Of a stretch of 64,000 nucleotides of DNA, positions 1-64,000 are shown piece after piece. Location: positions 288,001-352,000 of the forward strand of contig JAVCBU010000012.1 of the NCBI GenBank assembly GCA_037917685.1, written 5' to 3'. The position numbers were made by a program, and so were the translations under genes. Source of the stretch: Thermoproteota archaeon (lineage in GTDB: Archaea > Korarchaeota > Korarchaeia > Korarchaeales > JAOZGB01). The stretch's first letter is position 1. Each line of letters opens with the position of its first letter. The notes below the pieces were generated by a model, which saw only the letters and a list, made by a program, of their open reading frames with translations, was not told the DNA's origin and searched no databases.

Positions 1-1653
1 TCCTCCTAACCTGTTTATTGAATGTTTTGAGAGTCCAAATATAGATGCGTGGGACAGCTTCAAGAGTATCCCTATCAGGAGGAAGACGAGGCCTTGCCCA
101 AGGTCGCCGAACATCATTCCAAACATTATTGGGTACAGAACTGTTACTAGGGGTGTGGGGTTCAGTTCGTAGTAGTTGGGGCTACCTCTTAGGTTGACCA
201 GTAGCTGGAAGTCCTTTAAGGGACTCTTGTTTTTTACTATTATCGGTGGCGTTATTTCCGGGATTGGATCTTTTATAAGTATGGATTCTTTACGGTTTGT
301 AACGTCTAGAACGATTCGCTCTAGGTCTTTACTCCTTCTTCTGGGAATCCAGCCATGTATTACTGTTTTGCCGTTTTCTCTCCATAGTTTGGCTTTTTCT
401 CTCTCGATCTTTAGTGTTTTTAGTATTATTGGTTTGAACTTTTCAACCTGGGCTTTTAGGCCGAGGAGTCTTCTCAGGGTTTCCCCAAGCTTTGATTTGA
501 TCTCAGCCTCCCTTCTCCTAAGCTCAGCTATTGCATCATCGGTCTTCGACGGGAGGCCATCAGGCAATCTGATCTCCTCAAAGTTTAAAAGCTTCAAAAC
601 CTCGCCAACATACTCCTCTTCACCCTTAACACCAACAATAACAACAAAATAGTATGATGCATCCCAAGGGATTTTTACAAACTCTGTTACTCGACCCTCG
701 ATATATACTTCGAGTTTAGGTAGGAGCTTCCTGTAGAGAAGACCTGCCTTAACAAACATGAACCTGTGCTCCCCAATATCGCCAACGTCGATACCGTTAT
801 CTTTAAGGATGCTGAGAACCCTCAGCGTCTCCTGCACTCTCTCATATTCCTCAAGCAGCCTCTCAGCCTCAGAGGAGAAATTCTCGAAGACACCCTCAAT
901 CCTAGATATACTCCCGCTAATATCATCAGGAGAAAGCCTAATGTCAAGATCAGCTGGTTCCTTGCTTATTTGTGAGGTTTGCTGCGGACCTAGTATATTA
1001 GCTGACTTTTCAAGAAGACTTTTAGCAGTTTTATCCAGCTGTTTTGATATTCTGAGTATTCTCTCACGGTCAGCATCTACACCTATTTCCCTGGTTGGCT
1101 GAAGAGCAAGTTTTCCTTCAAGGTATGCTTCAAATATGGGTAGGAGCTTCCTGTAGAGAAGACCTGCCTTAACAAACATGAACCTGTGCTCCCCAATATC
1201 GCCAACGTCGATACCGTTATCTTTAAGGATGCTGAGAACCCTCAGCGTCTCCTGCACTCTCTCATATTCCTCAAGCAGCCTCTCAGCCTCAGAGGAGAAA
1301 TTCTCGAAGACACCCTCAATCCTAGATATACTCCCGCTAATATCATCAGGAGAAAGCCTAATGTCAAGATCAGCTGGCTTAGGCTGGGTGTATCCTTCCC
1401 TCCTACCCAATATTTTGGACATAAACGATTTTTCTACCCTAGGCTGGGGAATTTTAAGTATATTAGCGTTTATTTTTTCTGATAGCCTCAGGAATCTTTC
1501 GCACTCGGATTCGAGAGTTGTTTTTCTAACTGGTCTTGGAATTAACTGTATTATTTCTGCTATGCCTTGTTCTCCGAGTTTTCTAAGCAGCTCGTCTTCT
1601 TTATCAGTTGGTATTTCTATTCTGAATCTTACCATTGGTTCGGGCTTGAACAA
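1..1653 (-). CDS. atpI: A/V-type ATP synthase subunit I (a), 3'-truncated by the window edge, with an internal duplication in the soluble N-terminal domain
   Basis: Not in the ORF track because it runs off the edge. Manual translation: MFKPEPMVRFRIEIPTDKEDELLRKLGEQG...HGWIP...FQLLVNLRGSPNYYELNPTPLVTVLYPIMFGMMFGDLGQG (subunit I signature). TTG start at 1653 follows a GAGGTGG RBS; an alternative GTG is at 1662. Confidence 0.93.
   Translation of the reverse strand, partial: MFKPEPMVRFRIEIPTDKEDELLRKLGEQGIAEIIQLIPRPVRKTTLESECERFLRLSEKINANILKIPQPRVEKSFMSKILGRREGYTQPKPADLDIRLSPDDISGSISRIEGVFENFSSEAERLLEEYERVQETLRVLSILKDNGIDVGDIGEHRFMFVKAGLLYRKLLPIFEAYLEGKLALQPTREIGVDADRERILRISKQLDKTAKSLLEKSANILGPQQTSQISKEPADLDIRLSPDDISGSISRIEGVFENFSSEAERLLEEYERVQETLRVLSILKDNGIDVGDIGEHRFMFVKAGLLYRKLLPKLEVYIEGRVTEFVKIPWDASYYFVVIVGVKGEEEYVGEVLKLLNFEEIRLPDGLPSKTDDAIAELRRREAEIKSKLGETLRRLLGLKAQVEKFKPIILKTLKIEREKAKLWRENGKTVIHGWIPRRRSKDLERIVLDVTNRKESILIKDPIPEITPPIIVKNKSPLKDFQLLVNLRGSPNYYELNPTPLVTVLYPIMFGMMFGDLGQGLVFLLIGILLKLSHASIFGLSKHSINRLGG
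719..957. repeat. Exact 239-bp direct repeat, copy A (inside atpI)
   Basis: 719-957 is identical base for base to 1139-1377; offset 420 bp (140 codons, in frame). Confidence 0.97.
1139..1377. repeat. Exact 239-bp direct repeat, copy B (inside atpI)
   Basis: Identical to 719-957. Confidence 0.97.
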
Positions 1654-1702
1654 TGCATGCACCACCTCTTACACTTTTCATCCTTTTCTTTAAATTTTGG
1701 GC

Positions 1703-3130
1703 TTAAGGTAACCCTGCAGATATGAACTTTATTATTAATGTTGCAGGCCCCAGCCCTAAAACTATCGTGGTTATTGCGGTTAGTAGAATGGCTATCGTTT
1801 CTGGGGCTGCAGGCTCCTCGCGTGGGATTAGGGGGTTTTCCCTGTCAGGGAAGTAAAGTTGCTTTATGACTTGAGCGTAGTATCCAACTGATACTGCACT
1901 GTTAGCAAAGGCTACTATTGCGAGGGGGGGATTTGTTCTTAGAACAGACTGAAATATGTATATGAATTTACTCCAGAATCCTATGAGAGGGGGCATCCCC
2001 ATTAAACTAAGCATGTTTATTGTAGTTGCAAATGATATTAGGGGCATTTTCATACCCATTCCTGCGATGTCTCCGAGGTTCAAGCCTGTTTTTCTATAGG
2101 ATAGGTATGATAGCCATACGAATATCCCGATCTTCGCCATTACATATGTAGCTATGTGTAATGCTACACCTGACATTGCTAACTCCCAATAGGGTTGGCC
2201 TTTAGCTACCGAGAACGCCGCCATTATATAGCCTGCCTGTGCAATGCTACTGTAAGCCATCATTCTTTGAACGTTCTTCTGCACTAGTGCTGTCACATTG
2301 CCAAATGTCATTGTTGCCACTGACAATAGGCTTAAGTATAGGGTCCACCTACCATCTAGGCTGCCACTGTATGGATATGCTATTCTTAACAAGGCTAGTA
2401 TGGCTGCTATCTTGACTACTCCTGCTATATAGCTTATTATTAATGGGTAGACTCCACCGTATACGTCCGGAAGCCAGCCGTGGAATGGCACCACACCCAT
2501 TTTAAAGCTGTACGCCGCTACAATCAGGGCTACACCTATAAGTAGCAGGTGTGGGTTGGCAGACCCTACGCCGGGCATGGTTGAGCTTGTTACTCCAAAT
2601 ATTATCGCCAGGCCGTAGAGCATTATGGATGAGGCTGCTATCCCCATTAAAGCATATTTTACTGCTCCTTCAACAGATGGTTCATCTTTCTTGAGGCCTA
2701 CCATTACGTAGGATGCTACCGAAACTAGGGCCCATGTCACCATCATTAGGATCAGGTCTTCACAGTAGACAAGAATTTCAACCCCGACAAGGGCTATTAG
2801 AAGCAGAGAATAGTATGTGGGAGCTGTAATCCAATCTTTAGCCTGGTTATGTGACGAGATAGCAACTATTAGGGCTCCAAACCATATTATTATAGAGACG
2901 AATGAGCCGTACTTATCTATCATTATAGTTCCTTGATGTAATACCTTTTCGCCTGTTACCTCTAGCGCGATCATAAGGTTTAGAGCCAAGCCTGCTACTA
3001 AGCATCCATATGCTAGTTTTTCACCGGCTGATCGTTTTCCCAAAATTATATAGTCTAACGGGGGGATTACAAGGCCTACCCCGCTGGTTAGTAATATTAG
3101 GATGTTAAACATCATGCTTACCATGTCCAT
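1703..3130 (-). CDS. nuoN: Complex I-like oxidoreductase subunit N
   Basis: Hydrophobic antiporter-like protein with EGAVKY, FKMGVVPFHGWLPDVYGG, RMMAYSSIAQAGY; last gene of the nuo operon. Confidence 0.92.
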   Translation of the reverse strand: MDMVSMMFNILILLTSGVGLVIPPLDYIILGKRSAGEKLAYGCLVAGLALNLMIALEVTGEKVLHQGTIMIDKYGSFVSIIIWFGALIVAISSHNQAKDWITAPTYYSLLLIALVGVEILVYCEDLILMMVTWALVSVASYVMVGLKKDEPSVEGAVKYALMGIAASSIMLYGLAIIFGVTSSTMPGVGSANPHLLLIGVALIVAAYSFKMGVVPFHGWLPDVYGGVYPLIISYIAGVVKIAAILALLRIAYPYSGSLDGRWTLYLSLLSVATMTFGNVTALVQKNVQRMMAYSSIAQAGYIMAAFSVAKGQPYWELAMSGVALHIATYVMAKIGIFVWLSYLSYRKTGLNLGDIAGMGMKMPLISFATTINMLSLMGMPPLIGFWSKFIYIFQSVLRTNPPLAIVAFANSAVSVGYYAQVIKQLYFPDRENPLIPREEPAAPETIAILLTAITTIVLGLGPATLIIKFISAGLP

Positions 3131-3131
3131 G

Positions 3132-5225
3132 CTACATCACCCATATGAGTATTAGGAGGAGAGCTGCACCTATGAAGAACCAGGCTATATACTGGTTTAT
3201 TCTTCCTGTTTGGATAGTTCTAAGCTTTCTACCAAACCAGATAAACATGGAGGGTACTCCTTTATTATAGCCATCGTCTATCACGGTGGTTTCCAGGTTC
3301 TTGTAGAGGCCGATGCTTAGCGCTGATGTTAGGATTGGTATTGCCCTATGATAGAGACCATCTATTATGAGAGTGTCGAACATCTTGTACACCCCCTTCG
3401 CGAATGATGACAGCCCATAGACAAGGATTCTGTAGTATACTGAGTTAACTAGGTAGCGATCATAAAGTAGATTTCTAAGGCTCTTCAGTACGGGTGAAGC
3501 TTCTACTTTTGAGTCTAATTGGGGCTGGTATAGCGGTTTAATGTAGAGCATGGTTGCAGATATGATTCCGAAAGCTACAAGCAGCACGGAACTCGCGGTT
3601 GTTTCAACGTCTACTTCTAGGTGGAATGGCAAATGCTCTTCTATACCGATTACATTTGAAGTTGCAGCTTCGAGAAAGCTTGGGCCAAGTATTGGCCATA
3701 TCACCCCGATGCAAAGAGAAAGAATGGCTAGGAGGAAGAATGGTGTAAGCATAACTGGATGTGCCTCGTGAAGTTTGTGTTCACGCTTAAGGTGCCTAAC
3801 ATTTTCCGACTCTGACATAAGAAATACTCTAAATACCATTCTCATCGAGTAAAAGGCTGTTAAGAACGCTGTTACCAGGCCAAGGATGAATGGAACCTGC
3901 AGCCCCGCATGTTTAGCTGCTTCCACTATGGCGTCTTTCGTCCAGAATCCCATGAAAGGGGGAACTCCAGATAGACTCAAGGCTGCTATGACCATGGCTG
4001 TAAACGTGTATTTCATATGCTTCGATAGGCCACCCATACCGTCTATATATCTTGTTTCAACAGAATGTATAATTGCCCCAGCTGCAAGGAATAGTGATGC
4101 TTTAAATATCGCATGTGAAGCCAGATGGCCAAAGCACGCTGCGAATCCCTTTGGAAATTCGTGGATGAGACCTGAAGCTCCAGCGGCTAGAAACATATAG
4201 CCTAGCTGAGATGCTGTTGAGAACGCTAGGATTAGTTTTAGCTCTCTAGCCACCAGCGCCTGGGTTGCCATAAAGAAAGCTGTGAATCCGCCTATAAGGG
4301 CTATTATTGAAAAATAGGTTTGAATGGAAGGGGCGGCCACTGATGAATGGACGGCAGCATAGTGGAATATAGGTGAAAATCTCAACATGAAGTACACTCC
4401 TGCTTTAACCATGGTCGCCGCATGTATCAAAGCTGAAACTGATGTTGGTCCTGTCATGGCTGTTACAAGCCATTCATGGAATGGAAACTGGGCGCTTTTA
4501 GCCATAGCACCAAGTGTGAATATTAGTAGGAATGGTAAGAGTAGACCCTTAGATGCGAGTACAGATGCCCATTCAGGTGACTTTTCAGCTATCTGTTGAA
4601 TACTAAAAGTTCCGGTTAAAGCGAATAGCACGGCTATACCTGCAAGTAGGCCAACATCACCTATTCTAGTGAAAACTATGGCTCTAACCCCGCTATGGCT
4701 TGGGGAGAATGCCATTGGTACTCCTAGGGCTACTCTGCCATGATCTCCTACCCATTTCTCCTTTTCATCTCTGTACCAATGGCCTATTAGAGCGTAGGAC
4801 GCTAGACCTGTACCTTCCCATCCGAGGAACATTAGTAAGATGTTCCCAGAAAGTACGAGCAGCTGCATGCTCCCAACGAAGAAATCAAAGAAAAACCAGT
4901 ATCTTGTCAGACCTGTGTCATGCTCCATATATTTAAGGCTGTAGAATCCTATAAGAAAGCTCAGCCATGAAACAACTACCGACATAAAGGCCGCAAGACT
5001 ATCTACATAAGTTTGGAGGTTAAAGTCTATCGTTTTAACCCAACTAGCTTCGTATACTACAGCCTCCCCAGTATCTAAAACTGTATTTAGGAGCACCGTT
5101 GAGCATAATGCGCTTAGCAAGAGCATCAATACCGCAATTGAATCTCTCAGTTTACCTTTCAAAGTAAGGCTTAGGGCCGCCCCCACGTATGGGAGCAGCC
5201 ACGCCGCCACAGCTACTGCCTCCAT
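3132..5225 (-). CDS. nuoL: Complex I-like oxidoreductase subunit L
   Basis: GWEGTGLASYALIGHWY, KSAQFPFHEWL, GPTSVSALIHAATMVKAGVY, C-terminal lateral helix ending IQTG. Confidence 0.95.
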   Translation of the reverse strand: MEAVAVAAWLLPYVGAALSLTLKGKLRDSIAVLMLLLSALCSTVLLNTVLDTGEAVVYEASWVKTIDFNLQTYVDSLAAFMSVVVSWLSFLIGFYSLKYMEHDTGLTRYWFFFDFFVGSMQLLVLSGNILLMFLGWEGTGLASYALIGHWYRDEKEKWVGDHGRVALGVPMAFSPSHSGVRAIVFTRIGDVGLLAGIAVLFALTGTFSIQQIAEKSPEWASVLASKGLLLPFLLIFTLGAMAKSAQFPFHEWLVTAMTGPTSVSALIHAATMVKAGVYFMLRFSPIFHYAAVHSSVAAPSIQTYFSIIALIGGFTAFFMATQALVARELKLILAFSTASQLGYMFLAAGASGLIHEFPKGFAACFGHLASHAIFKASLFLAAGAIIHSVETRYIDGMGGLSKHMKYTFTAMVIAALSLSGVPPFMGFWTKDAIVEAAKHAGLQVPFILGLVTAFLTAFYSMRMVFRVFLMSESENVRHLKREHKLHEAHPVMLTPFFLLAILSLCIGVIWPILGPSFLEAATSNVIGIEEHLPFHLEVDVETTASSVLLVAFGIISATMLYIKPLYQPQLDSKVEASPVLKSLRNLLYDRYLVNSVYYRILVYGLSSFAKGVYKMFDTLIIDGLYHRAIPILTSALSIGLYKNLETTVIDDGYNKGVPSMFIWFGRKLRTIQTGRINQYIAWFFIGAALLLILIWVM

Positions 5226-5229
5226 TTTA

Positions 5230-6774
5230 TCATCCCTTTAGATATAATGTTAGAAACTTTGCAAGCGGATCAATAAATACATACGGAATTATGAATAGTA
5301 CTACTCCAACTGCAGCTATTACTGCCATAGGCAGGGTCAGACTTCTCCTCGCTTTTTGCGCCTTCTCTGTTTTCTCACCTGGCTCACCGAAGAATATTCT
5401 TTTCATTGTGACAAACGCATACCCTGTTGAAAGACCTATGGCCACTACCAGCCCAGCTACCACTGGTATGAAGCTTCCGTCCTGGAAGGCTTTGTTTACT
5501 ACACCTACTACGATTAGAATCTCGCTCCAAAAGCCAAGCGAAGGTGGCACCCCAGTTATGTTCATGAATCCTGCGAGTGCCATCGCAGCAGTGTAGGGCA
5601 TCTTTGAAGCCAGCCCTCCCATCTGGTCTATTCTTCTCAAACCGTGTAGCTCTGCTATCAGGGTTCCGGCTACCATGAAGAGAAGAGCTTTCCCTACCGC
5701 ATGTGATGCGTAGTGGAGCATTGCGCCTGCTACTCCTAGTGTCTGAAGGCTTGAAACACCCAGGAGTATGTAGCCCATTTGTGATATGCTTGAATAGGCG
5801 AGAAGTCTTTTGAAGTCTTTCTGAGCTAGAACCATTAATCCTCCGTATATCATTGTTAGAAGTGCGAGAGGAAGAGTGTATGAGGTGAGTTTGGGGAAGG
5901 ATTCGGGAAATAGTGTGTAGTTTATCCTTATGAGGGCGTATCCAGCGATACCTATAAGGTTGGGTGAAAGCAAGGCTGAAACAGGAGTTGGCGCCTCAGC
6001 ATGTGCGTATGGAAGCCAGATGTGTACTCCGAACACAGCCATCTTGACGAATAAGCCTATTGTTAGGGCCGCAACTACTGTCATCCTCATTGATACTGGT
6101 AGTTTCTCCCCGAGCGCCATATTTGCAGCTAAGGTTTCAGGGTTTATAATGTCAAATACTCCGGTTGTTAGCCCAATCACCATTGCTCCCGCGAGGAATA
6201 CGAGTGCGCCGACGTGAGTCCATATGAGGTACATGATTGCAATTCTTGATTTTTCTCCGTAGCCGTAGAATGCTATTAGTAGGAAGCTCGGTAGAAGGCT
6301 CAGCTCTAGAAAAAGATAGAATTCCAGAAGGTTTGTTGAAAGAACTGTGCCAAGCATAGCTGATGAAAACATAACGTAAAGCATGTAGTAGACTCCCCAT
6401 GAGGGGGCTTTCTCTCCTTCGTGCTCCATTTCTTCGAAGCGATGTTTCATGTATGGAAGTGAGTATAGGGATACAAACGATGTCACTAGCCCTATAGAAA
6501 AGGCTATTGGTGCGTTTAGCCCGTCCAGAAGCATTGTGAAGTTTCCTGCAATATCAGACCTAAAGAAGGGAGGGTCAGCTATAGGCTCCTTTAGTCCTGT
6601 CTGGATTAGTAACACTGACACCATGGCTAGAGGGAGTAAGAGGAGCACTGTTGAAATTGCAGTGTGAACCTTAGGCTTCCAATTTCGGCCTAGTACTGCT
6701 TGGAAGAAGGATACTACTATTGGTACTATAACTGTTAGAAACAGGATTGGATATTGGAGTATCATTTCTTTCAC
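5230..6774 (-). CDS. nuoM: Complex I-like oxidoreductase subunit M
   Basis: HIWLPYAHAEAPTPVSALL, QKDFKRLLAYSSISQMGY, GFWSE. Confidence 0.93.
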   Translation of the reverse strand: MKEMILQYPILFLTVIVPIVVSFFQAVLGRNWKPKVHTAISTVLLLLPLAMVSVLLIQTGLKEPIADPPFFRSDIAGNFTMLLDGLNAPIAFSIGLVTSFVSLYSLPYMKHRFEEMEHEGEKAPSWGVYYMLYVMFSSAMLGTVLSTNLLEFYLFLELSLLPSFLLIAFYGYGEKSRIAIMYLIWTHVGALVFLAGAMVIGLTTGVFDIINPETLAANMALGEKLPVSMRMTVVAALTIGLFVKMAVFGVHIWLPYAHAEAPTPVSALLSPNLIGIAGYALIRINYTLFPESFPKLTSYTLPLALLTMIYGGLMVLAQKDFKRLLAYSSISQMGYILLGVSSLQTLGVAGAMLHYASHAVGKALLFMVAGTLIAELHGLRRIDQMGGLASKMPYTAAMALAGFMNITGVPPSLGFWSEILIVVGVVNKAFQDGSFIPVVAGLVVAIGLSTGYAFVTMKRIFFGEPGEKTEKAQKARRSLTLPMAVIAAVGVVLFIIPYVFIDPLAKFLTLYLKG

Positions 6775-7073
6775 CCCTTAAACCTCTCAAGATGGTATAC
6801 ATCTACTTCTTTTCTAAGCGTAAACATAAGTAGTGCTATGGATACTGTAACCCCAACTTCGGCTGCCGCTATTGTGATTGCAAGAAGGGCCATAAGCCCT
6901 CCGGAGGCCGGGTCAGCTGAGGCTGAAGATAAAGCTAACAGGGCTATCAGAGCCGAGTTGAAAATTACCTCTGCCGAGAGGAGGATTCTTATTATATTTC
7001 TCCTGGATATTAGACCGTACACGCCTATTCCAAACATACAGACGGAAACGATAAGGTAGTGATACACCATCAT
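6771..7073 (-). CDS. nuoK: Complex I-like oxidoreductase subunit K
   Basis: 100 aa, 3 TM, RRNIIRILLSAE and IAAAEVGV motifs. Confidence 0.93.
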   Translation of the reverse strand: MMVYHYLIVSVCMFGIGVYGLISRRNIIRILLSAEVIFNSALIALLALSSASADPASGGLMALLAITIAAAEVGVTVSIALLMFTLRKEVDVYHLERFKG

Positions 7074-7555
7074 ATCTTTTCACCTCGCATCGCTAGAGTT
7101 AATGCTTCAATAAGTGTTGTTACAAGGGTTAATGTAGTTATGACAAGTGCAAATTTATACTTGGATATTAGAAGTGACGAGAGACTTTTATAACTCACAT
7201 TTCCAAAGGCCTGGGCATTTAATCCTTTAAAGACGATAAGGAGACATAGCACTAGTACCACTGATGCTGCCCCGGCTAACATACTCATTGAAGGGGTAGG
7301 TGGTGGGGGTTCTTTGAGGAGAGTTACTGAGAAGAGAATGAATATTACGGCAGCCCCTACGTAGACTGCTATGTGAAATACAGCGAGTATTGTGAAGCCT
7401 ATTAGGGACATCAGTATTGAATTTGAGATGCCAAGTATCGCTAGGAAGAAGGCTGCATACGTGAGTGATTTATGAAGTATGGCTAGTGCTGCTGAGGCTA
7501 AGCCAACAAGGCTTGCGACAAGGAATATTAACATCTCAAGATTTGGAATGTACAT
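7070..7555 (-). CDS. nuoJ: Complex I-like oxidoreductase subunit J
   Basis: 5 TM, VYVGAA motif, located between nuoI and nuoK. Confidence 0.88.
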   Translation of the reverse strand: MYIPNLEMLIFLVASLVGLASAALAILHKSLTYAAFFLAILGISNSILMSLIGFTILAVFHIAVYVGAAVIFILFSVTLLKEPPPPTPSMSMLAGAASVVLVLCLLIVFKGLNAQAFGNVSYKSLSSLLISKYKFALVITTLTLVTTLIEALTLAMRGEKI

Positions 7556-8003
7556 ATTTCAATCCCACCTCCTCATCCGTTTCTATCCTCAATATTTCCG
7601 GTTTGAAGGGGGCTTCAGGCGGCCCCTCCGCTAACTTTTCGGGGGAAAATTCGAGTTCTTCAAGACTGTAAGAAGCGTAATCGTGTACGGGAGAGTACTC
7701 TAATGCCCCTGTAGGGCATATATCGACGCAGAAGCCGCAGAATATACACCTGTTGTAGTTTATAGAGGGATACCTCTTTTCTCCGATTTTAACCATCTTC
7801 ATCGCATCCGCTGGGCATATGTTTGCACAGAGAGAGCAGCTCACACATTTATTCTTATCATATCTAGGCATGCCTCTATAGCCTTCAGGAAGCTTTTCCG
7901 CCTGCTCTGGGTATAGAATTGTTAGTCTCGGCTTCAATAGGAGGTATTTAAGCCCTGTTAGTAGGGCCTGTATATGTCCTCTTACATTTGAAACTACGCC
8001 CAT
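7536..8003 (-). CDS. nuoI: Complex I-like oxidoreductase subunit I (2x[4Fe-4S])
   Basis: TILYPE, GYRG, CVSCSLCANICP and CIFCGFCVDICP. Confidence 0.95.
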   Translation of the reverse strand: MGVVSNVRGHIQALLTGLKYLLLKPRLTILYPEQAEKLPEGYRGMPRYDKNKCVSCSLCANICPADAMKMVKIGEKRYPSINYNRCIFCGFCVDICPTGALEYSPVHDYASYSLEELEFSPEKLAEGPPEAPFKPEILRIETDEEVGLKYVHSKS

Positions 8004-9028
8004 ACCATCACCTTAAGATATGTAAAGATTATGCTGTATCCTATGGCAGCTAAAGACAGTATCAGTAAGACTTTCCATCCTATGGTTAAAGCATGGTCGA
8101 TCCTGTACCGTGGGTAGACGGATCTTAGGAATATTCCTGTGACCATTATTATAAGGGCTTTAGCTAGCATTATGAAACCTGGGAGTATCGGGTGAAGCGT
8201 AAACGGCCAGAAGGTTGGGTTCCAACCGCCTAGGAATAATATTGTAAAGAGAAGGCTTAGAATATACATTTTAACATATGAGGCGCCCATTGTTAGCCCA
8301 TACAGGATTCCGGAATACTCGGTGTATGGCCCCATGACTATTTCCGTTTCTGCCTCGGCGATTTCAAACGGGAACCTTGCTGTTGACATGAATATTATAA
8401 GTAGGAAGGTTAACGCTGCTAAGGGATTTAGAATTATACCCCACTCATGCTTCAAGGCTATCTCTACAATGTCTAAGGTTCCATATAGCATTACTATTGC
8501 TAATGTTGACAGGAATAGGGGAATCTCATAGGAAACTATTATGTATCCCTCTCTCAAGCCTCCTATTAGGCTGAACTTGTTATTGCTTGCCCACCCTATT
8601 ACTAGGTCGAAGAGGGGGCTTAGCGATAACAGCGCAAGGATCACTAGTAGGCTTACTTCGCTATGGAATGGTACGAAGGTGTCACTTACAGGTATAAGGG
8701 CTGCAGGTATGTATGCAGTCCCAAACAGTAGTACTGGTCCAAGTATGAAGGCGAGCTTGTCAGCATCCTTAGGTATTATCGGCTCTGCGAATAGGAATCT
8801 TAAAAGATCAGCTACAAGTTGGAGTATCCCCCCAAGCCTCTTTGAAACATAGAGAGGCCCATATCTTAGCTGTACCTTTGCAGCTATCTTTCTTTCTAAC
8901 CATATAAGAAGAATTATCAAGACGAAAGCTGTAAGTATGCCGGGGAAGAAAATTGGAGTAAATATGTAGGGCTTTAGCAGGAGGTTTATGAGCCATTTAA
9001 CGAGTTCTACCAATCCCATATCCATCAC
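7994..9028 (-). CDS. nuoH: Complex I-like oxidoreductase subunit H
   Basis: ERKIAAKVQLRYGP, RFPFEIAEAETEIVMGPYTEYSG, YPRYRID. Confidence 0.95.
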   Translation of the reverse strand: MMDMGLVELVKWLINLLLKPYIFTPIFFPGILTAFVLIILLIWLERKIAAKVQLRYGPLYVSKRLGGILQLVADLLRFLFAEPIIPKDADKLAFILGPVLLFGTAYIPAALIPVSDTFVPFHSEVSLLVILALLSLSPLFDLVIGWASNNKFSLIGGLREGYIIVSYEIPLFLSTLAIVMLYGTLDIVEIALKHEWGIILNPLAALTFLLIIFMSTARFPFEIAEAETEIVMGPYTEYSGILYGLTMGASYVKMYILSLLFTILFLGGWNPTFWPFTLHPILPGFIMLAKALIIMVTGIFLRSVYPRYRIDHALTIGWKVLLILSLAAIGYSIIFTYLKVMVWA

Positions 9029-10188
9029 CTATCAGCCTCGGGTGGGAAATAATCTAGGCTACCATAGATTGAGGGAATATCGGCTATTCTATGGCCTTTT
9101 AGCAGATGTGAAAATAGGATAACGTTTCGGTATGATGGAGAGACCATTCTAAGCCTATATGGCCTTTCTGTGCCATCGCTCACCACATAAAAGAAGAATT
9201 CCCCTCTCGCTCCCTCGACTCTTGCAAAGGCTTCGCCAGGGCCAGGTTTGAGCCTGGCAAATATGGCTGGAAACTTAAGTATGCCTGTTGAAGAGTAATA
9301 GTCTTTCCATTTGGGTGGTATCATCCTATAATAGTTTTCGGCAAGTATAGACCCCTCAGGGATGTCTTTGAGAATCTGTCTAATTATCTTTATGCTTTCT
9401 TTTATTTCGAGAACACGTGCTTTAAGCCTCGCGTGGGAGTCTCCCTCTTTTAGCACAACCATATCAAAATCAAGCTTGTCATAAACACAGTAAGGCGCAT
9501 TTTTCCTAACGTCGTACGCTACACCTGAAGCCCTCAAGTTGGGGCCAACAACGCCTAGTTTTATAGCATCGTCCCTTGTAAGGATGCCTACTCCTTCCAG
9601 TCTAGCCTTAGTCACGGGGTTTTCCACGAAAAGCTTTTCATGATCTTTCAATCTTTTTTCAATGTATTTCAAGGCCTTCTCCGCTCTCTCCGGGAAGAAT
9701 TTTGGCATATCTCTTCTTACTCCGCCTGGAATAATGTATGAGTATGTGATTCTAGCACCAGTTAGTAACTGGCAAAGATCTATTAGAATTTCCCTATCGG
9801 CAAATCCCCACATGAAAGCAGTCGATGAGCCTATCATTATGCCTAATATTCCTATCCCATAAAAATGACTGTGAATCCTATTGATTTCTGCAAGTAAGAC
9901 CCTGAGATAGCTAGCCCTTTCAGGCGGTTCTATTTTTAGAAGTTTTTCCAACGCTAGAATATAACAAAGGTTTGGGCTGGTGGTATCTGCAAGGGAAGGC
10001 CTTTCTACGAGGGGAACTATCTGAATATACTTTTTGGTTTCGGCTATTTTCTCAACTGCCCTATGAACGTAACCTATATTGGGCTGGGCTTCGACTATTA
10101 TGTCGCCGTCTACTCTTACGTGAAATCTCATGTGGCCTGAGCCTGGATGTTGAGGCCCTATGTAAAGTTCAAGGATTCTATCTGTCAT
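9025..10188 (-). CDS. nuoD: Complex I-like oxidoreductase subunit D
   Basis: GPQHPGSGH, GYVHRAVEK, EGARGE, C-terminal PEADR; no NiFe CxxC motifs, so not a hydrogenase large subunit. Confidence 0.93.
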   Translation of the reverse strand: MTDRILELYIGPQHPGSGHMRFHVRVDGDIIVEAQPNIGYVHRAVEKIAETKKYIQIVPLVERPSLADTTSPNLCYILALEKLLKIEPPERASYLRVLLAEINRIHSHFYGIGILGIMIGSSTAFMWGFADREILIDLCQLLTGARITYSYIIPGGVRRDMPKFFPERAEKALKYIEKRLKDHEKLFVENPVTKARLEGVGILTRDDAIKLGVVGPNLRASGVAYDVRKNAPYCVYDKLDFDMVVLKEGDSHARLKARVLEIKESIKIIRQILKDIPEGSILAENYYRMIPPKWKDYYSSTGILKFPAIFARLKPGPGEAFARVEGARGEFFFYVVSDGTERPYRLRMVSPSYRNVILFSHLLKGHRIADIPSIYGSLDYFPPEADR

Positions 10189-10637
10189 TTTTCAATCCCC
10201 TCTACTGGGATTTTAAAGTCTTTTCTTAAAGGTGGGGGGCCTTTAAAATCGTCTGGGAGCATTACCTTCTCGAGGGGGTTCCCTTGGAACTTTACACCAA
10301 GAAGCTCCGAGGTCTCTGCTTCGAGGTACCTAACGCTAGGCCACACGTCGAGAAGAGAGGGTACTTCGGGATTATCCCTTGAGGTCTCAATTTCGATGGA
10401 AAGGATTGATGTTGAAAGTTCCTTATCTGAATAGGATGAAACATGGTAGACGATTTTAAACACGCCCTTATCGGGATAATCTATCCCTGTAACAGATTTA
10501 ACATGATCGTAGCCTATGCTTTTTAATTTCTCAGCTTTTTCTCTCAGTTCGGAAGCGCCTACTGTTATCTTCAAGCCCTCACCAACTTCCAGCCCTATAC
10601 TACGGAGCTTTTCGACTACTTTTTGCATCTGTTTCAC
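10185..10637 (-). CDS. nuoC: Complex I-like oxidoreductase subunit C
   Basis: VTGIDYP, VPSL..VWP, EAETSELLGVKFQGNP, PLRKDF; start may be ATG 10628. Confidence 0.92.
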   Translation of the reverse strand: MKQMQKVVEKLRSIGLEVGEGLKITVGASELREKAEKLKSIGYDHVKSVTGIDYPDKGVFKIVYHVSSYSDKELSTSILSIEIETSRDNPEVPSLLDVWPSVRYLEAETSELLGVKFQGNPLEKVMLPDDFKGPPPLRKDFKIPVEGIEK

Positions 10638-11127
10638 CCTTGATCTTCTTTTGAAGCATTATAATTGCTCTGGCAAGGGCTTCCGGTCTTGGAGGGCAAC
10701 CTGGAATAAATATTTCGACTGGAAGTATCTGCCAGGGTCTAACAATATTGTAACTATTCCAGAATATTCCTCCGTCTAAGCCGCAAACTCCCATGGCTAT
10801 GACATATTTGGGCTCAGGCATCTGTTGATATACAATTTTAGCAGCTTCACCCATCTTCCTTGTGAGTGTACCTTCTATGACCATGAGATTTGTTTGTCTA
10901 GGCGCAACAAAGGGTAAAAAGCCGAATCTTTCAGCATCATACTTGGAAGCTGATGCCGCGGCAAATTCGGCACCACAACATGCTGTTGTAAAGTGTACAG
11001 GCCAAAGAGAAAACGAAATACCCCAGTCCCTTATTGTTCTAATAGGTTTCTTATTTATAAGCCACTGAGCTGCCTTTCTGGCGGATTCTTCAAGATTACC
11101 AAGTAAAATCAGTCTTCCATGAGCCAT
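10600..11127 (-). CDS. nuoB: Complex I-like oxidoreductase subunit B
   Basis: ACCGAE, PRQ, QMPEPKYVIAMGVC, IPGCPPRPE. Confidence 0.95.
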   Translation of the reverse strand: MAHGRLILLGNLEESARKAAQWLINKKPIRTIRDWGISFSLWPVHFTTACCGAEFAAASASKYDAERFGFLPFVAPRQTNLMVIEGTLTRKMGEAAKIVYQQMPEPKYVIAMGVCGLDGGIFWNSYNIVRPWQILPVEIFIPGCPPRPEALARAIIMLQKKIKGETDAKSSRKAP

Positions 11128-11516
11128 AACTTCACCCTCCCCGCCACCTTAACCCCAAAATATAGTGTTGGCGCAAGCATGCCCAGAATTAGCAGGAAAA
11201 GAATAGAGACATCTATAAGAGCTGTATTAGCCATAATGAGTAGAATAAATAGATATATGGAAATAGGCTCAACTGTTAGGAATAGTATTAGGAAAGCGTA
11301 GTACTGCATTGCGTACCATCCTCTAGCTCTGCCGAGAGGTTTATTTCCACATTCGTACCTGAGCTGTTTGAGTGGGAGATCTTTTCTGGGTGAAACGAGC
11401 CTAGCAAGTAAGAATCCAAGTAATCCTATGCCTAACCCAACTATAACCGACATTGAAAGTACTATAAGATTATGTAGGTTAATGTTATTCATTATCAGAA
11501 GAGCTGAAGGCTTCAT
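11109..11516 (-). CDS. nuoA: Complex I-like oxidoreductase subunit A
   Basis: RYECG, QYYAFLILFLTVE, 3 TM; first gene of the operon. Confidence 0.9.
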   Translation of the reverse strand: MKPSALLIMNNINLHNLIVLSMSVIVGLGIGLLGFLLARLVSPRKDLPLKQLRYECGNKPLGRARGWYAMQYYAFLILFLTVEPISIYLFILLIMANTALIDVSILFLLILGMLAPTLYFGVKVAGRVKLWLMED

Positions 11517-11680
11517 TGCCCCTCGGTTAGAATCAATGTGGTTAAAAATTTAAACATTTTTATTACTGCATACTGCACATCAGTCTTTCAACGTAGCCTA
11601 GTAATGATCAAAGGAGTAGCCTTGCTATTTTAAACTGAACCTGCCGAGTGAGGGTATACAGGCTGTTATATAAGTTATTG

Positions 11681-12316
11681 CTACTCTTTTCCCATTTTAG
11701 AGTAGTATGCGCAGGATTCCCGTAAAAGGCATTTATTGCATTCAGGTTTAATTGGTTTACATATGTCTCTGCCGAAGTCTACGAAAGCATGATTGACATA
11801 TATCCATAGTTCCCGTGGGAGGTTTTCCATTAATGTTTTTTCTACCTGTAAAGGTGTAGCTTCTAACGGCGCTAATCCAAGCCTTTTAGCTATCCTATAT
11901 ACATGGGTGTCAACTGCTATTGCAGGAATCCCGTATCCATAAGCTAAAACTATATTTGCACATTTTCTTCCTATACCTGGAAGTTTCAGCAGCTCTTCCA
12001 TACTTCGAGGTACCTTACCCTTATGTTTTTCAACTATTATTTTTGCAACCTGAACTATGTATCTAGATTTAGCCTTATACAGGCCAGTATTCTTTATAAG
12101 TTCCATAATAGTCTCAAGATCAGCAGATGCCAGTTCTTCGGGGGTACTAAATCTTTTAAACAGTTCTTCTACGGCCTTGTAGCTTTGCTCATCTCTTGTG
12201 CGTTGGGATAGTATACAATGTACTAGGACTTTAAATGGGTCGTCGTTATGTTTGTCTCTCTTATACTTCTTCGTTAGAATCCTAACTATCATTTCCGCCT
12301 TGTTCAATACTTTCAC
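11681..12316 (-). CDS. nth: Endonuclease III (HhH-GPD glycosylase/AP lyase)
   Basis: ILSQRT, LPGIGRKCANIVL, AVDTHV, [4Fe-4S] motif CKPIKPECNKCLLRESC. Confidence 0.95.
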   Translation of the reverse strand: MKVLNKAEMIVRILTKKYKRDKHNDDPFKVLVHCILSQRTRDEQSYKAVEELFKRFSTPEELASADLETIMELIKNTGLYKAKSRYIVQVAKIIVEKHKGKVPRSMEELLKLPGIGRKCANIVLAYGYGIPAIAVDTHVYRIAKRLGLAPLEATPLQVEKTLMENLPRELWIYVNHAFVDFGRDICKPIKPECNKCLLRESCAYYSKMGKE

Positions 12317-12362
12317 CTTATAGAAAGCATAATTAGTGATGCCGGGAATTATATTTAAGAGT

Positions 12363-13541
12363 ATGGAAGATATTTTGATAGGAACTTCTGGGTGGAGCTA
12401 CGAGGAATGGGTAGGACCATTCTATTTAGAAATTAAAGATCAGCTCCGCCAATACTTTGATGTTTTTAGAACTGTCGAGGTTAACTCCACATTTTACAGT
12501 TTTCCGTCCGTGTGGCTTCCACGTCTGTGGGCGAGAAGGAGTCCTGACGGCTTCCGGTTTGCGCTCAAAATGCCCCGTGATATAACACATAAAAAGATGC
12601 TTGCAGATCCCCGAAGTCTCATAGAGAAGTTTCTTAAACTTATAGATCCACTCAAAAAAACACAGCGTCTAGGCCCGTTACTATTCCAGCTGCCTCCAAA
12701 GCTTCAGTGTAATATTAGTCTTCTCTCAAAGTTTTTAGAGAGTCTTCCAGAGGGATACGAGTATGCAATTGAATTTAGGCATCCTTCCTGGTTTAAATGT
12801 GGAGAAGTTATAGGTTTACTTAGAGACCATAATGTAGCTTTTACTGTTGTAGATGCTCCAGGCCTCCCAGGGAAGGTTGAAGTAACTGCAGACTTCTCAT
12901 ATTTTAGATGGCATGGCAGAGGTTCCAGGCCATGGTATAACTATCATTATAGAATGGAGGAGCTTAGGGAATTCGTCCCTAAAGTCATGAGTGCAAAGTC
13001 GAAGTGTAGTAGGGTATATGGGTATTTCAATAACCACTTCAAGGGTTTCGCGCCTAAAAATGCATTAGAGCTTATAGAACTTTTAGATATCGGTCTCACC
13101 CCTAAACAGAGGCAGGTGAAAGCTAGGATAGATGAATGGTTCTCTAAGCTTAAAGGTCCTGCTCTTTTAAAAGAACCTGAGATTCCAGCAGAGGGAAAGA
13201 TTATGAATATGGGAATTGAACAGCTTATTTCCATTCTCACCGATAGTGTCAGGCTTAAACGGGCTTTAGGCATACCTGATAGCAGTGTTAGGGTATTACG
13301 TAGAGATGAGGTTATTGAAGCTACTGTTAAGGACTATCATATCGTCATTGATCTTAAAAGAAAGGTTATACTTCATGATTGCGCTGACTGGGGTAAAGTT
13401 TCAGTGGCTAAGAGATTTTGTAAGCATGTAGCTAAATTGATGTTCACATTATCAGATGGTGCTGATATTATGAGAAGCATTATCTTAGACCTCGATAAAT
13501 GGAATTTCAGGGCTTTGATGGGTGAGAGTAGTGGGAGTTAA
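12363..13541 (+). CDS. DUF72 (YecE-like TIM barrel) fused to a C-terminal SWIM zinc finger
   Basis: IGTSGWSY, VEVNSTFY, LFQLPP, EFRHPSW, YFRWHG, YFNNH; C-terminal HDCADW...FCKH. Start may be 12336 or 12363. Confidence 0.88.
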   Translation: MEDILIGTSGWSYEEWVGPFYLEIKDQLRQYFDVFRTVEVNSTFYSFPSVWLPRLWARRSPDGFRFALKMPRDITHKKMLADPRSLIEKFLKLIDPLKKTQRLGPLLFQLPPKLQCNISLLSKFLESLPEGYEYAIEFRHPSWFKCGEVIGLLRDHNVAFTVVDAPGLPGKVEVTADFSYFRWHGRGSRPWYNYHYRMEELREFVPKVMSAKSKCSRVYGYFNNHFKGFAPKNALELIELLDIGLTPKQRQVKARIDEWFSKLKGPALLKEPEIPAEGKIMNMGIEQLISILTDSVRLKRALGIPDSSVRVLRRDEVIEATVKDYHIVIDLKRKVILHDCADWGKVSVAKRFCKHVAKLMFTLSDGADIMRSIILDLDKWNFRALMGESSGS

Positions 13542-14544
13542 GCTGGGAGACCTCATCAGGAGGAAACCTATAAGTTTCGAGTCTCTTGCTGGTAAAACTG
13601 TGGCCATAGATGCTTTTAACGCCTTATACCAGTTTCTTGCGATCATAAGGACTGGTCCTGGGGTGCCACTTAAGGATAGACACGGGAGGATTACAAGCCA
13701 CTTGAACGGCTTACTTTTCAGAACTGTCAGACTTATGGAGTATGGAATTAAACCTGTATATGTATTTGACGGGAAGCCCCCAGAGCTTAAAAGGGCTACA
13801 ATAGAGGAGCGGAAGGAAAGGAGGGAGGAAGCTCTACGAGAGTATCAGAAAGCTGTTCTTAGAGGAGACTTCGAAACTGCTTGGTCTAAGGCAGTGCAAA
13901 CAGCAACCCTATCTGAAATTATGGCAAATGATGCTAAGACTCTTTTAAACTTTATGGGGGTTCCATGGGTTCAGGCTCCATCCGAAGGAGAGGCGCAAGC
14001 TGCGTATATGACTGAAAAGGGGGATATCTGGGCATCAGCAAGTCAGGATTATGATTCGCTCTTGTTCGGGGCTGAAAGGCTTGTTAGGAATCTAACTATC
14101 TCGGGGAGGAGGTTTTATAGGAAGAAAAAGATGGCTGTCAAGCTAAACCCTGAACTTGTAGTTTTAAATGAGGCGCTATCGGATTTAGGCCTTAGGAGAG
14201 AGCAACTTGTAGACCTCGCTATACTAATAGGAACCGATTATAACGAGGGAGTTAAAGGTATAGGTCCAAAGACGGCGTACAAGCTGATTAAAAAATACGA
14301 AACCCTAGAAAATATCATAAAGTATGAGAATCTAACATTAGACTTCGACTACGAAGCTGTTAGATCTATATTTCTTAATCCGGAAGTAACTGACGAGTAT
14401 GATCTCAGATGGGGGAGCATCGACGAGAAAGGGATCATAAAGTTTCTCTGCGAAGAGAGAGACTTTAACGTCGAAAGGGTTAGGAAGGCGGTTGAACGCC
14501 TTAGGAAAGCATCTGTTTCTTTCAGACAAACTACACTATTCTAA
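13531..14544 (+). CDS. fen: Flap endonuclease 1
   Basis: MGVKLGDLI, IDAFNALYQFL, VFDG, APSEGEAQAA, SQDYDSLLFG, GTDYN, GIGPK; C-terminal QTTLF. GTG start after a GGTGA RBS. Confidence 0.97.
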   Translation: MGVKLGDLIRRKPISFESLAGKTVAIDAFNALYQFLAIIRTGPGVPLKDRHGRITSHLNGLLFRTVRLMEYGIKPVYVFDGKPPELKRATIEERKERREEALREYQKAVLRGDFETAWSKAVQTATLSEIMANDAKTLLNFMGVPWVQAPSEGEAQAAYMTEKGDIWASASQDYDSLLFGAERLVRNLTISGRRFYRKKKMAVKLNPELVVLNEALSDLGLRREQLVDLAILIGTDYNEGVKGIGPKTAYKLIKKYETLENIIKYENLTLDFDYEAVRSIFLNPEVTDEYDLRWGSIDEKGIIKFLCEERDFNVERVRKAVERLRKASVSFRQTTLF

Positions 14545-15245
14545 TCTAAGATATCCAGAATTTCTGATAGCTTTCTTATTTTGAGAATTTTTGCGTAGTT
14601 GTTTAACCCTAATTCTTGACCATAGTCGAAAAGAACCGGGTATAAACCTGATAGTAATGCACCCTCCACATCTTCTTTGCTGTCTCCTACATGAACCGTA
14701 CGTTCTGGTTTTACATCAAGGAGGTCTAAAGTATAGTAGAAGAGTTCAACGGAGGGTTTTCTAACCCCCACCTCGTCGGAGAAGGTTAGCACATCGAAGT
14801 ATTTGATAAGTCCTGATTTTACGAGATATCTCCTTTTAGCCCAGCCATACGGCGTATTCGAAACTACTGCAAGCTTGTACCCCTTTTTCCTAAGCTTTGC
14901 TAAAGTTGACTCTGCGTCCGGGTAAAATCTGAAATAATCGAAAAAGGGCTCTACAAAGGCTTCTTTAAGCTCATCCTCCACCTGAATTTTTAATCCCAGT
15001 TTAGATAGCATCTTTTCAAGATGTTTGTCTACAGGAACTTCACGATACGTGGTTTTTCGAATAAAACTACATTCCTCAAGACTTTCAATATACGCAGTGT
15101 ACAACTTTTTAAATTCAAATTTAAAGCCCTGACGCCTAAGCACGATACTTATCCTTCTCACCCTGTCAATAGTGAACCTCTCCATCGATACCTTAGGCTT
15201 ACCAAGTGTCATCCAGTAGTCAAATGTTACAGCCCTAAACTTCAA
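14541..15245 (-). CDS. HAD-superfamily hydrolase
   Basis: FDYWMTL (motif I variant), VVSNT, RKP, HVGDS..D..GA. Confidence 0.88.
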   Translation of the reverse strand: MKFRAVTFDYWMTLGKPKVSMERFTIDRVRRISIVLRRQGFKFEFKKLYTAYIESLEECSFIRKTTYREVPVDKHLEKMLSKLGLKIQVEDELKEAFVEPFFDYFRFYPDAESTLAKLRKKGYKLAVVSNTPYGWAKRRYLVKSGLIKYFDVLTFSDEVGVRKPSVELFYYTLDLLDVKPERTVHVGDSKEDVEGALLSGLYPVLFDYGQELGLNNYAKILKIRKLSEILDILD

Positions 15246-15256
15246 TTTGTCTCTCC

Positions 15257-16057
15257 CTAATTTTCATGTTTTAGAGCTTCGTCCTCTCCAAAGCTATAAT
15301 ACATTTGAACTCGGCCTGTCCTTACCAGCGAATAGACTGTCGTCACCCCTATGACGGCCGCTACCAGCTGCTCTAACCCGTCCGCAATAGCGTAATATGG
15401 GATCATTGGTACCCAGTACTGATAAGCTGTGAAGTTTAATAGATAAAAGCATAGATTGTTCCCAACAAGAACTCCCGACATTTTTGTAACCCATGCTAAC
15501 ATCCAGAAAGCAGCAAGGTATCCGGCTATACCTGAGCAGGCATCTAATGGATTTGCACTGAAGTCGTCGATGTTTAATGAGGGTATACGAGCTATTTTTC
15601 TTCTAACAAAGTTCCTTAATGGGGGGGTAATTATTACTATGGCAAGCCACTGCTCCCATGTAACGAGGGGCATATAGTGTTTTAATCCAACCCCGCCTCT
15701 ATAGGTGTACCATGTTGTTAGACCTATGATATAGAAAAGTAAGAGAGGCTTCCACCCTCCATCGCTCAGCAAAAGCCCGGGAGCCGTGCAATATGCAATA
15801 TCTGGGAGAAAGGATAGTATTCCAAATATGTTTCTATACTGGAAAATGCTTCTGGCTATCAACCCGTACAATAAGCCGTGAATGAAGCCCCCCATAGGCC
15901 CTAATAGTACTCCTGAAAGAGGGGAGAGAAACTCCGCTGCTGAAAAATATCCCGGTAATCCGGGAATTTTAAACGTAGGTATAGCCGTGGCTGCTACTCT
16001 AACAGCCGTCCATACTGCTATCAGCGATAGAAGCTTTGTTTTCCTAGGGCTATCCAC
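15257..16057 (-). CDS. ECF-transporter S-component-like membrane protein
   Basis: AxxxA in TM1, SPLSGVLLGPMGG motif, multiple TM segments; longer than a typical S-component. Confidence 0.65.
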   Translation of the reverse strand: MDSPRKTKLLSLIAVWTAVRVAATAIPTFKIPGLPGYFSAAEFLSPLSGVLLGPMGGFIHGLLYGLIARSIFQYRNIFGILSFLPDIAYCTAPGLLLSDGGWKPLLLFYIIGLTTWYTYRGGVGLKHYMPLVTWEQWLAIVIITPPLRNFVRRKIARIPSLNIDDFSANPLDACSGIAGYLAAFWMLAWVTKMSGVLVGNNLCFYLLNFTAYQYWVPMIPYYAIADGLEQLVAAVIGVTTVYSLVRTGRVQMYYSFGEDEALKHEN

Positions 16058-16113
16058 GTCTATGTGTGTGATTATTATATTGTTTAAAGTTTTTGTTTAA
16101 AGCAGGATACAGG

Positions 16114-16593
16114 ATGACGGTGCCGTGTTTTAGGCTGTCAGCGGTGGGCGGAACATTTGATAGATTTCACGCAGGGCATGAAGCATTGCTAAATGCAGCA
16201 TTCACCTTATCTGAAACTGTAATCGTAGGTATCACTTCAAGTGAGATGCTAGGGAATAAAGCTTTTAGAGATAAGATTCAGAGTTTCAGGGAAAGATTCG
16301 AAAACGTTGTTGGATATTTAAAAAGATCAGGATTCATCGAGAAGGCGGTATTTTATATGTTAAGGGATGACTATGGACCTGCACTTTGGATTAGAAAACT
16401 TGAAGCCTTATTTGTGAGTCCTGAGACTTATCCTAAAGCCTTAAAGCTAAATAGTTTAAGAGTTGGACGGGGCTTAAAAAAACTAGTAGTTGTAGTTATC
16501 CCAACCATGTTAGCTGAAAATGGCGAACCTATAAGTTCCACCAGGATAAGGGGCGGGTTCATCCGTGGGAACGGGACTACAATAAAGCTTTAA
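16114..16593 (+). CDS. coaD: Archaeal phosphopantetheine adenylyltransferase
   Basis: AVGGTFDRFHAGHEALL, D.YGPA, VSPET, PISSTRIR. Confidence 0.9.
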   Translation: MTVPCFRLSAVGGTFDRFHAGHEALLNAAFTLSETVIVGITSSEMLGNKAFRDKIQSFRERFENVVGYLKRSGFIEKAVFYMLRDDYGPALWIRKLEALFVSPETYPKALKLNSLRVGRGLKKLVVVVIPTMLAENGEPISSTRIRGGFIRGNGTTIKL

Positions 16594-16618
16594 TGTAAGG
16601 CATTATTCGGATGCCTGT

Positions 16619-17611
16619 ATGCCAGACAGAGTTGTGGTCTCAGCTCCATCGCAGGCATTCCTCTTTGGGGAACACGCTGTGCTGTATAGGTCAAGAGCCC
16701 TGGCATGCGGAGTAGAAAGAAGAAGTAAGGCTGAACTTAAAGCTAGAAGAGATAAAACTATTAAGATAGTCTCAAATGCGTATCCGGGCGAATACGTGGG
16801 GAAGATAGAATCGGAAGGCATCAAAGGAGAAGGCCCTAGGGAGCTTGAGATTCTCGCTAGGGGACTGTCTGAACTATATTCTAAGTATGGGTTTAGCGAG
16901 GGCATCGAGATTAGAATTTGGAGTGACATCCCTGTAGGATCTGGTATGGCCAGTTCGGCGTCCGTTTCAGCATGCATTGTAGAAGGTTTTTCTATCCTCG
17001 CAGATTTAGAAATGAATGAGGAAGAGGTTTTAGAGAATGTTTACTTGTTCGAAAGGATAATCCATGGCAAGGCTAGTAAGACAGGGCCTGCCTGTGCAGT
17101 TTATGGAGGGATAGTACTTATAGAGTGGGTTTCAAATGGCATGATTGTAAGGAAAGTTGACATAGAAGTGGATATTCCCCTTGTAATCTGTTGTGTTAAC
17201 GAAAGAACTCCCACTAGCGTTATGATTCGTAAGGTTGCTGATAGAGTTAGGAGGGTAGGGCTGCCCATGAGGAGAATAATGGAAACAGTAGATCTGCTGA
17301 TTGACGTTGGATTGAAGGCTATGGGGGACGGCAATCTTAAACTTCTAGGAGAGTTAATGTTGGTTAACCAAGGCTTACTCTGGGCTATGGGGGTTTCAAC
17401 AGATGAGATAGATAGGGTTATTAATATTGCACTGGAAAATGGTGCTTATGGAGGAAAACTTTCTGGAGGCGGAGGTGGCGGCTGCGTCTTAATACTATCT
17501 GATGCGGAGTTTACAAATAAAATTATTAAATCTCTCGAGACTATTGGATACAAACCATTCAAGAGCAGTGTATCTAAAGATGGTGTTAAGGTCTTGGAGG
17601 TGAGCAATTGA
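16619..17611 (+). CDS. GHMP kinase, mevalonate-kinase-like but with substituted catalytic residues
   Basis: LFGEHAV, PVGSGMASSAS, NQGLL..MGVS, GGKLSGGGGGGC; the canonical Lys and Asp are replaced (see findings). Confidence 0.8.
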   Translation: MPDRVVVSAPSQAFLFGEHAVLYRSRALACGVERRSKAELKARRDKTIKIVSNAYPGEYVGKIESEGIKGEGPRELEILARGLSELYSKYGFSEGIEIRIWSDIPVGSGMASSASVSACIVEGFSILADLEMNEEEVLENVYLFERIIHGKASKTGPACAVYGGIVLIEWVSNGMIVRKVDIEVDIPLVICCVNERTPTSVMIRKVADRVRRVGLPMRRIMETVDLLIDVGLKAMGDGNLKLLGELMLVNQGLLWAMGVSTDEIDRVINIALENGAYGGKLSGGGGGGCVLILSDAEFTNKIIKSLETIGYKPFKSSVSKDGVKVLEVSN

Positions 17612-19440
17612 AACTTCTAATGATACACGCTGACAAACTAGAGTACTGGGTTAAAAAACAGGCTGTTAAAGAAGCTAAAGAGCCTGAAAAGCGCCATCTC
17701 CTTATAGAAGATTGTCTAGTAGTATACACGGCCATCGAAGACGGCGATGATGAAAACCTGATTAAGAACGCGTTAGAAGAGATAAAGGATGTTTCAAAAA
17801 GGGTTAATGCAAGGAGGATTGTTATTTACCCGTGGGTTCACCTAACTAGCAAGCCAGCACCCTTTAAGAAGGCTGAAAAACTGATAGACATGTTGGCTGA
17901 GGAATGCGAATCTTCCGGATTTGAGGTTTTCCGTGTGCCTGGTGGCTGGTATAAGGCTTTTGAGATTCGATGTAAGGGCCACCCACTAGCTGAAACCCTT
18001 AGGGAGGTTAAGCCAGGTAAACCCGTCATAGTTGAGGCTGAGGAAAAGCCTGGAAAATTCTTGGTTTTGATGCCTGATGGGACGGAGTTGGAACCTACAG
18101 TTGACACCCTTAACAGGATAGGTGAAGATTTTAAGACATTTGTAATGGATGAAATAGACCTCTCCCATGAGTCTGGAGAGAAGCCGCCTCACATAGAGCT
18201 AATGAGAAGACTTGAACTCGTAGATTACGAGCCTGCAAGCGATGTTGGCCACTTTAGGTTTTACCCCAGGGGAGCCCTTGTGAAAGGCTTGATCGAGGAT
18301 TTGTCAGTTGAACTTGCAAATAGGGTTAAAGCGATGAGGATTGAGACTCCTTTTATGTATAGGCTTGAAGTTGACGCAATAAGGGAGCAGGCTGAGAAGT
18401 TTAGAGAAAGAAACTATGTAGTTCCAATGGATGGGAGACAGCTTATTGTGAGGTTTGCCGGGGATTTCGGCTTGTTTGAAATGTTGAAAGATGCAACAAT
18501 ATCGTATAGGAATCTGCCGGCAAGGTTCTTCGAATTATCACCTTCTTTCAGGCTGGAGCAAAGAGGAGAGTGTGTAGGGCTCAGGAGGTTAAGAGCTTTT
18601 ACTATGCCTGACATCCACTGCTTAACAATGGATATGAAACAGGCTTTAGAGGAATATAAGATGCTTTTCGGGCTATTCGCTGAGGTGCTTAGGGACTTAG
18701 AAGTTGATTTTGTTGTAGCATTCCGAGTGGTGGAAGAGTACTATCACAAGCTTAAACCAGAAATTCTCGAAATGCTTAGAGGCATCAATAAGCCTGCTTT
18801 AATAGAAATACTCCCAGAGATGAAGCATTACTGGGCGATGAAACATGAATTCCAGTTTGTTGACTCTGTAGGCGGGCACGCCCAGCTGAGCACTGTGCAA
18901 CTTGATGTTGAAGACTCGGAGAGATATGGAATAACATTTGTTGACAAAGATGGAAGGGAGAAGGGAACCCTCATAATACACTCGTCAATAGGCTCAATTG
19001 AAAGGTACATTTACTGCCTTCTAGAGGAGGGTGCTAAAAAGGCGAAGGCTGGAGTTAAACCTATGCTACCAGTCTGGATATCTCCAGTGCAAGTTAGAGT
19101 TGTACCTGTCTCGATGGAACAGATTAAATATGCTGAAGAACAGGCTAAGAAACTAAATAACCTAGGGGTTAGAACTGAATTAGATGACAGGGATCTGAGA
19201 CTCTCGAGGAAGATAGCTGACGCTGAGAAAATGTGGATACCTTACATTGCAGTTGCCGGGAGGGATGAAGTTAAAGATGGGAGTCTAATGGTTAGAATTA
19301 GAAAGACCGGAGAGAAAAAGAGACTTAAAGCAGAAGAGCTTGCCTCAATGATAAGAGAAGAAACAAGTGGAAAACCCTGGAGGCCGCTTCCAACGCCTAT
19401 GAAACTTACGGAGCAACCACACTTTACAAGACCAGCCTAG
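17608..19440 (+). CDS. thrS: Threonyl-tRNA synthetase, archaeal type with N-terminal editing domain
   Basis: MKLLMIHAD, WYKAFEIRCKGHPLAE, FRLEQRGE, RAFTMPDIH, HSSIGSIER. Confidence 0.96.
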   Translation: MKLLMIHADKLEYWVKKQAVKEAKEPEKRHLLIEDCLVVYTAIEDGDDENLIKNALEEIKDVSKRVNARRIVIYPWVHLTSKPAPFKKAEKLIDMLAEECESSGFEVFRVPGGWYKAFEIRCKGHPLAETLREVKPGKPVIVEAEEKPGKFLVLMPDGTELEPTVDTLNRIGEDFKTFVMDEIDLSHESGEKPPHIELMRRLELVDYEPASDVGHFRFYPRGALVKGLIEDLSVELANRVKAMRIETPFMYRLEVDAIREQAEKFRERNYVVPMDGRQLIVRFAGDFGLFEMLKDATISYRNLPARFFELSPSFRLEQRGECVGLRRLRAFTMPDIHCLTMDMKQALEEYKMLFGLFAEVLRDLEVDFVVAFRVVEEYYHKLKPEILEMLRGINKPALIEILPEMKHYWAMKHEFQFVDSVGGHAQLSTVQLDVEDSERYGITFVDKDGREKGTLIIHSSIGSIERYIYCLLEEGAKKAKAGVKPMLPVWISPVQVRVVPVSMEQIKYAEEQAKKLNNLGVRTELDDRDLRLSRKIADAEKMWIPYIAVAGRDEVKDGSLMVRIRKTGEKKRLKAEELASMIREETSGKPWRPLPTPMKLTEQPHFTRPA

Positions 19441-20120
19441 CTATTTACATCTCTAAAAGCCATAAAGCTTAGAAAAGTGTAGAATACCGCCGTAAACGAT
19501 GAGTGAAACAGTGAAAACAGAATTGACAGAGAAAAATCTTTTGTAAGAAGATATGACACAAAAGCATACCATATGTAGACGTTTCTTCTACCATCAATAG
19601 TGGTGATAATTCTCCCGGTATCACCCCAGCTTTTCACCGGGCTTCCCTTAACTATCCAACCGAGCTGGTATATATGTCTAACATACCCATCGATTACAAG
19701 CCATAAAAGTCCAGCGATAAGTATGCTTGTCTCACCAATAGACATGTAAGCTGCGTATACGAGAGACGCATACCATACTTGCTCATATAGAAAGTCCAGA
19801 GAATGTTCAAGCTTCCCTATCTTAGTGGGCTTTCCTCTTATTCTAGCAAGTTTTCCGTCAGTTCCATCCAGAATCATAACGGCGAGCATCAAGCCTATAC
19901 TATATGCATGGTATCCTGCTATCATCAAGTAAGCCGATATAAATGCCAACAAATCAGTGAAAACAGTTACAGCATCCGCTGATATATTAGTGTAATTTGC
20001 AAGTACAAAAACCAGGGCATCCTCAAGTGGCTTGTTTATGTACGATGTAAAGTGGCGGCCCTTCTGAACCGTTTTTACATCTTGCCAGGAATACTGCCTA
20101 GCTCCGGGCATAAACATCAC
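19437..20120 (-). CDS. CDP-alcohol phosphatidyltransferase family protein
   Basis: LDGTDGKLAR...GKLEHSLD (variant of DxxDGxxAR...GxxxDxxxD). Confidence 0.85.
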   Translation of the reverse strand: MMFMPGARQYSWQDVKTVQKGRHFTSYINKPLEDALVFVLANYTNISADAVTVFTDLLAFISAYLMIAGYHAYSIGLMLAVMILDGTDGKLARIRGKPTKIGKLEHSLDFLYEQVWYASLVYAAYMSIGETSILIAGLLWLVIDGYVRHIYQLGWIVKGSPVKSWGDTGRIITTIDGRRNVYIWYAFVSYLLTKDFSLSILFSLFHSSFTAVFYTFLSFMAFRDVNS

Positions 20121-20247
20121 CAGGAATAAATTGAAAGTTATGATGCAATAATGCTACACAATAATTATGAGCTGTAGGGCTTATTTAAACCAAGCGTTTC
20201 CTACACCCTAGGTAGGCTTTACCTTACCAGCGAATAAAGTTAGTCTT

Positions 20248-21246
20248 TCAAATACCTATGTCATGAAGATTAGACAGCTCCCTCATGATTTTCCTTGCCT
20301 TAAATAAGAAGTATACTAAGCCTGTTAGTGTTTGATTTAGAAATGTGGACAGTGTGGATGCCAAAATCGTCACAGTAGTAGAAATAGATTTTTCAAACCC
20401 GAAGGATATAAGGGTCAAGCTCATCACGCTTTCTCTAACTCCGGCGTCCCCCGGTATGCCGAATGGTATGATAGTAATAATCACGATGACGGAGTATAGG
20501 AAGAGTCCTAATGTCACAGGTATTTGCATATCAAGGGCTTTAAAGATGAGAAACAATGGCAGCATGTTAAGAGCCCATGACAAATAGCCTAACGCAAGAC
20601 AGGACAGCAACAGAAGCTTTTCCCCCTTGTAAGCTTTAAAGGAGCTTATGTACTCGGAGAGGATTCGATCAATGTCTTGAGCTTCCCCCCCTAGAGCCTT
20701 GGAGAAAAAGCTAGAAAATCTTAAGAGGTATTTCTCAGATGTTGAGACCAAAATTATTATGATTGCTAGAGCTAGAAGAGAAAAGGCTGCGACTATTATA
20801 TTTCTTACGATTGTTGCGTCTCCGGAGGATAGATGTGTTAGCCCAAGGGCGAATCCTGTGAGGAAAGGTGCCAACATGAGCATCCTATGCCATGCTATGG
20901 CTGCAGCGGATTTTCCGAGTTTAACTCCCGCCTTTCTTGAAAGATATAGGCGGAGAATCTCACCTGAAACTGAAGCGGTTGGAATTACTGTGGTTAAAAA
21001 TAGACTTGCCCATCCAATACTTATAGCTTCTCTAAGGGATATTTCATCTTTAAGAAGGATATACCAGGCAAAGTAGTATACGTATACAGCTATGTTAGCA
21101 GAGATTACTGAGAAAAGTATGTACACCGGGTTAGCCTTTTTAAAATACTCCAAAACCGTTTTAGGATCTGAATAGTATATTGTAGCTGCTATGATTGCTA
21201 CTCCGATGCCTAGTAGAACGACGTTTAACTTCTTAGGCTTATTCAA
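20248..21246 (-). CDS. UPF0104/flippase-like (lysylphosphatidylglycerol synthase TM domain) membrane protein
   Basis: PTASVSGEILR and PFGIPGDAGVRE motifs; about 8 TM. Confidence 0.85.
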   Translation of the reverse strand: MNKPKKLNVVLLGIGVAIIAATIYYSDPKTVLEYFKKANPVYILFSVISANIAVYVYYFAWYILLKDEISLREAISIGWASLFLTTVIPTASVSGEILRLYLSRKAGVKLGKSAAAIAWHRMLMLAPFLTGFALGLTHLSSGDATIVRNIIVAAFSLLALAIIIILVSTSEKYLLRFSSFFSKALGGEAQDIDRILSEYISSFKAYKGEKLLLLSCLALGYLSWALNMLPLFLIFKALDMQIPVTLGLFLYSVIVIITIIPFGIPGDAGVRESVMSLTLISFGFEKSISTTVTILASTLSTFLNQTLTGLVYFLFKARKIMRELSNLHDIGI

Positions 21247-21818
21247 GCCTTCACCACGTCTATTATTTTTTGAGCTGCCTTAGTAGCAATTTTTAAACCT
21301 TCTTCGGATGACTCTAAGACGCAGGGCACTCTGATATCCAATGCTCCATTCTTACCGATGAAAGCTAGGGATTTGAAGCCTTCAATCTCCTCTCTAAAGA
21401 TAGCATAGTCCTCTGCTACACGTCCGTCGATAGGCTTCTTGATGGATTTCAGTTTGAAATTTTCTATGTAGCCTTTAATCCTAATTCCAACTGGAAGTAA
21501 ATCCACTGTAAATCTGACATTACCTACCGTGTAAACAGGTGGAGGCTTGAACTTCCCTGTTCTCCCGGCTACTCTAAGATAGCCTGCTATTGATGTCTTG
21601 ACCCACCCTTTTAGTGGAAAGTCTTCTCCTAGCTCGTTTACCTCACGGACTATATCAGCGATTAGGTCTTTCATCCCTAAAAGGGAGGCTATTCTAGCTG
21701 CCATGTTATAGCAAACCAGTCTCTCAGATGGGTCAGCTTCCTCCTCTCTTGCCTTCTCTAGAAAGTGGGATATCGCGTCAAGGTAAAGGCCGGCCCATTC
21801 CATTATATATGGTTTCAT
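21243..21818 (-). CDS. Hypothetical protein
   Basis: 191-aa ORF tightly packed between co-oriented genes, GGTGA RBS; no recognised motif. Confidence 0.7.
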   Translation of the reverse strand: MKPYIMEWAGLYLDAISHFLEKAREEEADPSERLVCYNMAARIASLLGMKDLIADIVREVNELGEDFPLKGWVKTSIAGYLRVAGRTGKFKPPPVYTVGNVRFTVDLLPVGIRIKGYIENFKLKSIKKPIDGRVAEDYAIFREEIEGFKSLAFIGKNGALDIRVPCVLESSEEGLKIATKAAQKIIDVVKA

Positions 21819-21828
21819 TTTGAATCAC

Positions 21829-22497
21829 CTAGTGAGTATAAGCTACTATTACTTTTCGGGGAGTGGACACAGTTTCGCCAGTGTAGACTACTACGGTGAG
21901 CGAGTCTAGTGGGGTGTGATATATAGTTTTCAGAACGTACAGCTGATTTCTCATCTTGGCGATCGTTTTCAACCAGCTTTCCCTCGGCACCGTGTAGCCT
22001 CTTGTTTCGACAAGGGCTGGAGAGGATATAGCCTCAAATATTTCTTTGACGAGGCTTCCCTCAACATCAACGAGGAAATCCGCATTTAGCGGCTTCCATA
22101 CGCTTCCGGATCCCGGAAGCCTATAGATTTTTTTAACTCCCAGCTTTGAAAGTAGGCATGCAACTATGGCTTCTCCTAAAGCTTTACACACACTTTCAGT
22201 ATGATATTGATAGTAGGGAGGCGGCCTTGGTGATGCTGACCTTGCCCTAGCAAGCATTAAAGCTTTATTATAATATCCTTCGGGGGGAGGGTTAAAGCTG
22301 TACGAGTCTAAATGCCCGGATAAACAGAGGACGTAGTCTTGCGAGTATATTTCACCATAAATCTCAACCTCGAACCCTGTTATCGATAATTCTAACGCTC
22401 TAATAGGACTTGGCGGTTTTCCCGCTGTCGGATAATCGTAGAATTCAACTCGAAACCGGTATTCTTTCTCTAAGGGATGTACTTGACGATCGGTCAA
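21829..22497 (-). CDS. Hypothetical protein, possible PD-(D/E)XK nuclease fold
   Basis: ALGEAIV...NADFLVD...LVETRG...RNQL resembles the E..D..ExK..Q core. Confidence 0.55.
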   Translation of the reverse strand: MTDRQVHPLEKEYRFRVEFYDYPTAGKPPSPIRALELSITGFEVEIYGEIYSQDYVLCLSGHLDSYSFNPPPEGYYNKALMLARARSASPRPPPYYQYHTESVCKALGEAIVACLLSKLGVKKIYRLPGSGSVWKPLNADFLVDVEGSLVKEIFEAISSPALVETRGYTVPRESWLKTIAKMRNQLYVLKTIYHTPLDSLTVVVYTGETVSTPRKVIVAYTH

Positions 22498-22546
22498 TGT
22501 TAATCGATTTTGATTCTACATGGCAATTAATAAATAAATTATTAGC

Positions 22547-23737
22547 TTATTTTCCATGCTTTGAAAAGTCTATTAGCAGGTTTATAAGACCCTCAAGATC
22601 TCTGAGATTAACATATTCGTCGATGCCGTGATAGTTAGTATTCTTCCTTGCTAGGCCATAGCATATTATCGGGACTCTAAGGTCTTTGAAGAAATGGCCA
22701 TCGTTACCGGCTAGTTCAACGGCGATTGGAGGATTGTTGAAGTATTTATCCGCGGAAGCCTTGAATCTTTTTACAAGCCAGCTCTCAGGATCTGTGTAAT
22801 AGCCTGGAAGTTTGGCAATGGGCTTGACCTCCGAAACCTTAAATCCATACTGGCAGGCTATATTGTAAACTTCCACCTCAAGTTTTTTGTAGGCATCATC
22901 CGGGTTTTCGTCTGGGGTTATTCTCCTATCAACTGTGATCTTACACTCGCCTGGAATGACGTTTTCCTTCATTCCTGCATGGATCATCGTGACCGACAAT
23001 CTTCTAAACACCCACGGCTTCGGTGACCCGGGTGGAGCGGGAAAGCTAGTTCTAACATTTTCTAGCATGGAAGAATATCTTCTAATCCCAAGAATAAGTT
23101 TTTGGCAGTCATATATTGGATTCCTATGTAGAAATGGATATGCAGCGTGTCCTTGGCTTCCCTCAACTGTAATTTCAGCCCATACTATACCACAAGCACC
23201 AATAGAAATGTATTCAGGAGAGGAGTCTAGAACTACTACGCCGTCCCCTTTAACGCCCACCTCTTTGACCATGTATCCAACGCCGAGCTTTCCGCCGACC
23301 TCTTCGTCAACTGAAATTAAAAGATGGATGTTGAAATCAAGCTCGTCTTCCTTAACAAGTTCTCTAAGAGCTGCCATGGAGGCAGCTATACACCCTTTAT
23401 CATCGGCAGCCCCTCTACCGTAGAGTTTTTCACCCTCAACGGTCAACGAGTATGGGTTTCTAGACCAGCCGGATCCCGCAGGCACAACATCGTAGTGAGT
23501 GACCCATAATATGGTTTTAGGGCTCCCAACATCTAGCTTTATTAGTAGGTTAGGTCTTGAGTAACCGTCTTTGGCTAGTATTTCCGAATCATAAACTTCA
23601 ACATCCAAACCTAATGATTTAGCCTCCTTCTCGATAAACCATGCACAGTCTGCATATCTCTTAAGTTTTACGTCAGTCTTATAAGAGATAAGTTTACCTA
23701 GAAGGTTGAAAGCGTAGGAAAAAGTGTTTTCCATCAT
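22547..23737 (-). CDS. M20/ArgE-DapE family metallopeptidase/deacylase
   Basis: THYDVVPAG, GRGAADDKG, DEEVGG, GHAA, NVIP, HGIDEY. Confidence 0.92.
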   Translation of the reverse strand: MMENTFSYAFNLLGKLISYKTDVKLKRYADCAWFIEKEAKSLGLDVEVYDSEILAKDGYSRPNLLIKLDVGSPKTILWVTHYDVVPAGSGWSRNPYSLTVEGEKLYGRGAADDKGCIAASMAALRELVKEDELDFNIHLLISVDEEVGGKLGVGYMVKEVGVKGDGVVVLDSSPEYISIGACGIVWAEITVEGSQGHAAYPFLHRNPIYDCQKLILGIRRYSSMLENVRTSFPAPPGSPKPWVFRRLSVTMIHAGMKENVIPGECKITVDRRITPDENPDDAYKKLEVEVYNIACQYGFKVSEVKPIAKLPGYYTDPESWLVKRFKASADKYFNNPPIAVELAGNDGHFFKDLRVPIICYGLARKNTNYHGIDEYVNLRDLEGLINLLIDFSKHGK

Positions 23738-23792
23738 GTAGGATAGCTACCCTTCCAGATATAAGAATTTTTCAGACTAGATTTAATAAGAA

Positions 23793-24020
23793 CTATAATT
23801 TTTCGCCCTTACAGTGGAGCTCCCCTTTATACCTTCTTATAAAGTTCGGACAAACGTAGCATTGAAGGAATGAAACCCTTTTACCGAGAACCGGACAGTC
23901 TACGGCGTCCTTTGAGAACTTTCTGAGGAGTTTCCCGCCGAGTTCCTTTTTAGCCCTCTCCCTAATATCCTTGGAAACACGTATCGACTTCTCAAGAGAT
24001 TCTATTTTTAGTTTAATCAC
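23793..24020 (-). CDS. Small basic Cys4 (putative Zn-binding) protein
   Basis: 75 aa, VDCPV...QCYVCPNF...HCKG; 4-bp overlap with the upstream gene. Confidence 0.75.
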   Translation of the reverse strand: MIKLKIESLEKSIRVSKDIRERAKKELGGKLLRKFSKDAVDCPVLGKRVSFLQCYVCPNFIRRYKGELHCKGEKL

Positions 24021-24862
24021 ATTGAGATGATAGAATCAAATAGATAAAATGTTAAACATGGTAAGAGGGAGGCTAAACCGAGAATTACAGCTATAATTGA
24101 AAGTAGAAGGATAAGCTTAGAGGATGCGAGATTGACTGCTATTCTCCTTAGAACTTTAATAGCGACTACTCCTGTTAGTGCTGCAGAAATAGCAGCCACC
24201 GCCCCATTTATATTAAAGAACCACACAGTAACAGGCTCCCCGCCGAAGGCTAAGGATATAAAAACAGCAGCTGGTATGGAGAGCATTGAGAGCATGAACG
24301 AGAGATCTAACGACGCAGAAGCGTTAAAACCTAGTAAAGCAGCTGAAAAAATTGTTATTCCAGAACGACTTACCCCCGGAACTGCAGAGAAACCCTGGGC
24401 TATTCCAATTATGAATGAGTCCCTTAAGCTGACTTCTTTCATATCTCTATCGCCTTTAAACCTGGTTTTTAAAAGTATAATTGCTGTTGCGATAAAGAGG
24501 AGATTTAAAGCCATCGTAACATATCGACTGGAGGCTACATCGATACTCAACAATTTATGAACAAAAAAGTATAGGGGAAGCCCTGTAAGAGCTGTAGAAA
24601 GAGAAGCTAAGCTAATGAATCTGGCCTGTACCGATTTAAACTTGTTTTTTGCAATGTCCCGGATAATCATCGGCCCGTAAACTGTTAAGGCAGCTATTAA
24701 TGTTCCGATGTGGAGGCTTATTGCAAGATCGTATGCTATGGCAGCATTCGCACCCAGTATAATCAAAATTATCATTATGATCGTCTTACTGCTTAGAGGG
24801 AGCCACTCAGCTACTCCTTGAACAATCCCTAATATTAGAGAGAAAAATATTTTTCCGTCCAC
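24017..24862 (-). CDS. uppP: UppP/BacA-family polyprenyl-diphosphate phosphatase
   Basis: QGVAEWLPLSS, LHIGT, QGFSAVPGVSRSGIT. Confidence 0.9.
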   Translation of the reverse strand: MDGKIFFSLILGIVQGVAEWLPLSSKTIIMIILIILGANAAIAYDLAISLHIGTLIAALTVYGPMIIRDIAKNKFKSVQARFISLASLSTALTGLPLYFFVHKLLSIDVASSRYVTMALNLLFIATAIILLKTRFKGDRDMKEVSLRDSFIIGIAQGFSAVPGVSRSGITIFSAALLGFNASASLDLSFMLSMLSIPAAVFISLAFGGEPVTVWFFNINGAVAAISAALTGVVAIKVLRRIAVNLASSKLILLLSIIAVILGLASLLPCLTFYLFDSIISM

Positions 24863-24913
24863 CTGCTAGAATCGGACTTTTAAAATTTTAAATTCTGCAT
24901 ATTCTTAAACAAT

Positions 24914-25423
24914 GTGCTTGTGGCGGTTGGCTCAACGAATCCTGTTAAGATAAATGCTGTTAAGAAGACTTTTGACACTTTCTTCAATGAAGACGTTGAG
25001 GTAACGGGCTTTAATATTAACCCGGGAGTTCCAAGCCAACCCATAGGCATCCAAACAATGATTGGTGCCTTTAAAAGGGCTTTAGAAAGCCAAAAACTTG
25101 CGTCCTCAGATTATGGGGTAGGAATCGAGGGTGGAATATCCTTACTATGGGGAAGATGGTATGCATTTGGCTTTGTCGCCATTATCGATAGGTACGGCAA
25201 AATATCTACAGGAACAACAGGCTGGTTCCAACTGCCTGAAAAGATTTTAAAGAGTGTACTTTCAGGAAATGAACTAGGGACTGTGATGGATAGAATCTCC
25301 GGAATTGTGGGAAGCAAGTATAAATCAGGAGCCATAGGCTATCTTACTAACGCTGTCGTCACAAGACAGGACTTATACCAGCATGGCGTGTATATGGCCT
25401 TAGCGGGCATGAAAGAGGTGTAA
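24914..25423 (+). CDS. yjjX: Inosine/xanthosine triphosphatase (YjjX family)
   Basis: VAVGSTNPVK, GVPSQP, GIEGG, GNELG, GAIGYLT. Confidence 0.92.
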   Translation: MLVAVGSTNPVKINAVKKTFDTFFNEDVEVTGFNINPGVPSQPIGIQTMIGAFKRALESQKLASSDYGVGIEGGISLLWGRWYAFGFVAIIDRYGKISTGTTGWFQLPEKILKSVLSGNELGTVMDRISGIVGSKYKSGAIGYLTNAVVTRQDLYQHGVYMALAGMKEV

Positions 25424-25426
25424 GCC

Positions 25427-25777
25427 TTGCCTGAGGTGAAGATACAGTCTTACGATTTTGGTAGAATCGTAGTAAACGGTAAAGAATATGATAGAGACCT
25501 TATACTTACACATGATAGCGTAAAACCAAACTGGTGGAGGAAAAGAGGCCACAAGCTATGCCTTGATGATTTAAAGGGGAAAATCCCGGATGATATTGAA
25601 GTATTGATTATAGGCACGGGTTATTTAGGCTACATGGAGGTCTTACCGGAGGTCAGAGAGTTTTATATTAGACGTGGTGTGGAAGTTATAGAGGAAAAAA
25701 CGGTTGATGCTTGGAAAACATTCAACAGGATTGTAGGGAGTAAAAAGGTTGCAGCGGCCTTCCACCTCACCTGCTAA
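25427..25777 (+). CDS. Mth938-like (DUF498) protein
   Basis: YDFGRIVVNG, WWRKRGH, IIGTGYLG, C-terminal FHLTC. Confidence 0.9.
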   Translation: MPEVKIQSYDFGRIVVNGKEYDRDLILTHDSVKPNWWRKRGHKLCLDDLKGKIPDDIEVLIIGTGYLGYMEVLPEVREFYIRRGVEVIEEKTVDAWKTFNRIVGSKKVAAAFHLTC

Positions 25778-26756
25778 GGTCAGAGTTTCTATAGGGACAG
25801 CGAGCCTTATAGGATTGCGAAAGGATAAGGTAAAACTTCAAGTTAGACCCACAACGGCGTATCTTATGACATATATTAAAGGCCGTTGTTCTGCTAGCTG
25901 TCTATTTTGCCCACAATCTAAAGGGTCCACTTCTAATCCGGATATGCTTTCCAGAATATTGTGGCCTGCGTACCCCACGGAAATAGTCTTAGACAAAATA
26001 TCTACCATGTTTAACAGCTTCTTTAAGAGGGTATGTATCCAGGTGCAGAGAAGAAGAGATTCGGAATCACAGGCTCTTAATATCGTTTTGAACCTAGTAG
26101 AAAAAGACGTTGACAAAATCTCGGTAGCTGTTAATCCTTTCTCTATAGAATTCTTAGAGACTCTAAAAAAGGCTGGAGTAGAGAGGGTAGGCATCTCCCT
26201 TGATGCTGCTAATAAAAAGGTTTTCGATAGGGTAAAACCCGGATTTGAATGGGAGGGAATGTGGCGTAAAATGATGGCCGCAGTAGATATTTTTGGTCCT
26301 TGGAAGGTTACATGTCATTTAATAGCTGGATTAGGTGAGTCAGAAAAAGATCTTGTAGAAACGATGGCTAGGTTAAGAGACATGAAAATTATTCCTTCGC
26401 TTTTTGCTTTTACACCTGTACCAGGAACAAAGCTCGAAATGACTGGGAGGCCCAGCCTAAACTCTTATAGGAGAGTTCAGGTTGCAAGATTCCTCTTAAT
26501 GAAAGGCTATAGTCTAGAGGAGTTTACATTTACGGAAGGCGGTGTAATAAGATGTATTACGGTAGCGTCCAAGGATTTGAACATTATAAAGTCCGGATCT
26601 CCATTCCAAACTTCAGGGTGCCCCGTTTGCAATAGGCCTTTTTATAATGAAACACCATTAGGACCCATATATAACTATGCGTGGAAGCCGAGTAGATCGG
26701 AGGCTTTAGAATCCTATAAGCTTGTAGAAGGGTGTTTAAAATGCGATTCATCGTAG
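25749..26756 (+). CDS. lipS2: Radical SAM lipoyl synthase component LipS2
   Basis: CSASCLFC (CxxxCxxC), LSRILWP, HLIAGLGE, and TSGCPVCNRP matching the LipS2 TxGCPxC(N/D)RP motif; beside a lipoate ligase. Confidence 0.82.
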   Translation: MQRPSTSPAKVRVSIGTASLIGLRKDKVKLQVRPTTAYLMTYIKGRCSASCLFCPQSKGSTSNPDMLSRILWPAYPTEIVLDKISTMFNSFFKRVCIQVQRRRDSESQALNIVLNLVEKDVDKISVAVNPFSIEFLETLKKAGVERVGISLDAANKKVFDRVKPGFEWEGMWRKMMAAVDIFGPWKVTCHLIAGLGESEKDLVETMARLRDMKIIPSLFAFTPVPGTKLEMTGRPSLNSYRRVQVARFLLMKGYSLEEFTFTEGGVIRCITVASKDLNIIKSGSPFQTSGCPVCNRPFYNETPLGPIYNYAWKPSRSEALESYKLVEGCLKCDSS

Positions 26757-27493
26757 ATAGAGCAAGGGATGCCTTCACAAATATGGCGTTAGATGAAGCC
26801 ATGTTAAAGCTCAGGGTTAAAGGTCTCATAGATGACACAGTTAGAGTTTACCGGTGGGCGCCGTCGGCAGTCTCCATAGGGTACTTCCAAAGAATAAGGG
26901 ATGTAGTTAATATAGCTGAATGTTTAAGGAATGGGATAGACATCGTAAGAAGACAAACTGGCGGCGGAGCTGTTCTCCATATGTACGATGGAGAAGTTAC
27001 ATATAGCTTCGTAACACTTCCAGGGACAGTTGTCCCTAGAAACATTAAGGAGTCCTTTAGGGTTGTATGTGAAGCAATAGTTGAATCTCTGAGGCTTATC
27101 GGTGCTAATGCAGAATTTAAGCCGGTGAATGACGTAGTAATAGGCGGGAAGAAAGTATCTGGTAACGCGCAGACAAGAAAGTATGGAGGGTTCCTTCAAC
27201 ATGGGACGATACTTACTAGACTTGACACGGAACTCATGTCCAGGGTCCTAATAGTCCCAGGTGAAAAACTCAAAGATAAAGGCGTAACTACTATTAAAGG
27301 AAGAGTTACTAGTCTGGAAAAGGAGCTTGGAAGAAAAGTAGATTTTATCGAGGTATCCAAAGCTTTAAAGCAAGGGTTCGAAAAAGTGTTTAAAACAAAG
27401 CTCAAAGAGTCATCATTCACCGATGAGGAATTAAAAACAGCATGCAAGCTAAGACATAAATATTTGGATCCAGATTGGACCTATATGAGATAG
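26741..27493 (+). CDS. Lipoate:protein ligase/octanoyltransferase, catalytic domain only
   Basis: NMALDEA, SIGYFQ, RRQTGGGAV, ND...KKVSGNAQ, QHGT. Confidence 0.92.
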   Translation: MRFIVDRARDAFTNMALDEAMLKLRVKGLIDDTVRVYRWAPSAVSIGYFQRIRDVVNIAECLRNGIDIVRRQTGGGAVLHMYDGEVTYSFVTLPGTVVPRNIKESFRVVCEAIVESLRLIGANAEFKPVNDVVIGGKKVSGNAQTRKYGGFLQHGTILTRLDTELMSRVLIVPGEKLKDKGVTTIKGRVTSLEKELGRKVDFIEVSKALKQGFEKVFKTKLKESSFTDEELKTACKLRHKYLDPDWTYMR

Positions 27494-27590
27494 TAGTTGG
27501 GTTGTTCTATCTTATTTTACATTTAAAGGATGGCTGATAGAGTCTCCTGCCTCTTAGCATTATCGATGGAGTCTTCCTACACACTAAATG

Positions 27591-28466
27591 CTATGAACGC
27601 AACGCGGCTTGTTCCAGCCCACAGCAATGTTTTTTCCAACTTAAATTGTAACCTTTCGATTTGGCGTATTTTATCGCTGTAACCGAGGGTATAGCTATTC
27701 CGTTTATACCGGCCTCTATAGCTGCTTTATCTATTTCATCTCTGAATTTAAATGGTCTCATACATCCAAGTATGAGCTTTGAATTGGGGTGGACTTTGGA
27801 GGCTATATTTATAATCTTACTTATCATTTGAGGAGACGGAGGTTCAACGTCTTCGAAAGGCGTGTTTGGTAGAGGGATAAGCGCTATTATAACCAGTTTT
27901 GAAGGGTTTACAAGCTTTGCCATCTTTAACGCTTTAAATTCTCCCTTAATACGGCCGTAGTGAAGGCCAACTATTATGTGGGGGGTAACCTTTATGCCTG
28001 CAGTAGACAGGGCTGATAAAGCCTTTACGTAGTCCTTGATTGTTCTTTTTAAACCTAAAACCTCCTTTATGGTTTCGTTACATCCTATTATGTCTATGGA
28101 GACTGTTCCAGGCTTGTATTTTGCAATTTCCTTAATTGTTTTGCGGGTTGGTAGCCCAGTGTGAATGTTAAAGGCTAGGCCTAATGTTTTCTTAGCCCAG
28201 TCTAGCACGGGCAGAAAACGGCCTAGTTGAACTTCTCCTGTTTCGTTTGCTCCTCCACTTATTAGGGCCCCGTATCCACCTCTCTTTCTAATTTTAACTA
28301 GAACTTCACGGAGTACTTCAGGGGTAGGCGCGGGAATCATGTGTCTAAGACAGAGACCCATACAATGTTTGCATGACAGATTGCATTTATCACCAGTTAT
28401 CGATATGGGTGGGAAAAACCTACCTGGCTTATAGAGGTTGAGTTCTTTGAGTTTGAGGTGGGTCAT
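27591..28466 (-). CDS. lipS1: Radical SAM lipoyl synthase component LipS1
   Basis: ISITG..CNLSCKHC, LISGG, PHIIVGLHYG, GCMR and C-terminal CC (LipS1 motifs). Confidence 0.82.
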   Translation of the reverse strand: MTHLKLKELNLYKPGRFFPPISITGDKCNLSCKHCMGLCLRHMIPAPTPEVLREVLVKIRKRGGYGALISGGANETGEVQLGRFLPVLDWAKKTLGLAFNIHTGLPTRKTIKEIAKYKPGTVSIDIIGCNETIKEVLGLKRTIKDYVKALSALSTAGIKVTPHIIVGLHYGRIKGEFKALKMAKLVNPSKLVIIALIPLPNTPFEDVEPPSPQMISKIINIASKVHPNSKLILGCMRPFKFRDEIDKAAIEAGINGIAIPSVTAIKYAKSKGYNLSWKKHCCGLEQAALRS

Positions 28467-28526
28467 GTTTAAAATTTATGGATTACAGTCAAAATTTAAA
28501 GTGTTACATGATTAATACTTAGCCTG

Positions 28527-31409
28527 ATGTCCAAAGACTTCGAGAGTTTTAAGATGACTCTCAGAAGAATAGAGAAGAAATGGCAAAGGAAATGGAGGGA
28601 ACATGGAGTTTTTGACGCAATGCCTCAAAGTGATAAAAAGAAGTACTTTATTACTGTTCCTTACCCGTATGCCTCTGGTCCTCTCCACATAGGTCATGGC
28701 AGGACATATACTACAGGGGATGTTATCGCACGATACAAAAGGATGAGAGGCTATAATGTTCTCTTCCCGATGGCGTTTCACATAACTGGAACGCCGATTG
28801 AGGGAATCTCTGCTAGGATAAGAGCTGGAGATGAAGAATCTATTAAGATAAACCGATACTATATATCCCTTTACGAAGATAACCCGGAAACAGTGGACAA
28901 AATATTAAAGTCTTTCGAGAATCCACGAAATGTTGCTAACTACTTTTCAAGTGTTATTAGCAGCGACTTTGATGCATTAGGTTTTAGTATAACATGGAAA
29001 AGAAGATTTACAACTGGAGATCCAGAGTACAATTCGTTCATAACATGGCAGTTTAAACGCCTCTACGAGCTTGGACATATAACTACTGGGACTTACCCCA
29101 TACTTTACTGTCTTGAAGAGGAGAACGCTGTTGGTGAAGATGACATATTGGGTGGCGACGAGATCAAGCCCGAAGTTATAGAGTATGTAGGGATCAAGTT
29201 TAAGCTTGATAATAACTCGTACCTCGTCGCTGCGACTTTAAGGCCTGAAACTATATTTGGTGTAACAAACATATGGATCAATCCTGACGGACGGTATGCC
29301 CTTGCTAGAGTTAACAATGAGAGATGGATCATATCAAAAGACTCGATAATTAAGATAGAGAGGCAAGGATATAAGGTTGAAGTCATTGAGGAATTTCCAG
29401 GCAGGAAACTCATAGGGAAATATGCAGACGTGCCAGGCTCAGACAGAAAGGTCCCGGTTCTACCGGGCCCCTTCGTAGATACGGATGAGGCGACCGGCGT
29501 TGTCTATTCTGTTCCAGCGCATGCACCATACGACTACGCGGCACTAATAGATATAAAGCGTAATCCAAGTGAATACGGAGTAGAAAAGGATATCGCTGAA
29601 GGGTTAGAGCCTATCCCAATTATAAGAATTGAGGGATACAGTGTTTACCCCGCAAAGGATGCCTGCGAGAAATACGGGGTTAAAAGCCAGATGGAGAAAG
29701 ATAAGCTTGAGAAAGCAACAGAACAAGTATACAAAGACGAATACTACTCAGGTGTTCTAACAGTCGGCCCATTTAAGGGTTGGAAGGTGTCAGACGTAAA
29801 GCCAAAGGTTGTAGAGTGGCTTGAAAGAATGAACAGAGCGGTAAAAATCTACGAAGTTTCCGCTCTCAAAAAACCCGTGGTTTGCAGGTGTGGAGGTAAG
29901 GTAACAGTTGCTGTTCTTGAAAATCAGTGGTTTATAGATTATAGTAGAGAAGACTGGAAAAATAAGGTTAGAGAGGCTTTAAGAAATATGGGAATCATAC
30001 CTGAAAACTACAGAAGACTTTTTGAAGATACGATTGAATGGCTTGATAAAAGGCCATGTGCTAGAAGAAGAGGCATAGGTACACCTTTACCCATGGATAA
30101 AAAGTGGATAATAGAGTCTTTATCAGATTCTACCATCTACATGGCGTTCTATACCGTAATTCATAGAATTAAGGGAAGGATACCCCCTGAAAAGCTGAAT
30201 CCAAGTTTTTGGGATTACGTGTTCCTAGGTAAAGGCGAAGTCGAGAAAATAGTTGAAGAGACCGGAATTTCGGTCAGAGAACTCGAAGAGATCAGAGATG
30301 AGTTTGAATACTGGTACCCTGTTGACCAGAGGCACACTGCCATTCCTCACATAACCAATCATTTGACGTTCTTTATATTTCATCACGTTGCCCTATTTCC
30401 AAGGGAGAAATGGCCGAGGATGATTACACTTAACGAGCTTGTGATAAGAGAAGGATCAAAGATGAGTAAGAGCAAGGGAAACGTTATACCATTAGTGGAA
30501 GTTCCAAGGAAGTATTCCGCAGATTGGTATAGGCTTTACATAATCTCCCAGGCTGACCTAAACACTGTCACAGATTGGCGTGAGAGGAATGTTATGACAG
30601 TGGGCAGAAAACTTAGAAGGTTTTGGCAAATAATGCAGATTCAAGGAAACAAGGATGGTACTAAAAACGTTTTAGATCGGTGGATCATTTCTAGGGTTAA
30701 TAGAATGGTCTCGAAGGTAACGGAGTGCTATGAAAGATTTAAGCTAAGAGAGGCTGTTGTTGAAGCATTTTTCAATATGCTAAACGATGTCGAGGCTTAC
30801 CTGAAATATGGGTCAGCGAACTTTGACACATTTAGCTATGTAAAAGATAGATGGATTAGAGTCATGGCGCCTGTAATACCGCATATCGCCGAAGAAATCT
30901 GGGAAAGGATGGGAAACAAAGGCTTCATATCGCTTGAGAGTTGGCCGGAGCCAGAAACTGAATTAGTAGACGAAAATGTCGAAAAAGCTTATGAGACAGT
31001 CTTACAAGTTGTGGAGGACGCGAATCAAATAATCAATGTTATCAAAGGGGAGAAGCCAAAGAAACTCTACGTTTACGTCGCATCGGCATGGAAGTATGAT
31101 GCACTTAAAGAGATTAAGGTAGAACGCCCGGTTGCTCTAGGTAAGCTTATGGGTCAGCTCAAAGAGTATTTAAGGAAGTATGGAAAAGTGGCTGAAGCGA
31201 TTGCAAGGGAAATTGCTAGAAGAGAGGGAAAATGGCCCTATTCTACTAGGGAGGCTGAAATAGAGATGTTAAAGACGTTAAGACAGATGATAATCGACAG
31301 AACCGGATTAGAGAATGTTAAAATAATGGAGGAAGAGAAGGCCACCTATGACCCAATGGGTAAGGCTTCTAGAGCCCTTCCTGGGAAGCCAGCTCTTTAC
31401 CTTGAATAA
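28527..31409 (+). CDS. leuS: Leucyl-tRNA synthetase (archaeal/eukaryal type)
   Basis: PYPYASGPLHIGH, ATLRPET, SVPAHAPYD, ESLSDSTIY, KMSKSKGN, C-terminal PGKPALY. Confidence 0.97.
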   Translation: MSKDFESFKMTLRRIEKKWQRKWREHGVFDAMPQSDKKKYFITVPYPYASGPLHIGHGRTYTTGDVIARYKRMRGYNVLFPMAFHITGTPIEGISARIRAGDEESIKINRYYISLYEDNPETVDKILKSFENPRNVANYFSSVISSDFDALGFSITWKRRFTTGDPEYNSFITWQFKRLYELGHITTGTYPILYCLEEENAVGEDDILGGDEIKPEVIEYVGIKFKLDNNSYLVAATLRPETIFGVTNIWINPDGRYALARVNNERWIISKDSIIKIERQGYKVEVIEEFPGRKLIGKYADVPGSDRKVPVLPGPFVDTDEATGVVYSVPAHAPYDYAALIDIKRNPSEYGVEKDIAEGLEPIPIIRIEGYSVYPAKDACEKYGVKSQMEKDKLEKATEQVYKDEYYSGVLTVGPFKGWKVSDVKPKVVEWLERMNRAVKIYEVSALKKPVVCRCGGKVTVAVLENQWFIDYSREDWKNKVREALRNMGIIPENYRRLFEDTIEWLDKRPCARRRGIGTPLPMDKKWIIESLSDSTIYMAFYTVIHRIKGRIPPEKLNPSFWDYVFLGKGEVEKIVEETGISVRELEEIRDEFEYWYPVDQRHTAIPHITNHLTFFIFHHVALFPREKWPRMITLNELVIREGSKMSKSKGNVIPLVEVPRKYSADWYRLYIISQADLNTVTDWRERNVMTVGRKLRRFWQIMQIQGNKDGTKNVLDRWIISRVNRMVSKVTECYERFKLREAVVEAFFNMLNDVEAYLKYGSANFDTFSYVKDRWIRVMAPVIPHIAEEIWERMGNKGFISLESWPEPETELVDENVEKAYETVLQVVEDANQIINVIKGEKPKKLYVYVASAWKYDALKEIKVERPVALGKLMGQLKEYLRKYGKVAEAIAREIARREGKWPYSTREAEIEMLKTLRQMIIDRTGLENVKIMEEEKATYDPMGKASRALPGKPALYLE

Positions 31410-31941
31410 TCTTAACAGCTTCTTCTGTAGTTACGGCTTTAAGCTTCAGTATGTTTCTAATGTAGTTTATAAAGTACTCCTGATCTTTATCTGTTAAAGA
31501 AGCTGTGGCGTCCGACAGTATTATGGTATCATAACCTCTCATGTATGCATCCACGGCAGTAAATAAAACACATACATTTGTGAGTAAACCAGTTATGAAA
31601 AGCCTGTCAATTTTAAGTTCCTTCAATAGTAGATCCAAGTCTGTTTGGAAGAACCCGCTGTACCTCCGTTTCTTGACGATGTAGTCTCTGCCTTGCGGGC
31701 TGATTTCACTGTATATTTTGGCACCTTCACTTCCCTCTAAAGCGTGCATGGGCCAAATCTTAAACTCTCCATCCTCTGGGAGATGGCTGTCACATACATA
31801 TACTACGGGGATTTTCCGTCTTCTAGCCTCTTCTAATATCATTTTTATATTTGGAATTATTCTTCTACCATTTGGTACTTCTAGAGGCGCACCTGGCCTG
31901 AGGAAGTCATTTAACATGTCAATTACGAGGACCGCGTCCAC
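31369..31941 (-). CDS. pncA: Nicotinamidase/isochorismatase-family cysteine hydrolase
   Basis: VIDMLNDF, DSH...WPMH, KRRYSGF, GLLTNVCV; pncB lies nearby. Confidence 0.8.
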   Translation of the reverse strand: MDAVLVIDMLNDFLRPGAPLEVPNGRRIIPNIKMILEEARRRKIPVVYVCDSHLPEDGEFKIWPMHALEGSEGAKIYSEISPQGRDYIVKKRRYSGFFQTDLDLLLKELKIDRLFITGLLTNVCVLFTAVDAYMRGYDTIILSDATASLTDKDQEYFINYIRNILKLKAVTTEEAVKIIQGKELASQEGL

Positions 31942-31969
31942 ATGGTAATAGAGGGAGGAAGATAATAAA

Positions 31970-32332
31970 ATGGTTAAGCCAGATAAAGGTGTTAAGAAGA
32001 AATACTTAACACTATTCTTCTTTGATAGAACCGTGCCCAGAGAGCTATATTATAGTATCCAGAGGAGACTGAACATTATGGGTATTGGAGCGGTATGGCA
32101 GCCAAATTCAGCTGTTAAGAATGTAAGAAGCTACGAAAAGATAGTAGAGTACTGTATTAGAAGAAACATAAGAATAATAGCTACCTTTGACAAGAAATTC
32201 AAATATGACACTGCAAACACAGGAAAGAAGATTAAAATCTTAAGATTGAAGGGTGGAAGACAAAAGACTGTAAATAAGATCATTGGTAAGCTGTTTCAGG
32301 CATACCATTCCCTGAACCAGGTCAAAAACTGA
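31970..32332 (+). CDS. Small basic protein, DUF5615/Mut7-C PIN-like
   Basis: FFFDRTV...IIATFDKKF...ILRL pattern. Confidence 0.5.
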   Translation: MVKPDKGVKKKYLTLFFFDRTVPRELYYSIQRRLNIMGIGAVWQPNSAVKNVRSYEKIVEYCIRRNIRIIATFDKKFKYDTANTGKKIKILRLKGGRQKTVNKIIGKLFQAYHSLNQVKN

Positions 32333-32393
32333 TTTATCCTATTACCACTTGAGTCTAGAAACCTAAATAAATAATTACAAGATAAGAGTACCT

Positions 32394-34181
32394 GTGCTAA
32401 ATCTCAAAGCCATCTTTTTGATTCCCTTTGTAGTACCAATAACCCTACTGCACCCAACTGGGGAGGTTACGGTGTTAGGTGTTGTCCAGGGGCCTGTTGT
32501 CTATCATCACTGTGGGATATCCGGAGTATGTTGGCTTGAATTTCCAATCCTCGTGGTTGACGTTATCTCAGGTTCAGGTGTAGTGGAAGGTGGCACTATT
32601 AATGTTCTCTACGTCTCGGATGACACTCTAAAGGTTAAGGAGATAGTGAGAATGGGTGGATTATTCGATGGAGAAAAAATAATAGTCGACACGAGATACG
32701 GTGGATATCTTAGACATGAAGGGTTTTATTTTGAACCTTTAGTTTTTGCGTGGGCCGAGAAGAATGTTGTAAAGGTCGGCCAGAAGGCTAAGATTTACTA
32801 CATGCTTAATGCATCATTCAACTGTCAGGTTCAAGCCTATGTGTACAAGCCGGATGGAAAAACTGAAAAAGTATATGAAAAATGGAATGTAGCACCAGGA
32901 GAGGTGGCCGCGTTTACTGATACCCCAGAAATGGAGGGTGGATATACCTATGTAATAGAGGCTTACGATGGTATTTCAACATCTAAAGCTTCACTACAAA
33001 TAGCTGTCAAATCCGAGGAGCCTCCACCACCTGGTAAAGAGAAAAAGTATTATAATGTTACATTCAGGGTTGAGAGCCTTACAGGTATACCTATAGAAGG
33101 TGCCGAGATTTACCTAAACGATGCTTACATCGGCGCCACTTCGGAGAATGGCACATTATATGTTGAGAACATAGAGGAGGGTACATATAGTTTAAGGGTG
33201 ACAGCTAATGGATACGAGGAATACTCTAAGGTCATAACTATAAGCTACGACCTTGTAGCTATCACTTTGAAAGTTGAAGAGCCTGATGTAGAGGTTAAAG
33301 TAAACCCCTCGGAACTCTGGATTATGGCAGGGGAGCCCTTCGATATCAAAATTCAAATCGAAACGTCAGGCCCCCCAATTTTGATAGAAACTCTCGAGTA
33401 TTACACCACCAAGGGTGTGAATATCATTAATAGAAGCATAATTGAGAACCAGATACTACAAAACAGGGATATAACAGTTGTATATGAAGGGTCTGCGGAG
33501 GCAGAGGGTTCCTTTAAAATTACATTCACACTACGATATCAGCTGATAAATGGAGAACGCAGAGAGATAAGTAAAACAGTAAATGTACATTGTACCGGGT
33601 TTTCAGCTAGTTATAAGCGATATATAGAGTTGGAAATACACATTCCAAATGGTAACGGCACTCTAAGGTTTTACTATCCTGGTGTAGACATGAATTTGAT
33701 TAACTCTATGTCTAAATATCTCAAAGATGAAAGCCGAAACTTGCTTAACAACGTGTTTGGCGAGTATGATGCAATTAAGGACTACACCGGTTTCGAGGGG
33801 AAAACCCCATACTATGCATTTAATTTCCGTATCAATATAACTGCAAACAAAGTAAAAATAGGAGAGATATTCGTTTCCTCCGATACAACCGTGTTCAGAG
33901 TTATTGTGAAGCTGGAGCAGGGATATATGTTAACAAAGTATCCCCAATATTTTTCTATTTATGAAGAGAATGGTTTAACAGCAATAGCTGAGTTTTCTGC
34001 TTCGACACAAGGATTTACGATTGTATACAGAGAGGAGGAGAAGCCCCCAAGTAGAGGTAAAGAGAATAGAATTGTGAAAATATTACCTTATGCGGGTATA
34101 TTAGCTGCTATTATAGTGGGTACTATGATCTACCTAAAGAGCCGCCCGAAGTATTATAGACCTTCTCGACGATTCCGATAG
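32394..34181 (+). CDS. Membrane-anchored surface protein with a PEGA/carboxypeptidase-regulatory-like domain
   Basis: N-terminal signal, PIEGAEIYLND..IG.T..G...EGTYSLRVTANGYEEY, C-terminal TM plus basic tail. Confidence 0.75.
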   Translation: MLNLKAIFLIPFVVPITLLHPTGEVTVLGVVQGPVVYHHCGISGVCWLEFPILVVDVISGSGVVEGGTINVLYVSDDTLKVKEIVRMGGLFDGEKIIVDTRYGGYLRHEGFYFEPLVFAWAEKNVVKVGQKAKIYYMLNASFNCQVQAYVYKPDGKTEKVYEKWNVAPGEVAAFTDTPEMEGGYTYVIEAYDGISTSKASLQIAVKSEEPPPPGKEKKYYNVTFRVESLTGIPIEGAEIYLNDAYIGATSENGTLYVENIEEGTYSLRVTANGYEEYSKVITISYDLVAITLKVEEPDVEVKVNPSELWIMAGEPFDIKIQIETSGPPILIETLEYYTTKGVNIINRSIIENQILQNRDITVVYEGSAEAEGSFKITFTLRYQLINGERREISKTVNVHCTGFSASYKRYIELEIHIPNGNGTLRFYYPGVDMNLINSMSKYLKDESRNLLNNVFGEYDAIKDYTGFEGKTPYYAFNFRINITANKVKIGEIFVSSDTTVFRVIVKLEQGYMLTKYPQYFSIYEENGLTAIAEFSASTQGFTIVYREEEKPPSRGKENRIVKILPYAGILAAIIVGTMIYLKSRPKYYRPSRRFR

Positions 34182-35718
34182 CCCTTGTTCTTCCCTCCCT
34201 TAGGACTATTTTATCACCTTTGGTAACGTATAGAGGTCTATATAGGAATTTTAACCTGACAGTGGCGGTATCCCCGGTTCTTAGGGGCTCCTTAGACATT
34301 TTAACAAACTTTACGGTCCGCCTAGCTGACATTATATGTGCGACGGCTTCGTATCCTCTTCTAATCATTGTAGGATGATTAAGAATAAACAAGTTAACAT
34401 CCACGGCGTAAATAGCTTCAGGCTTTATCTCCGTATCTAAAAGTGACATCCCCTTTTCTATTTTCTTATATTCTATATTTTTAAGGGCTAGGCAGGCATG
34501 CTTCCCAGCCACCGCCCTATCTACTTTAACTCTGTGGACTTCTATAGATTTAACTTTAACCATTTCAAAGCTTCCATCGCTAAGGGGCCCTATGTACACA
34601 TCATCTCCAACCTTTACTGAGCCCTGAAGAATTAAACCATGCACAACCGGCCCTATTCCTGTAATATTGAATTTTTCCTCAACGTACATCTTGAAGGGCC
34701 TATCAACCTTGTCAGCCCACTCATTCCTCGGGGGAAGCAGGTTTAGGAAGCTTGACAGAAGATCTAAGCCGCGCCCTGTTTTATTAGAAACTAGGAATAT
34801 GGGCATAATTCTGCCGCTTGTCATATGTCTGGCGGATACGGCAACATCATCCATTCCTCTAACCAAATAAGGAATCTTATTGACCGATGGAAGTTTAGCT
34901 ATCTTTGAAACCTCCTCTACCGTTCTGTTAAGCCTTGGCTCTGAAGCCAGATCTATCTTGGTGACAACGCAGAATATTGGAATTCTAAGGGAGACTGCTA
35001 CACCAAATTGCTCTCTAGCCATACCTATAGGTCCGGCGTTAGCTGCAACAACAAACATCGCATAATCGGGTTTGTACGCGCATACGCCCCTAAGTGACGT
35101 CTTAAAGTATTTCTCGTGACCGGCAAGGTCAACGAAACACACTATTTTTGAACTCCTAATGTAAACTTCATCTTCGCTTGGTGTTGGAATAAGCTTATTC
35201 ACGATTTTTCCATTTTTATCGAAGCCAACAAGAGTTGTAGAGATGGCTGATGTTCTCCCACTCACTATTTCATGCGGGTGTCTGGCTATTAGGGCCATCG
35301 CTGAACCTCGCCCATCGTCAAGGATATTGTACGCTAGCACCCCTATCAATGTTGACTTGCCGCTATCAACATTACCTATCGTTGGAATGGTTATTATTGG
35401 AGGATCTCCAGCTATTCTCCTTACGTAAATTTCATAGACAAATCTATCTTTAACTTTAATTTTCCTTATAATTTTCAGAGAGGCGGGGATGAGGCTTGCC
35501 GCTTTCTTGAGGTTTTCAATACTTTTTATAGCTACCTCCTGAGATATACCTACCGGTTCTCCGTCATCAGTCACCCCCAACTCATACCACGCTTCCCCTC
35601 CACCCTCGTTTAGTCTATACTTCATCTGGGAAGCTATCTTTTCAATCTTATGTGGGTCGTCTACTCTAAGCTTGTACTCTACCGGCCCTGTTTCGCTTTC
35701 CCCACCGAACTTTTTCAT
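34123..35718 (-). CDS. GTPBP1-family translational GTPase (archaeal)
   Basis: GPVEYKL, QMKYRLNEGGGEA, GNVDSGKST, HPHEIVSGRTS, DLAGHEKY, TKID, EF-Tu-like domains II/III (LREGRTRAIG). Confidence 0.92.
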   Translation of the reverse strand: MKKFGGESETGPVEYKLRVDDPHKIEKIASQMKYRLNEGGGEAWYELGVTDDGEPVGISQEVAIKSIENLKKAASLIPASLKIIRKIKVKDRFVYEIYVRRIAGDPPIITIPTIGNVDSGKSTLIGVLAYNILDDGRGSAMALIARHPHEIVSGRTSAISTTLVGFDKNGKIVNKLIPTPSEDEVYIRSSKIVCFVDLAGHEKYFKTSLRGVCAYKPDYAMFVVAANAGPIGMAREQFGVAVSLRIPIFCVVTKIDLASEPRLNRTVEEVSKIAKLPSVNKIPYLVRGMDDVAVSARHMTSGRIMPIFLVSNKTGRGLDLLSSFLNLLPPRNEWADKVDRPFKMYVEEKFNITGIGPVVHGLILQGSVKVGDDVYIGPLSDGSFEMVKVKSIEVHRVKVDRAVAGKHACLALKNIEYKKIEKGMSLLDTEIKPEAIYAVDVNLFILNHPTMIRRGYEAVAHIMSARRTVKFVKMSKEPLRTGDTATVRLKFLYRPLYVTKGDKIVLREGRTRAIGIVEKVYNTSGGSLGRS

Positions 35719-35791
35719 TTTGAATTCCTGCCTGATTATATTATGGTGTGACTGGAATAAAAAATTAAGAGGAAGCACGGATTAGCAGAAT

Positions 35792-36994
35792 GTGAAATTG
35801 AGGAAGTTTTATGTTGTTTCTGAAGAGGAAATAAAGAAAGGAAAGGTTACGGATGTCTACTTTACAAGAACCGTCGAAGTTCTTAAGTCAAAAGGTTTGG
35901 ACAAGGTAAATGTTTCAATGGAGATTTCGGCACACAGCATTCCTCGAGGATGGAGTTGGGGTGTACTCGCAGGTGTAGAGGAATTTGCAAACCTGCTTGA
36001 AGGCATAGAGGTAGACTGCTACTGTATGGAGGAGGGGGAAATTTTCACTCCTGAAATACCTGTAGCATTAATAAAGGGACGGTATGGGAAGTTTGCGGTG
36101 TACGAAACATCGATCCTCGGCCTCTTAAGTCAACCATCCGGAGTAGCAACAACAGCTGCCCATGTTAAGTTAGCTGCCCGAGGGAAACCTGTGGTAAACT
36201 TTGGCATCAGAAGGATGCACCCAGGGATAAGTTTATCCATAGAGCGAGCAAGCATAATCGGCGGATGCGATGGTTCCTCCGGGATATTGCTCGAGGAGCT
36301 TGGACTGAAGCCAGTAGGAACCATGCCTCACGCCTTAATACTAATATTTGGAGATCAGGCCGAGGCATGGAAGGCGTTTGACGAGGTTCTCCCTAAAGAC
36401 ATACCTAGAGTGGCGCTTGTTGATACTTATTGGGATGAAAAAACGGAGGCTATCCTTGCCGCTGAAACCCTCGGAGATAGGTTATATGCTATTAGGCTCG
36501 ATACTCCAAGATCTAGAAGGGGAAAGATGGTTGACATTGTGAAGGAAGTGAGGTGGGAACTGGATAGCAGGGGTTTCCAAAATGTTAAAATATTTGTCTC
36601 AGGTGGTTTGGATGACAAGAAAGTGAGAGAGCTGTCGGAAGCCGGTGCTGATGCTTTTGGGGTTGGAACATTCATAACAAACGCTGAAACTGTCGACTTT
36701 GGGATGGATATAGTAGCGGTTGAAGGTAAACCTAGATCCAAGAGAGGGAAACTTTCAGGTGAAAAGCAGGTTTACAGGTGCCCAAGGTGTTTTAGGACTG
36801 TTGTGACCAAATGGGAAAGTAAAAATATTGTCTGTGAGCAGTGTCGAGTCGAGATGGAGGCTCTACTTAGACCCTTGGTAATACAAGGTAAAATTGTGAG
36901 AGAAAAACCTAACATTGTCAAGGTTAGAAGTAGAGTTTTAGAGAAGATCAAGACATTGGAAGGGAGAGAGATTAAGGTCATATATGAGGCATAG
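35792..36994 (+). CDS. pncB: Nicotinate phosphoribosyltransferase with C-terminal Zn ribbon
   Basis: TDVYF, FGIRRMHP, GTMPHA, RLDTP, FVSGG, KRGK; CPRC/CEQC. Confidence 0.93.
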   Translation: MKLRKFYVVSEEEIKKGKVTDVYFTRTVEVLKSKGLDKVNVSMEISAHSIPRGWSWGVLAGVEEFANLLEGIEVDCYCMEEGEIFTPEIPVALIKGRYGKFAVYETSILGLLSQPSGVATTAAHVKLAARGKPVVNFGIRRMHPGISLSIERASIIGGCDGSSGILLEELGLKPVGTMPHALILIFGDQAEAWKAFDEVLPKDIPRVALVDTYWDEKTEAILAAETLGDRLYAIRLDTPRSRRGKMVDIVKEVRWELDSRGFQNVKIFVSGGLDDKKVRELSEAGADAFGVGTFITNAETVDFGMDIVAVEGKPRSKRGKLSGEKQVYRCPRCFRTVVTKWESKNIVCEQCRVEMEALLRPLVIQGKIVREKPNIVKVRSRVLEKIKTLEGREIKVIYEA

Positions 36995-37012
36995 GTGTAC
37001 CGGGCTTAGAAA

Positions 37013-37849
37013 TCAGGTTTTAATCCCAAGTTCCAGGTTTGCTAGTTCATAGTGTTTTTTAAGGGTTGAGACTGAAACGTGAGTGTAAATTTGTGTAGTA
37101 GCTAGGGAGCTGTGGCCAAGAAGTTCTTGTATATATCTAATATCTACGTTTCTGTCGAGGAGATGCGTGCTAAATGAGTGCCTTAGTTTGTGGGGGGTAC
37201 ATCTTTTCTGCCAATCTGATATGCCGGCCTTTCTTCCAGCTTTTTTAATCATTCTCTGAACATTTAGCGGCCTCATCCTTCGGCCTACCTTGTTGATAAA
37301 TAGGGGCCCGGTTTTCCTCTGCCCTATGTATTGCCGTATTAGATCGGCGGCCTCTTTTGTAAAGAAGGATATACGGTCTTTCCGCCCCTTTCCACCCCGC
37401 ACCCTAACTATTCCCCTTTCGAGATCTAAATCTTCGACGTTAAGGTTGCAAAGTTCTGAAACCCTCAAACCTGAGGTATATAGTAATAGTATAATTGCCT
37501 TGTCTCTTAATCGGCCAGCGGCCTCCACCATTCTCCTTATCTCTTCTGGCGTGAGAACTTCAGGTAGTTTCCTCCCGATTCTTGGAGGTCTTATAGATTC
37601 ATAGTCTGTTCTTCCAGCCCACGAAAGATACCGTCTTAGTACAACGGTATGAATGTATAGGGTTGAAATGTTGTATCCGCTTCTCCTCCTTTCAAGGAGA
37701 TAGTCTTTAATCTTTTCAATACTACAGTCAGCTGGGTCTCGCCCAACTATATTAAGAAAAGTGTTGAGTATGCTTTTGTAGGTCTTAATAGTGTATTTGC
37801 TTTTCCCCTCTAATTCAAGTTCTGCTATGAAGCGCTCTATTCTATTCAT
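37013..37849 (-). CDS. xerA: Tyrosine recombinase XerA (XerC/D family)
   Basis: GLRVSEL, GGKGRKDR, TPHKLRHSF, LLGHSSLATTQIY: all catalytic R-K-H-R-H-Y residues present; housekeeping context. Confidence 0.9.
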   Translation of the reverse strand: MNRIERFIAELELEGKSKYTIKTYKSILNTFLNIVGRDPADCSIEKIKDYLLERRRSGYNISTLYIHTVVLRRYLSWAGRTDYESIRPPRIGRKLPEVLTPEEIRRMVEAAGRLRDKAIILLLYTSGLRVSELCNLNVEDLDLERGIVRVRGGKGRKDRISFFTKEAADLIRQYIGQRKTGPLFINKVGRRMRPLNVQRMIKKAGRKAGISDWQKRCTPHKLRHSFSTHLLDRNVDIRYIQELLGHSSLATTQIYTHVSVSTLKKHYELANLELGIKT

Positions 37850-38672
37850 TCTTATCCTCGAATATCATTCCTCTTATATTCAGAGAGGAAAACATTTGGT
37901 TAAAATATTCTTTATCTATAGGGCCTGTCATATCCAGTTTAATTGGAGTTATAGATATAGCCTTCTCCACCTCAAGCGAGTAAAGATCCGTACCTTTCTC
38001 AATATCTGTTGTAACAGTCCCTCCTAGCCAGTAGTATAACTTACCTTGAGGGTCTCTTCTTTCTATGATGTAATTTTCGAATTTCATCCTCGCAAGCCTT
38101 GTAACATGAATCTCCATATCCTTAGTGATTACCATTGGGAAGTTTACATTTAACAAATCTACCCCGGTAGGCAGCCCTTTATCCCCCACCCACTTCACAA
38201 TGTCCGCGGCTATCTTGGCGGCTTTATCAAAAAGCTTTGTATATTCAGATTCTCTTACAAAATAGTCGTGTGGAATTTTCATTGAGAAAGCTACGGAGGG
38301 AACCCCTAATAGTGATGCCTCAATCGCAGCAGCTACTGTTCCGCTGGTAAGGAGCGTGTCAATAGTTGTGTTATCTCCAGGGTTTATCCCAGAGACGACT
38401 ATATCCGGCTCCCGACTTAGAACCTTATGGAAAGCCATTTGAATAGCATCCCCTGGGGACCCTGAAACTATGTATGCAGTACCAAGGCCGGCGACATTCA
38501 TCCTATTAAGCCTTAATGGTTTGTGTAATGTCAGGCTTTTTCCCGTAGCGCTTCTCGGCTGTTCAGGAACTACAACAGACACTTCCGAAACTTCTTTAAG
38601 CTCTCTCCAGAGGCTTCTAAGCCCATGTGAGTATAAGCCATCATCATTCGTCAACAAAACTTTTAGCGGCAA
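37842..38672 (-). CDS. surE: 5'/3'-nucleotidase SurE
   Basis: LLTNDDG, VVSGINPG.N, SGTVAAAIEA, LNVNFP. Confidence 0.96.
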   Translation of the reverse strand: MPLKVLLTNDDGLYSHGLRSLWRELKEVSEVSVVVPEQPRSATGKSLTLHKPLRLNRMNVAGLGTAYIVSGSPGDAIQMAFHKVLSREPDIVVSGINPGDNTTIDTLLTSGTVAAAIEASLLGVPSVAFSMKIPHDYFVRESEYTKLFDKAAKIAADIVKWVGDKGLPTGVDLLNVNFPMVITKDMEIHVTRLARMKFENYIIERRDPQGKLYYWLGGTVTTDIEKGTDLYSLEVEKAISITPIKLDMTGPIDKEYFNQMFSSLNIRGMIFEDKNE

Positions 38673-38675
38673 CTT

Positions 38676-39104
38676 TCACACCCCATATACTATTACATCC
38701 ACTCTCCTGTTCCTAGGACCGTCAAGCTCGATAAAAAGAATAGATTGCCAAGTACCAAGCACTAACCTGCCATCGTAGAATGGAATGTTTATTGAAGGAT
38801 TTAATAAGCAGTTAAGGATATGGGCGTGCGCATTTTGCTCAGTAGGTACACTTCCATATTTCAAGTTGTGTCTGTACTTTGCATTTATTGGTACAAGCCT
38901 GGTTAAGGCTTCTAGAATATCATTCCATAAGTCAGGGTCCGGCTCATTTACAGCTATAGTAGCAGTCGTATGAGGTACAAAAAGAATAGTGAAACCATTT
39001 TTAAATCCAGACTCTCCTATTATCTGAGAAATCCTGCTTGTAATGTCTATAATCTGTAGTTTAGAAGTAGTCTTCAACCTGATTTTAGCTTTGTGCAGGT
39101 TCAC
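38676..39104 (-). CDS. YjbQ/UPF0047 family protein
   Basis: HTTA..NE, NAHAH, LGTWQSI..ELDGPR.R. Confidence 0.92.
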   Translation of the reverse strand: MNLHKAKIRLKTTSKLQIIDITSRISQIIGESGFKNGFTILFVPHTTATIAVNEPDPDLWNDILEALTRLVPINAKYRHNLKYGSVPTEQNAHAHILNCLLNPSINIPFYDGRLVLGTWQSILFIELDGPRNRRVDVIVYGV

Positions 39105-40899
39105 GCTTTTTCACCAGTTTAAAAGCAATAATTACCAATATTATAGCTACAAGAGTCAATGCTATAGATACTATAATATGTCTCTCAGACCTGTGAGAAC
39201 CTGCTACTACTTCTACTTGCCTACTGTTTTTCCTATCTATTCCAGGAACATAGTCATACGGGTCTACAATTATCTCTGTAGGTCTCGTGGCCAATGTAAT
39301 GTTGAATTCTATTCTAGAATCATTTACCCATACTGTTGATAGCTTCTCTCCAGACTCTGTTTTGATTAGTATCGGGACCAGATTAATATATCTGGAGTTC
39401 GACTGATAAATTGAGAAATGAAGCACATATTTGCCCTTTTCAGTAAGAGCATAGGCATCTTCGATCTTAAAAGCGGTATTTCCTGCATCGAAAAGCCATT
39501 CATTAAAGAACCATTGGAGGCTGGATCCATACACCTTTTGACAGGTGTCTATGAAGTCCTGGATTCTTATCAGCTTAAACTTTGACCTTTCAAAATGCAA
39601 CCTTAAGGCTTCGAAGAATTTTTCATCGCCCATAACAAATCTTAATAGTCTAAGTACACAGGCTCCCTTGTCGTATATCATCGTGTAATAGGCGTTGGTG
39701 TCATCTCCAAAGGACCAGACCGACTCTGACAATGGATACTCCTTCTTTCCAGAGTTAAGGTACCTATGATACGAGGAAAGAATGTATCTTTCAAACATCT
39801 CATCGGCTACTTCAGGACCATATTCCCATTCGTAATATAATATCTCGGAGTACTCTGCAAATGCTTCGTCAAGCCATGGTTCGTCATTTTCATCATTCCC
39901 CGCCATGCAGTACCACCATTGATGCGCAGTTTCATGAGCTACTACTAGCTCTAGGAAGTCGGCTGACTCTGCAGTGTACAGGGAGGAGGATATCATAACG
40001 AGATTTGGATACTCCATTCCGCCAAACCAACCATAGGTCTCAACAATTCTATACTCCGGGTAGGGGTACATCCCAAAATGTTCAGAAAAGTGTGTTAAAG
40101 CCTTGACACCCCACTCTAAAGCTTTAATGCCATATTCGCTGTGTTCAGGCAAATAGTAGGAGTAAACAGTAACATTTCCAACTGTTTGTTTGGAAACCTC
40201 GAAATTATTGCCGAAAACTATGACGAACTCCCTAACAGGATTAGCCCTCCATATAGTCGTCTTTAAGCCGTCAGTAATCATTTTATTTATTAGGACACCT
40301 GTTGCAGCTACAATATAGTTTAGGGGACATTTTACTGTAACCAGGTAAGATGCGAACTCGCTGTTAAAAGATTCCCCGTAGGGATAGTAGGGATCATTAT
40401 TCCACCCCACCTCGTCCTCGTAAACAGAGGCTATCGGTAAAGCATTGCCTAAGCAGTAGATTCCGGATTTATACCCGAATCTATCAGCAACGTTCGGAAT
40501 TTTAATTCTGAAATCTATGGTTACATTCACAGCATCTCCGGGTTTTAATGGTTTAGTAAGGATTGTTCTTAGAATCGTTTCATCTTCGCCTTCCACTGTA
40601 AATCTGAGACTATCACCTTCTGTATTTTTAACCTGTAAGATATCGATGTATCCTCCTTTAGACTTAAAGGCGTTAGGATAAATGTGAAAACACAGGTTAT
40701 TTAAGGATTTACTAGCATGGTTAACGTATCTCATATTCAATGTTCCTGTAACCGTTGCGTTAGCCGGCTCGAAGGATAAGGTAATGGTATAACTGTGCAT
40801 TTCTGAATTTTGGGCTGTGACATTAAAAGTTTCCGGGAAGTTTACCGTTGAAAGGACTAATATCAAGATAATTATTATGTTCCGCTTCATTTCCGGCAT
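39085..40899 (-). CDS. Membrane-anchored secreted M1 aminopeptidase
   Basis: Signal peptide, GGMEYP, HETAHQWW...WLDEAFAEY, YDKGA; C-terminal TM anchor. Confidence 0.92.
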   Translation of the reverse strand: MPEMKRNIIIILILVLSTVNFPETFNVTAQNSEMHSYTITLSFEPANATVTGTLNMRYVNHASKSLNNLCFHIYPNAFKSKGGYIDILQVKNTEGDSLRFTVEGEDETILRTILTKPLKPGDAVNVTIDFRIKIPNVADRFGYKSGIYCLGNALPIASVYEDEVGWNNDPYYPYGESFNSEFASYLVTVKCPLNYIVAATGVLINKMITDGLKTTIWRANPVREFVIVFGNNFEVSKQTVGNVTVYSYYLPEHSEYGIKALEWGVKALTHFSEHFGMYPYPEYRIVETYGWFGGMEYPNLVMISSSLYTAESADFLELVVAHETAHQWWYCMAGNDENDEPWLDEAFAEYSEILYYEWEYGPEVADEMFERYILSSYHRYLNSGKKEYPLSESVWSFGDDTNAYYTMIYDKGACVLRLLRFVMGDEKFFEALRLHFERSKFKLIRIQDFIDTCQKVYGSSLQWFFNEWLFDAGNTAFKIEDAYALTEKGKYVLHFSIYQSNSRYINLVPILIKTESGEKLSTVWVNDSRIEFNITLATRPTEIIVDPYDYVPGIDRKNSRQVEVVAGSHRSERHIIVSIALTLVAIILVIIAFKLVKKREPAQS

Positions 40900-40955
40900 T
40901 GTTATTTAGGAGGGATGGGTAATTTTAAACTGTTAGTGTTTCCCTATGTTATGGC

Positions 40956-41651
40956 GTGAACATAAAAGTTACTGTTGACATAAGAGATAAACATTTAATA
41001 TCTCTTTGTAAGAAAATTTTCGAAAATGTCGAGGTTAAACAGCTCGCAATAGGAGATCTCCACATATATAAGGATGAACATGTTATTTTATTAGAGAGAA
41101 AATCTATCAGAGATCTTTTCCAATCGATAGTTACTAATAGACTCTGGGACCAGCTTGCAAGGATGCTTGCAACAGATGAGATAAAAGGTTACACTGTTAG
41201 AAGAAGAATACTGATGATTCATGGTAGTTTAAAGAGTTTTGTCATGGAGAAAGCGTGGTGGGGAGGCAGAGACTCGTCAACACTTTGGGCTCAGCTTATG
41301 GGGGCGCTTCAAGAAATAGTTTTTGTCTACGAAACAGCTGTTTTTATAGCCGAAAATGATGATGCCGAGATACAGTTCATTAGAATTCTCGTTAAAAGGG
41401 AATCTGAGGGGAAAAATGATAAAATGCCTGAGCCTATATGGTTTAGAAGAAGCAAGCCAGCCATACCGTCAAAAGACGCAAAAATCTATCTTTTATCGTC
41501 GATCCCCCAGGTTGGAGATAAACTTGCTAGACAGCTTCTAGAACATTTCGGAACTATAGCGAGGATTGCTAACAGTAGGCCTGAGGAACTTATGAGAGTT
41601 CCCTTAGTGGGAGAGAAAAAGGCGAAAGTGATATATGAGATCTTTCATTAA
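40956..41651 (+). CDS. ERCC4/XPF-family structure-specific nuclease (short form with HhH2)
   Basis: VDIRD, GD, ERKS..DL; tandem HhH (IPQVGDKLA, VPLVGEKKA). Confidence 0.88.
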   Translation: MNIKVTVDIRDKHLISLCKKIFENVEVKQLAIGDLHIYKDEHVILLERKSIRDLFQSIVTNRLWDQLARMLATDEIKGYTVRRRILMIHGSLKSFVMEKAWWGGRDSSTLWAQLMGALQEIVFVYETAVFIAENDDAEIQFIRILVKRESEGKNDKMPEPIWFRRSKPAIPSKDAKIYLLSSIPQVGDKLARQLLEHFGTIARIANSRPEELMRVPLVGEKKAKVIYEIFH

Positions 41652-41695
41652 AGGTTTAAAATTAAACATGGGAACCACCTATGAAGTGAATAAAG

Positions 41696-42394
41696 ATGAT
41701 GCCTATCAGAGATGAGAATCCCAGCGGTATTACCCCTGTCGTAACCTACACAATAATTGCAATCAACGTAGCAGTGTTTTTCTGGCAACTTATCTACGGG
41801 CTTGAAAAATCTGTTTACGAACATGGTTTTATACCATATCTAGCTCAAGTTGATATTGAAGGCAGCTTTTACAGGTTTTTAACATCTATGTTCCTCCACG
41901 GAGGTTTTACACATATCTTCGGAAACATGCTTTACCTATACATATTTGGAGACAATGTTGAGGCTGCCTTCGGCAGGGTGGGATACAGCATTTTCTACCT
42001 TGCAAGTGGATTAGCGGCTAGCATCGCACATATGATGTTCAATCTAGGTTCAAGAATCCCTGCTGTCGGTGCTTCGGGAGCCATAAGCGGGGTTTTAGGG
42101 GTATATTTGGTGTTATACCCAAATGCAAACATCATAACCCTTGTATTCTATCCATACGGGTTTGCAGCGACATATAAGATCAGGAGCGTCTATTATTTGG
42201 GTTTCTGGTTTATATATCAACTTATCCCCGCATTTCTGGGTGAAACAACCGGAGTAGCGTACTGGGCGCACATAGGAGGCTTCGTTCTCGGGGTTCTCGT
42301 CGCCTTACCGTTGAGAAGCAAGCTTAGGAGGAGACGCAGACATGTTATGCCTGTACCATGGTATGAGGAGTGGAGATACGAAGTCTACGTATAG
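41696..42394 (+). CDS. Rhomboid intramembrane serine protease
   Basis: FLHGG..HI.GNM, VGASGAISG, AHIGGF. Confidence 0.95.
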   Translation: MMPIRDENPSGITPVVTYTIIAINVAVFFWQLIYGLEKSVYEHGFIPYLAQVDIEGSFYRFLTSMFLHGGFTHIFGNMLYLYIFGDNVEAAFGRVGYSIFYLASGLAASIAHMMFNLGSRIPAVGASGAISGVLGVYLVLYPNANIITLVFYPYGFAATYKIRSVYYLGFWFIYQLIPAFLGETTGVAYWAHIGGFVLGVLVALPLRSKLRRRRRHVMPVPWYEEWRYEVYV

Positions 42395-42397
42395 GAG

Positions 42398-43078
42398 TTG
42401 CCTATGTACCGTGCTATCAGCTTCGACGTAGACGGAACGATTACAGACGAAAAATTACACCTTAACCTCGAAGCTGTGGAGCTTATCAGAAAGCTTGTCT
42501 CTAAAGGCGTAATTATGATTATAAACACTGGGAACGCAACTCCTATTGCCTACTGCCTTGCCAGATATATAGGCTGCAACGGCCCTGTTATTGCTGAGAA
42601 CGGGGGTGTGATAGTTTATAAAGGGTTAGTCCGAATACTTGCTGACAGGAGTCGAGTATTGGACTCCTACGCTGCTCTTAAGAGAATGTTCCCGAACAAG
42701 GTAAAAGAGACCATCACAAACAGGTTTAGACTTGCAGACGTATCCATCAAGACAGATATACCAGTCGAATTAATAGCTAGCTTTCTAAGAGGCACCGGCG
42801 TGGTTGTTTACAATAGTGGGTTTGCGGTTCATTTGATGGATGGAAGATGGGATAAGGGTAAAGCTTTGAGGCTTGCTCTCGAATTTGTAGGTGTCAAGAG
42901 GGAGGAAACAGTTTCGATAGGAGACTCGTTGCTTGATATGGAGATGTTTAAGGCTTCCGGATTTTCCATCGCCCTCGCTAATGCACCAGAAAGATTAAGG
43001 AGCATCGCTGATATGATTGTTGATACCCCAGGGGGCGCCGGCTTCTGTAAGGCTTTAAGATCCCTATTCGGAATTTAA
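42398..43078 (+). CDS. Phosphoglycolate phosphatase (archaeal SPP-like HAD IIB)
   Basis: FDVDGTIT, TGN, AENGG, DKG, IGDS..D. Confidence 0.88.
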   Translation: MPMYRAISFDVDGTITDEKLHLNLEAVELIRKLVSKGVIMIINTGNATPIAYCLARYIGCNGPVIAENGGVIVYKGLVRILADRSRVLDSYAALKRMFPNKVKETITNRFRLADVSIKTDIPVELIASFLRGTGVVVYNSGFAVHLMDGRWDKGKALRLALEFVGVKREETVSIGDSLLDMEMFKASGFSIALANAPERLRSIADMIVDTPGGAGFCKALRSLFGI

Positions 43079-43596
43079 CCATTCTTTCCCAATGCTCTAA
43101 TAAGTTCACGGCAGAAGTATGGTAGATCTTCTGGTTTTCTAGATGAGATTAAGTTTTTATCCACCACTACCGGCTGGTCTATGTAACTCGCGCCCGCTAG
43201 CATTACATCATCCTTTATTGCTGGGTGGCAGGTTATCCTTCTACCCTTTAATACTCCGGCTGAGATCAAAACCTGCGGACCATGGCATATGGTGGCCACA
43301 GTTTTGCCAGCAGCCATGAGATTTCTGGTTATCCTAAGGGTTGACATGTCAAGCCTGAGTTTTTCCGGAGACCTACCACCTGGTATAATTAAAGCCTCGT
43401 ATTTCTCGAACTCTACATTCTTAGTAGGTATTTGAGGCATAACGGTATAGCCATGTTTTCCGGATACTACTTTTATCTCGGTTGAGGCAACATCAACAGT
43501 GAAGCCTTCTTCGATAAGTCTGAAATATGGTACGAAGTATTCTATATCTTCAAAGTCTTCTTCGAGAAGTATAAGGATTCTTCTGGTAGATCCCAT
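43075..43596 (-). CDS. pfpI: PfpI/DJ-1 family protease/deglycase
   Basis: FEDIE, IPGGRSPEKLR, ICHGP, SRKPEDL. Confidence 0.92.
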   Translation of the reverse strand: MGSTRRILILLEEDFEDIEYFVPYFRLIEEGFTVDVASTEIKVVSGKHGYTVMPQIPTKNVEFEKYEALIIPGGRSPEKLRLDMSTLRITRNLMAAGKTVATICHGPQVLISAGVLKGRRITCHPAIKDDVMLAGASYIDQPVVVDKNLISSRKPEDLPYFCRELIRALGKNG

Positions 43597-43650
43597 CAGT
43601 TATGAGATATTTGAGGAATATTTATTATCGTTTAGATAGAATTAATAATT

Positions 43651-45147
43651 GTGAAAATCAGGGTTCTAATTCTAATAGGAATATTTGTTTGGGCTTTGAT
43701 ACCACTTATTAGAACCTCTAGATGCCAGCTTATATCATGGACTGTTTTACGGGCAAACGTTTACGATGAAACCGATGAATATTGGGTTTTAGGGGAGCAA
43801 AACGATTTGGTACTCTACTTCACAAACTATATTTTCAAAGCAGCTGTGAGAATCTACCTCAATGTGTCGATACATGAAAGTGGATACAATTTCGTGGAGG
43901 TTAGGTTTAACAACAAGGTTGAGGCCTCGCTTAAGGTTGAAGGTCAAACAACTGAGTATTGCATAGATGTTCCTATTGAACATGTAAATAAAGGGAGTAA
44001 TTACGTTCAGTTTCTAACAACCAGGGGAGATGTGAAGGTGAGAATATATAAGACGATACTAATGGGTTATCTTCCTGATCCTGATATTACTACTGTCGAG
44101 TATCCAGCTAAAGTTGAGTATGACGAAGAATTTGTCATTAGAATCGAGGCTATAAATAAGGGAGGCGCCGCTTACGGAATGCTAGAAGTTTCATTCCCCT
44201 ACCTGGGGGTTGAAATAATAGACTATAAATCTTCTATGAATACTAGGTTTTACGAGCCTGGCCACAGCTACTGGGGACCCGAGAAGCTTATGGCATGCTA
44301 CGGGACTGAGGAGGCCACGTTGAGATATCCTATCATAGTGGCTGTCGGGTATTTAAGCAATCAGAGATCCTGCTACCTTGAAGTTAGGCTTCGAATGAAA
44401 AATTGGGGGAGTATCAGGTTTTACACTAAGTTCAAATGCGCCGACTTCAGAGGATACTTTTCACCCGAGCTTAGCGACCCAGAATATAGCAGTGTAAGGG
44501 ATCAACTTAACGAGTACGTTTACTCCTACACCATATCAACATCTGAAATCCAGCCTTCCGGAACGCCACAGCCATCCTATAATGTTATACTGAAATGTGA
44601 AGTTCCCAGCAATTTGCAAGTTAACTCAACATCTTACGCTATACTTACGGTAAAAAACCCTTTTGCAAATCCAGAAACATTTAAGATTGTTCTGAAATCC
44701 TTCAAAAAATCGGATGTTAAGGGAACCTCCGCAACGGTAAGCCTAAACAGTTTTGAAACCAAAACTGTTAACATGAGTTTTACGCCACTTGTAGATGGCT
44801 ATATCACTTTAACATTCCATGTTTACAGGGGGATGAGTAAAATCCAGACGTATCACAAACCAATAAATGTGAAACCAGCCAAGAGCCAAGGTGTGGGTAA
44901 CGCCACGGGGGGAGAAACCGGCAATCAAACCATACCTGGAGGTAATCAGACGGTGCAACAGGGAAATGTTAGTAGCAACAATGTTACCGGTCCGCCCCCA
45001 CCAGTTAACTCTACCACCCCCTATACGACCCCACCCCAGACCCCTGTTGAAACGCCTAGAGAGATCGTCCTTCTAAGGTGGCTTCTCTTAATACTGGTAG
45101 TACTACTTATGGCTACACTGATAGTTTTATTTAGGAGAAGGAGCTAG
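43651..45147 (+). CDS. Secreted membrane-anchored (glyco)protein of unknown function
   Basis: Signal peptide, beta-rich domains, Gly/Asn/Pro/Thr linker with several NxS/T sequons, C-terminal TM + RRRS. Confidence 0.75.
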   Translation: MKIRVLILIGIFVWALIPLIRTSRCQLISWTVLRANVYDETDEYWVLGEQNDLVLYFTNYIFKAAVRIYLNVSIHESGYNFVEVRFNNKVEASLKVEGQTTEYCIDVPIEHVNKGSNYVQFLTTRGDVKVRIYKTILMGYLPDPDITTVEYPAKVEYDEEFVIRIEAINKGGAAYGMLEVSFPYLGVEIIDYKSSMNTRFYEPGHSYWGPEKLMACYGTEEATLRYPIIVAVGYLSNQRSCYLEVRLRMKNWGSIRFYTKFKCADFRGYFSPELSDPEYSSVRDQLNEYVYSYTISTSEIQPSGTPQPSYNVILKCEVPSNLQVNSTSYAILTVKNPFANPETFKIVLKSFKKSDVKGTSATVSLNSFETKTVNMSFTPLVDGYITLTFHVYRGMSKIQTYHKPINVKPAKSQGVGNATGGETGNQTIPGGNQTVQQGNVSSNNVTGPPPPVNSTTPYTTPPQTPVETPREIVLLRWLLLILVVLLMATLIVLFRRRS

Positions 45148-46376
45148 CATACTTTGTACTTACCAACGGCTAGATCCATACAGAACTTATCAATTGTGGA
45201 AAGTTCCTTCTCCACTATATCCTTTATTAGCGGGCTTATACCTTTTACATTCACACTTTTCATTGGTACTATCTCAACAGCTGCTAGCTTAGGCTTATTA
45301 ATAGGCACGCCTATCTGACTTAGCAGCCATACGTAGACTTCTTTTACTCCAGACACATTTTTGTATATTTCATCAGCTATTCTAAACGTTAGTATGTTAT
45401 ATATTTTCCCTACGTGACTCACAGGGTTCTTCCCCGCTGCTGCCTCAGATCCCGTAGGCCTGTTCAAAGGTATAACGCCATTTACCATGTTTCCTCTACC
45501 CACCTGGCCACTATCTCCATCCTCAGCTGAAGTGCCAGTAACGGTTAGGTAGAGCCCGCTTATCCCCCTTCCCTTTTCGTCCAATGTGTTAAGGCTGAAT
45601 TCTATTTCAGCATCCCATTCCTCTGCCGCCTTAAACTCTTTAATGTAGTTTTCTATCTCACTTACAACTTCCCCCTTCCTCTTAAAGTATGAATCCTCAT
45701 TCGGAATGTATCGGTCTATCAAAGGCATAGCAATAGTTAAAGTGACTTTTTCCTTAATCCTGCTACACATTATTTTTATATCTTCACCTGTCTCAGGATA
45801 CTGTTTCTTAAATTGAGGACTATTAAGCCAGTTCTCAAGGTTAAAGACAAGTTTTTCCGATTTACTCATTGGGGCATATCCTACTGATGCTGAAGTATCG
45901 TTAGCCCCAAGGATTTCGGATGGACCCCTCTTGAATATGTCTACAAGGGCTGCCGCCCCCTCCTTTATTTCAACCTGGTATTTAACATGCTTTTCCGGAT
46001 CCACAAATCTCAGGTTCTCCCTAATCCATTTCTTTGCGGAGCTTACTGCTATTTCCCCAACCGGTATTTCGTCACCGTTGACTTTGAATGTAGCTCTATC
46101 CCCGAATACTATCAGCATAGGCTGAACTATTTCTCCTCCGCCGAAGCTCACTTTGGCCTTTCCGGCCGCAAGGAGGCCTTTATCGATATTGTGGTGAAAT
46201 ATCCTGCCGTATCTCTTCAGGTATTCTTTTGACAGTTCTATTGAGACTCTATCCATTATTGAGTCACATATGGTGTCAGGATGCCCTTTCCCCTTCCTTT
46301 CAACTATTTCGACAGGCTGTTCGTCCATTGGTAGATTTGCCGCTCTCTTTACAACAATCTCCCCCATCGTAATCAC
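45144..46376 (-). CDS. mat: Archaeal S-adenosylmethionine synthetase
   Basis: VERKGKGHPDTICD, ANDTS, GEDIK, GDSGQVGRGN, GKNPVSHVGKIY. Confidence 0.96.
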   Translation of the reverse strand: MITMGEIVVKRAANLPMDEQPVEIVERKGKGHPDTICDSIMDRVSIELSKEYLKRYGRIFHHNIDKGLLAAGKAKVSFGGGEIVQPMLIVFGDRATFKVNGDEIPVGEIAVSSAKKWIRENLRFVDPEKHVKYQVEIKEGAAALVDIFKRGPSEILGANDTSASVGYAPMSKSEKLVFNLENWLNSPQFKKQYPETGEDIKIMCSRIKEKVTLTIAMPLIDRYIPNEDSYFKRKGEVVSEIENYIKEFKAAEEWDAEIEFSLNTLDEKGRGISGLYLTVTGTSAEDGDSGQVGRGNMVNGVIPLNRPTGSEAAAGKNPVSHVGKIYNILTFRIADEIYKNVSGVKEVYVWLLSQIGVPINKPKLAAVEIVPMKSVNVKGISPLIKDIVEKELSTIDKFCMDLAVGKYKVC

Positions 46377-46476
46377 ACTCTGCTTACATCCGGAGTTTAG
46401 TGTTTGAAAAATATAATAATCATCATCTATTTAACCGGATGAAAAGGATTAAACCTTTAACCGTAGAATTCTGAAT

Positions 46477-47922
46477 TTGATGGATACAGACCTAAGGATA
46501 TATGAACACCCCATCCTACATTTTGCAAGAGGGAAAACCGTTTTTTTCACCTTTAATAATATGAAAATAAAAGGATACGATGGAGAATCAATAGCTGCAG
46601 CGCTCTTAGCGGCTGGAATCAGAGTTTTCAGGAGAAGCATGAAGCTTAAGAGACCAAGAGGATTCTACTGTGGAATAGGGAAGTGTTCCTCTTGTCTAAT
46701 GCGTGTAGATGGCATCCCAAACGTTAGAACATGTATTGAGCCCGTAAGGGAGGGGATAACAGTCGAAACACAAACATGGGAACCAGATCTGCCTAGCAAG
46801 ACAGAATTTGATATTGAACGTGAGAAGGTTGATGTCGACATAGCTGTAGTAGGAGGAGGTCCAGCAGGCTTAGAGGCGGCCATTACGGCATCAAAGCTAG
46901 GTGCTTCAGTGGCTATAATAGATGAGAACTATAAGGCTGGCGGCCAGCTTATAAAGCAAACACACAAGTTCTTTGGATCTGCAGAGGCATACGCCGGAGT
47001 CAGAGGTATAAATATAGCTAAGAAGCTTCTATTAGAACTCAGAAAGACTAAGGTACATTGGATAACGGGAAGTAGTGTATTCGCTCATTACCCCGGCTCG
47101 AGCGAAAGTTTACTAGCTTATGGAGGTGGACGTTACTATAAGATTAGGGCCAAGAAAGTGGTATACTCCACCGGTGCTATGGAAAACATGCTATTATTTC
47201 CTAACAATGATCTTCCAGGCGTTTATGGAGCAGGGGGTGTCCAGACAATAATGAACGTATACGGTGTTAAACCGGGCAATGACGCCCTTATAGTAGGGGC
47301 TGGAAATGTCGGTTTAATCCTGGGATATCAGCTTCTTCAGGCTGGAGTCAGGGTTAGAGCTGTTGTAGAGATAATGCCAAAAATCGGTGGATACAAAGTA
47401 CACGCAAACAAGCTTATGAGGCAGGGTGTTCCAATATTAACATCTCACACGATTAAGGAGGTACATGGGAAGGAGTGGGTTGAAGGTGCCACCATTGTTG
47501 AGGTAGATAGCAACTTTAACATGATAAAGGGCAGCGAGAGAAGACTTGACGTTGACCTAGTATGTATAGCTGTTGGATTATCCCCTTCAATCGAGCTTCC
47601 CGCACAGGCCGGGGCAAAAACAGCCTATATTCCAGAGCTTGGTGGATTCGTCCCTATACATGATAGATTTCTAAGGACAAGCCTTGAAAACGTGTATGTT
47701 GCTGGAGACGCCTCTGGAATAGAGGAAGCTACCACAGCAATGTTTGAAGGGAGGATAGCTGGTGCAGAGGCGTCAGCAAGCCTAGGATATGATGCCCAGA
47801 GTGCAAAAACTATAGTAGATGATACAATACACCAGCTTGAAATGTTCAGGAAAAGCCCGTTTAGTAGTAGAGTGGTTAGAGGAAAAATGAAGATTTATAG
47901 AATGATGGGTGATCTTGCATGA
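46477..47922 (+). CDS. pdhA: Dye-linked L-proline dehydrogenase (PDH2)/sarcosine oxidase-like alpha subunit
   Basis: 2Fe-2S motif CGIGKCSSC...C, GGGPAG, GGQLIKQTHKFFG, NNDLPGV, AGDASGIEEA. Confidence 0.85.
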   Translation: MMDTDLRIYEHPILHFARGKTVFFTFNNMKIKGYDGESIAAALLAAGIRVFRRSMKLKRPRGFYCGIGKCSSCLMRVDGIPNVRTCIEPVREGITVETQTWEPDLPSKTEFDIEREKVDVDIAVVGGGPAGLEAAITASKLGASVAIIDENYKAGGQLIKQTHKFFGSAEAYAGVRGINIAKKLLLELRKTKVHWITGSSVFAHYPGSSESLLAYGGGRYYKIRAKKVVYSTGAMENMLLFPNNDLPGVYGAGGVQTIMNVYGVKPGNDALIVGAGNVGLILGYQLLQAGVRVRAVVEIMPKIGGYKVHANKLMRQGVPILTSHTIKEVHGKEWVEGATIVEVDSNFNMIKGSERRLDVDLVCIAVGLSPSIELPAQAGAKTAYIPELGGFVPIHDRFLRTSLENVYVAGDASGIEEATTAMFEGRIAGAEASASLGYDAQSAKTIVDDTIHQLEMFRKSPFSSRVVRGKMKIYRMMGDLA

Positions 47923-48353
47923 ATGAGTTCATTTTGGCAGCATCCAAGGGACCTAAAGCTCTCATAGAGTGTGATGAAAGCATCCCGTGCGACCCATGTG
48001 TACATGCCTGCCCGGTAAATGCCATAGAGAAGGATAGTCTAGTATCCCCTCCTAGAGTCTTGCTTGAAAAATGCACCGGCTGCTCACTATGTGTAGGGGT
48101 ATGCCCTGGCCTAGCTATCTTTGTGGTTGACTTGTCTGGAGATAAAGGAAAGATCACACTACCCTACGAGTTCCTGCCGGTACCTGAAAAAGACGAAATC
48201 GTGGAGGTTCTAAACTCTCAAGGTAGGAAGCTTGGAATGGGGAAAGTCTTAAGGATTACGGCTGGACGTGAAAAAACTATGTTAGTCACTGTTGAGGTAG
48301 ATAAACGGTACACCCTGAAAGTTAGGAACATTAGGGTGTTGAAAAATGAGTGA
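47919..48353 (+). CDS. pdhF: PDH2-type ferredoxin (gamma) subunit
   Basis: ECDESIPCDPCVHACP, CTGCSLCVGVCPGLAIF, LPYEFLP. Confidence 0.82.
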   Translation: MNEFILAASKGPKALIECDESIPCDPCVHACPVNAIEKDSLVSPPRVLLEKCTGCSLCVGVCPGLAIFVVDLSGDKGKITLPYEFLPVPEKDEIVEVLNSQGRKLGMGKVLRITAGREKTMLVTVEVDKRYTLKVRNIRVLKNE

Positions 48354-48624
48354 TGTCATCGTGTGTAGATGTAGGGATGTGACCTTGGAAATGGTTGAGA
48401 AGGCTATAGATGAAGGATATGAGACTGTTGAAGAGCTAAAGAGAAAGCTTAGACTCGGGATGGGCCCATGCCAAGGGAGAACGTGCATGAGGCTACTAGT
48501 AGGAATACTTAGAAGAAAGGCAAGTTTGAAACCTGAAGTCATAAAACAACACAAGATTAGGCCCCCGGTGAGACCCGTTCCAGTAGGTGTATTGGAGGCT
48601 GAGAAGTATGAAGGAGAGGACTAA
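48346..48624 (+). CDS. pdhX: PDH2-type BFD-like (delta) subunit
   Basis: VCRC, GMGPCQGRTC, RPPVRP. Confidence 0.82.
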   Translation: MSDVIVCRCRDVTLEMVEKAIDEGYETVEELKRKLRLGMGPCQGRTCMRLLVGILRRKASLKPEVIKQHKIRPPVRPVPVGVLEAEKYEGED

Positions 48625-49753
48625 AGTGCTGATCATTGGTGGAGGTGTTAATGGGTGCGCGCTAGCCTACTACCTCGCTGAACGGGGAGCCGATGTTACT
48701 CTACTAGAAAGGGGGTATATTGCATGCGGCTCTTCTGGAAGGAACGCTGGGGGGATAAGACAACAATGGAGCACGAGGGAGAACGTTAGACTTGCAATGG
48801 GGAGCGTTAAAATATTTGAGAGGCTTGACGAAGAACTTGGATGTGAGACAGACTATAGACAGGGGGGATATTTAATCCTTGCCCACACGGAGGAGGAGGT
48901 TAAACAGTTCAAGAGAAATGTTTCCATGCAGAGATCGGAGGGGCTTAAGGTCGAGTATCTGGAACAAGATGAGATTAACGACATCGTCCCTGAACTAAAT
49001 GTTGAAGGCATTGGTGCTATAGGCGCTACATGGTGCCCAACAGACGGGCATGCAGACCCTATAAAGGTAACTATTGGCTATGCCGAGGCAGCTATGAAAA
49101 AAGGAGCTCAGATTTACAAGTACACAGAAGTCTTAGGTTTTAGAGTAAAGGATAACGAGATAGTTGAAGTTAAAACAAGCAAGGGGAGCATAAAAACGGA
49201 TTACGTTGTGAATGCAGCAGGAGCCTATTCAAGGGAAATCGCAAAACTTTTGGGGGTACAGCTGCCAAACAAGCCTTACAGGCATGAGATTCTCATAACA
49301 GAGCCTGTAAAACCGTTTTTCACACCTATGATCATATCCTTCCATGACAATTTCTACTTCAGACAGACACCTGAAGGCCAGATTATTGGGGGATGGGGAA
49401 ACCCCAAAGAAGAGCCGGGGTATAATTATGAATCAAGCTTAACCTTCGCTAAGAACATGGCAAGGCTCTTAGCAAGATATATGCCAAAACTCAGACACAT
49501 AAACATTCTTAGACAATGGGCTGGACTCTACGATGTAACTCCTGATGCCCGCCCGATTCTCGGCCCGGTGGAAATGGTTAGAAATTTCATACAAATGAAC
49601 GGTTTCAGCGGCCACGGCTTCATGGTTGCTCCAATGACAGCAACGCTGATTTCACAGCTAATTATGGGTGAAAAGACCACTCTACCCATCGAAAACCTTT
49701 CACTTGAAAGGTTTAGGGGGGAAGTAACAAGAGAGGTCTCAGTTGTGGGCTGA
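48608..49753 (+). CDS. pdhB: Dye-linked L-proline dehydrogenase/sarcosine oxidase-like beta (FAD) subunit
   Basis: IIGGG, GSSGRNAGG, RQWAGLYDVTPD, GFSGHGFM; gene order A-F-X-B as in Thermococcales PDH2. Confidence 0.85.
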   Translation: MKERTKVLIIGGGVNGCALAYYLAERGADVTLLERGYIACGSSGRNAGGIRQQWSTRENVRLAMGSVKIFERLDEELGCETDYRQGGYLILAHTEEEVKQFKRNVSMQRSEGLKVEYLEQDEINDIVPELNVEGIGAIGATWCPTDGHADPIKVTIGYAEAAMKKGAQIYKYTEVLGFRVKDNEIVEVKTSKGSIKTDYVVNAAGAYSREIAKLLGVQLPNKPYRHEILITEPVKPFFTPMIISFHDNFYFRQTPEGQIIGGWGNPKEEPGYNYESSLTFAKNMARLLARYMPKLRHINILRQWAGLYDVTPDARPILGPVEMVRNFIQMNGFSGHGFMVAPMTATLISQLIMGEKTTLPIENLSLERFRGEVTREVSVVG

Positions 49754-49818
49754 AGCGTTATATCTTTATTTGCAAACACATCTCAATCTATATATTTTAA
49801 TGGAACTGTAACGAGGGT

Positions 49819-50502
49819 GTGTCAATGGAGATAGTGGTAGCCAAAGATGTACAAGAGAGACTAAAAGGAGTCCAGGTAGCCTCTGCCATTATTAGAGGAT
49901 GCAATAACACGCTCAGCAGGCCAAAGGAATTTTACAATGTTGAGTCAGAGGTTGTAAGCTATGTGAGACGAAGATACTCTGAACCACCAGAGATCACAAA
50001 AGACATTAGAATAAGGGTTTATAGAGACTTTTACTGGAAACTTTTAGGTTTAGACCCTACAAAAATAAGACCGGCAAACGAGGCCTTGATTAGACGAGTT
50101 GTCCAGGGGGAATCTATACCAAGCATAAACCTCATAGTGGACCTTTATAATCTTGCAAGCTTAAGAACAGGGTTACCCATGAGTGCCTACGATCTTGACA
50201 AGATAAGGGGTGAGAAGCTCGTAATAAGGTATGCTGATAAAGGCGAGGTTTTCCATCCTATCGGAGGGAACCCTGAGATTTTAACAGGTAATGAACTAGT
50301 AATTTCAGACTCTGAAGGACCTATCAGCATATATCCTTATAGGGACTGCCTAAGAACAAGGGTTGACGGAGACACTTCAAACGTGTTACTCCTTGTTTTT
50401 GGAGTTCCAGGTATTGCTCCGATTACGCTCCTCTGGGGATTAAAATACGCATGTAAGTATATTACGATGTTTACCGGGGGTAGGGCGGAACTGCTGATAT
50501 AG
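49819..50502 (+). CDS. Stand-alone B3/4 (PheRS-beta editing-like) domain protein
   Basis: YRDFYW..GLDPTKIRPANEALIRR, INLIVDLYN, YDLDKI, YPYRD. Confidence 0.88.
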   Translation: MSMEIVVAKDVQERLKGVQVASAIIRGCNNTLSRPKEFYNVESEVVSYVRRRYSEPPEITKDIRIRVYRDFYWKLLGLDPTKIRPANEALIRRVVQGESIPSINLIVDLYNLASLRTGLPMSAYDLDKIRGEKLVIRYADKGEVFHPIGGNPEILTGNELVISDSEGPISIYPYRDCLRTRVDGDTSNVLLLVFGVPGIAPITLLWGLKYACKYITMFTGGRAELLI

Positions 50503-50511
50503 GGTGATAAT

Positions 50512-51975
50512 ATGGTTAAGAAGCCGAAGCTTTTGCCTCCCAAGTCTAATTTTCCTGAATGGTTAGACTCAGTAATGTTCCTTGCCGAAATTGCCGACTT
50601 CACATATCCCTTAAAGGGTTGTGGTGTATGGCTTCCATTCGGATGGGAACTTAGAAACAACATATTCAACATTATGCGGAGGCTATTAAAGGAAACAGGG
50701 CACGGTGAGGTGTATTTTCCCCTGCTTATCCCCGAGAGCATATTTATGAAAGAGGCTCACTTCATTAAAGGCTTTGAAGACGAGGTTTACTGGGTTACTC
50801 ATGGTGGTTTAAAGGAACTCGACGTTAAACTCGCACTAAGGCCAACCAGCGAAACGCCTATGTATTATATGTTTTCTAAGTGGATAAGGTCTCACGCTGA
50901 CCTTCCATTAAAAGTGTGGCAACTTGTAAACATGTTTAGATATGAAACGAAAGCCACAAGGCCCATGTTCAGGCTGAGAGAGGTGACTTCATTTAAGGAA
51001 GCACATACAGTGCATGCAACGGAGAAGGAAGCGCTAGAACAGGTAGAGCAGGCTATAGAAATATACAAGAGGTTCTTTGACGAGTTATGTATACCATATG
51101 TAATATCGAAGCGGCCACCATACGACAGGTTTCCAGGGGCAAAGGAAAGTATAGCATTTGAAACAATACTTCCTGATGGTAGAACCCTACAGATAGGTAC
51201 TGTCCACTATCTCGGTCAAACATTCTCCAAAGCCTTTGACATAAAATTCTTGGATAGGGATGGGATTGAAAAGTACGCCTATCAAACCTGCTACGGCGTA
51301 TCAGAGAGAGTGGTAGGTAGCGTCATAGCTCTACATGGAGACGACCATGGCCTAGTATTACCTCCAGACATCGCTCCAGTACAGGTTGTAATAGTCCCAA
51401 TAACATTTAAAGAGATTCCTGGTGTCGAAGAATACAGTAAAAAAGTCTATGAAAAGCTGAAGGACCATTTTAGAGTGGAACTCGATCTCAGAGACAAGAG
51501 ACCTGGGGAGAAATATTATCATTGGGAGGTTAGGGGGGTACCTGTTAGAGTTGAAGTAGGACCTGAGGAGATGCGGAGTAGATTAGCAACATTGGTAAGG
51601 AGAGATACGTTAGAAAGGGTAAAGGTAGAGCTAGACAATATAGTTGAAGAAGTTGAAAAACTATTTGACGATATTAAATCTAATATTAGAAACAAGATTA
51701 CCAACTGGTTCAAGGAAATGGTTAAAAGAGCAGAGACATTCTTATCTCTAACAGGAGATAAGAAGGACGTAGTGTATCATCTCATAGACGAAGATGGGGA
51801 ATTTAAAGGGGGAATAGTAGAGATACCCATCTGTGAAAACGTCGAATGTGAAATCAAGATAAGCAGGTTTATCGATATCTTGGGAGAGCCCTGGGATATG
51901 ACTGAAGAGGCAAGGGGGACATGTATCTGTGGAAGACCAGCAAAGAGAATAGTAAGGGTATCAAAACAGTACTAG
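50512..51975 (+). CDS. proS: Prolyl-tRNA synthetase (archaeal/eukaryal type)
   Basis: LRPTSET, FRYET, FKEAHT, QIGTVHYLGQ, GVSER, HGDDHG, C-terminal Zn site, terminal Tyr. Confidence 0.97.
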   Translation: MVKKPKLLPPKSNFPEWLDSVMFLAEIADFTYPLKGCGVWLPFGWELRNNIFNIMRRLLKETGHGEVYFPLLIPESIFMKEAHFIKGFEDEVYWVTHGGLKELDVKLALRPTSETPMYYMFSKWIRSHADLPLKVWQLVNMFRYETKATRPMFRLREVTSFKEAHTVHATEKEALEQVEQAIEIYKRFFDELCIPYVISKRPPYDRFPGAKESIAFETILPDGRTLQIGTVHYLGQTFSKAFDIKFLDRDGIEKYAYQTCYGVSERVVGSVIALHGDDHGLVLPPDIAPVQVVIVPITFKEIPGVEEYSKKVYEKLKDHFRVELDLRDKRPGEKYYHWEVRGVPVRVEVGPEEMRSRLATLVRRDTLERVKVELDNIVEEVEKLFDDIKSNIRNKITNWFKEMVKRAETFLSLTGDKKDVVYHLIDEDGEFKGGIVEIPICENVECEIKISRFIDILGEPWDMTEEARGTCICGRPAKRIVRVSKQY

Positions 51976-51987
51976 AAATTTTAGGAG

Positions 51988-52006
51988 AAATAAAAAATAA
52001 GGGAGT
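51988..52006 (-). terminator. Oligo-T terminator after S-layer paralog 1
   Basis: The minus strand reads ACTCCCTTATTTTTTATTT immediately after the TAA. Confidence 0.6.
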
Positions 52007-53260
52007 TTAGGGGTGAACGATGATTTCTACGGTGTCGAATGGGTCGTACCTTCCATTACCGTTAACATCCGTCCATTTAAGTATGTAAACGCCACATTTG
52101 CTTAACTCTGATAAGTGATTCCTTATGAAGTTCGCTGCCGCTTCTGTGCCGTATCTTGTGCAACCCTCTACCAGGAAGATAAAGCTTCCATCAGAATGAA
52201 TGGCACCTAAGACAGCATAGTCTTCCGACTTCCATATCGGTTCGTACGTAACTCCATTGTAGATAAGCTTAAATCCGTCCCATGAGATGCCAAGCATGTC
52301 GTTGTAGGCGGTCACATACCTGTTAGCTATAGGACCTCCTACTAGTAAGGTGGACTCTCCAGGTGTGGGTACTGGCTTCTCTACAAGCTGTTTGAGGTGT
52401 CTCTCAAACCTATCCTTCAAACCTTTGTCCGGTGCTCCAGGGGCCACATATCCTACGGTTTTGTCACTTACAAAGAGGAAGTACCCCATTGAAACGATAT
52501 CTGTATTATCTGCTCCTGGGTAACTTAAGGTTATTTCATAGTAGCTTATGTATCCGTTACTCTCCCACTTCCAAGATTTTTCAGTAGCAGTGTCAACATG
52601 AGGAGGTTTCTCCTCGCCGCTATCATGTATAGCCTTTGCTTCGACAAATGTAACGCCGGGGCCTGCGTAGAATGATGGATAGTCTAACCAGAAATCTGGG
52701 CTTTCAAGATGCCACGGATCCCAGAACTTAAACTTCCATGTATCTGGGCCTACCTTCTCCCAGAAGTTGCCGTATGTTGATACTTCATCTCCTTTTGCAC
52801 CTAAGAGCGGCCAGTAAACCAGATATGAACAGTAATATCTGTGGTGCTCGTCGTCAAACCGGAACCCAAGGAACTTAATAGCTAGCCATCTTGTTTCATT
52901 ATCTACTGCAAGTGTATGCTCAGCAGATATCATGTCGTAGATCGTGGCCCCAACGTAGAACAGCCATGTTTCATCCATTCTTCCCGTCATTAATGCTTTA
53001 AAGGCCTCCTCTCTCTCGCTCTTGAATTGTTCCCACTCTTCATCTGTTAATGGTGTCTCACTTCCTATTTCCCCCTTCCATATTTCTTCTCCCACATCGT
53101 ACCTGAACGTATGATTTGCATAGAAGGTTATAGCCCAATACCCGTATCTAATGTACTGTGCTTCAGTTCTCATGACTCTTATAGTGCCTAGAAATAGCCC
53201 TGCAGTCGAAAATGATAGTAATACACATTGCAGGAGCGATATCAACTGTCTACCTGTCAT
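52007..53260 (-). CDS. Secreted protein with C-terminal S-layer-like domain, paralog 1
   Basis: Signal peptide; LLVGGPIAN, EGCTRYGTEAA, WTDVNGNGRYDPFD (S_layer_C-like region plus a Ca-binding-type DxNxNG loop). Confidence 0.75.
   Translation of the reverse strand: MTGRQLISLLQCVLLSFSTAGLFLGTIRVMRTEAQYIRYGYWAITFYANHTFRYDVGEEIWKGEIGSETPLTDEEWEQFKSEREEAFKALMTGRMDETWLFYVGATIYDMISAEHTLAVDNETRWLAIKFLGFRFDDEHHRYYCSYLVYWPLLGAKGDEVSTYGNFWEKVGPDTWKFKFWDPWHLESPDFWLDYPSFYAGPGVTFVEAKAIHDSGEEKPPHVDTATEKSWKWESNGYISYYEITLSYPGADNTDIVSMGYFLFVSDKTVGYVAPGAPDKGLKDRFERHLKQLVEKPVPTPGESTLLVGGPIANRYVTAYNDMLGISWDGFKLIYNGVTYEPIWKSEDYAVLGAIHSDGSFIFLVEGCTRYGTEAAANFIRNHLSELSKCGVYILKWTDVNGNGRYDPFDTVEIIVHP
52020..52093. repeat. 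74-bp inverted repeat (partner 54582-54655, 1 mismatch)
   Basis: The reverse complement matches 54582-54655 except for one synonymous position. Confidence 0.93.
52355..52411. repeat. 57-bp perfect inverted repeat (partner 54264-54320) containing the dyad GTTTGAG-N6-CTCAAAC
   Basis: The reverse complement is identical to 54264-54320; dyad at 52390-52409. Confidence 0.93.
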
Positions 53261-53367
53261 TTTTACCCATAAATTTCCCCTACAATTATTTTTAAAACTT
53301 TAACGTTTAACGATGACTGGATAGTTAAATAATTTAATTTTGTAACCAGTGCCCTACAGTAAACTCG

Positions 53368-53381
53368 AACTTAGCTAAGTT
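53368..53381. promoter_or_regulatory. Perfect 14-bp palindrome AACTTAGCTAAGTT in a divergent promoter region; candidate operator
   Basis: Between the two divergent S-layer paralogs, about 20 bp upstream of the TATA-like TTTTAAG near 53401; TCGA on both flanks. Confidence 0.5.
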
Positions 53382-53438
53382 TCGATTTCGAGACTAAGAT
53401 TTTTAAGCTGCCCAACTAGAAGTGTATCTTTGATAAAA

Positions 53439-54668
53439 ATGAGGCTTTCCGTAAAAGCTACGTTAGTACTCATCGGATCAGCTGTACTACTACTTTCAAT
53501 CGTACCTGCAACCATAACGGAGGAAGCCCAAGAAGGCTGGATATGGAAGGGTTTCTGGGAGATATACTTCTGGAACAATAACACAATAACCTTTAAGAGC
53601 AAGAGAAAAGTGTACTGGGGAACCCTAGGTGAAGCGAGAGAGATAACGGACCAGGAATGGGAGCAGTATAAAGCTGAGCACCAGGACGAGTTTGAGGAGC
53701 TGGCTAGAGGCGCAACATATTACGACGTCTTCCACTACATTGGTGCGGCTATAGAAGATCCTATTTCACAGGAATATACGATGGTTGTACCTGATGAAAT
53801 CCTAGACATGATCGTGTACTACAAAGGCCTGTTCATAGAGGATGAAGAACACGCATACGGCCAAGAATGGAACATCTACTGGCCACCGCTTGGAACAGAA
53901 GACCAAAGTAGATGGTCCAAGGTTTCATCTGATACCGTAGAGTTTATCTTTGTAGACCCCTGGCACTTTGATACTGTAGATGCATGGCTTGACTACCCAT
54001 ACTTCTTCGCCGGGCCAGGCGTAACATTCGTTGATGCTTGGGCTGAACACGACTCTGGTGAACACATAGCCCCCCACCATGACGAACCCAACTTTAAAGG
54101 GTGGGACTGGGAGTCAAACGGGTACATTTACTGCTACCACATAACAATTTCATACAGCCAGTTAGAAAACCTCGATATGTCATCAATGCAGGCAATGCTC
54201 CTCGTATGGAACGAAACAACAGGATTCGTTGCACCAGGAGCTCCCGATAAAGCATTAAAAGACAGGTTTGAGAGACACCTCAAACAGCTTGTAGAGAAGC
54301 CAGTACCCACACCTGGAGAGCCGACAGTACTTGTAGGAGGCCCTATAGCTAACAGATTCGTAACCACCTACAATGATAGGGTTGGAGTCTCCTTCGACGG
54401 GTTCAACCTAATCTATGACGGCGTGACCTACTCCCCAGTATGGCAAAGTGAGGATTACGCAGCTGTCTTCGCTATATGGGACAATCCTGGATGGGTATTC
54501 GTAGTAGAGGGCTGCACGAGATACGGCACAGAAGCAGCGGCGAACTTCATAAGAAACAACCTCGAGGAGCTTGATGCTGGAGGCGTTTACATACTTAAAT
54601 GGACGGATGTTAATGGTAATGGAAGGTACGACCCATTCGACACCGTAGAAATCATAGTAGAGCCATAA
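53439..54668 (+). CDS. Secreted protein with C-terminal S-layer-like domain, paralog 2
   Basis: Same architecture as 52007-53260 with shared motifs DPWH, WLDYP, AGPGVTFV, HDSGE, WESNGYI, VGGPIAN, EGCTRYGTEAAANFIRN; start 53430 or 53439. Confidence 0.75.
   Translation: MRLSVKATLVLIGSAVLLLSIVPATITEEAQEGWIWKGFWEIYFWNNNTITFKSKRKVYWGTLGEAREITDQEWEQYKAEHQDEFEELARGATYYDVFHYIGAAIEDPISQEYTMVVPDEILDMIVYYKGLFIEDEEHAYGQEWNIYWPPLGTEDQSRWSKVSSDTVEFIFVDPWHFDTVDAWLDYPYFFAGPGVTFVDAWAEHDSGEHIAPHHDEPNFKGWDWESNGYIYCYHITISYSQLENLDMSSMQAMLLVWNETTGFVAPGAPDKALKDRFERHLKQLVEKPVPTPGEPTVLVGGPIANRFVTTYNDRVGVSFDGFNLIYDGVTYSPVWQSEDYAAVFAIWDNPGWVFVVEGCTRYGTEAAANFIRNNLEELDAGGVYILKWTDVNGNGRYDPFDTVEIIVEP
54264..54320. repeat. 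57-bp perfect inverted repeat (partner 52355-52411)
   Basis: AGGTTTGAGAGACACCTCAAACAGCTTGTAGAGAAGCCAGTACCCACACCTGGAGAG; dyad at 54266-54285. Confidence 0.93.
54582..54655. repeat. 74-bp inverted repeat (partner 52020-52093)
   Basis: 73/74 identity to the reverse complement of 52020-52093. Confidence 0.93.
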
Positions 54669-54670
54669 TC

Positions 54671-54689
54671 ACTCCCTTTTTTATATTTT
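54671..54689 (+). terminator. Oligo-T terminator after S-layer paralog 2
   Basis: ACTCCCTTTTTTATATTTT, homologous to the terminator of paralog 1. Confidence 0.6.
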
Positions 54690-54745
54690 ATAAGTATTAG
54701 GGATAGACAGTACGATTAATAATTATATGCACTAATAACACATTA

Positions 54746-55171
54746 ATGGTGGAAGACGTAATCCATATCCTTACTGGAGTTAGAGATATAAGCCGAGGTG
54801 AAGGATTAGAGCATTTCTTTCTGAAAATTTATAGCCTCCTATTCTTGAGGAGCCTTGGATACACGATGATAATGTTTGAGCCTGAGATCTTCGGGCTTAG
54901 ACCTGACATACTCGCGGTTAAAATATTAGAAGGTCATGCCGAAATAGCGTGGGTTGAATGTGGGGGAATGCACAAGCCCTATGCTGAGGTTAAGAAGGTG
55001 TTGGATAAGTTGAGGTATCTTTTGAGAAGAAAATTAGATGTGAAATACAAGATATTCAACGTCAGCATGAGACGGGTGAACCTTCCCGAGTACGTGGATG
55101 AAATAGAGGTAAGCGATTACGTGATGAAACTATTATACGATATTTATAGTATGTTTAGGCTGAGTGTCTAG
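54746..55171 (+). CDS. Small PD-(D/E)XK-like (restriction endonuclease fold) protein
   Basis: GEGLEH...LGY...FEPE...RPDILAV...IAWVECG pattern. Confidence 0.55.
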   Translation: MVEDVIHILTGVRDISRGEGLEHFFLKIYSLLFLRSLGYTMIMFEPEIFGLRPDILAVKILEGHAEIAWVECGGMHKPYAEVKKVLDKLRYLLRRKLDVKYKIFNVSMRRVNLPEYVDEIEVSDYVMKLLYDIYSMFRLSV

Positions 55172-55195
55172 TTTTATTATTACTCAACAGGGAAT

Positions 55196-56830
55196 ATGAT
55201 ATGTCGGATGAGGCATAATAGACTTGGGTTAGGTTTAGCATTCGCCCTTTTGGGCCTCCTCCTCATTTACAGTCGCGAATATATTTTAGGGGTCTTAGGA
55301 TTATGGTTTATTTTTTCCTTAACTCCATCTTATATTCTTCATTCTAGTTTAAACGACTTGAAATGGAAGATTGCCTTCTCAAGCCTCGTCTTCTTTTTCT
55401 TAACGGTGTTATTGGATAGTCCGTTGGGTCTAATTCTATCAGCAGTTTGTAGTTTTGCCCCATTAAAGTATAATCTGGCTTATCTCTTAAGTAAAAGGTC
55501 AAGTAGAGAAGTCGTAGCAGAGAGTGAAGGGTTAGACGCTGAAAGGGATAAAAAAACTTTTATTATGAGTTTTCAGGCGTTTGCCTCCAAATGGAGGCCT
55601 AGTTTCTATCTTATCTCCGATGGGTATGCCATAGGTGCTAACTTCCTTGAAAGAATCATCTGGTACTTATTGAACATGGGTTTTAAAATGCTTATCATTG
55701 ACCAATATGGCCGCTTTAAGAGACTTGTAGAGGCGCCGAGCACTAAGGGTAGGGTTAAAGTTGTTCCTGTCGCCTCTATAGACCTTTTGGAATATGAAGG
55801 AATTGACATCAGAGATTTTTCTGCGATGGCAGCCTCCCTGCTTCTAGGGATAAATGGTAACCCTCCACTTGGACCGTTGTCGAATTCTATAAGGGTGGCT
55901 GTGAACGAGGCTCCTGGGTTGAAGATCTCATCGCTTGCTTCATCAGACTTGATTGTTGGATACGAGAATGTTAGGGCTGTCTTGGAGGGGATTGCTATAA
56001 AACAAGCCGAGTATGAGGTTAGTAGATTAGAAAACTACATAAATGATGCTCCATCATGCCTTATCATCGATGTTTCAATGTTTAGAGATGCATCTATAAA
56101 GGAAACAGCTACGCTCCTGACTCTTCTCCAGGTCTATAGGCTTTGTATACTAGGAGTCCAGGACAGGGTCACAGTTTCAACCCTCCTTTGGAGTATGGGT
56201 ATACAAGGGTTTAGAATCCAACCCCAGTTTAAGGGTGTTTTGAGAGATCTTATACATGAGATTTCGAGGTACGGGTTAATACTTGGTTATGGTCCAAGTT
56301 TAGATGTTGAATTCTTAGGAGCGGTTAATATGGTACTGATATCTCGGACTGCGGGCTTAGAAGCTAATCTCCCCCTGATAAGGGTTTTGAGTAACATCTC
56401 AAGAGATTTGCCCCAAAAGATAAAGAAACTTGAAGTTGATAGAGTTATAAAAATTGACTGGACTTCGGAGGATGTCGAGGGTGAAGTGGTTATACCTCCT
56501 CCCGTTGAACTCGAAGCTTTGCCTTACATTAGGAGAGAAATGATTGAGGAGGTAGAGGATATTGTAAAGAGGCTAAAGACAACAGGTAACTATGAAAGAT
56601 ATGTTAAAGCTTTAAGCATTGTCAGTAGAGTTGGAAAAATAGCCTCTGGAAAGGCGACAAGTCTTCTCAGAGGTGAGAAGCCACTTAGAATTTTTAATAC
56701 GCTGTGTGAACTTGGACTTCTTGACTGGGAGCCCGAGATTAGATATAGAGGGAAAGGTTTTGAGACAGTTGTTTACTATTTCATTACAAAGAAAGGTCTA
56801 AAAGTCGCTGAAAGACTAGGTATAACTTAA
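55196..56830 (+). CDS. Membrane-anchored degenerate HerA/FtsK/VirB4-like protein with C-terminal winged HTH
   Basis: About 4 N-terminal TM; LIIDQYGRF, LIIDVS, HEISRYGL resemble HerA blocks but there is no Walker A/B; C-terminal LCELGLL...YYFITKKG wHTH. Confidence 0.55.
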   Translation: MICRMRHNRLGLGLAFALLGLLLIYSREYILGVLGLWFIFSLTPSYILHSSLNDLKWKIAFSSLVFFFLTVLLDSPLGLILSAVCSFAPLKYNLAYLLSKRSSREVVAESEGLDAERDKKTFIMSFQAFASKWRPSFYLISDGYAIGANFLERIIWYLLNMGFKMLIIDQYGRFKRLVEAPSTKGRVKVVPVASIDLLEYEGIDIRDFSAMAASLLLGINGNPPLGPLSNSIRVAVNEAPGLKISSLASSDLIVGYENVRAVLEGIAIKQAEYEVSRLENYINDAPSCLIIDVSMFRDASIKETATLLTLLQVYRLCILGVQDRVTVSTLLWSMGIQGFRIQPQFKGVLRDLIHEISRYGLILGYGPSLDVEFLGAVNMVLISRTAGLEANLPLIRVLSNISRDLPQKIKKLEVDRVIKIDWTSEDVEGEVVIPPPVELEALPYIRREMIEEVEDIVKRLKTTGNYERYVKALSIVSRVGKIASGKATSLLRGEKPLRIFNTLCELGLLDWEPEIRYRGKGFETVVYYFITKKGLKVAERLGIT

Positions 56831-57436
56831 CGATTCAACTCGAGACTTATGTATAAACCCAAACACCAATCCAACTAGTAGGCCTGCAGCATGGGCTGCA
56901 ACATTTACGCCAGCCATTCCCATGCCTAAAACCCATATGAGTATAGTAACTATTTCGCTAATTGAGACTTTTCTTGAAATTATGTCTAAACTTAAGACTA
57001 GCCCAACATAACCAAATATTGCCCCTGACGCCCCCACTGTTGGAGTATAAGATGGTAGAATGATTAAAGATAGTATGTCAGACCCGAACAAGGAGGATAT
57101 GTATAGGATAGCTGCTTTAACGCTTCCTACATAATTTTCACATATAGAACCGAAAATGTAGAGCGCATACATGTTAAGAAACAGATGAAGTAAATTGGCA
57201 TGAATAAATGCTGAGGTTATGAGGGTCCAGTATGCGCCTGCTTTAATGTTTGACATACTTAAACCATATTTTAGGGCTATTCCCATATCAACTTGAATGA
57301 AACCATTGATAGATGTTGTTAAAAGATACGTAAATATGTTAGCTGCAAGTATGGCTCCAGTTGTCACATATTCCCTTCTAAGAAGTAAGCTAAAGGCTAC
57401 AAGAGAGAAGGATAAGGCTATAAGGAATCGAAGCAT
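56816..57436 (-). CDS. Rhomboid intramembrane serine protease (second copy)
   Basis: FIHANLLHLFLNM, VGASGAIFG, AAHAAG. Confidence 0.92.
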   Translation of the reverse strand: MLRFLIALSFSLVAFSLLLRREYVTTGAILAANIFTYLLTTSINGFIQVDMGIALKYGLSMSNIKAGAYWTLITSAFIHANLLHLFLNMYALYIFGSICENYVGSVKAAILYISSLFGSDILSLIILPSYTPTVGASGAIFGYVGLVLSLDIISRKVSISEIVTILIWVLGMGMAGVNVAAHAAGLLVGLVFGFIHKSRVESLSYT

Positions 57437-58602
57437 TCTTTCATCACCGTTAAAGCATCAGGCTTATTTTTAAACGCCTGAATTAGCCTAATCGTGGTTT
57501 CAAGCCCGAATCTTGAAACCAAAAGTCTAATAATGAAATTAGCCTGGGAATCAACGTTGAATCGGCTTTCTACAAAAGAATCCATTTTACATCTTTTTGC
57601 AGTAAAAAGTATAGTATCATAGGCTTCTTCAGGTAAATTTTCAAGAATACATCTTAAATACCTCCCTACTAAACGCTCAAATCTATAGATTTTGTTGAAC
57701 TGAGATTCATAGCTTAGGAGGTAACTATGATTTTCTGTGAGTAAGTATTTTGATATGCTTCTAGAAGCGATCTGAGATGCTATTGAGAGGGGAAGAATCC
57801 CCCCTCTGCTTATGGGTTTGATCTGGCCGGCGGCATCTCCAACGAGCAATACCCTATTTCTAACGATTTTAGCCGGGGGAAGCCTTGGTATCTGGCCAGC
57901 TTCGAACTTTGACACCTTACACCTGGGAAATCTGGTATTTAATAGTTTTTTGAGCCTCTTTATAGGTTTAGACTGGGTTATCAGCCCTATTTTCATGCCT
58001 TCGGTTGAAGGTGCAACCCATGCAAAAGATACTCCTGGAAGTCCAAATATTAGTTCTATTACTGACGTGGTTTGTCCGTGTATAACTGCTTGAATCCCAT
58101 ACTCTAGGGGAGTAAGGATTTTGAAATATTTGTTTCTTAAGAAGGAGATAGCTCCATCAGCCCCTACAATCACTCTTCCTCTTTCAAAGTGAGCACCGGA
58201 CAATTTCTTGAAGTGTATATGAACTCCCATATACCCTCTTCCTTCGCGTACTGAGGTTACTCTGGCATCTGTTACTATTTCAACTCCTGCCTTTCGCGCC
58301 TTCTTAGCTAGTAATTTATCTAAAATCTCTCTGTTGACTACGTTCAGGGGTGTTCTTAAATTGTAAACATGTGAGAAGTGAGGAGTTGAAATTTTTAGTT
58401 TAAATATCTTCGATATCAATGCCTTTTCGATGTTGACTGGCAGAAGACTTACTGCTTTGCTACCGAGTATTCCGGCGCAGTGTACCGGCTTGCCTATTTC
58501 TTTATGTTCCTCGTAAACTACAGTCTTAAACCCTTGTTTCGCTAAATAATAGGAGGTTAGGAGCCCCGCCGGGCCAGCCCCTACAACTATAATGTCATAC
58601 AT
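57418..58602 (-). CDS. Geranylgeranyl reductase-family flavoprotein
   Basis: DIIVVGAGPAG, IGKPVHCAG, GADG, FAWVAP, LVGDAAGQIKPISRGGI. Confidence 0.85.
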   Translation of the reverse strand: MYDIIVVGAGPAGLLTSYYLAKQGFKTVVYEEHKEIGKPVHCAGILGSKAVSLLPVNIEKALISKIFKLKISTPHFSHVYNLRTPLNVVNREILDKLLAKKARKAGVEIVTDARVTSVREGRGYMGVHIHFKKLSGAHFERGRVIVGADGAISFLRNKYFKILTPLEYGIQAVIHGQTTSVIELIFGLPGVSFAWVAPSTEGMKIGLITQSKPIKRLKKLLNTRFPRCKVSKFEAGQIPRLPPAKIVRNRVLLVGDAAGQIKPISRGGILPLSIASQIASRSISKYLLTENHSYLLSYESQFNKIYRFERLVGRYLRCILENLPEEAYDTILFTAKRCKMDSFVESRFNVDSQANFIIRLLVSRFGLETTIRLIQAFKNKPDALTVMKECFDSL

Positions 58603-58879
58603 CCTCGAGGGCCTGCTTAACTGCTTCTTCAAGCTTTTCACGGTCGGGAAGTCCGGATGCTATAAGTTTTCTATCAATTAGGATGGAGGGTGTTTTGGAT
58701 AAGCCGAGTCTTCTAGCAATTCTGAAATTCCTCCTATTTATGAGAGGGATCTCCACAAGTTCTAACCCAAATTTTTCTGCTATCTGTTTACATATTGGTA
58801 TAGCCTTTTTAGAGTACTTATCAAATGGGTTTACAAATACAACAAGTTTTCTAGCTCCATGGCGCTGTTTTGAATACAT
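58595..58879 (-). CDS. Thioredoxin/glutaredoxin-fold protein lacking CxxC
   Basis: VVFVNPFDKYS (CxxC position), GLSKTPSILID (cis-Pro loop), SGLP; start 58879 or 58912. Confidence 0.6.
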   Translation of the reverse strand: MYSKQRHGARKLVVFVNPFDKYSKKAIPICKQIAEKFGLELVEIPLINRRNFRIARRLGLSKTPSILIDRKLIASGLPDREKLEEAVKQALEDV

Positions 58880-59384
58880 ATTTGGCTGGCTTTCCCTCAA
58901 CTTTCTCAACATAGTTATTTTTTAATAACTCTTTAAGATATCTCTTCACCGTTGTGGCGCTTTTCTGCATTTTATAAGCCAGTTCGACGACGGTTAGGCC
59001 ATCGCTATATTCTTCTAGGATAGATAGGGCCATATAGACAGGTTTCTTGCATAGAATCTCTTTTAAATGCTTTTTGATTGTTCTGCATCTGGCTAGATCT
59101 TTAACGTCGTCTGAAATAGACAGTAGAGTGTTTTCCACAACTCTGCTCATGGATTCTAGTATGAGGCTGGTTAGGTCGCTTATGGCCATCTCAAGATTTC
59201 TTTTGTAATGTGTCGAAATCTCGAGTACTAAAGCTGAGTTGGTTGGGTTTTGATTTATGAGATCTTGCTCTAGTGTTTCCATTTTCTTCATGTATTTTTC
59301 TTTAAGCTTCGGCATCTGAGCCATAAAAGCTCTGGTGACGTTGTATATTATTCCTTGGATTTCAGCCTTAAAAGGGTCTTCCAA
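58851..59384 (-). CDS. Helical N-terminal region plus C-terminal TrmB/ArsR-like winged-HTH protein
   Basis: GLTVVELAYKMQKSATTVKRYLKELLKNNYVEKVEGKPAKY. Confidence 0.75.
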   Translation of the reverse strand: MEDPFKAEIQGIIYNVTRAFMAQMPKLKEKYMKKMETLEQDLINQNPTNSALVLEISTHYKRNLEMAISDLTSLILESMSRVVENTLLSISDDVKDLARCRTIKKHLKEILCKKPVYMALSILEEYSDGLTVVELAYKMQKSATTVKRYLKELLKNNYVEKVEGKPAKYVFKTAPWS

Positions 59385-59558
59385 TTTCTCATCACCAAAT
59401 TATCATTGGGATGTTTAAACTCTCATGGATTTGACTTGTAATGCCCTTATGCGTGAGTGACCTGTTCAAATATTAAAGTTTTATGATAGGCGCAATAGGA
59501 AAGTTTGAATCTTATAGTAACTCATGAAATGTTGAGGTGCTCGTGTTTTCTGGACATG

Positions 59559-60401
59559 TTAAACCTTGCATACTTGAAAGTCTATTCTTACTTTCCACAC
59601 CCTTGGAGAGTATTGGGACACCAATCTTTTCCTTAAAATTTTAGCATCGTATCCCTTTATACCGGTCTCCTCCAATATCTTCTCAATACCTTGTTTGAAT
59701 GGATCCGGCTCGGCACCCCAGTTATAGAAGTGAATGGTGCCGCCATCCCTAATCTTTTCTAGAGCTATGTTAAGGTAGACTTCAGCACCTTTGGGTAGTG
59801 GCATCACTATCCTATCAAAGTTTATGTCGAATTTTGGACATATGTCTTTCACATCTCCGAGGAACGCTTTTACTTTGCCTTCTAACCTGTTGAGCTTAAT
59901 ATTTTCTTGAAAGAAATCGAAAGCTGCCTTGTTTATCTCAACTCCGTAAACGATCCCAACATTTGGCTGCTTTTTGGCTATAGCTATACAGTATGGTCCT
60001 ACTCCTGCAAACATTACTAGAACCTGCTCTCCTGGTCTAACCTGACTTGCTACCCGCATTCTTTCTTCTGCTTCTCTTGGAGAGAAATATACTTTAGTTG
60101 GGTCTAATTTGAGAAAGTACCCGTACTCCTTATGAATAACAGTTGTATCAGGGTCACCGGCCAGAAGAGCGTATTTTCTTAGTCGTTCCACTCCAGCTCT
60201 TGGAGAAACCTTGGCAAGGACTGACTTTATGCTCTTGTGTCTTTTTAAGATCTCAGCCGCTATTAAGTGTCTTAAGTTCCATTTGTCATCTGGAATTTCT
60301 ACGATGGCCACAGCTTTGCCTCTGGAACCTATGATGTCAAAGGATCCTATTTTAACTCTCGAAGTCGTATCCCGCGATGCCTTCGACCTTTCCAACTTCA
60401 A
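59559..60401 (-). CDS. Trm5/Met-10+-family tRNA methyltransferase (lacks domain D1; Trm5a/Taw22-like MPLPK motif)
   Basis: FDIIG, HKEYG, VYFSPR..ER, MFAGVGP, RIVMPLPK; start uncertain. Confidence 0.85.
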   Translation of the reverse strand: MKLERSKASRDTTSRVKIGSFDIIGSRGKAVAIVEIPDDKWNLRHLIAAEILKRHKSIKSVLAKVSPRAGVERLRKYALLAGDPDTTVIHKEYGYFLKLDPTKVYFSPREAEERMRVASQVRPGEQVLVMFAGVGPYCIAIAKKQPNVGIVYGVEINKAAFDFFQENIKLNRLEGKVKAFLGDVKDICPKFDINFDRIVMPLPKGAEVYLNIALEKIRDGGTIHFYNWGAEPDPFKQGIEKILEETGIKGYDAKILRKRLVSQYSPRVWKVRIDFQVCKV

Positions 60402-61107
60402 CTTTAATCTCTTCTCTCTTTCTAATTTTTTCTATTTTTCCGTCCCTGATCCATACAACCCTATCAGACACATCTATCATTTTGGGATCGTGGGTAGCAG
60501 TTATAACGGTTGTCTGCTTTTCAACACTGAGTTTTTTCAGAAGATGGATGATGTTCAACCCAGTGGTTAAGTCTAGGTTCCCTGTTGGCTCATCTGCAAG
60601 TATTATAGCTGGATCGTTCGCCAAGGCCCTAGCTATGGCAACTCTTTGCTGTTGTCCACCAGACAGTTCTGTGGGTCTATGGTTTACCCTATCTCCTAGG
60701 CCAACCGCTTCGAGTAGCCTCTTCGCCTTCTCTATTCTCTCTTCCTTTTTGACACCTGCAAAGACCATAGGTAGAGCAACATTTTCAAGAGCTGTTAGAA
60801 CAGGGATCAAATTAAAAGTCTGGAAGATATAACCTATATAATGACAGCGGAACCATGCTAGCTGCTCTCTTCCAAGCTTATTTAATTCCAAACCTTCAAC
60901 GTAAACTTTACCTTCTGTGGGTGTATCTAGAGCACCTATCATGTTGAATAATGTGGTTTTTCCAGAGCCGCTTGGCCCCATTATGCTTAGATATTCGCCT
61001 CTTCTAACTGTTAGGTTGATTCCATCTAATGCTTTAACTGTTTCCCCTTTAAGGAAGTAGTATTTCTTAAGGTCTATGACTTCTACGACTGTATCACTTG
61101 AGGTCAA
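60352..61107 (-). CDS. ABC transporter ATP-binding protein (LolD/MacB-like)
   Basis: GPSGSGKTT, LSGGQQQRVAIARAL, ADEPTGNLD, ATHD. Confidence 0.95.
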   Translation of the reverse strand: MTSSDTVVEVIDLKKYYFLKGETVKALDGINLTVRRGEYLSIMGPSGSGKTTLFNMIGALDTPTEGKVYVEGLELNKLGREQLAWFRCHYIGYIFQTFNLIPVLTALENVALPMVFAGVKKEERIEKAKRLLEAVGLGDRVNHRPTELSGGQQQRVAIARALANDPAIILADEPTGNLDLTTGLNIIHLLKKLSVEKQTTVITATHDPKMIDVSDRVVWIRDGKIEKIRKREEIKVEVGKVEGIAGYDFES

Positions 61108-61159
61108 CGTTTACACCAGGACTTGCAATGTTTAAGATTAGTTTTAAATTTTAATCGGT

Positions 61160-62434
61160 TTAGACCTTGTAGCTCACACCAAGCTTCGGCTCTATACCTT
61201 CAACGTCCATTGTTTCAGAAAGCTCTTTGGCAAACTTATCTGTCTCCTCACCGTGTATGCAGAACACGGTTCTGGGGGAAAGTGTTTTAATAAAGTTTAA
61301 AAGTCTCGGCCTATCCACGTGAGCTGAAAGGTTTACCCTTTCTATTCTTAGGGACGGTTTGTACACAGCATCTTCTATCTCAATCTCTCCTGTCTTCAGA
61401 AGGATGTTGCCCTTGCTACCCTCAACCTGGAATCCGGTTATCAAAAGGCTACTGTTCTCCGAATCGTACAGTTTGGACAGATAGAATAATACCGGCCCGC
61501 CTTCCAGCATTCCGGACGTTGTGAGAATAATGCTCGGCTTCTTCAGTATTTTCTTTCTCATTTTTTGGGACGTCACGTAGGCAACAGTGTTTAATGCTGC
61601 TTCAAATAGGAGTTTGTCCCTAACGGTACCATGCTTCCTGATTATGTCTGTTGCTGTCCTAGCCATGCCGTCGAGATAGAGCCTGCATTTGGTTTTACTC
61701 TTTCTAAAGATCGCTATCATCGCCTCATTGAGCCTTGCAACAGCGAAACCTGCTATTAGAGCCGTCCCTCCAGCTTTGCATGTTTCTGTAACTATTTGTG
61801 CCAGTCTTTTTTCTTCCCGGGATCTCGGAGGGTGTTCTCGAGTAGAGTATGTAGACTCTGTTATGAGTATGTCCACTTTGGGCATGTCAAGATCTACACC
61901 CTCGACGAGTTGAGTGTCTATGTATTTATAGTCTCCAGTGTATAGGATTCTCCGGTTTCCAACTTCAAGGAGGTATGAAAGACTTCCTGGAATATGTCCT
62001 GCATGGAACGCTTTGACTTTAATGCTGCCGACTTTGAATTTGCTACCTGAAGTTATATTACGGTAATTTTTGTAGAACATCTCAACTTCTTTTTCCCCAA
62101 ATTCGATAGGGTAATTCTCTATTTTTGCAACTTTTATTGAATCGTAAAGAAGTAGTTCCGAAAGATCCCTAGTTATAGGTGTCCCATATACTTTTAATGC
62201 TGGATTCGAGTTGTACAATGTTGGAATCGCACCGCTATGATCTAGATGGCAGTGTGTTAGTAGAACAGCGTCGATCTTCGAATCTGGTTTTATAGGCATT
62301 TCAGGGGGTTGGTGTGGCTTGATTTTTATACCATAGTCTAGAAGTAGCCTGGTACGTTTGTATTCTATCAATACCCCTGCCCTTCCAACCTCTCTGCATG
62401 CTCCTAGAAAGCTTATTTCTACCATAGAACTCAC
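61160..62434 (-). CDS. Metallo-beta-lactamase/beta-CASP ribonuclease (aCPSF2-like, no KH domains)
   Basis: GACREVGR, THCHLDHSG, AGHIPGS, TGD, ESTY, SAH, HGE. Confidence 0.9.
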   Translation of the reverse strand: MSSMVEISFLGACREVGRAGVLIEYKRTRLLLDYGIKIKPHQPPEMPIKPDSKIDAVLLTHCHLDHSGAIPTLYNSNPALKVYGTPITRDLSELLLYDSIKVAKIENYPIEFGEKEVEMFYKNYRNITSGSKFKVGSIKVKAFHAGHIPGSLSYLLEVGNRRILYTGDYKYIDTQLVEGVDLDMPKVDILITESTYSTREHPPRSREEKRLAQIVTETCKAGGTALIAGFAVARLNEAMIAIFRKSKTKCRLYLDGMARTATDIIRKHGTVRDKLLFEAALNTVAYVTSQKMRKKILKKPSIILTTSGMLEGGPVLFYLSKLYDSENSSLLITGFQVEGSKGNILLKTGEIEIEDAVYKPSLRIERVNLSAHVDRPRLLNFIKTLSPRTVFCIHGEETDKFAKELSETMDVEGIEPKLGVSYKV

Positions 62435-62443
62435 CTGTATATT

Positions 62444-62710
62444 TTATATTGATGGTAACTCGTAACCTACGACCTTTACTTTAGCCTCAGATACTCCGTC
62501 CACTTCTTCAGCTGCCTTCTTAGCCATAGCAAGTATTAGATTCATAAGAGGACAGAAGGGAGTTGTTAAGGTCATTTCAATGGTCACTTTACCATCATCT
62601 TCTATAATTATATTTTTGACCATGTTAAGGTCAACGATACTCCTCCCTAATTCAGGGTCGTATACCTTTCTGAGATTTGTGAGAATTCTTTCTTTTAGTT
62701 TTTCTGACAT
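62444..62710 (-). CDS. SufT/DUF59 Fe-S cluster assembly factor
   Basis: VYDPELGRSIVDLNMV, TLTTPFCP. Confidence 0.92.
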   Translation of the reverse strand: MSEKLKERILTNLRKVYDPELGRSIVDLNMVKNIIIEDDGKVTIEMTLTTPFCPLMNLILAMAKKAAEEVDGVSEAKVKVVGYELPSI

Positions 62711-62866
62711 CAGTAATCTGATAGTTATAGCTTTGAGGATGTTTATAATGTTGTGCATTTAGCCAGTTAGTTGAGGGGTTTATAGTTATATATTGCATCA
62801 CTAAGATAGCGCATTTGGGTTAGAATCGCAGACCATCAAACTAATAAATATATGGAAGGAATAAAG

Positions 62867-64000
62867 ATGGTCGGAAGTATGGAGAAGGCTGGAAAGTTTA
62901 AGCCTAAGATTGAGGTCTTAAGATGGACCCCTAAGCTCGAAGAGGAGATGCTTGAGCTTCATAAGGGTCTTTACAAGTTTAATCCTAACTCTGGAAAACC
63001 ATTATACGCTATCGACATGCCTCCACCTTACGCTAGTGGCAGATGGCATATAGCGGCTTCCATTCACTACACTCAGATAGATATGATCGCTAGGACAAGA
63101 AGAATGCAAGGCTATGAGGTCTTATTCCCTATGGGGATTGATCGTAATGGACTTCCTGTAGAAGTTCAGGTTGAAAGACATTATAATATCCAGATGCATG
63201 AGTACCCGAGAGAAGAGTTTCTAAAATTATGCAGGGAGTTCCTCGACGAGGCTGAGAAGGACATCCTATCTCTTACAAGAAGACTTGCCTTAAGCTGTGA
63301 TGTAGATAACTACTATCAAACAGATTCCGAAAAGTGGAGGGCTATCACACAGGCGACGTTTATTGAACACTGGAATAAAGGCCATATCTACGAGGATTAC
63401 AGGCCTTCAAACTATTGCCCAAGATGTAAGACGGTCATTGCCGACGCTGAGATAGAATATAAGGAAAAGGAGACGGTGCTTGCATATGTGAGATTTAAGA
63501 TTGAGGGTGGAGAGGACATAGTAATAGCTACAACAAGACCTGAACTTCTTGCAGGCTGCGCACTCATAATTTACAATCCAAAAGATGATAGGTACAAACA
63601 CTTAAATGGTAAAAATGCAATCGTCCCTATCTACAATAAGAGGGTTCCTATCCGTGAACACCCATATGCTAACCCGGAATTCGGTACCGGCCTTGTCATG
63701 ATATGTTCTTATGGGGATACCAGCGATGTCAGGCTTTTTAAGGAGTTAAATCTGGAACCTACAATTTTAATAGACGAAGATGGAAAAATGACTGAGAATG
63801 CAGGTAAGTATGCAGGATTAGAAGTTGGAGAAGCTAGGAAAAAGATAATCGAGGACTTAAATAACATGGAACTTTTAGAAGAAGTTAGAAAGACTGTTCA
63901 TAGAGTACCTTCTTGCTGGCGATGTGGAACAACCATTGAGTTTGTACCAATGAGGGAATTCTACCTACGCCAGCTACCATTTGTTGATGAAATAAGAAGA
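62867..64000 (+). CDS. valS: Valyl-tRNA synthetase (3'-truncated by the window edge)
   Basis: Not in the ORF track. Manual translation: IDMPPPYASGRWHIAASIHYTQIDMIARTRRMQG..FPMGIDRNGLPVE, CPRCKTVIADAEIEY, IATTRPELL, FGTGLVMICSYGD. In-frame ATGs at 62852, 62867 and 62879. Confidence 0.92.
   Translation, partial: MVGSMEKAGKFKPKIEVLRWTPKLEEEMLELHKGLYKFNPNSGKPLYAIDMPPPYASGRWHIAASIHYTQIDMIARTRRMQGYEVLFPMGIDRNGLPVEVQVERHYNIQMHEYPREEFLKLCREFLDEAEKDILSLTRRLALSCDVDNYYQTDSEKWRAITQATFIEHWNKGHIYEDYRPSNYCPRCKTVIADAEIEYKEKETVLAYVRFKIEGGEDIVIATTRPELLAGCALIIYNPKDDRYKHLNGKNAIVPIYNKRVPIREHPYANPEFGTGLVMICSYGDTSDVRLFKELNLEPTILIDEDGKMTENAGKYAGLEVGEARKKIIEDLNNMELLEEVRKTVHRVPSCWRCGTTIEFVPMREFYLRQLPFVDEIRR

Follow-up and report, generated by a model that had tools for sequence, protein, structure and literature searches.

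What keeps two otherwise diverged genes identical, letter for letter, over a few short stretches, and does such identity betray a programmed switch? The question is posed by a pair of divergently transcribed paralogs, genes A and B (Table 1), in an uncultured archaeon of the Thermoproteota; the window analyzed here is a 64,000-nucleotide stretch of one contig. A sequence-only reading had noted three near-identical inverted blocks in these genes, one of them containing a small dyad, and had suggested either a shufflon-like exchange of surface-anchor tails by a tyrosine recombinase or recombinase-independent gene conversion.

Table 1. Features of the locus and their positions in the window
Feature	Positions	Strand	Remarks
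XerA-like tyrosine recombinase gene	37013-37849	-	PF00589, 3.5e-48; judged to lie outside the system
Prolyl-tRNA synthetase (ProRS) gene	50512-51975	+	Pfam match; conserved flank that orients the cassette
Gene A	52007-53260	-	417 aa; ORF, head to head with gene B
Island 3, A copy	52020-52093	-	73/74 match; ProRS-side breakpoint interval of the G001 inversion
Island 2, A copy	52122-52171	-	46/50 match
Island 1, A copy	52355-52411	-	57/57 match; dyad at 52390-52409
Shared intergenic region	53261-53429		169 bp; probably holds both divergent promoters
Gene B	53430-54668	+	412 aa; ORF, TTG start or ATG three codons downstream
Island 1, B copy	54264-54320	+	57/57 match; dyad at 54266-54285
Island 2, B copy	54504-54553	+	46/50 match
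Island 3, B copy	54582-54655	+	73/74 match; distal breakpoint interval of the inversion
141-aa ORF	54746-55171	+	no known family; conserved distal flank

The gene pair and its relatives

Three loci, each with this gene pair and its three blocks, were compared: those of the source assembly (G000, 95% complete), a related assembly (G001, 66% complete), and a metagenome contig (L019). A genome scan had returned three loci, G001 and two distant single-copy homologs, and a metagenome scan one. All three compared loci are metagenome assemblies, from which their orientation was read. L019 stands closer to G001 (89%) than the window does (81%), and because these two are close kin the set does not amount to three fully independent lineages. 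Orthologs of either gene (G000 against G001 or L019) are 70-96% identical in every 45-nt interval, and orthology spans their full length; identity between A and B outside the blocks is 31-70%.

The two proteins share 222 of 411 residues (54%). Outside the three blocks the paralogs are saturated at silent sites (pS = 0.80-0.84), indicating that the duplication is old, whereas dN/dS among orthologs in G001 and L019 (~0.03-0.05 for gene A, ~0.02-0.05 for gene B) shows both genes to be functional. Gene A is predicted to encode a protein that is either secreted or anchored in the membrane. Its N-terminal part comprises a hydrophobic segment and a region lacking a family match, and its C-terminal domain of ~120 aa weakly resembles S_layer_C. 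A and B had been described as S-layer-domain paralogs, a label that holds insofar as both C termini bear a weak likeness to Pfam PF05124, but both scores (14.8 bits for A, 16.3 for B) fall below the gathering cut-off of 23.9 bits. The alignments cover only model positions 112-173 of 177, and A and B are at best distant relatives of this domain. The final third of PF05124 aligns with the C-terminal 75-110 residues not only of A and B but also of at least five more secreted proteins encoded in this genome; among these paralogous C-terminal domains, the one in an M28 peptidase fusion scores above the curated cut-off (25.8 versus 23.9 bits) and four others score 13.8-17.2 bits.

Searches of Pfam, the ESM Atlas, and Foldseek returned no family match for the N-terminal part of either protein, the ESM Atlas yielding clusters that were all unnamed and below 0.9. 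An AlphaFold2 model of B, built from a five-sequence alignment, has a mean pLDDT of 61.8, and the TM-scores of 0.10-0.22 that Foldseek gave for it against the PDB (GLIC channels, LppM, OST subunits) were judged meaningless. A search of 5.8 billion proteins found four relatives, all unnamed; neither P0002, a B-type ortholog near the L019 copy, nor P0003, a partial distant homolog, is chimeric. The full-text literature search turned up no paper on the family, which has no name to search by, or on the locus.

The intergenic region contains A/T-rich TATA-like boxes ~25-35 nt upstream of each start codon, which may serve as the promoters. Its identity is 81-83% when G000 is compared with the relatives and 92% when L019 and G001 are compared with each other, well above the silent-site identity of the flanking genes, which shows the region to be constrained. 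The ORF on the distal flank is also present in the relatives, with 150 aa in G001 and 141 aa in L019. Homology had also been proposed for the terminators of A and B; the repeat does extend 14 nt beyond the stop codons, but the common part is just a short C-rich motif and a T-run. A bacterial promoter and terminator scan, which is inapplicable to archaea, flagged the island 1 dyad and an intergenic hairpin.

Concerted evolution of three islands

Whole-genome BLAST bears out the description of diverged paralogs with near-identical inverted blocks, giving the same matches as listed in Table 1. The 57- and 74-nt blocks match nothing else in the 1.81-Mb assembly. The 50-nt block has one more match, 23 nt at 96% (contig C14, 46630-46652), which adjoins the C-terminal-domain match of another paralog. 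At codons for residues shared by A and B of G000, the three longest stretches of codon identity span 19, 13, and 9 codons. A stretch of 19 was reached in 0 of 10,000 shuffles, and beyond the block borders just about one in three codons for shared residues is the same in both genes. Blocks of this identity far exceed what chance would produce.

The three blocks recur at the same places in all three genomes, with borders that differ. Perfect A/B runs in G000, G001, and L019 measure, respectively, 57, 66, and 86 nt in island 1; 17, 55, and 46 nt in island 2; and 32+41, 76, and 80 nt in island 3. When A of one genome is paired with B of another, perfect runs are at most 17-31 nt. The block cores are 98-100% identical between A and B within each of the three genomes, as against 0.73-0.96 for orthologs. 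A silent-codon permutation test of the Sawyer type separates the two kinds of pair in the same way: the longest within-genome runs, 19, 26, and 28 codons, were reached by 0 of 10,000 shuffles, whereas the five cross-genome pairs tested had longest runs of 5-9 codons (p = 0.08-0.90).

Site patterns point in the same direction. Of the 219 columns in the blocks, 30 show the same letter within a genome but different letters between genomes and none separates A from B, whereas the 1008 ungapped columns outside the blocks hold 3 sites of the genome pattern and 245 that separate A from B. The zero is partly circular, since the blocks were chosen by within-genome identity, and it is the 30 differences between genomes, most of them silent, that carry the information. 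Some differences change amino acids, and these are present in both copies of a lineage (WTD-V/T/I-NGNG; DRFERH versus DKFEKH). Trees group the blocks by genome (support 0.94-1.0) and the remaining sequence by gene (1.0). Identical within but different between genomes, the blocks are the product of concerted evolution: short-tract gene conversion has occurred anew in each lineage. Of the two mechanisms suggested at the outset as equally valid, the site patterns, permutation test, and run lengths decide for recombinase-independent gene conversion.

Inversion of the cassette and its explanation

In G001, the two-gene cassette of ~2.6 kb is inverted: its flanks align to the window one way and the cassette the other. 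The ProRS gene thus adjoins A in G000 and L019 and B in G001; colinearity between L019 and the window extends over 13.2 kb. The breakpoint interval, 78 nt, coincides with island 3, the terminal block of 73-76 nt. Up to ~87 nt before the stop codon, A- or B-type sequence tracks the gene, whereas the last ~9 nt and the downstream DNA track the flank, such that A of G000, A of L019, and B of G001 end in ..HP, and B of G000, B of L019, and A of G001 end in ..EP. With the breakpoints in the terminal block, the exchange is limited to the last four codons (..V-H-P versus ..V-E-P) and the terminators. Breakpoints placed inside inverted repeats are consistent with an inversion by crossover. The proposal that the inverted blocks mediate inversion thus holds for the whole cassette, flipped in one congeneric genome, but not for the part assigned to the 57-bp block, as the breakpoints lie in the terminal one and four codons, not the C-terminal domains, change partners.

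We posit that an old inverted duplication gave rise to two head-to-head genes for lineage-specific secreted proteins, both retained by purifying selection, and that the general homologous recombination machinery, plausibly of the RadA type, repeatedly copies short stretches (less than ~90 nt) between them. Non-crossover conversion would act at three islands of identical protein sequence and hold these identical within a genome, the remainder of the genes having become saturated at silent sites. The islands could persist through amino-acid constraint together with recurrent conversion, which would keep them above the minimum homology, and divergent flanks could halt the extension of tracts. Occasionally, an event would be resolved as a crossover, and one such event in the terminal island of ~75 nt would have inverted the 2.6-kb cassette in the G001 lineage. 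It is highly probable, in our judgment, that A and B are inverted paralogs subject to gene conversion and crossover, much like tufA/tufB, and not a dedicated switching system.

One variant adds a purpose: flipping may be useful, with the islands kept identical for that reason, and homologous recombination at any island may continually invert the cassette or inner segments. We regard this as improbable. If it were true, chimeras (N1-C2 and N2-C1) would arise at low frequency along with alternate 3' ends, and the assemblies would show the majority form alone; the locus would then exemplify a recombinase-independent route by which an archaeon shuffles the tails of its surface proteins.

Selection at the nucleotide level, on an RNA or DNA element required by both genes, could preserve the blocks with no copying at all. 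Every one of the three genomes has its blocks at the same three positions, one of them with a small hairpin-capable dyad, which fits such an element. A fixed element, however, predicts invariance, and the 30 of 219 block sites that vary between genomes, mostly silently, depart from it; no Rfam match was found at E up to 1 save one chance-level hit elsewhere, and a demand for mutual identity whatever the sequence would itself require conversion. This explanation is very unlikely to be the right one.

It is hardly more credible that the assemblies misled us, either by a consensus collapse that created the blocks or by a misjoin at the terminal repeat that created the G001 orientation. The concern is a natural one with three metagenome assemblies, given that assemblers working at short k can be misled by inverted repeats of 57-86 nt. 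Three DNA runs, two containing the stretch (possibly its source samples) and one without it, exist as Logan k=31 unitigs; those of runs X1 and X2 break at the repeats, with no joints reported between them, and no new 31-mers arise when inversion proceeds through identical repeats that exceed 31 nt. Yet three separate assemblies carry the same blocks, each with its own lineage-specific sequence. The unitigs of the two runs, which are perhaps the source samples and hence not independent, reproduce the window with 0 differing letters, and in these same non-independent runs the 57- and 74-nt blocks form separate unitigs at ~1.3-1.7 times the neighboring depth, as expected for true two-copy sequence. 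A mismatch interrupts the terminal block of G000, leaving perfect runs of 41 and 32 nt, below the usual final k values. The G001 contig name carries 'k127_', which we take to be the MEGAHIT label for k=127, a value exceeding the 76-nt repeat of that genome. Finally, a misjoin at the 57-bp block would make chimeric genes, and none is seen.

The inversion could instead be the work of a mobile-element integrase of relaxed specificity acting on identical segments of ~100 bp. Int-pTN3, a plasmid-borne integrase of Thermococcales, is described as causing large-scale chromosomal inversions and using segments down to 104 bp (PMC5495485). It shares with our locus an archaeal inversion between short identical inverted segments. 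Here, in contrast, the flip is a local one of 2.6 kb accompanied by non-crossover conversion, and a search that covered G000 found no integrase beyond the XerA-like gene; moreover, the enzyme as described leaves the non-reciprocal homogenization of three islands in three lineages unexplained. We give an agent of this type very little chance of having acted in place of host recombination.

The dyad and the idea of a dedicated switch

The dyad GTTTGAG-N6-CTCAAAC is present, as had been reported, in both copies of island 1, and no further such site occurs elsewhere in the 1.81-Mb assembly. Among random 57-nt stretches drawn from this genome, 2.1% nevertheless contain a perfect dyad with arms of at least 7 nt and a spacer of 3-10 nt, and perfect 7-N6-7 dyads number 190 genome-wide; the island 1 dyad is not beyond chance. 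In G001, its spacer is altered and its right arm has two changes, and in L019 both arms have changes, yet in both relatives the block is still perfectly homogenized. The XerA-like gene, 14.5 kb away, is indeed the only recombinase candidate: G000 has no other PF00589 match, no PF00239 match to a serine recombinase exists in this 95%-complete assembly, and no recombinase was found within 14 kb of the gene pair. With genes for SurE and NAD biosynthesis as its neighbors, the XerA-like gene is a Xer homolog of the housekeeping type. The 5% of the genome that is missing could still carry a recombinase on an unassembled element.

Shufflons and other invertible segments are driven by tyrosine or serine recombinases (of the Rci or Hin/Gin type). 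Likewise, XerA or another tyrosine recombinase was proposed to act on the dyad, flip the inner segment of 1.85 kb, and swap the C-terminal domains. The likeness lies in inverted repeats inside coding sequence that could in principle exchange the C termini of surface proteins; as the blocks occupy the same alignment columns, in-frame chimeras would result. The comparison fails in that A and B have no adjacent recombinase, no conserved core site, and no swapped C termini, and in that their identical stretches vary in border and sequence among relatives. With a dyad that is perfect in G000 only and occurs at chance-level frequency, three variable-bordered blocks that a single fixed site leaves unexplained, A-type N-domains joined to A-type tails in all three loci (no N1-C2 or N2-C1 chimera in any), the sole inversion broken in another block, and no dedicated recombinase in the 95%-complete assembly, a shufflon-like system is extremely improbable.

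General recombination at the A/B locus has a close known counterpart in the tufA and tufB genes of Salmonella enterica, which are nearly identical over 1185 nt, lie 762 kb apart in inverse orientations, and exchange mostly contiguous conversion tracts (PMC5485169). As in that pair, A and B are inverse-oriented paralogs on one chromosome that undergo non-reciprocal conversion. They differ in lying head to head, 170 bp apart, with 54% protein identity and saturated silent sites, in that conversion survives solely in three islands of 46-86 nt, and in their host, an uncultured archaeon, whose machinery would be RadA-based. Recombination between tuf genes, as Hughes is said to have found in 2000, can also give inversions.

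The A/B pair reveals no new kind of system. It is, rather, a natural example of recombination behavior in an uncultured Thermoproteota lineage, with conversion tracts shorter than ~90 nt, homogenization that lasts on islands of 46-86 nt, and a crossover within ~75 nt of identity. These values are relevant to how little homology archaeal recombination requires and how long its tracts are, properties for which knowledge otherwise comes from a few cultured models, and the locus illustrates that dyad-bearing, inverted identical blocks in a surface-protein gene need not imply a programmed switch.

The divergent gene pair and its surface domain

Genes A and B are transcribed divergently from either side of a 169-bp intergenic region and encode proteins identical at 222 of 411 aligned residues (54%). 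In each protein, a hydrophobic N-terminal segment is followed by ~270 residues that matched no Pfam family and by a C-terminal domain of ~120 residues, which shows weak alignment to the final third of PF05124 (S_layer_C); because the scores of 14.8 (A) and 16.3 bits (B) lie under the cut-off of 23.9, the original "S-layer domain" label was a reasonable reading but a weak one. The family is very narrow, with 4 relatives in a search of 5.8 billion clustered proteins. Three loci could be compared: G000 (the assembly holding the window), G001 (a related genome), and L019 (a metagenome contig with the same pair). With a dN/dS of ~0.02–0.05 among their orthologs, both genes are under purifying selection.

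The same type of domain, ~110–130 aa long and bearing the motifs GGPxAN ... EGCTRYGT ... W-D-NGNG, forms the C-terminus of at least eight further proteins of G000 that are predicted to be secreted and whose N-terminal parts are unrelated (32–41% identity; loci L003–L010 on contigs C1, C4, C6, and C14). The N-terminal parts of the six carriers included in a Pfam scan include a C25 peptidase, an M28 peptidase, and a thioredoxin/Omp28-like module; of these six, only the M28 fusion exceeded the PF05124 cut-off (25.8 bits). The carriers also include a GIFT/DUF4350-like module, besides other N-terminal parts, and a seventh has putative phospholipase-D-like HxK motifs, recognized by eye. We regard the domain as a cell-surface module shared within the lineage; it appears to be a surface-attachment module specific to that lineage and remotely related to PF05124.

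The intergenic region of G000 is 81–83% identical to that of the relatives, and L019 and G001 agree there at 92%. This is far above the silent-site identity of the adjacent genes (1 − pS ~0.3–0.6), so the region is under constraint; it may hold regulatory sites that the divergent promoters share. It contains a small hairpin with a T-run after it, and A/T-rich boxes precede the start codons of both genes. Two ORFs downstream of B, without a Pfam match, are conserved in G001 and L019 in both order and size. Two rhomboid-family protease genes are less than 15 kb apart, and one of them flanks the cassette region.

Features of the A/B locus and repeats elsewhere in the assembly (window coordinates unless marked; paired copies in A and B, respectively)
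Feature	Position	Strand	Description
Gene A	52007–53260	−	ORF, 417 aa
Gene B	53430–54668	+	ORF, 412 aa
Island 1	52355–52411; 54264–54320		57/57 identical
Island 2	52122–52171; 54504–54553		46/50 identical
Island 3 (terminal block)	52020–52093; 54582–54655		73/74 identical
Dyad	52390–52409; 54266–54285		GTTTGAG-N6-CTCAAAC
Intergenic region	53261–53429		
Hairpin	53378–53395		
Cassette (A+B) opposite in G001	51988–54683		
Downstream ORFs	54746–56830		141 aa and 544 aa
XerA-like gene	37013–37849	−	PF00589
Rhomboid-family protease genes	41696–42394; 56816–57436		
Direct repeat	704–957; 1124–1377 (C1:288704–288957; 289124–289377)		254 nt
Tandem direct duplication	G000:C6:425004–428698		1848 nt, outside window
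Inverted repeat	G000:C6:47138–47852; 282426–283140		715 nt, outside window

Concerted evolution of the blocks

The sequence-only reading described A and B as diverged paralogs with near-identical inverted blocks, and BLAST against the whole assembly reproduced its figures and coordinates. Neither the 57- nor the 74-nt block has a further copy anywhere in the G000 assembly, and the 50-nt block has one extra match (23 nt at 96%, contig C14) beside another paralog's C-terminal-domain match. In a codon-by-codon comparison, about one-third of same-residue codons are identical outside the blocks and 15/19 to 16/18 inside; since paralog pS outside the blocks is saturated (0.80–0.84), the blocks are not leftovers of a recent duplication.

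Matches at E ≤ 1e-20 occur in 4 of 41 genomes (G000 and 40 relatives), and the gene pair itself was found only in G001, the sole other genome of the genus, among the 40 relatives, as well as in L019. Across the three loci, the A-type genes and the B-type genes keep orthology over their full length (70–96% identity in every 45-nt window), with A-to-B identity of 31–70% outside the blocks; in the block cores, same-genome copies are 98–100% identical, exceeding the ortholog identity there. Perfect A/B runs in islands 1, 2, and 3 measure 57, 17, and 32+41 nt in G000, 66, 55, and 76 nt in G001, and 86, 46, and 80 nt in L019, against at most 17–31 nt in cross-genome pairs. The longest within-genome runs in a silent-codon permutation (19, 26, and 28 codons; three pairs) were reached by 0 of 10,000 shuffles, whereas five cross-genome pairs gave 5–9 codons (p = 0.08–0.90). 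Among 219 block columns, 30 are alike within and differ between genomes and none separates A from B, a zero that is partly built in since within-genome identity was used to set the block limits, which leaves the 30 as the informative figure; the tree groups by genome (support 0.94–1.0). Outside, the corresponding counts over 1008 ungapped columns are 3 and 245, and the tree groups by gene (support 1.0). Amino-acid replacements, too, have reached both copies within each lineage: WTD-V-NGNG (G000) becomes WTD-T-NGNG (G001) or WTD-I-NGNG (L019), and DRFERH (G000 and G001) contrasts with DKFEKH (L019).

This pattern is the signature of gene conversion driving concerted evolution and still active after the lineages split, and the cautious alternative of the sequence-only reading was the right one. 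Lineage-specific block sequences, alike within each genome, exclude selection acting simply to keep a fixed nucleotide element.

Inversion of the cassette

Inversion through the repeats, as had been proposed, does occur, but at the terminal block and not at the 57-bp block. The order is ProRS (prolyl-tRNA synthetase), A (−), B (+), 141-aa ORF, 544-aa ORF in G000 and L019 and, with the flanks oriented alike, ProRS, B, A, 150-aa ORF, 542-aa ORF in G001; in BLASTN of G001 against the window, both flanks share one orientation and the cassette has the opposite. L019 and the window are colinear throughout the 13.2 kb, yet L019 is the nearer relative of G001 (89% against 81%); parsimony places the flip on the G001 branch. 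Gene-specific sequence up to ~87 nt before the stop codon goes with the gene in the flip, and the last four codons and downstream DNA remain with the flank: numbering the genes 0, 1, and 2 for G000, G001, and L019, the ProRS-side genes A0, A2, and B1 end in V-H-P and the distal-side genes B0, B2, and A1 in V-E-P, with matching T-tracts downstream within each set. The crossover thus fell inside the terminal block. The flip exchanged four codons and the terminators; the swapped C-termini predicted earlier appear at none of the three loci, nor does a crossover at the 57-bp block.

The three loci all derive from metagenome assemblies. Unitigs from two sequencing runs, which may be the source samples, match the window with 0 differing letters, and the 57- and 74-nt blocks come out as unitigs of their own with elevated depth, which fits true two-copy sequence; at k=31, unitigs cannot report orientation. 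Within the G000 terminal block, a mismatch limits the perfect runs to 41 and 32 nt, and the G001 contig is named "k127_...", a label that marks MEGAHIT assembly at k = 127, which exceeds the 76-nt terminal repeat of that contig. On these grounds, the orientation difference between G000/L019 and G001, which rests on assemblies, is taken as real.

Genome self-BLAST also returned a direct repeat (98% identity, copies 420 nt apart), a perfect tandem duplication on C6, which may reflect genuine duplication, double reading of a circular element, or misassembly, and a C6 inverted repeat (94% identity, 235 kb apart), a candidate for another conversion/inversion pair of G000.

Probable recombination mechanism

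The likeliest mechanism is general homologous recombination acting between the two inverted copies, with RadA as the putative agent. Non-crossover outcomes would leave short conversion tracts, and rare crossovers would yield inversion. The islands fall where the A and B proteins are identical; amino-acid constraint and recurrent conversion may together hold them above the homology required for strand exchange, while the diverged paralog-specific segments between them could stop heteroduplex extension, or conversion there could be selected against.

Recombinase-driven domain swapping at the dyad is unsupported. Within the 95%-complete assembly, PF00589 matches only the XerA-like gene and PF00239 matches nothing; the neighbors of the XerA-like gene are housekeeping genes (surE, a quinolinate phosphoribosyltransferase homolog, an EF-Tu-family GTPase). 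The 1.81 Mb contain no dyad site beyond the two in A and B. The dyad is not kept at silent sites in orthologs, an outcome that the sequence-only reading had itself listed as speaking against the idea: the site reads GTTTGAG-AGGCAT-CTAAAGC in G001 and GTTCGAA-AAGCAT-CTAAAAC in L019, with arms that no longer pair, yet island 1 is perfectly homogenized in both despite the broken dyad. Perfect dyads of at least 7 nt with a 3–10-nt spacer occur in 2.1% of random 57-nt stretches of G000, and the genome holds 190 perfect 7-N6-7 dyads, so one found post hoc within 181 nt of blocks is unremarkable. Of the defining features of shufflon-type systems that were tested, the locus shows none. Integrase-driven inversions between short identical segments are described in Thermococcales (PMC5495485); no such integrase was found in this assembly, and inversion of that type would leave the non-reciprocal homogenization unexplained.

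The closest described case is tufA/tufB of Salmonella, inverse-oriented duplicates that likewise co-evolve by conversion (PMC5485169). Unlike these, A and B are old, strongly diverged duplicates, head to head and 170 bp apart, with conversion limited to three islands under 90 nt. The tuf genes reportedly (Hughes, in 2000) also give inversions. The A/B locus shows an ordinary, well-understood process in a new, rather neat archaeal example.
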